A stretch of DNA of 61,439 nucleotides, counting the filler, from Collodictyon triciliatum (taxonomy: Eukaryota), in the NCBI GenBank assembly GCA_043381765.1. It is 5 parts of 5 records of this genome, joined end to end, with 100 filler letters (N's around TTAATTAATTAA, not from the genome) between each part and the next. Parts side by side here need not be neighbours in the genome. Positions count along the whole stretch, not along the records: positions 14,249 to 28,393 come from JBHJMP010001865.1; 4 more parts are not named here. The stretch is one strand, 5' to 3'. Numbering within the stretch: position 1 is the stretch's first letter; the number at the start of each line of letters is the position of its first letter. Shown here piece after piece: positions 1 to 61,439 of the stretch. The position numbers were made by a program, and so were the translations under genes. The notes under the pieces were generated by a model that was not told where the DNA came from, made no database searches, and saw only the letters and a list, made by a program, of their open reading frames with translations.

Positions 1-98
1 AAAAGGAAAAGGAAAAGGAAAAGGAAAAGGAAAAGGAAAAGGAAAAGGAAAAGGAAAAGGAAAAGGAAAAGGAAAAGGAAAAGGAAAAGGAAAAGGAA
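1..98. repeat. (AAAAGG)n microsatellite, intronic
   Basis: Perfect hexamer array at the window start. Confidence 0.95.
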
Positions 99-127
99 AT
101 TAGGATAAAATTGATTCATCATCGCAC

Positions 128-2119
128 AAGTTCATCATCAGCATCAGGAAACAGTTGTTGCATGGACTTTGTAAATTGATCTTCTCCAATACTTCCTGTA
201 TTTGTGGAATCAACCTCCTTGTAAAACTGGAAATGGACAGGAGGTCAAAGAAAATATCATAATTTCAATATGAATTAAAGAGACATGAGATAGGAATATT
301 CACTGCATATCTAATTTTGTGATGTTATTGAGTATAGCTGTTATAAACGAAAATGATACCCCGACAAGTTTTTCTGCATTTTTTCTTTGGTGGTCTTTAA
401 GCTTTGGATCAAGGGTTTAACGATCGAGCAAAAGATGAGCAAAATGTTGAATTTCAAAAAGGGTTTCTCTTATGTAATGTAATAAACGTACATGTGTCAT
501 AATCATCAAAAGAAGCTCTATTAGGGAAACCCGACGATGTCTTGGATTTGTTTGGTCTCTTTCATATGATGTAGTGCTAAGTTTTCTTGTTTCATTCATA
601 GATGACCTGTTTCAAACAAGAAATCAGGAGTAAGTCAATTGTATCGCTTTTAGATATGCCCCAAGTGACATTGTAATATATGCCATCCTGCTTCATCCAC
701 TAAATTATTATCTTCGTTTTTATTCTTGAAAATTTTAATAAAAGTATGAATTCTAATTTTAAAGCATTGAACCTTGATGTGAGATACGCATTATTTCCTA
801 ACGAAGCTGCAGTTACTGATATCGATTCAACAGCTCGCAGAAAGACAGAAATTTGATCACTTGGAGAATGTAATCGTTCAAGTATAGTTCTGATGGTTTT
901 AGAGGTTCAATGAGACTTTATCTGCCGAATGTCGAAAATCTTCATATTGGTTTTGTTAACTGGGAATATATTCATGAAAATGTGAGGTTCTTTGGACTAT
1001 TGCCTACTTGGAAAATTCAATCGCCCTTATCAAATCCAGATATTCTGACAAAGTTGTGTATTTGTCAATAGGATATTTTGCTCCTACAACTATTCCATTA
1101 ATAGCTAGATTTCTTGCATATGTTTCGATGTTAAAGAAAAATGAATGAAATATGACTTTTTTTTTTTTTTTTTTACTTTACTCGATTCAAAGAAAATATA
1201 AAATAGTTATTAAAAAGTTCAATAAGACAAGCCAACATATCCACCATCCTGCACAAAATTGAAAGGAAGGCAAAAAAAAAAAAAAGTTCAATAAGATGCA
1301 ATCAACTTGGAATGAAAACTATACAATTCAATCATGATTTTTTGTGATACTGAACAAATTGGTTGGATATATGAAAAAGGTCAATTCATCTGGATTCAAC
1401 GATTCGTCCAAGAAATTTCCAAAAACATTCACTTCAACATCAGTTTGACGAAATTTTGAAACTGTAGTGAGCAAATCTTCGATTTGCTAAGGAATTTTGG
1501 CCTCAGTAAACCAAGAAAAATTCAAATAGTATCTTCAATACAATATGCAAGGATGTCATTAATTAAGTCCCCATTCCCAGAGTATATGAATAGGTGTAGA
1601 GAAAATAATTTTCTTATATCATATGGAAATCTAACCTGATCGACAATAGGGCGTAAACCATACTTTGTAGATAAATAATCAAATACAAAATCGGGCAACG
1701 GCTCCCTATTTCCTTGGCCAAACATTCTATCTAAGTCAACCACAGGGTCATTCTGAAATGTGAAAGAAAATACTTGTAAGCCATCTGGTCGCCTACTGCC
1801 ACTTACAATAGCAAATATGTAATATTGTTGTCTTTTTGAAATAGAAATACCTGAAATTTAAGGTCATATACTTCACGAATAAATCGTATAAGCCAATTTT
1901 TGGGTCGAATTTCCGATTGGTTAACCTTAGCTGTCATAAATTTCCGGAGTTTTCCATCAACTTTGCGTGCCTCGTCCTTATTAAATGATTATGGGGGAAA
2001 GAGGTAAGTGATACGTATATATTAATGCAAATGTTGCCGTCGACGCATCATCGTAAGTATTAATCGACTCGTTTTTATCATTCTAATACATGATGGAATT
2101 GCGCAATAACAACAACAAT

Positions 2120-2211
<92 letters not shown>

Positions 2212-5200
2212 CGAAAAAAAAAAAAAAGCTTACTTTGTATTTTTCATTATTACTACCTGTTCAAAAATTTTATGGGGTAAATAGGTATTTATGGAGTAAA
2301 TGAATCATAACATAAAATGATTTAGCATTTCAGGTATCAGATAAGAACTGAAGGGACTAATTTATACCGAATAGTATGGCCGGTGCAATTTCCTTCATTT
2401 CATAGTCCCTCAATTTCAACTTTAGTTCTTTAATTTCATTCTCGTATTTTTGGGAATCGAAGTTTGATGCGGAATAATTGAGCCTTTTCAAAATGACGGA
2501 AATAAATATAATAGTATTAATCATCTTTTTACTTCCATTTTTCCGTCTTTTTCAGTTATGCGATAGTTGAAAATTTATATGAGTATGAATATACACCGGA
2601 ATATTTGTCTTTATGGTATCTCAAGTATGATGCAATAAACTAGATACATTTCCTCGAATTTATCCATATTTGATAGAACTCCCAGTTGATTGGATAAAGT
2701 GTCCTCTGATTCAGTTTGAACCTGCAAAAAATTGGTCTTTATTAAATCAAAGTTCACGCATTCTCCCGTGATTAACACTTGATAAATTCGATTGTTGAAT
2801 GAATGATAAGATAATTAGAAAATAATATATCAGTGTGTAAATAAGAAAAATTAATCACAGCATCACCCCAATATCTGCCTTTCTTAAACGGCGAATTTTG
2901 TGCACTGGCGCGGCATCTTCTATCTTAGCTAAATCGTCGTGCACTTCGAAATTCATTTCATCTGGTTGATCCAGTTCTTCACCCGTTGTTTCTAGATGTC
3001 CGGTCTTGCTTTGAAGCACTAAATTTATGCGTGGTATTCAAAAAAAAATGGAATGTCTTCATTTTTTCCTTCATTAAATTAAAGAATGTAAGTATATTCA
3101 TAAAAATAGACTTTCGTGGCAGATTGAATGAATTAAATTAGTAGTAGCTATCTTAATTCATATAATAGTAAAATGAAAAGATGATAAATATTGTCAAATG
3201 TAAAACGTGTTAGAGCCCGCTTATCGAACAGTGAGAAAACGCAGTCATTCCACTCTGCAAAAGCCTGTCTTAAATTATCTGGTAGGGAAGGGTCACTCGA
3301 CTCACTGAATGAATCAAAATGATATGCGTAAGTAGTTGAAATAGATTTAAAAAAAAAGGAAAATATAGAAAACCCAACGAAAAAAAGAACCATACTTTTT
3401 AGATTCTTGATAAATGACAGATTCATTCCAGCTGTTATAAAAATTTTCGGATTGAGTAAGAAATCAACTGGAAGACTTTGTATGTTATTTCTAAGAAATT
3501 AAAATCAAACATCGAGGCATCCTGGTATGTTAATGAAAAATGAAAAACAGATGATAATGAAAATTAAAACTATCAACTCTTCTAATCGCTTCGAAACACC
3601 GAAAACATAATCGTAATTTGGAATGATTCCATCCTCAGAGGGAACTGCTAGTTGAGTCGAGATGGTCTCAAATTCGGAATGACCCCTGGCCAGTACAAGC
3701 TCATTCTCTCTGATGAGAAATATGAAAAAGAAAAAAGGAAATCAAATAGATGGTGAAAAGAAAAGATGATCAAGAGTTTTCGTAATTTTTTTCTGAATTT
3801 TCCTCCTTTTTTTTTTTTTTTTATGGCTGAACAGTTTGTTATGAATATTTTTCTTCCGTTATTCCATTCAAAGTGAGCGTAATGAATATAAATAGTAAGA
3901 AACCAAAAACCTGCAAGAGCTCATCAAAATGGCATTCACCGTCACCCTCCAGCTATTCATATCACTTAGTATTTTATCAATCCCGGGATCTTCCTGTGAA
4001 TCCACTGGTGTCATGTGACCATTGACCTAAAATTATTAACCAAGAATGATTCTGTGGAAAAAAAAAATTGTGTATCTCCTAAAAGATTAAACAGTTTACT
4101 ATTACTTGTTAACGACCTTTCGATTTCAAATTATTTCAAGACCTTTTCAAATAGAGACCCCCAGCTTTGCATATCTTCGATAAGTCTCCCAAACTTGTCT
4201 CGGACTGTTTTAGATTTGCTAAATCTAAGCGAAACAGCAGCATTATCATTAATAGTGTATTTTTAAGCTTTCACTATTACTAAATAGAGACTAAATAAGA
4301 GAATTGAATCTAGAGGTATCATAATTTAGAACGAGAATGAAGGAGTATTTGGATAACTATGTTGGCATTCATCATTTTTTAAAGATTTTATTACCCCATC
4401 ATTCTATCATTTTGTGGTTTTTCAAGTCCACCTTGGCTGATTTTATTGTACCAAGATTCCATTTGTTGAGAAATGAACATTAACTCGTCGACAAGACCAT
4501 CGTCACCTGATGATTATATTCCAATATGAATGCGCGTATGTGGTTTAAACATAATGTCTACCCATTAGTAATTATAGAATTAAGATATTCATTTACCAGT
4601 TATCCATCCAGTCAAATTTGTCAACCAATGCTGCATCGCCTGTTGTATGCGTATGAGCTCTTTACTGTGCACGAGAAATATATTAAATTTTTTCATGTTA
4701 AATATTTACAGATTATTTATACTTGATTACTTTTTTCTAATATTTTGCTCAGTTTACCTGTGCTTGATTTGCAAATCAGATGAAAGTAATCTTGAGACGA
4801 ATTTAGCTGAACTAATATTATAAGTTGTGTCGATGTGCATTCTTTTAGAAAATTTACTATGAAATTTTTTTTTCATCCCTCTTATTTCATTCATATCGAT
4901 GCATTCATATCCTCTTAAATATACTTTGAACTTGATGTGTGTAACTGCGAATCAAATTTGCTCTAATAACCTTGATGTCCATCGGTCTAAAGAGTTTTGG
5001 AGTTTTGTAATAATTTCTGACGTTATCGTATTTGCATCGTCTCCGAATTTCCGAGAAATCCTTACAGAAAAAAAGTTGTGTTTATAAAAGAAAGGAAATT
5101 CACTGAATAATATAATTTAACTAAATAGTCAAAAGAATGTGTCTGCGAACAAACTTTTGTGAAAGTTGGCTCCACGTTTGTATACTTTTTAGAATACCTA

Positions 5201-8200
5201 TGCAATAAGGTCGATTCGCAGGATGAGAATAATAATAATAATAATTAAATTAAAAAAAAGGTTCATATGATGACAAATAATTCACTGCTAACCAGAGTAA
5301 TCCATGTTGTGAGTTTCTGCCTTTTTGTTTGCTTCATCCAGTGTAGATTTTAGGCTTTTTATCTCAGTCTGGTGATTATTTGATTGGATGCAAAAGTTAC
5401 GAGATTAAACATATTGTATATTCGCCCGCTCAAATATGTAAAGAATAAATCGATCCGAAAAGTACTATCGAACTGTCGATTTCTTGTATTAGTTCATGCT
5501 CATTCTTTGACAAGGTCTGGGTCGACTCTGTAATGAATTGCTTCAAACCCTCTAGTTTTTTTTTAAACAATATTTTCAATTATTTTCCTCCAGTCCAAAA
5601 TATGTACTTTAAAGTAAAAAAATGAGTGACCATAATAGAATCATGCTTAAAGAAAGTATTATATAAAATAAACATAAACGGTGTCATTGTATACCTTGTT
5701 CTGTTTTTGTTTTATAATTCATGTGTGAGTGGGCATCGGTTACACATTTTGAGATATATTTTGCAATTTTTAGGTAGACTACAGATTTATCCTAAAAAAA
5801 TACACAACTTTCATTACGAATATTCAAATAATTAGGAATGAATGGAAAAACAATCAAATAAGTTAATGTCTTTTAAAATATCTAAATAATAACCACAGTC
5901 GTGGCTAAGATGAAAGTAATAATAGAAATAGCATCAATAAAAAAAAAATCATTCTTCCGCCCCCCATATTTATAATGGAATAGCCATCCTTTGACATACA
6001 TGTAATTTTTCGACATCTGATGCACCAACGTCTTTAAGGTTGTACAATAAAGCAGCAGCCTCGTTGTACTGCTTCTTCTCAGCGTGCATGCGGGCAAGTT
6101 CTAGTACAGAAATAAATGAAATAGGCATTCAATAATGTAGGAAAATATAAAGAGGGCATTAGGAAAAAGGTACTTGTGATTCTAAGGGGAATTAAGTACT
6201 TTTCTGTCTTCATGCAAGCACTACCAATAAAATAATCGTAATAATCGTAATATTATTAACCGAGAGAAGTATAATACCAATTTCAAGCCGAGCTCGTTGG
6301 AGTTGACTCAGACTTTTGTATTCGTCTAGCATGAAAGCTGTCTCACTTTGCTGAGTTTCTAATCTATGAATTTTAACAAAATAAACAAGTACCGTGTTTA
6401 GGATAATACTTTTTACAGTATTCATTAAAAAAAAAATTAATTGTATAGCTGCTGCAAAATTGAAAAGGTCATTTAATGTTTACTCTGTAATCCTTCTTTT
6501 AAGCTTAGTTGCCTCCTCATAAAAGTCTGTAGAGTTCTTTTTAAATTCACCATAATCTAACGATAATAGAACAGGGATGGAAAAAAATTCACAGGTTTAA
6601 GGTGCGGAATATGTATTCATGTAAACTTACTTATATAAAGAGAGTAAACATTCACATATGATAAAATCTTGTAGTTTCGAAAAGAAAACCTTTTTTATGG
6701 GATACATAGATTTTGAGATATACCAGATTCGAAATGATCGAGAGCAATCTTAAGTTCCTGAACTTCTTGTGCCAGATGTCTACACAATGTTGTTTGAACA
6801 ACCAATTTGTTTTGCAGGTCTAATATCTTTATTAATCATATAGATTAACAAACGTGCTTCTTATCTATTCTTTGGTTGGAATAATGTATATTATTAAGAA
6901 ATAGTAACCTTTTTATTTGAATGTCATATATGTATTCGTATTTGTAAAGAAATAGAAAAATCAATCAGGCTAAATGCAGACCTTTGGTGGTATTGCAAGG
7001 AAAAAATCAGAATACAGTGTGCGAATATCTTGCAGCGCGGAACCCCTTTCGACACATTCGATCGTAACCTAAATATTGAATTAAATAAGAATTGATGAAC
7101 AAGAAGAATATAAAAAAAAATTCACATTGAGTTTTAAGTAAGTAGATTGTTTTTCTTTATGTGTGATACACAAGGTATAGCCCATTAATATCAAGATTTT
7201 ATATTATAGATGGATATACTTTGGCTTTATTTGAGACTTTGCTAGAATTTCTATTCGATTTAATAACTGAATCATCTAATTTAACTTTTCATTTCTCTTT
7301 TTTTTTTCCATTTATAAATTTTATGTAATGGAGGTATAGTACCTGACGGATAATTTCTGATAAATAAGAGTCATAAATGTGTTGCTCTTTCTGAATAATT
7401 TCCACCAAAGCCATAGCTTTGGATTTGATATCATCCTCGTCCTCGCCAAGAAGATCAGTAAAGTGTGTTTGGGACCAAAGAGGGCTCTCTTTTCGTATGC
7501 TTTCAATGTCTTGGTGTAGCTTTCTTTGGAGCTGTATGATTTCTGCTCTTTTGTTTGGCCTAGTCGACAATTTGAACAGAACGTGATATGAACAATATGA
7601 CTAAAAGAAAGCGTAGAGGTGATTATTATTTTTATATTATTTTTTTGCATAATAAAACCATATTATCATTTCTTATCCATGTTTTATTATAATGATAAGT
7701 GAACAAAGTATTCTAAAAATTGAGTGACGAAAAGATAGAAAAACACACACACACACAAAAAAAAAGAGAGAGAGAGAGAGGTTACAATAGATCAGGTAAG
7801 CTGATATAGATTAATCATTAATAACTATATCTATAAAATTGATGAAAGGCATACAGTAAAGAGGGATATTCTGGTTCCACAGAGCCAGGACCTAACCAAA
7901 AACAAACAAAAAAAAAAGAACTGTTAAAAGAAAAAGAGAGAAAATCATTTAAAAAATCATGAATATAACAATACGATTGATATTGAATGATCCTTAATAT
8001 ACAGGATAATTCAACATCAACGATAGACTCATATGGAGCCGACCAAGGAGAAAATATCATCAAGAAATGTAAAGAGACATATGGATATGTAGATGGATAA
8101 ATAAGCCACAAGAATGAAACGGTGTTTAAGAAGTCAACAAACGCTTGAATCTCGTGTCGATGGCCGGTATGGAGACCAAGGCAAACTGGCTCGGATCCAG

Positions 8201-8950
8201 CAGTGCGCCATCCACAGCCTGCGACTGAGCCTGCAAATTCAAGGAGCTGGTTGCGGAGGAAACCTTTCCACCATCACCATCGCCATCACCACGAGCGTCC
8301 CGATTATCATTATTATCAATGTTGATATTATCGTCACCATCACCATCATCATTACCATCATCAGGATTGTCAGTATCATCCCGAAGCACACTGACAGGAG
8401 CGTCCGCACGGCCCTCTCTAGCGCGGCGCAGGCGCACTGGGGTGGATCTGTGGGGGATGCGGACGTCCAGCAGGTACGATACATCGCGGGGCGAAACCCG
8501 GGGCGTCGGCATCAGATGCGTAAAGCGAGCGCGGCGGGCCGGGTGGGACCAGACAGCCGCCGAGTTTGAGTGCCCAATCGTGCTGGAATGCCCACTTGTG
8601 TTTGGATGCGTCTGTGCGTTTGGAAGCGTGTTTGTGGCCTCGGCAAGAAGCGGAAGGCTGCGCGTCCAGACACTCGTCGCGTTTGCCTCACCGGGTCCTG
8701 CAAGGAGTGCCCGGGCACACAGTCGCGGAAGCGCACCCTCGGAGGCTCCATCTCGTGATTGTGGCTGTGGCTGTGGTTGTGGCTGTGGCTGTGGCTGTGG
8801 CTGATGTGGTGGTCTCGGTTCGGCGGGTGACGTATGTGGGCGGCGGCGGGGATGTGTTTCTGCTGCTTCGCTCGGCTGGAGGAAGTGTGCGTTGATGGTT
8901 CGTGGGGATCGGCGCCGCATTCCTGGTCTTCCAGGTGTCTCGCTGTTCAT
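128..8950 (-). CDS. Large multi-exon flagellar-type protein: low-complexity N-terminus, axonemal dynein light chain domain (AXDND1/DNALI1-like), coiled coils, C-terminal EF-hand-like region; 3' end runs off the window
   Basis: ATG at 8950, then in-phase GT-AG exons. They spell PNKRAEIIQLQRKL...IYDSYLSEIIRQ|VTIECVERGSALQDIR (Ax_dynein_light signature ELIRQVTxxCxERG), then KNWLIRFIREVYDLK...LPDFVFDYLSTKYGLRPIVDQ and FYKEVDSTNTGSIGEDQF. The last visible exon ends at a GT donor (127). Exons around 2300-3500 were not fully resolved. Confidence 0.7.
2105..2212. repeat. (CAA)n microsatellite, intronic
   Basis: Trinucleotide array; explains the poly-Asn ORF at 2090. Confidence 0.95.
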
Positions 8951-8979
8951 ATTTCTTTTTTCCTATTGTTCTGTGAGTC

Positions 8980-9172
8980 TTTTTTATGTCTTTTTTTATG
9001 TCTTTTTTTATGTCTTTTTTTTATGTCTTTTTTTTATGTCTTTTTTTTTATGTCTTTTTTTTTATGTCTTTTTTTTTGTGTCTTTTTTTTATGTCTTTTT
9101 TTTTATGTCTTTTTTTTTATGTCTTTTTTTTTATGTCTTTTTTTTTATGTCTTTTTTTAAGTCTTTTTTATG
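8980..9172. repeat. (T7-10 ATGTC)n array between divergent start codons
   Basis: Tandem TTTTTTTATGTC-type units. Confidence 0.9.
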
Positions 9173-9207
9173 CCTTTTCTATGTGTCTCGGCGATGATTC
9201 GCGGCAC

Positions 9208-9926
9208 ATGTTTTCTCAAGGCGGCAAAAAAGCGCAGGTATTATACATCACGTATTGGTTGTCGGTTGCATCTGCACCTAATGTCATTATAATGTTATAT
9301 ACAAATTTGAGTACATACATCAACTTTATATGTGCTCACTATTATGTGAATGAAAAAGGAAATGCATATTATCATTTAAAATCCACAAATAGTAATCAAC
9401 ATTGGCAACCCACATTCAAGTCTTTATTTTGATCCCTCTTGCAGGCGATATTGGACACATTGACATCCGAGTTCAGAGCTCGTGGGTTTGGCAGTCAGAG
9501 ATCGGTTGGTGGCAGGTACATCCAACCGAGAATTATATCACTTGAGCGAGCCCCAAGGATCTGGTGTTGAAAAAGAAAAGGTTGATCACGTTGGAAGTAA
9601 AACGAGGGAAATATGTTCTTAAACGAGTTTGTTCGATTGCCCCGCTCATTTTATTTTATCTCACTTTACTTTACTTTATTCTTTTATTCTGTTATTCTTT
9701 TATTCTTTTATTCTTTTATTCTGTTATTCTTTTATTCTTTACTTTTTTTTTTTTAATTCTTTTAGTAATCCTTCTAGAATGTCAGTCCTTTCTTCGGGCC
9801 ACGATGTCGGCTTCTTGCGTCTTTCGCTTCTGCAGGTGATTACTTTTTTCCTCCTTTTCTCATTTCTTAACTTAACATACTACGCATAGTTTCATCTCTC
9901 TCTTATTCTTCTTCTTCTTCTTCTTC

Positions 9927-10021
<95 letters not shown>

Positions 10022-11023
10022 TACATTTCGTTATCTAGCCTATTCGCTCGTCGTCTCTTTTGTCATGTTCATTTTCACTTTCGTTTTACTTTTCTGTGGT
10101 TATCGCTTCTATGTAAACGGGAAACAAGGAAAATCGAGTAAACGCAATACTGCCTGAAATGATAATGAACAGATCATTTCGCAAGTCAACAGCCAGTTTG
10201 GCTACGAAAGCCGCATTAACGACTCAGGCACAGCGCCTACGTTGACGTACAAACTCAACCTTCGAGGCTCCGAGTTCGAGGTGGTTGTTACGGCCGAGGT
10301 CCTCAATCGTGTGAACCGCATAATCTTCTGCTACAAACATCCGTTCCTGATTCACAGCAAGCGCCGCACAGAGGCTGCCGAATACATTAACCGCTCCAAC
10401 CACACGCTCTACATGGGCTGCTTCCACATGAATCTGGACTCGGGCGAGCTTTTTCTCAGGACTACGCTGATTGACTCCAGCACGCAAAAGAATGATATGG
10501 TCGAGAGCATCCGCAACGTCCAGACTCTTGCGTACATGATTCTGACCGATTATCGAGAAGTCCTTCGAAAGTTTTCCGTGCCGGCGCCTATTCAGCGTAA
10601 GAGTCTTCTAATAGTATTCTTCATTGATATTCAGTTTTTTTTCATTTTTATTCGAATTATTTATTCACATTATTTACTCGGTCGTCATTTAAAGCCTTGC
10701 ATGAAACTAAATCTCACTTGTAGCGGTTCCTGGGACTTTGTTTGCATACACCAGTACTGGCAATCATGTCTTGTTTAAAAGTGCTGTGGATGTTGAAATG
10801 ACCAAAAAAGTATGTCTTGGAGATCGATTTGTCCTAAGAGGATTGGGTTCTGTCACTTATATCGGATGTTACGAGAGGATTCCGTACATCGTTCCCGACC
10901 GCGATATGTATGCTCGTCCGTGGACGGATGATTCAATGCCCTTGGAATACATCCGAAAGTTTGGTAAGCCAACTTGCCATCATTTCTTTTTCTGTCTTTT
11001 TTCTCCCTCTCTTCTTTTTCCTC

Positions 11024-11106
<83 letters not shown>

Positions 11107-13530
11107 CTCTCTCTCAATATGTTTAGTCAATATTTCTTGAATAATGTTAATCTAACAAATCTATATAATGTCGGGATAGGTGACGTACCGGTGACAAGAG
11201 GATATGTTGGTATTGATAATGCTGTATATAGCTTTGATGTTACCTTGATGGCATCTCATCGATTCAATTTCTTGGCTGGAGACCGCGTCGTAAAAAAACA
11301 AAGATTCGGTAACGTCATCGGCGTGCTGAACCAATCTCTCTATGTGCACTATGACGGGTCTCCTGGTGCTGAAAGGGAAACGGAAGTCAAAGACCTCTGC
11401 CTTGTTTGTCGTTACGGTACTCTATCCAACTCCTTGTCTCGAGAATCGCACTATTAAATCATATATATGTGTGTGTGGGATAATGGCATCATCCTAAGCT
11501 CAATACTTACTCGAATTTTTTTTTAAAAAAAAAATGATGGCACAGGATATCCTGGAACTTCGGTTGTGAGAGTGGCCAACGGGTCTGTGGAGGTCGATGT
11601 GTCGTCTCTCTCTACAGCAGAATACGGTTTTGCCCCAGGGGATATCGTTAACATACCCAATAATGGACGAGGCGTGATCATTGGTCTATGTGATGACCGT
11701 ATCATCGTACAGCCGCACGACCATACTGAACCAGGTGCGTGGAAGGTGACCATCAACAAGGACTTGCATTCCGTAGACTTCCAGCTGATTTGTCGCCCAG
11801 GTATTTCAACATTGTAAAAAAATTTTTGCTTTATTTGGTAATTCGCGCATATCACTATTCAATCAACTCAACGAACTCAACGAACTAAACGAACCCTCTT
11901 CTTCTCTTCTTCTCTTCTTCTCTTCTTCTCTTCTTCTCTTCTTCTCTTCTTCTCTTCTTCTCTTCTTCTCTTCTTCTCTTCTTCTCTTCTTCTCTTCTTC
12001 TCTCTCCCCTCTAGGCGGAAGTGCTTACACGACCGTATTCACACCCAATGGTGCACAGAAACTAGAAGTAGGCTTCGAAGTTTTCCAAAAGTATGGATTC
12101 AATCCAGGAGACTCTGTGCAGACACCAGAAGGGACTGGAACGGTTCTTGGCGCTACGCATGAAGATCTTGTCTTTCTTATCAATCGAAACACGCAAGTCT
12201 TCAAAGGTTCCACGGGAGCTGACCTCCGAAAAAGCGGATTTGTGATTTCTAACGAGCTTTCGATAAACACGACACACGAGGTTGTAAAGCCAGAGCTGCA
12301 AAACATCATCCGGATGGTCGGCCCTTTCCTTAACACACCGCAATCTTTGCCTGATCCGCCAGTTCCGGCCACTGTGGATAGCAAAGCAAATAGGGAAGCT
12401 GCCAGTAAATCAGTTAATGCACTCCCAGTGGCAAACCTTGTTGCAAACGCAGGGAAACCAGATATGAGACCGAATTCCGGGTCGGCTGTCCCACTTGTGA
12501 AAGTGCGAGGTAATGAAGATTCTGTGGAAAATATCGCGGATGAGTTGAAAAGAAAATGCGACTTCGATGAGCAGCCGGACGAGATGAATATAAGGATGGA
12601 GAAAATGCTAATTGAAGAGCTCCTGAAACAAGAAGAGGAACAAGGCGGGCGGCTTGACTCCTCGAGTGCGTTGGGTGTGACCAGCACCTTATTGGGTAAA
12701 TACTTTTTCTACTTCCATTTTAATTTCTATTTCCTCTGTTTGATATGCAAGGAAGCTCGTGTGGTTTCGCGTTTTAGTCGTAAAAAAAATTCCAAAATGA
12801 TGAATGCACTCCAAACAGAGACACTGAAGTCCGATAACTATCTGCTCACTTCGCGAGAGGTGTCTATTCATTCAAAGGATGGACAGCCCCAAATTCTCGG
12901 AAAAGGTGCTTTTGGAGTTGTCTACAGTGGCATCCTTTGGGGAGTGGAAGATGTGGCCATCAAAAGAATTCGCTTGAAAACAAAGAGACAGTACATAGAT
13001 GTGAAAGAAGAGTTCAAGATTCTGGCGTGAGTGTTTGTTTCATTATTTTCATTGTCAATTTTAGTTTTAGTTTTAGTTAATTGTTGTTGTTGTTGTTATC
13101 ATTCTTGTTAGTAGTAGTTTGTAGTCTTTTATATATATATACTCTTTCTTACAGTAATAATGGTGTCATGCGTGCACTTAGTAAACTGAACCACCCAAAT
13201 GTTCTTCGCATCTACGGGGTCTGCATCTTCAAATCTGAGGTCTACCTCGTCCTGGACAAATGCGACGGGGGCACCATCGAGGATCATCTGAAAACCAATC
13301 CACAATGTCCGTGGAGAAAGAGAGTCGAATTTGCCATCAACATCGGCAAGGCAATCAATTTCCTCCACCGCCGCGGAATCATCCACCGCGACATCAAACT
13401 AGCAAACATGCTCCTTCGAGGCGGAAACGCACTCTTAGCAGACTTTGGTCTGTCTCGCGTCACGGGTTCTGCAGTCGCCGGCGAGGGAACTCCTCTGTAA
13501 TGCTGCCTGATTTTGTTCATTTCATGGTGT

Positions 13531-13582
<52 letters not shown>

Positions 13583-13938
13583 AACCATGATAACTACTCA
13601 CCAAGCACCATTTCCATCACATCATGACCAATAGATACATGGCACCAGAACTGACAAAGAAAGGCGGCTATGGAAACACATCGGTGGATGTCTACGCCTT
13701 CGGCATCGGGCTTTGGTACATGAACAACCCGGAGGCGAATCCGTATCCCGGCGTCAAGACAGCAGTCGACCTGTATGCGCGAGTCCAGTCTGGGCAGCGG
13801 CCGCCCCTCCACATGTCCATTCCGCAGTCGGTTGTCACCATCATGGTGGATTGCTGGCACGGAATCCCAGAGAGGCGCCCGGGCATTAGCAAGGTTGTTC
13901 TGCAGTTGAAGGAGGCGCTGAAACACATCGACCCCTGA
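9208..13938 (+). CDS. TKL-like protein kinase with an N-terminal YbjN-like domain and about four GFxPGDxV beta-repeats
   Basis: Kinase motifs LGKGAFGVVY, VAIK, LNHPNVLRIYG, IIHRDIKLANML, ADFGLSR, GTPL|YMAPE, DVYAFG, CW...RP are joined by in-phase GT-AG introns; stop at 13938. Upstream exons MFSQGGKKAQ|AILDTL...GGR|MSVLSS are phase-compatible. An alternative start lies at 9779. Confidence 0.85.
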
Positions 13939-14148
13939 TATCTGCTGCCGTGGTGCTTCTGCCCCGTGGGAATAAACGTGGCGGCCTTTTCCTGTGCTTG
14001 TGATTGGTTGCAAGCCAGAGTGTTGAAACCGTGGCTAGACGCAACCCGTCTTTTTATCTTTCTTTTTATCTTTCTTTTTATCTTTCTTTTTATCTTTCTT
14101 TTTATCTTTCTTTTTATCTTTCTTTTTATCTTTCTTTTTATCTTTCTT

Positions 14149-14248
14149 NNNNNNNNNNNNNNNNNNNNNNNNNNNNNNNNNNNNNNNNNNNNTTAATTAA
14201 TTAANNNNNNNNNNNNNNNNNNNNNNNNNNNNNNNNNNNNNNNNNNNN
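14149..14248. other. Artificial contig spacer N44-TTAATTAATTAA-N44 (also at 28394-28493, 42635-42734, 56868-56967)
   Basis: Identical 100-nt layout four times; the 12-mer gives stops in all six frames; genes are truncated at these points. Confidence 0.95.
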
Positions 14249-14504
14249 AAACAAAAACAAAAACAAAAACAAAAACAAAAACAAAAACAAAAACAAAAAC
14301 AAAAACAAAAACAAAAACAAAAACAAAAACAAAAACAAAAACAAAAAGCAAACAAACGAGGGTATTCGATCAACCAACCTCGTTGCTGGCTACAATTCCT
14401 CAATCTTCAACTTCCTGCCTGCCCTGGAAAGTCCAAGCTGCGCATGGGATCATATCTGGTATTCAGGTGGCCACTGGAGAGCAAGCGATCAAAAGTAAAA
14501 AAAA

Positions 14505-14758
14505 TTGGGGAGGCGTGATTGCGTCAGGTGAACAAGCTCTTCCCTCCACGGCAGCCCGGCGTGGCCTGCGCAGAGATCGAAGCGAGCGTGGTTGTACCAC
14601 AGTGCCCCTAAAGGCCGTTGTAAGTCGGTTGTGTTTGTTTTGTTTTTGGTAATTTATTAATTTTCAAATTTTTTTTGGTAATTTGATTTTTCTCTTCTGT
14701 TGAATATTATGATCTCTTTTATCTGAAGTATCACTCCAACATGGCACGCCTTGCCCCC
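14505..14758 (-). ncRNA. Putative structured ncRNA of unknown family, copy 1
   Basis: Shares three blocks with copy 2: 14514-14531 (18/18), 14601-14620 (19/20) and 14725-14749 (25/25). Has a terminal stem and internal helices with compensatory changes; oligo-T follows on the minus strand. Strand uncertain. Confidence 0.55.
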
Positions 14759-15322
14759 ATTCACTTTTGGGGAGATGAGCCTTTCATATTCTGTGCACCC
14801 AGCAAAATGTGGCTAAGTGTGGGTAGGAGAATGTCATTTTTGCGTTTCTGGGATGTCCAACGTGTCCTTGCATCAGGCTTCCGGCCCTGCTCTTTTCCTA
14901 CTCCATTGCCCAGGCGATGTCCACATTCCAGTAACCCCTTTTTGTTGGGGGATGTATAAACCTCTGACACCCTCGCCCCACTCCGCCATATTAGCGCGGG
15001 TCACCCCTCGAGATGGACTCCCTTTGCGCTTTTGTTGCCTCCTCTGCTCCCCGGCTGTGTTTGCCTCTGAAGAAGTCGACCCTAACTCTGAAGAATTGTC
15101 ATGTCCGGAGCCAAGTCCGTAACTGCCTTCGTGTGGTGATAGACAAAAGATGCATTCTTCATTTGGTGTTTTTTTATTGCAGACTTTTTCCGGCGCGTGA
15201 GGTGGTGGCTGTCGAGACGATTCTGCAGCGATGTACATCAGGTTCGCGTCGACTCGCTATGTGCATCGTGTGGCGGGTAGGAAAAGAAAAACGAAAAGAA
15301 AAACGAAAAGAAAAACAAAAAG

Positions 15323-15560
15323 TTGGGTAGCCGTGATTGCGTCAGGTGAGACCAACACACAAATACACTGCCGCAAGCGATGTGCCTGCAGCCGCATATC
15401 GAGAGTGTGCGAAGCGGTGTTGCCACCAGTGCCCCTAGAGGCCGTTGAAATCTGTGCATGATTTTGGTTTGGGTTCGTACTAACGATCGCGTGCTCTACG
15501 GATGAGAGAATGCAAATGCTTATAACGAGGAAGTATCACTCCAACATGGCACGCTAGCCC
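15323..15560 (-). ncRNA. Putative structured ncRNA of unknown family, copy 2
   Basis: Blocks 15332-15349, 15428-15447 and 15530-15554 match copy 1. On the minus strand it has a GGUG-GCAA-CACC tetraloop hairpin and CCCAACTTTTT at the 3' end. Strand uncertain. Confidence 0.55.
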
Positions 15561-16019
15561 TTGTCTCTCTCTCAGTAATTGTCGCTTTATGAATGCAATA
15601 AAAAGGTTCATTTGTTCCGCATATGGGACATTTGATGTCATCTCACTAATTGTGGAATCCATACTCTCACATCTTTTCTGCAACCTGGTCGCGCCTGCAG
15701 GCATCCAATACCAAGATTCAATAGCCGAAGAACCCTTACCTCTACGGTGGCGCCGTGGACTCGGATCATCTCTGGGATGCTTGTCGTCCTTTGAGCTTCC
15801 GAATTCCGCCTTGTCCAAGCGTTCGGGACAGGAGCAGCGGGCACTGAGTCCTTCGCCTTTGTTTCTCGCTGCTTTCCTCATTGCGCAGCGTCGAGCCACC
15901 CACCTTGACTCTGAAGGATTCTTGCCGCACCGTGCTTTTTCTTCTCGATGAGCCTGACTGAGTTTGCGACCTGTACAAGTTGCGCGGGAGTCAGCGAGGT
16001 CGCTCTGACCCACTTTCCA

Positions 16020-17560
16020 GACAACGTTTTCTTTCGCAAATGTTAATAAGGGCAGAAAGCTTCTTAGAACGGAAACAGAAACCAGTCCACGCTACTTTTC
16101 CGAGATGCTTTTAACTATATGTGGATTATATAATTTTATTGACGAAAAGTGAACCGCGGAACAAATGTGGCCTGTGGCGTGCAATATACATAAAATACAT
16201 CGGTTTTTTTATATGCCAGAGTGACTTACGGCGATGATGCCTTCTATCCATAAGCACGTTAATTCTATGAAACCTGCAGTCTTTTTCGATGCACTCATTT
16301 TCTTGCTATTACACGCATCAAAACTAGGGCTTGGGCCCATCAAAATATCATACAGATCTTACCCATTCCCTTACTTTCGCGCAGCGTATCGAATCCTTGG
16401 GCTCCTAATAATGCAGCAATCCTATTCAACCGGGACTCATGATTAATATCACAGACACTTTCATGCTGTCGACTTGTTACGAAAGGCTATAAGCGCACAG
16501 GTTCTGGGATTGATTATTTTTTGTCAGATTTATTCACATGCTAGCCACAGCTCCCCACGACCACTGCTGCAAACAATCAAACCTTTCTCAACAGCAGGTC
16601 GTTCGGAAATCATAGCAACCAAGCGGTTGATATGGAGGCATCTCTCAGCAGACAGGGAGTCTTCTGTCGCAGCGCTGAACGGTGCTTACCGCCATCTAGA
16701 AGTTGATTGAGCCGGGGACATATGGCCATGTCTACCACAGCGCACTCATCACCCGTCATAAACATATCGCCTTTCAGGTGTTTGCCCGGCGTAGAGCTGG
16801 GTTGTTGAACCTATATTCCGCATCTAGTGGCGCCTTTGTCTCTCACTTCGCATTAATCAGTAGGGACAAATACCATAAACTGTCTGTAGTTTCCTGTCAT
16901 CAGGCCTTGTCCAGTCATCTGCCAAAATACCCAATGCATCATCCCCGCACGAATCCAAGAGTTCCTAGGATTTAATCACTCGTACTTTTCGGCCAGGGAA
17001 ACTCGTCTATTACGAAAGGGTACAATGCACAGTGAGTATCGCACTTGATGTCAAGTTCATCCTAGAAAAACGATACTTTTGTCCCTTCGACGTGGCTAAC
17101 GAATATAGTAGCAAGGAAGCTAGGCCCACGGAAAGGTCCTGCACAACCAGCGCACCAGAAACTGATGAGTTAATCGTAGCCACCTGATTTCCTACTAACT
17201 CCGAAATAAACTCCTCGATTTTCTTCGAAGAGGCCCATACTCGTGGTGTCGGACATTCTATCTGTGACATTCAGGAATGAGTTTTCGCCTTACATTTAGC
17301 ACCAACAACCCCCCCCTTTTTTTCAACTCATTCCTTTTACAAGAAACACCGTTTGTCATATGCATCGTATTTCTTTAGCAGCGGCTTGTTCATGAATAAA
17401 AGATGCACCCTGAATCCATCGCCTGTATATCTTTCGGGTGTTGATGTCAGTGACACATCCCATAATGACAGCTTGATATATATCAGGGGGTTCAACGACA
17501 AGGACCAATTCTCAAAACTCATACAACCTTCGATGACCATTTGCCAGATTCTATAAGTCG
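16020..17560 (+). mobile_element. Heavily decayed Ty3/gypsy-type pol fossil (RT, RNase H, integrase)
   Basis: Colinear, broken-frame motifs: FSFANVNKG, TICGLYNF, VTYGDD (YxDD at 16227), VLGLIIF...RPLLQTIK, HLEVD, HIAF...NLYS...FAL...VVSCHQAL, FRPGK, EEAHTRGVGH, VDV...DQFSK. Order and spacing match gypsy pol; stops and frameshifts throughout; no LTRs seen. Confidence 0.65.
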
Positions 17561-17859
17561 AATTATGAGTCTTGATTGTTGACACAACAACACACACGAC
17601 TGCTTTTTTTTATTATTATTATTATTTTTTTTATTCTTCCTTTGAATTTTTGTGAGGACAAGGAGATACAAACCGTGTGTTTTGCCTTTCAGTTTCCGCT
17701 TCCACTCCAAAAAATAAAATAAAGAAACTATCTTGTCGCATAAATCGACACGAAAGATATAGAACAAAAATAAGCTAAATATTGTAAAAAATAGCAAATG
17801 GCTCGTTTCCCATTTTCTCTGTTTACTTTATGGAAATAGAACGGTCCGGGGATGCAGCA

Positions 17860-20800
17860 TTAAATAGGTGCATGGGAATCCTCGCTTGGTTTCTCTACCA
17901 TTTTTGATTGGATGGATAGAATTTGCCTTTTCGCTTCCACGCAATCTGGATGATTCTCTCCAAAGGACTCAACGAATGCTGCCTCTGCCTTCTGAAAGAA
18001 CTCTAATGCTTTCGACCATTGACCTTGGAGCAATAATATTGCACCAATGTTAAAACTAGTATGTCCAGTGCTCGCATTCAGTTCTCCAAAGACCTGCATT
18101 TTGACTTTGAGAGCCATATTGAAGTGTTCCAAAGCAGCATCATATCTATAAAAAGACAAGTTAAACATTATGATATTAAAGACGTAGAACGCCTCGTGTT
18201 TGCATGTACTTTGAGATGAAAGAAAAAGATAAATAAAAAGGATTACTTTCTGCAATTGGATATATATGAAATGTACTTTTGAATTTTTTGGTACACCGAA
18301 CCGATGTTGTTATGTGAACCAGCCACATCTGGGTGGTTCTCTTCTAATATTTCCATTTGAATTTGAAGAGATTTTTGGTAGTAATCCAACGCTTCATCGT
18401 ACCTTACATAAAAATAGAAAAACTAAATGAATAAACACCACGAATGTAAAAACAAACGAAACATATTCGAACATGAATATTCACGCCTTAGAAATTTCAA
18501 AGGATACGGAATCAACAGCAGAAAACGCAATATCGTAACTACCGTGTAAGGGTATTGTAAATGCTGCCGATATTATTATACGTTGTGGCCACATCAGGAT
18601 GTTTATCTCCATATGCTTTTATCAGGATAGATAGAGATTTCTCATAGCATTCTAGGGCATCTTGATACCTTAATGAGGGGTGTATAAAAAATTAATAAAA
18701 TAATCGAACATCTTGACCAAAGAGTATACGAAAATAAAGATAATAAAAATTTAATAAAAATTTAATAAAAATTTAATAAAAATTTAATAAAAATTTAATA
18801 AAAATTTAATAAAAATTTAATAAAAATTTAATAAAAATTTAATAAAAATAAAAGCAGAACCCAGTGTAAACCATATATTTTGGTTTTTAAGCAATCAGAA
18901 ATAAACATTTCATCTGTGAATAAAAAACCTTTCTAAGCAATCATACGCAAGACCGATATTATTGCAAGCAGCAGCCATATTGGTGCTTTCCTCTCCACAG
19001 AGTTTACGCGAGATATCCGCTGATTTCTTGTAAAATTCAAGAGCTTCATCATACCTGGCAATATTTTTCTTTACAATTTGTTATATGGTTTCTATCAAGG
19101 CCAATATACTTGGTTTAATCCTCGTCCCCTGAAGAAAAAAAAGAAGATAATTGGATTTATCATATTACTTCTCCTGTGAGATGTACACACTTCCGATATT
19201 GCTGAACGTCGCAATAAGGTTTGAATTTTCTTCTCCTAACGCTTCGCTGGAAATATCGGCGGACCTTACATAATACTCTAACGCTTTCTCATAGCTATTG
19301 AGGAAGACAAAAAAAAAAAGAATTTTTTTTGAGATGGATGTGCAAGAGTATCGTGGATTTAGTAGGAGTGTATCTGATTTATTGTTATTAATCCACTCAC
19401 TTTCCTTGGGTATCGCATATTAGACCTATATTGTTATAGCATGCAGCAACTTCAACGTGGTTCTCACCTAGAAGCTTCAATTTTATCTGAAGGTCTTTCT
19501 GATAATAATCCAGCGCCAACTCATACCTATGCAAGGCATAATTTTATATAAAAAAAACTAGAAAATCTGTCGAAAATTAAGCAGTAGCTGTGGTGGAGCG
19601 CATTTATGTGTCTTCCATGAGTACATACTTTCCCAATGATCCATAAATAGTTCCGATATTATTATATGATGTCGCCAAATCTGTATTTTCTTCTCCAAAA
19701 ACCTTGTGTTGAATTTGTAAGGCTTTCTGATAAAGCTCTAAAGCTTGTTCGTATCTATTTGCAATTTGTATAAATTCCATACCTTAATACACGACTTTCT
19801 CTTAAACATCGCAACACCCATAAAATAGGTGATTAAGTTCAACTTTAATACAAAATATGACATCTATACTTTCCAAGAGAGTTGTAAACGTTTCCTATGT
19901 TATTGTAGGATGCTGCGACATCGGAATTTTCCTCTCCAAGGAGCTTGAGTTGAATCGCCAAAGCTCTCTCATACTGCTCCAGGGCCATATTCAGCCTTTT
20001 TACATATGCATTTTCATTTACAAAATATAATGCGTGTGATACTGAGTAGAGTGCATAGAGATATTCTAACACAATTAAACTGTATGAATGTCAAGTAAAT
20101 CGACTTCAAATATTGCAATTATAGTCACCTCTCCTGATTTTTGTAACAACTTCCGATACTGTTGAGTGAGTTACATACGAATACATCTTCCTCACCAAAA
20201 AGTCTGAGATGCAGAGTGAGCTGTTTTTGGTAGTATACAAGAGCCTCATCATGTCTATATACCATACAATACCGCGCGAAATTAGTAAACTGAATAAAAA
20301 TTGCCGCAACTTTTGTAAATATCTAACCTCGTTTAGAAATACTGTGCGTTTTCTAAATCAATTTCCCCTTACCTCCCCAGAGAGCTGCATATTGCTCCTA
20401 AATTATTATAAGACTCTGATATTGATACATGCTCCTCTCCAAACGTTTCCATTTGTGCATCAAGTAATCTTTGATGACATTCTAACGCTTCTTCATATCT
20501 GAATTCATTCGAGATTCATGAAGTCAAAAGAAAATTGAAGAAAAATTTAAGAACAATTTATATTAAATTTATGCGCATACTTTTTATGAGATGAGAGATT
20601 GCCTTTTCAGAGAAGACAAACTCTTAACTAGCCATTTGTAGTCTGGAATCTTCTCTTCTGTAAAATTCTGTTCATGACTATGAATTGTTCGATTGATATA
20701 CACCATTTTCATTAGATATTGAGATAGCTGTTACCCTCATTTTTCCGATATAGAAGACGAGCCCTGATAACAGGCACCAAATATTCAAGGTCGTTTACAT

Positions 20801-23800
20801 CCTTAAAATAAGACACCAGCTTTTCTCCGAGGCTATTTGGCAACTGAAACGCAATAATGCAAAAATAGTTTGAAAGGAAGGGAATATAAATAAATAAACA
20901 AATAAATAAACAAATAAATAAATAAATAAATGAATAAATAAATGAATAAAACAATAGTACAAAGATAAAAACACGAAATCGATTAATAGAGAAACTCCTG
21001 GCAGTTGGCTCTAGCTATAATGGATTTAATTTTTATGTAATGTTACCTGAACCAAGTCTTTGTACCCACTATTGCAATTGAGGCCATTCTCTTTGAGTGT
21101 TACCCAATACGTTTTGAACGCAAAATAATTATTTTCTTGTAGCATTATTGTAACAACCTAATATTTTCAACATGCTATAGTTATTACAATGGTACTACAT
21201 TATTGAATAGGCTTTTGCTGGATGTGACATACGTTTTGTGACAGTAGGTAATCAGCCAAGTAGTCATATTGCTTCGATAAATCGAGAAAGAAGCATGTTT
21301 CAATGACTTCCTTCTCTTGGATATCTGAATGTTTATAAGTCATCGACATCCATAGAGCATACTCTTTTATTTCCGCACTTCGACATGCCTCATCACCCAA
21401 ATATCGCTCTTCACAGTATTTGAGCATGTTTTGGCGCCGGAAAGTGAACCTTTAGCATATTCAATCATCAAAATCGGAGAAAAGACTAGTATGGTACTCT
21501 TTTATGTCACAAGTTTAGCCATACCGTTCATTTACGAGCCTAAGCGACTTCAACAGTTGAAAGAAGAAAGCTTTCCTAAATTCAAAATAAGTTAATAACT
21601 CATGAGATGTATTAATGTCCAAGGTATAATAAAGTAAATGGGCTTGAATGTAGCTTATAGAAATCGTACCACTTGTTATAGCTCAATCTCGTTCTCATAT
21701 TTTTGGAGCGATATTGAATATATAGGTCCAATTCATTCTCGGATAGCCCGATTCGAGATACAGATAATACTGTCAAACACCATTGCACAATATCCACACC
21801 TGTATATTTTGTATTTAAAAAAAGATATAAAACTGTATTGTTGTTGCAGAAGTATATCTTTAGTACCAAATTTGTTTTCCCAGTGATAGATAGCTGCATC
21901 AGTTATATAATGGTCAGCTTCGGAGCTGAACAATTTTTCAAAAACTGTGTGAAAATCAAGCCATGAGACTGAAGCTTTTTCGTTTGTATAGATTGTCTTT
22001 CATATGCAATTATTTTTAAAATCTGCGTCAAAATTGAATCCATCAAATGAAATCGCCCTTTTAAAATTATTTAAAATATTTTAACGATTATTTTATTACA
22101 TCTATTTTGTTTTTTTTCTAAGCATCCTCGCATTTGAAATTCAGACACTGTTGTAATATCATCCAAGCAACCATTTCCAATTTTCTCTATAATCAAAAAC
22201 TCATCGGAAAATGATACATTTATCATATCAAACCCTGCCTCGGGGATGTCCTGTGGGAAAAAGTTGATACATAAGTAAATAGTGTTTTCTAATTTTTGCA
22301 AAAATCATCGCCATGGAAAGAAATAAAAAAATTCGCTTTACCTCGGACACATTTTCATTTAAAAGAGAAGATAAAATGACGGCAATTCCACGAGGAGTTT
22401 TTTTCGGCAACAGCCTTAATTCTAAAATATCATCTGTTTTCGAAATCCTCATTTGATCTACTGAATCGATGACAATTACAAGTTTCGTTTTCCTATTTCA
22501 AACATCGAAGTATCTTAGATATATGTATACACATAATAGTAAAACTTGCCCATGGCCCACTGAAGAATTAGTCAAGTTTTTTTTAAATTTAAACAAACTA
22601 ATTACATTTCTATTGAAACAGCTTCGATGAGTTTGACTAATCCATCCAAATCGAGGTGAAATTCTACTTAGAATACGTAATAATATTAACCCAGGTACTG
22701 ATTGAAAATAAGAAAAAAATCGTGGTAAATGAAAGAACAGAGTGACATGAAGATATTTCAATTATATTCTTTTTAAAAAATAAAGTCATGATAAAAAATG
22801 TAAATTTATGTTTACCATCTCTTAATGCATCTGGATAATTGCCTTTTTCGCGAAGGGTTTCGGCAAGACGAACCATCATGCTATTTTATCGTATGAGGTA
22901 AACACCAAAAATAAATAATACACAAATTAATAGAAACATCACTAAAAGCAAAGTGCTGTCCGTCATGTATGTTTTTGCTGCAAACCTTTGGAAATCTACA
23001 GCATCGTTTGAACATTCCACAAAGTGATAAAAAATGATTACGTCGTCCTTGCATACTCTTTTCATTTCGTGGCAGAATGTGCTTATGATCAATGACTTTG
23101 TCAAACCACTCCTGGAGCGAATCATAGGAACTTTTGAGTCGTGCGTTTCAAATTGTGAGTGCACACTTTCTAGTAAAACCTTTACAAAAGAATCACTGGA
23201 TTCATTTGCAAATAAATGATTTCTCATGAAAAGGTTGTGATGCCTATCTTGCATGGAGTATTCCTGAAGAAAGAGGAGGTAACCATTAAGAGTATTTTTC
23301 CCCGATATGAGCAGAATATACATTTATTTTAAAATTGGTTAATCCACAATATCTGCTTACATTCATATCTACGAAATCTTCATTAATAGAATCGATGAGA
23401 GCATTCACACACAATTCTGCCACATCTCCACTTTTTCCGTATGTGACGGCTTCATACTTCTTCACGATATTATCCATCAACTCTTTATTCCTGTGAATCT
23501 TTTTTCATAAATGTTTTAATATTAAGTTATTGTAGATGCGTGACAATGATTTATTTATTTATTTATTTTTAAAAATGATATTCATTACTGGTTCCTCCTC
23601 TGATTTGATTTCTTCAAGATTTTTGAAGTAGAAGAAGCATCTTCGACTTACAGGGCTACTTTGCAAACACGAGTGAAATACCTATTTGAAAGGAATATTA
23701 CATTTGACCTTATGCCAAAGAGAAGAATTATGGATAAGGCACATGAAAAACCTCATATTCTGCCAAGCTGAGTTGATGACTTTGTTTCATGTGGGGGTAT

Positions 23801-26559
23801 TTACACTCTATTTCAGAGTTACAATCAAAAATTTCATCTCCAATTATTACACCAGTTTCATTTGCACCAGTGAAAAATAAAAAGTATGGAGAATGATTCA
23901 TTGCATCCATGAAATATTCCAGTTTCTATATTTTTTTTTTTAAAAAAAGGGTTTAGATTGGCATATAGAGTCCGAATACTCTTTCAGATTACTCTTTATA
24001 TAAGTGCATCAAACGTATCAGTGCCCTACATCTGAAGAAGCTTCGTCCTTGTTCAAAAGGATGAAAACGATACTGATCCCCTTCCTCTTTGATATTTCGA
24101 ATAATCTAGTAAAATTCCGTCCTTAAATTATTACTCATAGAAAATATAGCTAATTATTTCAGAATAGATGATCGAAGATACAAACTAAACCTCTCTTTTG
24201 CAATCCCAACAACAAGTTGTGCATCGCACTTAGTTTCAGAGCATGCCGAAGATACATAAATTCGGAGTATCCTTTGCTTCATGACACTATTCCAATCATG
24301 CGTTTTGGAATAGTTTGGCAATGAGTGGGTAACACGACCCATCGGCAAATCAATTTCTGTAGTTTGCTTATTCAAGTTGCTCTCGGGCTTACTAATTTTA
24401 CCATTCTTGATTATTGCACTTCCACCAAACTCTACGACCTTGCAATAAACCTTTTAAAAGAAGGCAACATGTGAGAATAAAAACAAGCTAAAATTGAGAG
24501 TTTCAATAAACTTAGCAAAATTTTCTAAAAAGGGGTCTTTTAAGGGAGTTACTTGGTGGATTACAGCACAGACTCGCAGCAGAGCGGAAGTGCCTCTTTC
24601 CTCGTAAACTGAAAGAGACACAGAAACATGAAGTTAGCAACAATAATGTTGATAAATCTCCCAGCAAATATAGAAGAAAATCATCAACGAAGGTATGCCT
24701 GCAAATTCGATCCCATTTTCGGAGGCCAAGGAAGCCGCAAGCATAAATCGTTCGCCTGGCGTATGTATCTAAAAGAAAATTTTGTGTTCGTTATAAGAGT
24801 GATCTAACAAACCTATAAGGTGGATTAGAATGTACTACATCACGTATTCATGATCTTACTTGAGCTAATGCATAATCTATACTTTCTTCTACCACACTCC
24901 ATACAATTATCTTGGCAAATTCTACAAAATACAAGTGAAATTTGAAAAAAAGGATTGGCAATCGAGAATGCAGCACTTTTTTTTTTTTTAAAAAAAAACC
25001 AGCAGCATAAAAACTTCACCAAAATTGAATACCCACATATATTATTTAAACATTTTGTTTACCATTAAATTGTAATTCTTGGCCCTTTATGAGGTCCTCC
25101 TTGTTTTTTAGTAGGCAAATCTTAGAATACCATTCTCGGATGACAGATTGATTATGTGATACAAGAGCAGATTCGATAAGCGGCTCGTGTCTAAGAAAGA
25201 AAAAAGAAAAAAAAGAGAGGCCGAATGTAATTTAATTTATCAGTTCGTGATTGACATCTACACATATTTGTATATGTATGCACCATGAACTGCATTGTGC
25301 TTATTTGCAACTCAGAGAATTTTTGACATGACAATCGTAAGACTTTCCTACTTATTCGGTCAAATAATTATTCATTTGGGTAGAATCTTACGTTGGCTGT
25401 CGTTTATAGTATTCTCCCAGCTGCACATGCGCAATCTGTTCTATCAATTTTATTAAATAGAAACCATCCGCTAGGTCATCATTTACATCGCGAGCTTTCA
25501 TGTTTGCCCTCTCCAAATGATAGTTTATCCATTCCAGTAGGCACTGTTTTGTTTTTTTGTAGATGATTTTTAGGTCGTTTTGATATTTCATCAAATCATT
25601 CGTGTTCTATGAACTTATGATTGAAGAAAATGCAATACTCCTACAGAATACGGAAAAAGAAAACCAGCATTAAATAATACCAAAAACAAACAAACAAACA
25701 AACAAACAAACAAACAAACAAACAAACAGACAGACAGACAACAAACAGACAACAAACAAACAAACAAACAAACAAACAAACAAACAAACAAACAAACAAA
25801 CAAACAAACAAACAAACAAACAAACAAACAAACAAAAATAAGCAAACCACACACCTCACCCTCATCCTCATGAATATCCGAGTGCCTTGCTGACGATACC
25901 GATGCTCTATGCAGACTCTTGATTGAAACTGGAGTTGGAGGTTCATCCTGCGTCGTCTTGAGTAAGTCCTCCAGTCTCTCTTGCATTTCTGCGTGAGCTC
26001 CGGCCAACTCATCCATCTTTTCTCTCATTTTTTCGGCCTCACTGTCCTTATGTACAGCCTCTTTCTGCAGTGCCACGTTCTCTGCCTCGAGTTGCTCCTT
26101 CTGCTGATTGATTTCTCCGCGAAGCTTTTCAGAGTCCTTGAGCTTGGTATCCTTGTCTACTAGCAGCCTTTTTGCCTCCTCTAAATCCCTTTCAAGCGCT
26201 CGGATCCGATCGGTCAAGCGCTTTTCCTCTTGCGCATATCTATCAGCATCATCGTGCGCTGCTTCGGGCCCCACCTTCTGCTTCGATGCTCCGCCTCCGC
26301 CGCCCCGAAGTGCCGGGAAGATATGCAAACTCAGTTCTGTGCCTGGAAAGTGATTCACGCGGGCCACGCGGAGTTGGCAGCGCACTTGAGCATCTGAGCA
26401 GCCTATTTTGCTTGGATCAAGCGAGGCATCGACAAAGACTTGCGGGATGCGTGTGGGTTGGATCTGGTGGTCGGATTGGAGCAGGTGGAATGAGGCACGG
26501 TCGGGGCGACTGTTGTCCATGAGGATCGTGCCTTCTGCGGTGGAGCCGATATGCAGCAT
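17860..26559 (-). CDS. Coiled-coil + calponin-homology + nephrocystin-3-like/NACHT-like + about 11 TPR repeat protein
   Basis: ATG 26559; coiled coil; CH domain LLEWINYHL...DLADGFYLIKLIEQI...IIVWSV; RILRIYVSS (NPHP3/DUF4062-like); degenerate Walker A SRSGLTKS and Walker B LVIVIDSVDQ; 42-aa TPRs (YDxALExYxKAL...GEEHxDVAxSYNNIG). The exon joins I checked are in phase. Confidence 0.8.
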
Positions 26560-28257
26560 GGCCGCTTCTGGCTCCGTTTTTGTTCTTGTGCTTTGTGCTT
26601 GGCTTTTTCTTTGAGAGACTAGTTTATTATTATATTAATAGATATTTTATTTGTATTTTTGTTTTATTTTGATTTCATCCAAGCATTTTTTGTTGTTGTT
26701 TTTTTGTTGGTTGCCTCAGCAGATATCTCTCTTCGTTTAAGAAATACTCTGTGAGGAAGACATCCAGTTCTCTGCGTGTCAGTTGGCGGCAGAATGTGTT
26801 TGGATATTATAGAGCAAGTGTGCTTCAGGAGGAGATATTCAATCTGCGGTGTTGAAGATGACGATGTTGGGTATCTGCTGATTACCCTGTCAATCGCAGG
26901 TATTCATTCGCGCTGCGATGGATGTTGCAGACACGAGCAACTTAGGTGATGCTTCCAATAAAAACTAGGCTGAATGTCCTGATGGCGGGATAACTTCAAT
27001 GACGATTATCCACATCTCTTGCAATAAAAAGGATATAATAACATTGCAAAATAAAAAAAAAAAGTGATTCATAGGAAAAATACAAGGGTCACGAAAAAGG
27101 CAGCAAAAGGAGTGGCCTCATGGATAACCGTATGTTTTGCGCACCCTGAAAAAAAAAAATCAATCCATCAAAGCAGGAAAGCTTTTGTAATGAAACTTTA
27201 TGATTTTTTTCAACAAAGAAAAACAACAGATTTTGTTTGTAAATCAGGCACAAAGAACGAATGAAAGTTTGGTTTGTGATGGAAGATGGATGATACACAC
27301 TCTATTTAAATCCTCGGTGACGGCAAGTGTATCAAAATGGTTATAATCTGATCGAAAAAAATGAGACCGATAGCTATAATAGTAAGGCGGAAATAAAAAT
27401 ATGCAGCGATGTGGCGGGAGTTCCGGTTTGTGAATTGCGCATATTTCATTACGGCAGGCATGCGGGTGGAAAGATTGAGCTTGTAATTATTTTTTTTTTA
27501 AATCGATGGATATGTTGGACAGAAGAAGCTAAACCACCAATCTGGATGATAATCGATAAGGAGGATTCAATAAAACCGATGACATTCTTTTATGTTGAAA
27601 TCACCGCAAAAAATAAGGCTGGCGACAACTTTGTGTACGGAAAAGCCCCAAGATGGTTAAGTTTATGCAAACCCTAATATGCGTGCTGCTCTTGCAAGAT
27701 AAATGAAAAAGGCAATTTTAGACCTCGCTTGTTTGACAGATAAGGGTATTATGGCAGTCTCAGGGCTAGTCAGGCGAAGGAGGACTTTGATGAGGCGCAC
27801 CAGATGGAGTTCAGGCAGTGATGGCGTTGTTCGTGACTGAAGAATGGGGTGAATATTCGAAAACCTTGATGTCGCCAAAGTTGTATGGTTTTGTAATTTG
27901 TGGCCTCTTTCGTCTGCAACGGCATTTTGCGTTGGTTGATATTATATAAATTCCACATTTAGTGTATTGAAGAAAACCAGCACACATAAAACAACACATA
28001 AAACAACACATAAAACAACACATAAAACAACACATAAAACAACACATAAAACAACACATAAAACAACACATAAAACAACACATAAAAACACATAAAAAAA
28101 CGCATACTCTTCAATTGGTCTTATATAAACTGGGATATTAAAGGATAGTTGAACACAAGGCAATATAACTAGGGAACTCAAATACCTAAAAAAAAATCTT
28201 GGCGATCAAACTTGCATTTTTTTTAATATTTTTTTCGCAGAAAGGAACACTTTTGAG

Positions 28258-28306
28258 ATGGGCGCTTCGTCCTCAGCTCTCCAAGAAGACAGCGTCGAAT
28301 TCCATG
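28258..28306 (+). CDS. Probable first exon of an N-myristoylated protein, truncated by the contig end
   Basis: MGASSSALQEDSVEFH (MGxxxS motif) followed by a G|GTTTGG donor, then a microsatellite and the spacer. Confidence 0.4.
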
Positions 28307-28683
28307 GTTTGGCTTTCCTTGTCATCTGCAAAAAACAAAAAACAAAAAACAAAAAACAAAAAACAAAAAACAAAAAACAAAAAACAAAAAACANNNNNNN
28401 NNNNNNNNNNNNNNNNNNNNNNNNNNNNNNNNNNNNNTTAATTAATTAANNNNNNNNNNNNNNNNNNNNNNNNNNNNNNNNNNNNNNNNNNNNGAAAAAA
28501 AGAAAAAAAGAAAAAAAGAAAAAAAGAAAAAAAGAAAAAAAGAAAAAAAGAAAAAAAGAAAAAAAGAAAAAAAGAAAAAAAGAAAAAAAGAAAAAAAAAG
28601 AAAAAACAAAAAGAAAAACACACAGCCAAAGCAAAAACTAAGCACTGACCGAACTCACCTTAGAAAGCAAATAAACCATCGCC

Positions 28684-41485
<12,802 letters not shown>

Positions 41486-41940
41486 CGTGGTGATTGAAGC
41501 TGTGTGTTTTATATATATTTTAGAAATAAGATGGGAGGCAGGATGGTCGGCCTTCGTTGGCTGTCATTGTATGATGCCGAGTGGATATTTGTTGATTCAC
41601 CCCCAATTGCTTTTCTCTCATTGCAACATTCTTCTTGTGCGTGCTGTGTGCCTCTCTGCAAGGGAATTAGTTTGTGTACGTGGACAGTTTATAAAACGGA
41701 ATTGATGCAATTGCTTGTTTCTTTATAGATTCTCTTTGTGATTGGGTATAGTCCGATTTAAGGGAAGGAATAACATTGTAAAAATGGATATGAAAAGAAA
41801 AAGAAAAAGGGATGTGAAATGACGAGATATAACCGAGGAACTGACCGCAATCATGCTTCTTTTTCTTTCCTGAGTGATGATGATGTGAATGGAAAGAGAA
41901 GTGGAATAAAAGAAAAGAAAAGAACGAATGTGCGCATGGG

Positions 41941-42468
41941 CTACTTCTTTTTCTTGCCCTTTCTTGAAGTAACGTGGGAAAACGGAGCAGTCTCGGGCGC
42001 AGCGATTGCGTTTGATGTGACGGCTGGTGCAAATCCCGCCCCGCTTTCGTTCTCATCAGCAGTGTCCTCCTCTGCCTTTGTGCTTATTCCCCGGCGTTCG
42101 ACAGAGTTTGGTTGGCTCCCGAGACTTGTCACGTCAGACATGTTGCGCGCCTCAGCCGTTCGCCGACGAAGGAACTCAGACGCAAAAGACGATGTTTCGT
42201 GGGTGTCTCGCATATAGGATGCGACGGTCGCCTGAACTTCGAGCGCGTCCACAGTCATCAAATAGTCAAACAGCATCGAGCCTGAATTGCAAAAGGGTGC
42301 GGTTGTTTAGCAGATGACTTTATGTATTGGTTTGTATAAAAGTTTGAGTGAAGGATTCATTACTGTCTGCATCGCATAATTGTTTAATGCGCGACACGCT
42401 CCAGTCGAAGAAAGAGCGAGTCAAGGCAAAATCTTTGTCAAGGCAGGAGCGCGCAATTTCTGACCCAT
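41941..42468 (-). CDS. C-terminal two exons of a GIGYF/Smy2-like (GYF-family) protein; 5' part lost at the spacer
   Basis: FFDWSVSRIKQL...MLFDYLMTV...EVQATVASYM...FASEFLRRR...FSHVTSRKGKKKK* resembles the GIGYF-type C-terminal pattern. The GYF domain itself is not visible. Confidence 0.6.
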
Positions 42469-42879
42469 CTGAAACGATGTTAAAAAAAAAAAAAGAAAGA
42501 AATAGAACGGTTAAAAATAAAAACAGAAATGGAAAAAAAAGAGAAAAAAGAGAAAAAAGAGAAAAAAGAGAAAAAAGAGAAAAAAGAGAAAAAAGAGAAA
42601 AAAGAGAAAAAAGAGAAAAAAGAGAAAAAAGAGANNNNNNNNNNNNNNNNNNNNNNNNNNNNNNNNNNNNNNNNNNNNTTAATTAATTAANNNNNNNNNN
42701 NNNNNNNNNNNNNNNNNNNNNNNNNNNNNNNNNNGCATAAACAGCATAAACAGCATTTTTTTTCCTTTATTCGATTCAAAGTGTAGCGAGGTTATGCCAT
42801 ACAAAGGGGCGGGATGGGAGCGCATGGGAGAGAGCAAACGCGAGTAGGGGAAGACAATACCGTGGAGAGGTTAGCACCG

Positions 42880-44268
42880 GAAAGAAGTCAGTGATAGCGA
42901 GCTGGACGCGCTATGTTCTTAAAATATGGAAATATAATTCAATGTAAGGTGATGGTAGACTGGGAGACAGGATTGAGTAAGGAGATTGGATTCGTAAGGT
43001 GATTATTGTTTTGCTTTTTTTTTTTTTTAAAAAAAAACAAATCACCAAAGATATCCACACTAATCGTGTTGAAGATTTCTCATAAGATGTCTCTTTATAT
43101 AATCTATGCAACTTGCTTATCTCTGATATATTTTATGATTTCATTTTCAAACTGTTTTTATTTCCTTTACATAGGTTTGAAACCATAGAACAAGCTACCA
43201 ATGCAATGAAGGCGATGAATGGAACAATTTTATCTTCTCAATTCCCACCATTGGTTGGTAGGATATTAAACATACCCCTCATAACTGGATACGTCTGTTT
43301 CACTTTTCTGTAGGCATTATAAAATCAGGGATAATTTTTTTCTAACCATTTTTACTTTTCATTATTAATTGTTTTTTTAAATAATTCAGTTAAGTATGCC
43401 GATAGTGAAGAAAGGAAAACGGAGAAGAAAATAAAATCTCTGAAAAAGTCACTGAAGTTGACGCGTCTGTCGACGCAATTTTGTGGTAACATGGCCCCGT
43501 CTCTTTCAAGTCATGCAGGTGGTATGGGTATGAGATGGAGGGAAATTGAATCACCAAAAGATGGAGTTCTTCCTGATAATATTGCTGGTGGGGAGCCACA
43601 CTTTCCCCAAATAGCTTATGGGGATGTAAATGGTACAAATTCCTATTATACGCCCACTGGACATGGTTCACAAAATGGTTCATACTCAGAGCTGCGCAAC
43701 TGTCCCCTTATGCATCATGTCACTCATAGGTCATCCGTTGAGCATGATATACATTATTACCACCCATTGCACCAAACATTGGTCGAATATCAGTATGAGC
43801 CGTATTTGATTGACACACAGACTCAAGAAAGGCGCATTCTAGTTCCTACGACAGCCCCAGTCCCAGTCCCAGTTTCAGTTTTGAATCGTCACATGCAAAG
43901 TATCTACACGATGTCTTTACATCATCTGGGTCAAAATACACCCCATCATGGAACTTATGTACCTCCATCATTTCAATTACATTCAAAAACTCAATCTGAA
44001 ATATTTCACCACCCACTTAATTATCCTCTTTACGTCACGAATTTACCAAGTAATGTCACAAATCCGCCATCGAATTCACCTTGTAGAGGCAATCCATCAA
44101 ATTCAAAGGTTTATAAAATAAAAATATGATTATATTTAGAGAAAAAAAACTTGAATCTTTATGAAAATTAAGAAACACCATTCATGTGCTTTTAGTCGAA
44201 AAATAGTCAAGTTGCAAGAAAAAAGACAGAACCTGCGAAGCCAACTTCATCGGCACCAGGGGATAAAA
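42880..44268 (+). CDS. RRM (CELF/ELAV-like) RNA-binding protein with a His/Pro-rich tail; both ends unresolved
   Basis: MFLKYGNIIQCKVMVDWETGLSKEIGFVR|FETIEQATNAMKAMNG...PPLV|VKYAD, with in-phase GT-AG introns. Confidence 0.75.
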
Positions 44269-45366
44269 GTATGCGTAAACAGAAGCAAAACCATTTTTAA
44301 AGAAAAACTGTTTTGGAAATTTAAAAATATATGTATAGACTTTGAAGAGTCCAATTACTTTATTTTATTTTTGTTAATTATGATGGAACTAATGTGCTCT
44401 TAGCGCAGAAAGAAACAAATTAAAAACGAGAATATGCAGAGAAAAACAATTAACCTTTGACTCAAACTAGGACGGTAATTCTTTCCGAGGAGAAGAGCTG
44501 TTAGATTCAATGAGGAGTATATGCATATAATTTCGCCTATCAAGAGAATCGATGGAGCATATACAAGGAGTTCTTTTTAGTCCATGTAATAAAAAAAAAT
44601 CATTGAATTTGATTTTCTCATCTGTTAGACTCCTTTTTTTGAAGCAGTTTTTGAAATCGAATAAAGGAAGATATTCTTATGGCCTTAATTTACCCATCGA
44701 TAGAAAAAAAAAATCAATAATAATACTAACAAAATTTAACCGTTAAAGTAAAAATTAAAGTAAAAGTAAAGAAAAGAAAAAGAAAAGTAAAGTAATAGTG
44801 AAAGGTAAAATCGCAAAGACGGGCGCTCCATAAAGCCTTATACATATGATATTGTAATAATAATGGCAAATTTACTGGTCTAACCAAACAAAGAAAATGC
44901 TGAAAAAACATTAATTACTGGACCACGTTTTTGAATACACAAACTACTTCAATCGACGCACGAATATTGTAATTGGATGTTATCCACGGACTTGGTCCAA
45001 GCTATAAAATCTCGTTAATGGAATTGAATTACATTCGATTTCGTTACAACAAAAAATTCATAACAAACTAATAGAAAATAGAGCACAATATATCTTGATT
45101 TTTCATGATGACCAGCGAGGCTGCGGAGAAAAGCCATAGATGCTCCGACGATTCTACAGGTTCGACAAATACACGAGACACATTAGAGGAATTTACTATA
45201 AAGGAAAACATACATTTACCACATCTTTCTTCATACCCTTATGTATTTTCTGGAGTGAAATGATGATGTGCAAAAGGCCATGGGAGGATATGGCCATACT
45301 AATGAATATTTCATTCGCATTTTTTTGTGTTATTCTACGCTTCTGTCATCATTTGGGAATTTGCAG

Positions 45367-47170
45367 ACGATAGAAAGACCAAAGGAATTCACAACACGGC
45401 TGAACCGTCATTTTCTCAAATACTTCGAACTGATTCATTCATCCAATATCAAAATAAAATTACATTATACAATTTGATAAAAACAAAAAGAAAGTATTAT
45501 AGCCACTACACCACAAACGAGATAGCCCATGTAATGTACATGATATCGTCTGGTGTCAGCTACCTTCATGGAAGAAACATGTATCATTTGAGGATTTCAT
45601 CATCAGCTGTTGTTATCGAAGGAGATAGAGTCAAATTGACTGATACCAGTGGCTGTTTGTATCATACAGAGGATAAAAATCGATGGGTTGATATAAGGGT
45701 GGATGAATCCAAAGGTCTGAATTTTCGCTGGGCTAGTCCTGAGTGGTTTACAGGCATAGTAAAACCGTGGTGTGCAGATATATTTTCTTTGGGTACATTG
45801 GCATGGGCTACATTCTATATGGCTGAGCCGTTTGGAGGATGGACGCTTGAGGAAGTCAAGGCTAGGTTTCTTTCGCGTGTGTCATTGCCCGTCCCAGGGT
45901 ATGTTCCATATTTTTGGAATGATATAATTACAAGATGCTGGTCGTTTGACTTAAACACACGACCAACCTCCGATAGCTTAGCTCGAGAAATATTCACTTT
46001 TATCCAAAAAAACATCGCTGAACCGCCGTTTGGGATACAAATAGGTAAACAGAAAATACTGTAATTGATTCGGTTAAAAGAATAAAAAAAAAAAAGCGTC
46101 AATATTAATACTATAAAACCATAATCTAATAAACTTCCCTCCCTTACAAAGCACAAGATGCCAACAAAAAGATGTGTCTGCAAGTAAAAATTGCAAGGGA
46201 TGCCCTTTCCGAGCAGAGAGCTCGTGCTCTAAGTGGGATTTTTCATGCTTTAAGATTAACAAATCAAGGTAATTACAAAGAAGCAGTGGAAGCTTTAACC
46301 GAAGCACCTATGACGGCCGATGGCTCCTTTTTTACACTTGTCTTCCTTTACGCACTTTACACTCACTTTCCGTATCTCATCCATACCCCACGGACTGTAA
46401 TTTGGGAAGAAGAGTTTCTGGGTAAGATAAGAAATGTGAAGAGGGAGGACCAAGCACGGGGGTTTGAGGTGATGTATGAGGCAAAAGAATCTACACCATG
46501 GTTGCGGTATTTGTGCGGGCTGTGTCTGATTTCAGGGTGGGGTGTTTGCCGGGATGACGTTCGAGCATACAGCGTTTTTCAAGTTTCCGCCGACGAAGGA
46601 TGTCTCGGCTCATCTTGTAGTGTTGGAGTGTGCTACTTGCGGGGCTGGGGAGTGGAATGCAACCTTGCCAAGGCTGCAGAATGGTTCCAGAAAGCTGCGG
46701 CCAGTGGCTCGGTTTATGCTCATTTGCTGCTGGGTAGAATGTTCGAGGAGGGAATCGGCAAAGAAAGGAACGCAGCTAAATCTGTAGAGCATTTTCGGCA
46801 CGCCGCAGAAATGCAAAACCACACAGCACAGTTGAACCTGGCAAACTGTTACAAGAATGGGTTTGGGTTGCCTCAGGACATGGGTTTGGCTGTATGTTGG
46901 TATCGCATGTCTGCAACGCACGGAAACCCATTTGCATGGATATGTCTCGGAAACTGCTTTTCCAGTGGGGAAGGAACCAACGTAGATATAGTCCAGGCCA
47001 TCAAATGCTATCAATCAGCTTGTGGACTGGGTGTGGAGGTCTCTCGCTATTATCGCTCCGGTTACATCATTTCGAGAGTGGATGAGAGTACTTTGGACAT
47101 GTGCGCACGAATATGGCACAGAAAAGCACAACTCAAGGTGAGCAGTGTACTGCAGTGTGAGAACAGTTGA
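45367..47170 (+). CDS. TKL-like pseudokinase fused to SEL1-like repeats; 5' exons unresolved
   Basis: ISSGVSYLH, HLRISSSAV (no HRD), KLTDTS (no DFG), RWASPE, ADIFSLG, CW...RP. A phase-1 intron joins this to about five SEL1 repeats (GxCYxxGxGV..D...A..WF..AA..G). Confidence 0.75.
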
Positions 47171-47248
47171 CATGGGTTTTAATCAGAAGAGAACGCTCAT
47201 GGTGGTGAGTCGTCAGTGCGCGAGATACAACTCAGCCTTTCTTTCAGT

Positions 47249-49589
47249 TTATTCGGTCTCCTTGGTGGGATTGGATAAAAAAGTATCAAGTTCGTGTAGT
47301 AACTTTGAAGCTGAGCCGCGCTTCTTGGGTTTCGGTTGCGATGAATGGGGCTTCCATCCCGTCAAGTAGAGAACCTGCGGGCAAACATAACTTGAATAAA
47401 AAAAATTCGTTGAATTTGATTTGACTTATTCTCACCTGGAATGTGGCTGGCACCGAGCCATCTTCTTTGCTTCCATACATTTCCTGCGGTGGTGTCGAAT
47501 GGCAGTGATTGAGGGCAATCAGAACCCATTACATAATGATGATGCTAAGCGTACCGAGTAGAAAGCAGCGGCAGACATCAACGTCTCTTTCTTGAGGAAA
47601 GGCCTTCTGAGAATGACCGAGTTCGTCTCGCCCATACCGCGGAGGTCGTGCATCAGAGTGAATGGGTCAGGGTACTGAACACAGATTTCATCCACATCAA
47701 CTGAAAGAATTAATTTTTGCTTCGTTTATTTCAAAAAGGCATGCAATTATAGAGATACTCTGGTTTAACAATATTCCTTTCCTTCTTTGTGGCCTTTGCA
47801 TCTTCAAAGTTTAAGCGAACATCCACGACAGAACCTGCTATTAAAGCATATCCACATCGAGTGAGAAGACTTCCACCATCGCGAATATCGGAAAACGGTG
47901 ATATACGAGGACTAATACCGCCCTCTCTTTCCTGTTCCGCAACTAATAGAGAGCTCCTATGCCATTCAAAACATCATCATTTCTTTTCTTTTATTCATGT
48001 ATCATGCAAAAGCCTATCATTTACTACTATTTTATTTCTTCTCTTTGACAATTAGTGGTATTCATCAAGAAGAACATGAGGATACGGTTGCTATGCAATT
48101 TATTTGGGCAGTCTGTCTAATATCATCGATAAATATTGAGAGTAAATTTACGAGACTTCTAAAAGGTGTACCGTAATTCTTTCAGCGTTTGACCTCCATA
48201 CATCGAACATAGGAAGAGCCCATTATCCTTTAGACACTCTCGGATCTAAGAGTAGTATAATCATTGAAATGTGATTAAAATAATGCGATGGTATCTTACG
48301 GCGTAAATCATAGATTTCTTCCTTGGGTTGATATATAAACAAAATGCTGATAAGGAATAAAATGAAGCCTACCTGATACAGAGTTCCGGGAAGATCGTTA
48401 ACCCAATGGAGATTCAGGTTGCTAATGACAAGATCAAATGAATTCTTTTCAAAGGGAAGGGATTCTTCATCACATACAACCTGCTCTACAATCACGCCAT
48501 CTACCCGCAACAAATGTGCAGAAGGACATATAAGCCATTATTAGATATTTTAAAAGAAAGCACCATAATACTCAGAAGGCCAACCAGTAAGGGTTATGTA
48601 AAGTATTTAAATCCCACATCTATATGGAATTTTTAGAGTACTTGGTCGAAGAAATAACGGTTAAGATAAGGAAAATACTTTTCCAGTTGTTGCTTTGATT
48701 CCTAGCAAGAAGGCTCTCTACGGTATGAAATAAATGAAAGAGTTTAAAAATAAATGCAGTTGTTGATATAGTTCACAACCGACAAGTTTTCAGTATTTAA
48801 TGAACAAAGATAAAGAGGAGGAATAAAAGGAAATAATTCTATCACGTACGCATTTTGTCTATGAAAGAAATCAGTGAGTACTTGAAGTGTCTGTTTGGAC
48901 TATCCTTTTGACGCCCGGGCGGTTGGCAAGCAGCTTGGTAAGTTGTCCCCCGTGAGCTCCAATTTCAAGGATATTCTCGAAAATATTTTTTGTATCCTAC
49001 GAGATAAGTAAAAGAAAAGAAAGAAAAAAAAAGAAAGAGGAAAAAGGAGAAGGATTACAAATGTGAGAGACACAAAGGGTAAATAATTTTGAGTAATCAC
49101 AGGTCGATAGGACATGTTTGAAACCACGAAACATAGAGGTTAGAAGGGAAAAAGGGGGAGGGATGATTAGTTCTTTTGTTTTATTTTATTATTGTTATTA
49201 TTTTTTTAAAAAAAAGTGGAGAATAGTTACATTAAGGCGATCTTCAAGTCTAGACGCAAACTCTTCTCTGAGAAATTCGTACTGAGAGGGATTGTCGTAG
49301 AAGGCCGTACGCTCGCGTTGGATTTTCTTTGCCTACAAAAACAAGAGATGAATAAAAAATAACCCCCATTAATTCAATTTAAAGTAAATCGAGAGATGAA
49401 TATATAAATCACGAAAGTGTCAATAAAACAAAACGAATCCAACAGCAGAAAACTCACGTCTCGGTCGAAGATAACCATGCTTGAGTTATTTGTAGCCTGC
49501 CGGGCGAGCGAGGAAGTCCGCAACGTTCGCATGTTGCGACAGATGCCCCAGCCATGCACACCTTTGCTGAGTGCATGCCAGGTTGCCAT
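47249..49589 (-). CDS. NDUFAF5: Complex I assembly factor / arginine hydroxylase NDUFAF5, 9 exons
   Basis: [100 protein letters not shown]; all joins are GT-AG and in phase. Confidence 0.92.
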
Positions 49590-50777
49590 TCTTTCGGGTG
49601 GCTTTGTGGAGGTAGATGGAGAAGCAGGGAGTCTGTTTGTGAGGAGACCAGCAGGATTATCGTGTCGTGCCTGTGCGCTGGCAAATCGAGAAGCAGGACA
49701 ACACACACGAACATATGCTATGTGTTAAACTTTAAAACAGTTCAAATCAGATACTTGCGTTTTTTTAAGCTGTATGTGTAACATATTATTATTGATGCAG
49801 TCTGTTCTTTTGGGTGTGTTGTGTTTAACAGTCTCAAATACTCAAAGGTTAGAATCGTCTGATTCCGGAGTTATTCATCACCGATATCAGTTTCCTGTCT
49901 AGTGGGTTTGATAGAGTCGGCGCTGTTGACGATGTTTACCACGTGATTTTGTTCTTGTTTAGTAATCTTGATTATTATTACTATTTTTTTTTTAAAAAAA
50001 AAGGAAAAAGAAAAGATATTAGCATATTAATTCAGGGCTATTCATGGCCTATCTCCTCATATCTTGTTTCTTTTTTTCTGCTAGAACATGCACGTATTTC
50101 ACCAGTGTTCCTGATGGAATTATAATAGTCATAATTTTATCATATTCATAACCTGGGAGTAGAATAACGGCGGTGCATGTGTAAATCAAAAAACCTTCTC
50201 CTCGCTTGAATCAAATAAGGGGGGTGGGGGGAAGGGAATCGGTGGCGCAAGTATCAAGGTTTTTTTTTTAATATAATGTCAAACCACAACGTTCTACAAC
50301 TACCAAAGCTCTCAACGACGTCTCTTGCAGAAAATAAATGCTATTACATGTTTTATTGCTCGATGAATTTTTGGTGACATGATTGAAAGTGTGACACTTT
50401 AACTGTAATGCATAATGCATTCTATGACTCTGTTACACAATTGAAAAATGGGTGGAATATTTCACGAAAGATTCCTTCGAGAAGCAGCTAAAAGGTATCC
50501 ATCAGAAGAGCAAAATTACTGATTGACAAATCAGCCAGATTAATGGAAAATATTCATAAAATCGCTGCCCCGCATAACTACGTAGCCCATTATCGAAATT
50601 CTGGTGAGTAAGACAATGAAACGAATTTCTGAACAATACTCGTAAAGAATATCATAGTACCAACTGAATGACTGTTGTTGACAATGTGATGATGTATGAA
50701 AAAAAGAGAATTTGTGAAAAAGAGCCTGATAAGTAGATGTATGTGGGGATTTATTTTTCGAACACGCTAGCTGCATA

Positions 50778-52478
50778 CTAGGTGTGACAGTATTTGGCTG
50801 ATGCACCGGTCGCGATGAAAGTGAGAAACATGATAAACATACCTATAATTGCATTAGAAAACTAGTCATGAATTCGAAGCTTTTATTTAATTTTATTATT
50901 TCCAGAGGGGTTGAACTGGGATTGAAAGCTATACCTAGAAAAATTGATTTTGCGGCTGCCTCTTTGTCTTGGAGGTACTTGAGGGAGAGGGGAATCAACT
51001 CAGAGAAGGACAGAAATATCATAATTCCAGCAACTATGAAATGGAGAGTTTTTATGTGATGTGGCGGCGTTGTACTTGCTACTGAGAAGCATATATAACG
51101 ATATTTTTCGAAGAACAGCCCAAATGCCTTCATTCTTTTCTTTAAATTCAACAGGAACAGAAGCAACGATATATTTTCTGATACCCCACCTCAGTATTTT
51201 CTACAAACTACATAAGATGTGTACAAAAGTAAATCAATTTGTCTTAACCTAGTGCCAGGAGGGAAGCTACTATCGTTTCTGATATTTGCCCAGTGAAGAA
51301 GATAGCCACGAACAACACTCCTAGTGGCTCAAAGAGACCAGAGATTGTTGCTGCTAGAATGGCATTCTTTTTGTTTCGGGTTGCATAATATATAGGCATC
51401 GCCACTGACATGCCTACGAGCAAGTGAGTATTATTGATTGTACGCATACTCTAACCTGTATATGAGCCTATACTGGCGGAGATGGTGCGATGGTGACTAA
51501 AAGAAGTGAATGTGGTGGAAATATGAAATACAGATATTGTTTTCCGTGTTGAGCAAATACCTTCAGGAATGTTGTGTATAGTAATTCCAATAGCCAGGGC
51601 CAGCCCAAGTTTCAAATCTGGGCGTATAATAGTAAAAAGAAAAGAAAAAGAGAAAGAAAAAGCAATTGTTCAAAAGTTCTGAACTATTGGTGATTTCTTT
51701 TCTTTCATATATTGTTTGTTTGAAATTGTGACAAAATATGGAGAATGGTCGTCAAGTTTCATATTATTTTTTTCTTTGAATCGAATAAAGGAAAAAAAAA
51801 AGTTCCATAGTATTTTTATTTCCTCCTGAATCATTCGAAACTAAAATAGGGGACCAGACTACACAAAAATCGATTGTCGATTGAATTACATAAAAACATC
51901 AAATTTTGAAAGCACCTTTAAACGATGTAAGGAAAACAGCCATCCCTTCGGGGAAATTGTGAAGGGCGATGCCTAAGGTTTACAATACGATGATATTGTT
52001 TCTGAAAATAAATCACTGAAATGAAGATATCTGTATAAAATTAATTACCTATTGCATTGACTATGCCAGAAAATAATACATCTCGGATCTGAACAGATAA
52101 AATAAAACATTATTTTTTGTACACATGAAATTGCTTATCAGTATAAGGGAAAAGATCCTCAAATAAGGTTTTAAGATTATAGTTGGGATGAAATTATTCG
52201 ATAAACATGTATGAGAAACATCGACCACTCCTTTAGACAAGCTTTGTCTGGTCCCATTTACATTGGATGAATCGTGTTCTGAACCCGTCCATTTGTACAG
52301 GAACGATTCAGGGTTCGGCTCGGGTATTGTTTGTATGATTGTATAAAAAAGCGCAGACCCGAGAAAGAACTTGAATGAAGTATCAAATAAATAAAATTTA
52401 TAATTATAAAATCTGTAATCATAGTAGGTTTGAAAAGATCCAATATCATTGTGGTCATGGATGTCAGTAGGTGCGACA

Positions 52479-52575
<97 letters not shown>

Positions 52576-53327
52576 TGTGAATAATAATTGTGAATAATGA
52601 TAAGTGTACACTAAATTTATGCAATGAGTGCCGCATATACCCATGCCATTGAAGATTCAAATCCGATCATAGATATTGCTTCGGGCATAAGATCGAATGC
52701 ACTTATAAAAATCATCACACCCGCAGACCAAGCCTGATTGGATCAAGAATAATCAGAGCTTTCATCGATTCGAGATGGTATAAATATTCGTTTATGTTTC
52801 ATTCACTATAAGCCTAAAATTGAATATGAAAAAAAAGCAAGGAAAAATATATATCTGCACGTAAAATGACGAGATTGTTCTTGACTTTCGTGAACAAAAA
52901 ATATGCTTGCCTGCATGTATCCAAGGAACTTCTGGCTAGGAGACTGCTTTAATGTAACCATATAACCACCTACGAATGATGCGTGAAATAAAGATGTCGT
53001 AAATATTAATTATTTTTTTTTAAAAAAAAGGACGAACCTTGAAGCATGTAAAGGAAAAGAAATAAAGGAGACCAAAGAAATATGTTGCAAAAGAAAAAAA
53101 TCCATCAAAATGAGTAGATTAATTGCCCTTTTTTCGATAGAGGATGAACTCATGCCAGACAGGGAAATAAAAACAAAAAGAAGGGGAATTATCTACATAA
53201 CAAAACATGTAAAGAAAACACCAACACTTGGCCCTGGAATGGAGATAGAAAAAAAACCTGCGGTTGTACCCAAACAACCTATGAAGGACATCAGCAGCGC
53301 TGTCAACACCTTAGAACCGTCCGACAT
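50778..53327 (-). CDS. ZIP-family zinc transporter (ZupT/GufA-like)
   Basis: SAGVMIFISAFDLMPEA, IALHNFPEGMAV, IHNIPEGMSVAMP, SGLFEPLG, VAGIMIFLSFSELIP. Confidence 0.9.
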
Positions 53328-53747
53328 ATTTATGTATCTATATATATATGTCCTCCCTGCTTTCGACTTTATTCCTTCCTTCGGCTATGTAATGTAAGTA
53401 AGCTCATATTCCCGCTTCAATCTCCCTTGTTCCTCGTTGCATGGCTGGGTGGACTTGTGAGAGTCTTAGGTGTCTGCTTTATTGGGTGTGGTTTTGCCGG
53501 CGGCCGGCCAAAAAAGCAGGAGCAGATCGAAGAAGGTGGCGCGTACACTGCCGCTTATAATTTCCTATTCTGGACGAGGGCGGAACGCGTGGCAGACCAC
53601 CACCACCACAATCTTACTGTGTCAGGTCTGGCAACAGGCGAAGTGATTTCATCCACCTACAGGTCATATTTACGGATGGAACGAACCCCAGTTAGCACGA
53701 GCTTGTCCTTTTTCTTTTCTTTTTTTTGTTTTTTTTTGTTTTGTTAA

Positions 53748-56867
<3,120 letters not shown>

Positions 56868-56967
56868 NNNNNNNNNNNNNNNNNNNNNNNNNNNNNNNNN
56901 NNNNNNNNNNNTTAATTAATTAANNNNNNNNNNNNNNNNNNNNNNNNNNNNNNNNNNNNNNNNNNNN

Positions 56968-57057
<90 letters not shown>

Positions 57058-57794
57058 AAAAAAAAGGAAAAAAATCTACGTTATAAGAACACAAAAAAGG
57101 TCTACACTTTTTGATGGAATGTGTTAGAGAACGATTTATGCTTGTGGAGCTAAAAATATATTCTATTCTCGCTGAGAAGACTTTATGGACTTTGTTCTTA
57201 TTTCATAAGAGTGAATCTTATCCTTTCCCTCTCAAATCATATTATTTTCATAAAAACGATCCAATCTTAAAAAGAAATAATAATGAGTATAGATAAAAAC
57301 AGAAATATCATATTAATGAATTTAAGAGATAAATCAACAAGACAACTCACTTAAATGATTAAGATATGCCGCTATATGCTCAAAGAAATCGAGAGACAAA
57401 AGCATCCCTTACATCAGAAAAAGTCAATATCACTTGTTATTAAGGGCGAGTAAGACAAATAAAAGTGAGTTAGCAAAGTCTTCAACGTCTATTAAAAGGA
57501 AATATTAGGTGAATTATTGCAGACGATTTTCCTCAAACTGAAAGGATTCGTCAAGGATAAAAAAAAAAAGTATAAGTTTATATATATTCAAAAGGTAGAC
57601 TTATATAAGCTTCANNNNNNNNNNNNNNNNNNNNNNNNNNNNNNNNNNNNNNNNNNNNNNNNNNNNNNNNNNNNNNNNNNNNNNNNNNNNNNNNNNNNNN
57701 NNNNNNNNNNNNNNNNNNNNNNNGGATGAAGAGATTAATAGTACATTATAAAAGACATATTTTTTTTCAGAGAAAGAGGATAAAAAAATTATAC

Positions 57795-58524
57795 CTGATA
57801 TACTGCCAGAACGCGATTGAAGCGCTGAACCGAAATCCATTTTTCCTCTACAACCTTATATATACAGGAAACTTCCATCACGATTTACTGAACAGAAACA
57901 AAATGTTATGCGCGATATATATAAAAACTAAATAAATTCAAAGCAACACAATAGAACACAGAATAAAATAACATAAAATAACATAAAATAACATAAAATA
58001 GAATAAAATAGAATAAAATAGAATAAAATAGAATAAAATAGAATAAAATAGAATAAAATAGAATAAAATAGAATAAAATAGAATAAAATAGAATAGAATG
58101 AATAAAGCATGATTCAACTAAAAAAGGAACTATAGCAGAATGAACACATAAACACATGGCGTGTGCCACAACCAACCAGCTGCTGCTTAATCATGGCGAT
58201 TTGCGCGACAGGTCCGCCGAAAGCGCGGAGGCCAAAGGAGGTGAACATGAGGAAGAGAGACCAAAGCGACAACACCGGAGCCACAAACGTCTCAGCCTGC
58301 TCCACATCGGCAGGAGTGTTTTGCGGAGGTTCCTTCCAAGCAGAAGTGTTCGGCTGTGCGGGAGTTGCGTGAGGATCAGTGTTTGCAGGCTGCACAGCTT
58401 TCATTTCAACGGGCTCGGGAAGAAGTCCTGCAGTGTCGTTGTCTCTCAGCATAGCGCGCTTGCTTGAGATGAAACAACAAGGGTTAGCTTTGCGTGTTTG
58501 TTGGTAGTCTTGTCCCTTTAACAT
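57795..58524 (-). CDS. Chromate ion transporter (CHR family), N-terminal exons only
   Basis: LFLMFTSFGLRAFGGPVAQIAMIKQQLV|EEKWISVQRFNRVLAVYQ matches the CHR FGGP...WIS motif; start at 58524 or 58452. Confidence 0.85.
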
Positions 58525-59234
58525 ATCTCTTTTGTGCAAGGTCTTTTTGTTTTTTGCTTTTTTTTTTTCTTTTGTTTTTGACGTTGTGGGTCTTTGACTA
58601 AAGTTGAAGGGAATCTGTCAATGTGGCCCACTTTGGCTTGTTTATTAATGGCAAGTGGAAGGTGCTTTCTTTTTTACTTCCTTTTCTTATTTTTTTTTTA
58701 ATATGTTTTGTTGAGGTGAAGGGGAGAACATAGTTGGGCGGACTGTGTTTGGCTGTGTTGACAAGGCAGTTGTCTCGGTCCACGGTGGCTGGTCTGTGAG
58801 AATGAAGCGTGTCTGCTTTTCCTTCTTTTTTTAATTACGCTAATGATTGCATGATTGTCGGGGTACTGGCTGTCTTTTTTTCTTTTTTATATGTGTGAGT
58901 TGGGAACACTTGTGGGATCGTTTCTTGTTTTCGTGTGCTACGCTGCAGATGTCGCGGCGTTTCTGAACCACAGAAAAGAACGGGGCTGCAAAACTGGAAG
59001 CAGAAGGCATATGCGATGTTCATATGTGGAATTCATATGTTTATCAACTACGAGAACTCGTTGTGACAGCCAAGGCAAACGGTTTGCATCGTCGCAGAAT
59101 AAGGCAAGGCAAGGCAAGGCAGCGTTAGTCTGGTATGTTATTGAATGAATGAGCAGGGTGATGCGTTTCTGGCGTGTCTGTGCTTAAAATGAATGATGCA
59201 GAACCTGGATTTGACAAAGATGTAATGAATCAAA

Positions 59235-59273
<39 letters not shown>

Positions 59274-60103
59274 NNNNNNNNNNNNNNNNNNNNNNNNNNN
59301 NNNNNNNNNNNNNNNNNNNNNNNNNNNNNNNNNNNNNNNNNNNNNNNNNNNNNNNNNNNNNNNNNNNNNNNNNNNNNNNNNNNNNNNNNNNNNNNNNNNN
59401 NNNNNNNNNNNNNNNNNNNNNNNNNNNNNNNNNNNNNNNNNNNNNNNNNNNNNNNNNNNNNNNNNNNNNNNNNNNNNNNNNNNNNNNNNNNNNNNNNNNN
59501 NNNNNNNNNNNNNNNNNNNNNNNNNNNNNNNNNNNNNNNNNNNNNNNNNNNNNNNNNNNNNNNNNNNNNNNNNNNNNNNNNNNNNNNNNNNNNNNNNNNN
59601 NNNNNNNNNNNNNNNNNNNNNNNNNNNNNNNNNNNNNNNNNNNNNNNNNNNNNNNNNNNNNNNNNNNNNNNNNNNNNNNNNNNNNNNNNNNNNNNNNNNN
59701 NNNNNNNNNNNNNNNNNNNNNNNNNNNNNNNNNNNNNNNNNNNNNNNNNNNNNNNNNNNNNNNNNNNNNNNNNNNNNNNNNNNNNNNNNNNNNNNNNNNN
59801 NNNNNNNNNNNNNNNNNNNNNNNNNNNNNNNNNNNNNNNNNNNNNNNNNNNNNNNNNNNNNNNNNNNNNNNNNNNNNNNNNNNNNNNNNNNNNNNNNNNN
59901 NNNNNNNNNNNNNNNNNNNNNNNNNNNNNNNNNNNNNNNNNNNNNNNNNNNNNNNNNNNNNNNNNNNNNNNNNNNNNNNNNNNNNNNNNNNNNNNNNNNN
60001 NNNNNNNNNNNNNNNNNNNNNNNNNNNNNNNNNNNNNNNNNNNNNNNNNNNNNNNNNNNNNNNNNNNNNNNNNNNNNNNNNNNNNNNNNNNNNNNNNNNN
60101 NNN

Positions 60104-60427
60104 ATTAAAATCATCATTAGTAGCAGCATCAGGGTCTGAAAGGAAGCATAGGACATCAAATGACGGATTATATTCGTCCATGAGTGAATCAAAAGGTTCC
60201 ATCGCACTAGTTTCATTTCTAACAAATGGTTCATGTTCATCTGAATGGATGGCGGGATGTCCAATATGCTCGGGTGTGTACGAACTTTGTGGTTGAAAAA
60301 GATAGGTAGATGAAAAGACATGTTGACTTTGTTGACCATTATCAAATACGGATTGATTGTCATCTGATGCATTTAAATCAGTCTCATACCCGCGAGGGAA
60401 AAAGTCATCATCTTTGAAGATGTCCAT
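60104..60427 (-). CDS. Acidic N-terminus of a hypothetical protein running into a gap
   Basis: Open frame of 108 codons from ATG 60427; no motif recognised. Confidence 0.4.
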
Positions 60428-61439
60428 ATTTTCTGTATATTCCTTTAAATCATATGTACTATTACTTCAAGTCAATTGTGAAAGATTTTTTTTCCACTAA
60501 TCGATTCGAGAAAATCATTTGTAAAAGACGACTTATTTTGAAATTAAAGAAAAAATGAATCATCTCAGCTTCGTTGGAGCATTATTATGTAAAATTATAT
60601 GTCAAATATTTGCTCTTATTATAATAAGAAAAAAAATGTTTCAGCTGCCCATAAAAACCTCAACCGTGGGTCTAGAAGGAGCAATATGAAAATATAATTA
60701 TTTTGTACTGACGAAGAGATATATAATTTTTTATCAGGATTTAATAAGTGTTTTGGCAGTCCACAACCTTCGACAAAGTGCCTAAGGTTAAAAAATATGA
60801 TCAAAACTATCAATAAAAAAATGCTTTAAAAAAACAACTAGAGATCCATTATCATTTCTGCCGACAATGAATAACTTTACACTACACTGCATGCTTGAGA
60901 TAAACTGTTACCCGCGATGCACTCACCAGGCTTAAAGGACAATCAAAAAGGTTGAACTAAATGTAGCTTTTACCAATACTATTTATCCCTTATGTATTAA
61001 ATATATTGCTTCCTATACTGACAGATGTTGTGCACGAGGGAATTCCGTGATATAGCCAAACATACATCGCTCTTGCAAGGGAAGGTTTTTTTTATTCTTG
61101 TAGTCTTAGCTGTTGAGCCCGTCTCAACAATCTTTCATTCAACCATCAGGCAAGTAGTTCCAAAGTAGGTGGTGATGTGCGGGAGATAGAAAAAGAAAAA
61201 CAAGGATAAAGATAAAAAGAAGGGAAAAGAGAGGTCCTTGAGGCTTGATAAGAGACGCATGGATTTCTTTTGGGGACGCGTGATAGTGTCCCACGAGTAT
61301 GAGAAAAAAAAGGGACGAGTGATATTGATTGGGTGGAGGGGGAATACTGCTTTGATGGCGCAAGGTGTCGAAAAGGATGGTGAAAAGAGAAGTGAGGTTC
61401 GTTTGATAAGCACTAGGTCGAGTGCAAAGAGGACTTCTC

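Follow-up and report, generated by a model that had tools for sequence, protein, structure and literature searches.

Two diverged, abundantly expressed units of Collodictyon triciliatum, probably minus-strand genes of one unclassified structured RNA family

The window, i.e. the whole stretch of 61,439 bases of Collodictyon triciliatum DNA that was analysed here, contains a pair of units, copy 1 (14505-14758) and copy 2 (15323-15560), that have four blocks in common, each of them identical or one base apart. The block CGTGATTGCGTCAGGTGA has exactly two occurrences, at the positions listed for the invariant 3' block in Table 1, and none of 100 dinucleotide shuffles contained a match to it, even at up to 3 mismatches. 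GAAGTATCACTCCAACATGGCACGC is identical at 25 of 25 positions (the 5' block of the table) and AGTGCCCCTARAGGCCGTTG at 19 of 20 (14601-14620 and 15428-15447), and neither of these two occurs again in the 61,439-base window at up to 5 substitutions. The fourth block, GCCTGC, is found in copy 2 at 15384-15389; its position in copy 1 is that of GCAGGC in the table. The coordinates, the blocks and the lengths of the linkers between the blocks (104 nt in copy 1 and 82 nt in copy 2) are those that an earlier note on this DNA had reported. Between the blocks the two copies agree at about 35% of positions. In a MAFFT alignment of the two minus strands the blocks show identities of 25/25, 19/21 and 18/18, and the linker and the P4-P5 region show 39/106 and 26/77, respectively, with the restriction that an alignment of two full sequences (n=2) is unreliable in the variable parts. 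The sole Y/R difference in the central block lies in a hairpin loop, and the same position also varies in environmental contigs (14611 in copy 1, 15438 in copy 2). Elsewhere the window carries a SHIPPO protein, which shares 29-32% identity with proteins of ciliates and green algae, and a PFK exon, whose identity is 58% with Diphylleia rotans and about 41-46% with opisthokonts; a search for a kinase gave no result.

Table 1. Observed, compared and predicted features of the two units, in positions of the window
Feature	Position	Strand	Basis
RNA of copy 1, about 237-240 nt	14512..14751	-	metatranscriptome contigs
RNA of copy 2 (contigs 15330-15551; 5' end placed by homology with copy 1)	15330..15556	-	contigs and homology
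Predicted primary-transcript body, copy 1, with GGGGG leader and CCCCAA trailer, pairable	14505..14758	-	prediction
Candidate upstream promoter, copy 1	14781..14837	-	two-copy comparison; inference
ATGACAT, copy 1	14831-14837	-	
USE-like TACCCACAC, copy 1	14817-14825	-	
TATA-like TATGAAAG, copy 1	14781-14788	-	
Candidate upstream promoter, copy 2	15585..15641	-	two-copy comparison; inference
ATGACAT, copy 2	15635-15641	-	
USE-like GTCCCATA, copy 2	15622-15629	-	
TATA-like TTCATAAAG, copy 2	15585-15593	-	
Invariant 5' block GCGUGCCAUGUUGGAGUGAUACUUC, copy 1, predicted 5' strand of closing helix	14725..14749	-	two-copy comparison
Variable A-rich domain, copy 1, 104 nt, predicted largely unpaired	14621..14724	-	contigs, folding, alignment
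Central conserved block CAACGGCCUYUAGGGGCACUG, copy 1, predicted hairpin GCCU-YUAG-GGGC	14600..14620	-	comparison, folding
Predicted short hairpin GUGG-UACAA-CCAC, then long imperfect hairpin, copy 1	14532..14599	-	folding
Conserved GCAGGC near predicted apex of long hairpin, copy 1	14564-14569	-	folding
Invariant 3' block UCACCUGACGCAAUCACG, copy 1, predicted 3' strand of closing helix	14514..14531	-	two-copy comparison
T8 run, copy 1, candidate Pol III terminator, 8 nt beyond RNA 3' end	14497..14504	-	
Invariant 5' block, copy 2	15530..15554	-	two-copy comparison
Variable domain, copy 2, 82 nt	15448..15529	-	contigs, folding, alignment
Central conserved block, copy 2	15427..15447	-	two-copy comparison
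Invariant 3' block, copy 2	15332..15349	-	two-copy comparison
T5-G-T5 runs, copy 2, candidate Pol III terminator, 9 nt beyond RNA 3' end	15311..15321	-	

Both units are expressed, with sharp boundaries and without splicing. Metatranscriptome contigs from three freshwater studies cover 14512-14751 and 15330-15551 only, with a depth of up to 344. The summed word depth over the units is 28-344 in run X1, 36-210 in X2 and 0.6-6.6 in X7, and it is zero at 14350-14490, in the spacer at 14773-15242 and from 15572 onward, a pattern that DNA carry-over would not produce. The contigs of copy 1 (X1, X2 and X7) tile from 14512, 14513 or 14514 to 14750 or 14751, and Illumina adapter sequence directly adjoins 14514 (X1), 14750 (X1) and 14751 (X2). 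Copy 2 is represented by contigs 15330-15445, 15416-15546 and 15515-15551 in X1, 15330-15485 in X2, and 15332-15437 and 15408-15538 in X7. No single contig spans a whole unit, and contigs alone prove neither the ends of the RNA nor its strand. The AT-rich linker of copy 1 is crossed unbroken by contigs 14612-14751 and 14624-14750, so the linkers, which the earlier note had taken for spacers, belong to the RNA; the lone reported joint is one low-depth contig that skips 15445-15514 in copy 2. Since the coverage is confined to the units and the linker is retained, we conclude that the product is a discrete, abundant, unspliced RNA, and its size of about 240 nt agrees with the discrete RNA of about 240-250 nt that the note had in view. 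A raw-read run, X23, contributed just 3 reads of low likeness, all of them on the flanking microsatellite. Sixteen further RNA runs, among them size-fractionated wetland libraries and two runs of named organisms, had small shares (0.11-0.17) and do not enter these results.

One could ask whether the units are the exons or UTRs of a protein-coding gene, the ends or other parts of a mobile element, or a SINE-like retroposon. An A-rich internal stretch together with the Pol III transcription proposed below is reminiscent of SINE RNAs, and in copy 1 a plus-strand ORF of 72 aa starts at the ATG of the conserved block. However, the RNA coverage stops at 14751, short of this ORF, and in copy 2 the equivalent plus-strand ATG opens no listed ORF of at least 20 aa (read by eye, a stop follows after three codons); no ATG ORF of at least 20 aa is common to both units. 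Moreover, there are just two copies in 61 kb, arranged in tandem and without other block matches, no splice joints are seen across the linker, and the candidate promoter is external, not internal. We consider such an origin very improbable, and the reading of the note is supported in that the units are neither coding exons nor a repeat within the window. Two related candidates were rejected as well: coding through the blocks on the minus strand, where the ATG in the conserved block reads M-L-E-stop and splicing is absent, and a spliceosomal intron (GTAAGT at 14620, TACTAAC in copy 2), since the linker is retained in the RNA and position 14621 carries T>C in X1, X2 and X7 alike.

The earlier note had placed the RNA on the plus strand, but several features favour the minus strand, and the minus-strand assignment is well supported. 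On the minus strand T8 (copy 1) and T5+T5 (copy 2) follow the units, starting 8-9 nt on, whereas on the plus strand copy 1 is followed by T4 and copy 2 by no T-run within 72 nt; nor does the plus strand have an upstream element common to both copies. In the predicted closing helix 3 of the 14 invariant pairs are G·U on the minus strand and would be A·C on the plus strand, and the same is true for one further pair each in the central hairpin and at the base of P5. The z-scores of the fold are -2.78 and -1.09 for the minus strands of the two copies vs -0.62 and +0.72 for the plus strands. Adapter sequence of what we take to be the read-1 type is found after the right end only (X1, X2), and of the read-2 type before the left end (X1), so read 1 reads the plus strand. 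In most stranded libraries read 1 is antisense to the RNA, and the adapter argument presumes this usual design for X1 and X2. Natural variants can also be placed on the minus-strand model: 14550 G>A, fixed in X1, X2 and X7, leaves a G·U pair in each of the two candidate local folds, and 14560 C>T, which X7 adds, gives an A-U pair in one of the two.

A plus-strand RNA as drawn in the note, closed by a terminal stem GGGGAGGC/GCCTTGCCCC and with helices that might cross, is improbable in the light of these data, even though the contigs as such are strandless and the RNAalifold consensus of the plus strand is as good as that of the minus strand (-30.35 kcal/mol, with 41 pairs and 10 changed on both sides, vs -29.3 kcal/mol), i.e. 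the consensus energy is uninformative on strand. Six pairs of the invariant helix are lost on the plus strand because G·U becomes A·C, the adapter orientation fits only if both libraries were sense-stranded, and the outer GGGG/CCCC of the stem falls outside the observed ends of the RNA. A strand call made from pairing alone is thus unsafe; it was terminators, G·U pairs and library orientation that reversed the first reading.

Upstream of both units on the minus strand, ATGACAT, CCCA and AAAG fall into a gapless alignment at matching offsets. The comparison points to a candidate promoter made up of an (A/T)CCCAYA element and a TATA-like box at equal offsets in both copies; these elements were chosen post hoc, and a 7-base run at offsets within 3 arose by chance in 867 of 20,000 shuffles. 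The CCCA elements of both copies fit the USE consensus sequences RTCCCWTA, GNCCCAYW and ACCCAYAW that are given in PMC8287931. The distance between the USE-like and TATA-like elements, about 28 bp, lies between the Arabidopsis values for Pol III (23-24) and Pol II (32-34) in that paper, so it does not diagnose the polymerase. The TATA-like element of copy 1 is located about 30 nt upstream of 14758, and a run of at least 4-5 T is found soon after the RNA 3' end in both copies on the minus strand.

On this basis each gene would have an snRNA-type (type 3) external promoter, in which the (A/T)CCCAYA element is followed about 28 bp downstream by the TATA-like box. Transcription would probably start at the G-run and end at the T-run 8-9 nt past the RNA body, a pattern that is the hallmark of RNA polymerase III. 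A GGG leader and a CCCAA trailer, both short, could pair with each other and are apparently trimmed to leave a stable RNA of about 237-240 nt; the GGG/CCC pairs lie outside the ends observed in RNA.

Folding predicts that the 5' block (25 nt) and the 3' block (18 nt), both invariant, form a closing helix which would consist, in order, of CGUG/CACG, an internal loop CCA/CAAU, UGUUGG/CUGACG, a bulged A and GUGA/UCAC. Enclosed by the helix would be, first, a domain of 82-104 nt that evolves fast and is mostly unpaired, then the small hairpin GCCU-YUAG-GGGC, which is conserved like its flanks, then a short hairpin and finally a long one that is variable in sequence and carries GCAGGC near its tip. 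Each of the 40 consensus pairs is a standard one in copy 1 and copy 2 alike, and 11 of them are changed on both sides (minus strand). Note that the pairs were counted on the same two-sequence alignment that gave the consensus structure, so controls for these counts are biased; the covariation claimed in the note comes from two sequences only. The pair probability in the inner part of the closing helix is 0.31-0.39 in copy 1 vs 0.71-0.89 in copy 2, and the variable domain of copy 1 has a folding energy of -2.7 kcal/mol. The hairpin described in the note as GTGG-ttgta-CCAC in one copy and GGTG-ttgc-CACC in the other, as well as the terminal stem, are present in both copies; the minus strand fits the helices at least equally well. 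The proposed pseudoknot or switch is not supported: on the minus strand GTGAT/ATCAC becomes a part of the nested closing helix or a competitor to it. As isolated duplexes, 5' block/3' block (-12.4 kcal/mol) and 5' block/central block (-11.8 kcal/mol) are nearly equal. A switch of the 5' block between these two partners was rejected, since in the full RNAs the pairing with the central block has a probability of at most 2%, and it is weaker in copy 2, where it loses a pair.

The conserved blocks separated by strongly diverged DNA are a plain feature of the locus, and so is the lack of a match to a known RNA family. An Rfam 15 covariance search of the whole window, the check suggested in the note, gave no matches, and relaxed searches that went down to each unit alone (4227 models, E up to 10, lax filters) gave nothing credible: their matches numbered 5, 1 and 1, at 12-19 bits against thresholds of 45-100, and none was common to both units. 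At E up to 10 there was no match to Y_RNA (RF00019), Vault (RF00006), SRP, RNaseP_nuc or RNase_MRP, and no match to U3 or another C/D family was common to both copies. By eye, we saw no GNAR/AGCA motif of SRP helix 8, and neither a CR-I of the GAAAGUC type nor a CR-V, the two elements that form P4 in RNase P and MRP RNAs. There is no UGAUGA in either copy and no UGAUGA/CUGA box pair in a kink-turn arrangement; the CUGA of the 3' block lies 6 nt from the terminal stem and is paired in the model. Nothing resembling the well-known box B consensus was seen by eye in the units or among the four blocks, and ARAGORN found no tRNA or tmRNA. An Sm site, an SL RNA and motifs like those of U1, U2, U4 or U5 were rejected as candidates, as inspection by eye gave no conserved match.

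Two exact or degenerate block patterns had 0 matches each in metagenome contigs. A 17-mer had 9 matches in prokaryote genomes and 2 in viral contigs, but none of these 11 loci carries either other block (at up to 4 substitutions), so we take them to be chance matches. Metagenome, prokaryote and viral searches thus found no homologues beyond the two paralogues and their environmental variants, and six block strings, in DNA or RNA letters, are absent from the open full-text literature (main texts of CC-licensed papers). The blocks and the lack of credible Rfam matches agree with the view of the note that an RNA of no recognised family is under purifying selection; nothing was found that points to its other suggestions, a ribozyme or a cis-element.

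The RNA might nevertheless belong to a known family that has a type-3 promoter or is transcribed by Pol III (U3, RNase MRP/P, SRP, 7SK, Y or vault), as a highly diverged member from a protist lineage too remote for the Rfam models to pick it up. The host seems to be a poorly sampled eukaryote, its best protein relatives being only 29-58% identical, and the size, the abundance, the closing helix of the 5' and 3' ends, the clustered paralogues and the promoter type fit several of these families. On the other hand, none of the 4227 Rfam models gave a credible match at E up to 10, and the box C/D, SRP, CR-I and box B motifs were not seen by eye. Most such RNAs are single-copy, or nearly identical when duplicated, and paralogues that are 35% identical outside the blocks would be unusual. 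We therefore regard a diverged known RNA as unlikely.

A telomerase RNA of the Pol III type, as in plants and ciliates, present here as two paralogues, is a more specific proposal that the type-3-like promoter, the T-run terminator, the size of about 240 nt and a closing helix around a single-stranded A/C-rich stretch would suit. Duplicated telomerase RNAs have precedents in PMC8287931 and PMC10723376. Against it, the single-stranded domains of the two copies have no periodic template-like string (at least 1.3 repeats) in common, and the only shared periodic strings are found inside helices. The CCCUAAA of the central block belongs to the plus strand, amounts to one repeat and is A/G polymorphic between the copies and in the environment. 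As no pseudoknot is predicted either, we give this proposal hardly any weight.

It is instructive to compare the units with known systems. Y RNAs, the Ro60-associated Pol III RNAs of animals and some bacteria, are similar to the proposed genes in several respects: they have an external type-3 promoter and a T-run terminator, their 5' and 3' ends pair into a conserved stem around a loop domain that evolves fast, and several diverged, very abundant paralogues are clustered at one locus. Y RNAs are 70-120 nt long, however, whereas the RNA described here is two to three times longer (about 240 nt), lacks an Rfam Y_RNA match, a Ro60-type bulged helix sequence and a 3' U-tail retained in contigs, and has an A-rich variable domain where that of Y RNAs is pyrimidine-rich. 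Vault RNAs likewise occur as tandem paralogues with a variable centre, and their 5' and 3' ends form a panhandle; Pol III transcription would be common to both. They are 80-150 nt long and have internal boxes A and B, however, whereas no box B and no vault match were found here. Dictyostelium Class I RNAs would resemble the units by description: the family is lineage-specific and has an upstream sequence element, the 5' and 3' ends meet in a short stem, one motif is conserved and the interior varies. They differ in that they are about 40-65 nt long, have many gene copies and show no sequence relation. Finally, the type-3-promoter Pol III genes known from plants, from ciliates and from other Diaphoretickes (U6, U3, SRP, MRP and telomerase RNA) combine a USE of the CCCAYA kind with a TATA box and a T-rich terminator, and the candidate elements of the two units follow this order, but the RNA body matches none of them and contains no telomerase template.

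Taken together, the explanation we favour, with a probability of roughly 0.6, is that the two units are paralogous genes of the snRNA type on the minus strand, probably transcribed by Pol III, and that they belong to one unclassified family of ribonucleoprotein RNAs. The RNA would then most likely serve as the backbone of an abundant ribonucleoprotein, with the invariant helix and the central hairpin as putative docking sites for proteins and the variable domain as a paralogue-specific module. We further speculate, as a rather doubtful extension, that this may be an undescribed modular Pol III RNA family in an orphan protist lineage, in which an invariant protein-binding scaffold carries a hypervariable single-stranded module of 80-100 nt and acts as a programmable guide or decoy ribonucleoprotein. 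The module would differ wholly between the paralogues and between closely related strains and would give each member a separate nucleic-acid or protein target. A search of the window for antisense targets of the variable domains and of P5 gave low-complexity matches only.

Small stable Pol III RNAs (7SL, Y, vault, 7SK and telomerase RNA) form the core of basic machinery of the cell, and to our knowledge the known families of such RNAs come almost all from animals, fungi and plants. The RNA described here is far more abundant than the neighbouring genes in three independent metatranscriptome studies, it is matched by no curated RNA model, and its source is a freshwater protist with hardly any representation in protein databases. 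If it is truly the RNA of a new ribonucleoprotein, it would add one more family to a short list; if it is an extremely diverged known RNA, it would widen the range of that family and provide a search seed for neglected eukaryotes.

The two paired units carry the blocks that the earlier note had described (18/18, 19/20 and 25/25 identical bases, plus GCCTGC) at the positions it had assigned to them. In the window the 18-mer has only two matches with up to 3 mismatches, and 0 of 100 shuffles gave one; the 25-mer and the 20-mer have no other site with up to 5 substitutions. When the copies are aligned, the blocks are identical at 25/25, 19/21 and 18/18 positions, whereas beyond them identity falls to chance level (linker, 39/106; hairpin region, 26/77). 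No ORF common to both units was found. The pair is a real finding, and the expression of a discrete, abundant RNA makes it a firmer one than sequence alone could tell.

According to an index search, 20 of the 24 listed public runs carry part of the stretch. The runs, 12 of them recorded as RNA, are from 13 studies and mostly represent freshwater, lake, aquaculture, wastewater and wetland metatranscriptomes; no run carries more than 0.20 of the words of the 1401-base query, a share approximately the size of both units. Four runs were mapped to the units, namely contigs of freshwater metatranscriptomes of three studies (X1, X2 and X7) and the raw reads of a fourth run (X23, 3 reads only). The only stretches covered by contigs are 14512-14751 and 15330-15551, at depths of 28-344 in X1, 36-210 in X2 and 0.6-6.6 in X7, and depth is 0 at 14350-14490, 14773-15242 and 15572-15750. 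The sole signal outside the units consists of foreign low-complexity matches to the A-rich microsatellite at 15282-15321, which lies downstream of copy 2 and is matched at low likeness. As contaminating DNA would also cover the flanks, the signal is RNA, and this RNA is far more abundant than the transcripts of the neighbouring genes. In X1 Illumina adapter is found directly at 14514 and at 14750, and in X2 at 14751, so short fragments pile up at those ends, and we read the RNA as ~237-240 nt long; the contigs are not strict proof of the ends, and none spans a whole unit. The AT-rich linker was also considered as an intron, but this was rejected because contigs pass through it unbroken (14612-14751 in X2, 14624-14750 in X1), and the GTAAGT at the linker boundary varies (14621 T>C in X1, X2 and X7).

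The RNA very probably lies on the minus strand. Five lines of evidence, i.e. T-runs, upstream elements, G·U pairs, fold z-scores and adapter orientation, point to it rather than to the plus strand proposed in the earlier note, and the structural details drawn there are wrong. Firstly, a T-run follows each unit by 8-9 nt on the minus strand (T8 in copy 1, T5-G-T5 in copy 2), while on the plus strand copy 1 is followed by a T4 and the 72 nt past copy 2 hold no four T in a row. Secondly, and no more than suggestively, the candidate upstream elements (see table) align on the minus strand. Thirdly, the 5' and 3' blocks pair in the minus-strand consensus at 14 invariant positions, 3 of which are G·U, and more G·U pairs occur where the long hairpin begins at its base and within the central hairpin; the plus-strand consensus lacks the 6-bp core of the closing helix because these pairs become A·C there. 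Fourthly, the single-sequence fold z-scores are lower for the minus strand (-2.78 and -1.09) than for the plus strand (-0.62 and +0.72). Finally, the adapter past the right end is of what we take to be the read-1 type (two studies) and that before the left end presumably of the read-2 type, so that the plus strand is the one read by read 1, which in common dUTP libraries is antisense to the RNA; this would suggest the minus strand if X1 and X2 are of dUTP-type chemistry. A natural variant agrees with the minus strand: 14550 G>A, fixed in X1, X2 and X7 and accompanied in X7 by 14560 C>T, gives, whichever candidate local fold is taken, G·U on the minus strand, and A·C on the plus strand. The RNAalifold consensus energies, which are alike on both strands (-29.3 kcal/mol minus, -30.35 kcal/mol plus), count against this call.

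Features of the window, with candidate promoter elements and elements of the predicted fold
Feature	Position	Strand	Description
Copy 1	14505-14758	minus, very probably	RNA unit
Copy 2	15323-15560	minus, very probably	RNA unit
Upstream elements		minus	ATGACAT; CCCA element; TATA-like element (ungapped alignment of copies)
CCCA element		minus	TACCCACAC (copy 1); GTCCCATA (copy 2)
TATA-like element		minus	TATGAAAG or CATAAAG, ~28 bp past CCCA element
GGG leader, CCCAA trailer		minus	can pair; outside the ends seen in RNA
Closing helix		minus	CGUG/CACG, internal loop CCA/CAAU, UGUUGG/CUGACG, bulged A, GUGA/UCAC
UACUUC		minus	conserved, single-stranded; after 5' strand of closing helix
Variable domain		minus	after UACUUC; 104 nt (copy 1), 82 nt (copy 2)
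Central block		minus	CAACG-[GCCU-YUAG-GGGC]-ACUG; conserved, sole variable base in loop
Short hairpin		minus	after central block; GUGG-UACAA-CCAC or GGUG-GCAA-CACC
Long imperfect hairpin		minus	last element; sequence and length differ between copies
T-rich microsatellites	14249-14347, 15280-15321	minus	one downstream of each RNA gene; (GTTTTT)n, and (CTTTTCGTTTTT)n right after copy 2 terminator
Second kinase gene	11789-13935		split by short introns; just upstream of RNA genes
SHIPPO ORFs	35474-41482	plus	run of ORFs, all with Sperm-tail PG-rich repeats
Kinase domain	45306-47170		Tyr/Ser-Thr-like; Sel1-repeat ORF directly after
Phosphofructokinase gene	53751-55972	minus	many short exons
Low-GC region	56001-60103		GC 0.20-0.27; runs of 410, 109 and 830 N; near right end
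Identical N patterns	14149-14248, 28394-28493, 42635-42734, 56868-56967		44 N, 12 bases, 44 N; every 14,233-14,245 bases

In the predicted minus-strand fold, the outer pairs of the closing helix have a probability of 0.46-1.0; for the inner pairs it is 0.71-0.89 in copy 2 and 0.31-0.39 in copy 1. Copy 1 has a variable domain that is A-rich and nearly unstructured (-2.7 kcal/mol), and GCAGGC lies in both copies on the 5' side of the long hairpin, close to its apex. Each of the 40 consensus pairs is standard in the two copies alike, and 11 are changed on both sides, which is weak evidence as the structure was derived from the same two-row alignment. The loop base of the central hairpin toggles in environmental contigs too (14611, 15438). 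X7 holds a diverged relative with 9 changes in 14513-14635, those in the short hairpin (14592, 14593) falling within the loop, and with the 3' block and GCAGGC untouched; one X7 contig diverges completely within the linker beyond 14655, which fits a fast-evolving variable domain. In one contig of X1 (depth 10.4), 15444 is joined to 15515, omitting 70 nt of the copy 2 variable domain, and the next 37 nt of this contig show 5 differences; it may come from a related strain with another variable domain or be a third member of the family.

The pseudoknot or switch suggested earlier finds no support in these predictions. The GUGAU/AUCAC pairing, read on the minus strand, overlaps with the closing helix, which is nested. 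As isolated duplexes the 5' block would form -12.4 kcal/mol with the 3' block and -11.8 kcal/mol with the central block; in the full RNAs the latter pairing has a probability of at most 2%, and it is one pair shorter in copy 2.

The RNA family is unclassified, and the claim that it matches no known family held up in covariance-model searches of the window and of each unit. Rfam 15 gave no match in the whole window at gathering thresholds; with lax filters (E up to 10), the region or each unit alone gave isolated matches that scored 12-19 bits where the thresholds are 45-100 bits, and the two copies had no match in common. ARAGORN found no tRNA or tmRNA, and block-pattern scans of metagenome contigs for homologues returned 0 matches. 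Matches to a 17-mer in prokaryote and viral collections were rejected as chance matches, so that no homologue was recovered. A full-text search found the block strings in no paper, absence from print being judged from the literature search and Rfam only.

For the upstream sequence element (USE) of snRNA-type (type 3) promoters, PMC8287931 lists, among others, RTCCCWTA for Stentor, GNCCCAYW for Plasmodiophora and ACCCAYAW for a green alga, and the CCCA elements, picked post hoc, bear a suggestive resemblance to these motifs. In a chance control, 867 of 20,000 shuffles gave a 7-base run. The putative TATA-like element stands ~30 nt ahead of a G-run. The gene would have an external USE-like and TATA-like promoter and a T-run terminator; with no shared ORF, tandem diverged paralogues and a very high steady-state level, this would be the design of snRNA-type Pol III genes. 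Because no known RNA of that design fits, we favour, with a probability of roughly 60%, a new family of Pol III-transcribed RNAs that may act as the scaffold of an abundant ribonucleoprotein, a function that we infer only from gene design and architecture. The main rival, a known family diverged past recognition, appears unlikely. Y and vault RNAs come closest to the RNA of the two units in architecture (a conserved stem formed from both ends, a variable interior, clustered paralogues), but the features that define them are not found here. Compared by eye with the usual consensus motifs, the units show no C/D boxes in kink-turn arrangement and no SRP, RNase P/MRP or box B motifs, and the copies share no telomerase template; the known RNAs of snRNA-type Pol III design gave no covariance-model matches.

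The window is eukaryotic; the neighbouring kinase and phosphofructokinase genes are intron-split, and SHIPPO (flagellar), kinase and Sel1 genes are present. The SHIPPO ORFs belong to a single very long gene or to a cluster of tandem genes, and the closest proteins, from ciliates and green algae, are 29-32% identical. The kinase domain and the Sel1-repeat ORF that follows it are possibly a single gene. One phosphofructokinase exon is 58% identical to that of Diphylleia rotans and 41-46% identical to fungal and animal counterparts, the sole hint at the host lineage. The four recurrent N patterns, the first of which sits just past the microsatellite downstream of copy 1, look like a masking or assembly artefact rather than biology.
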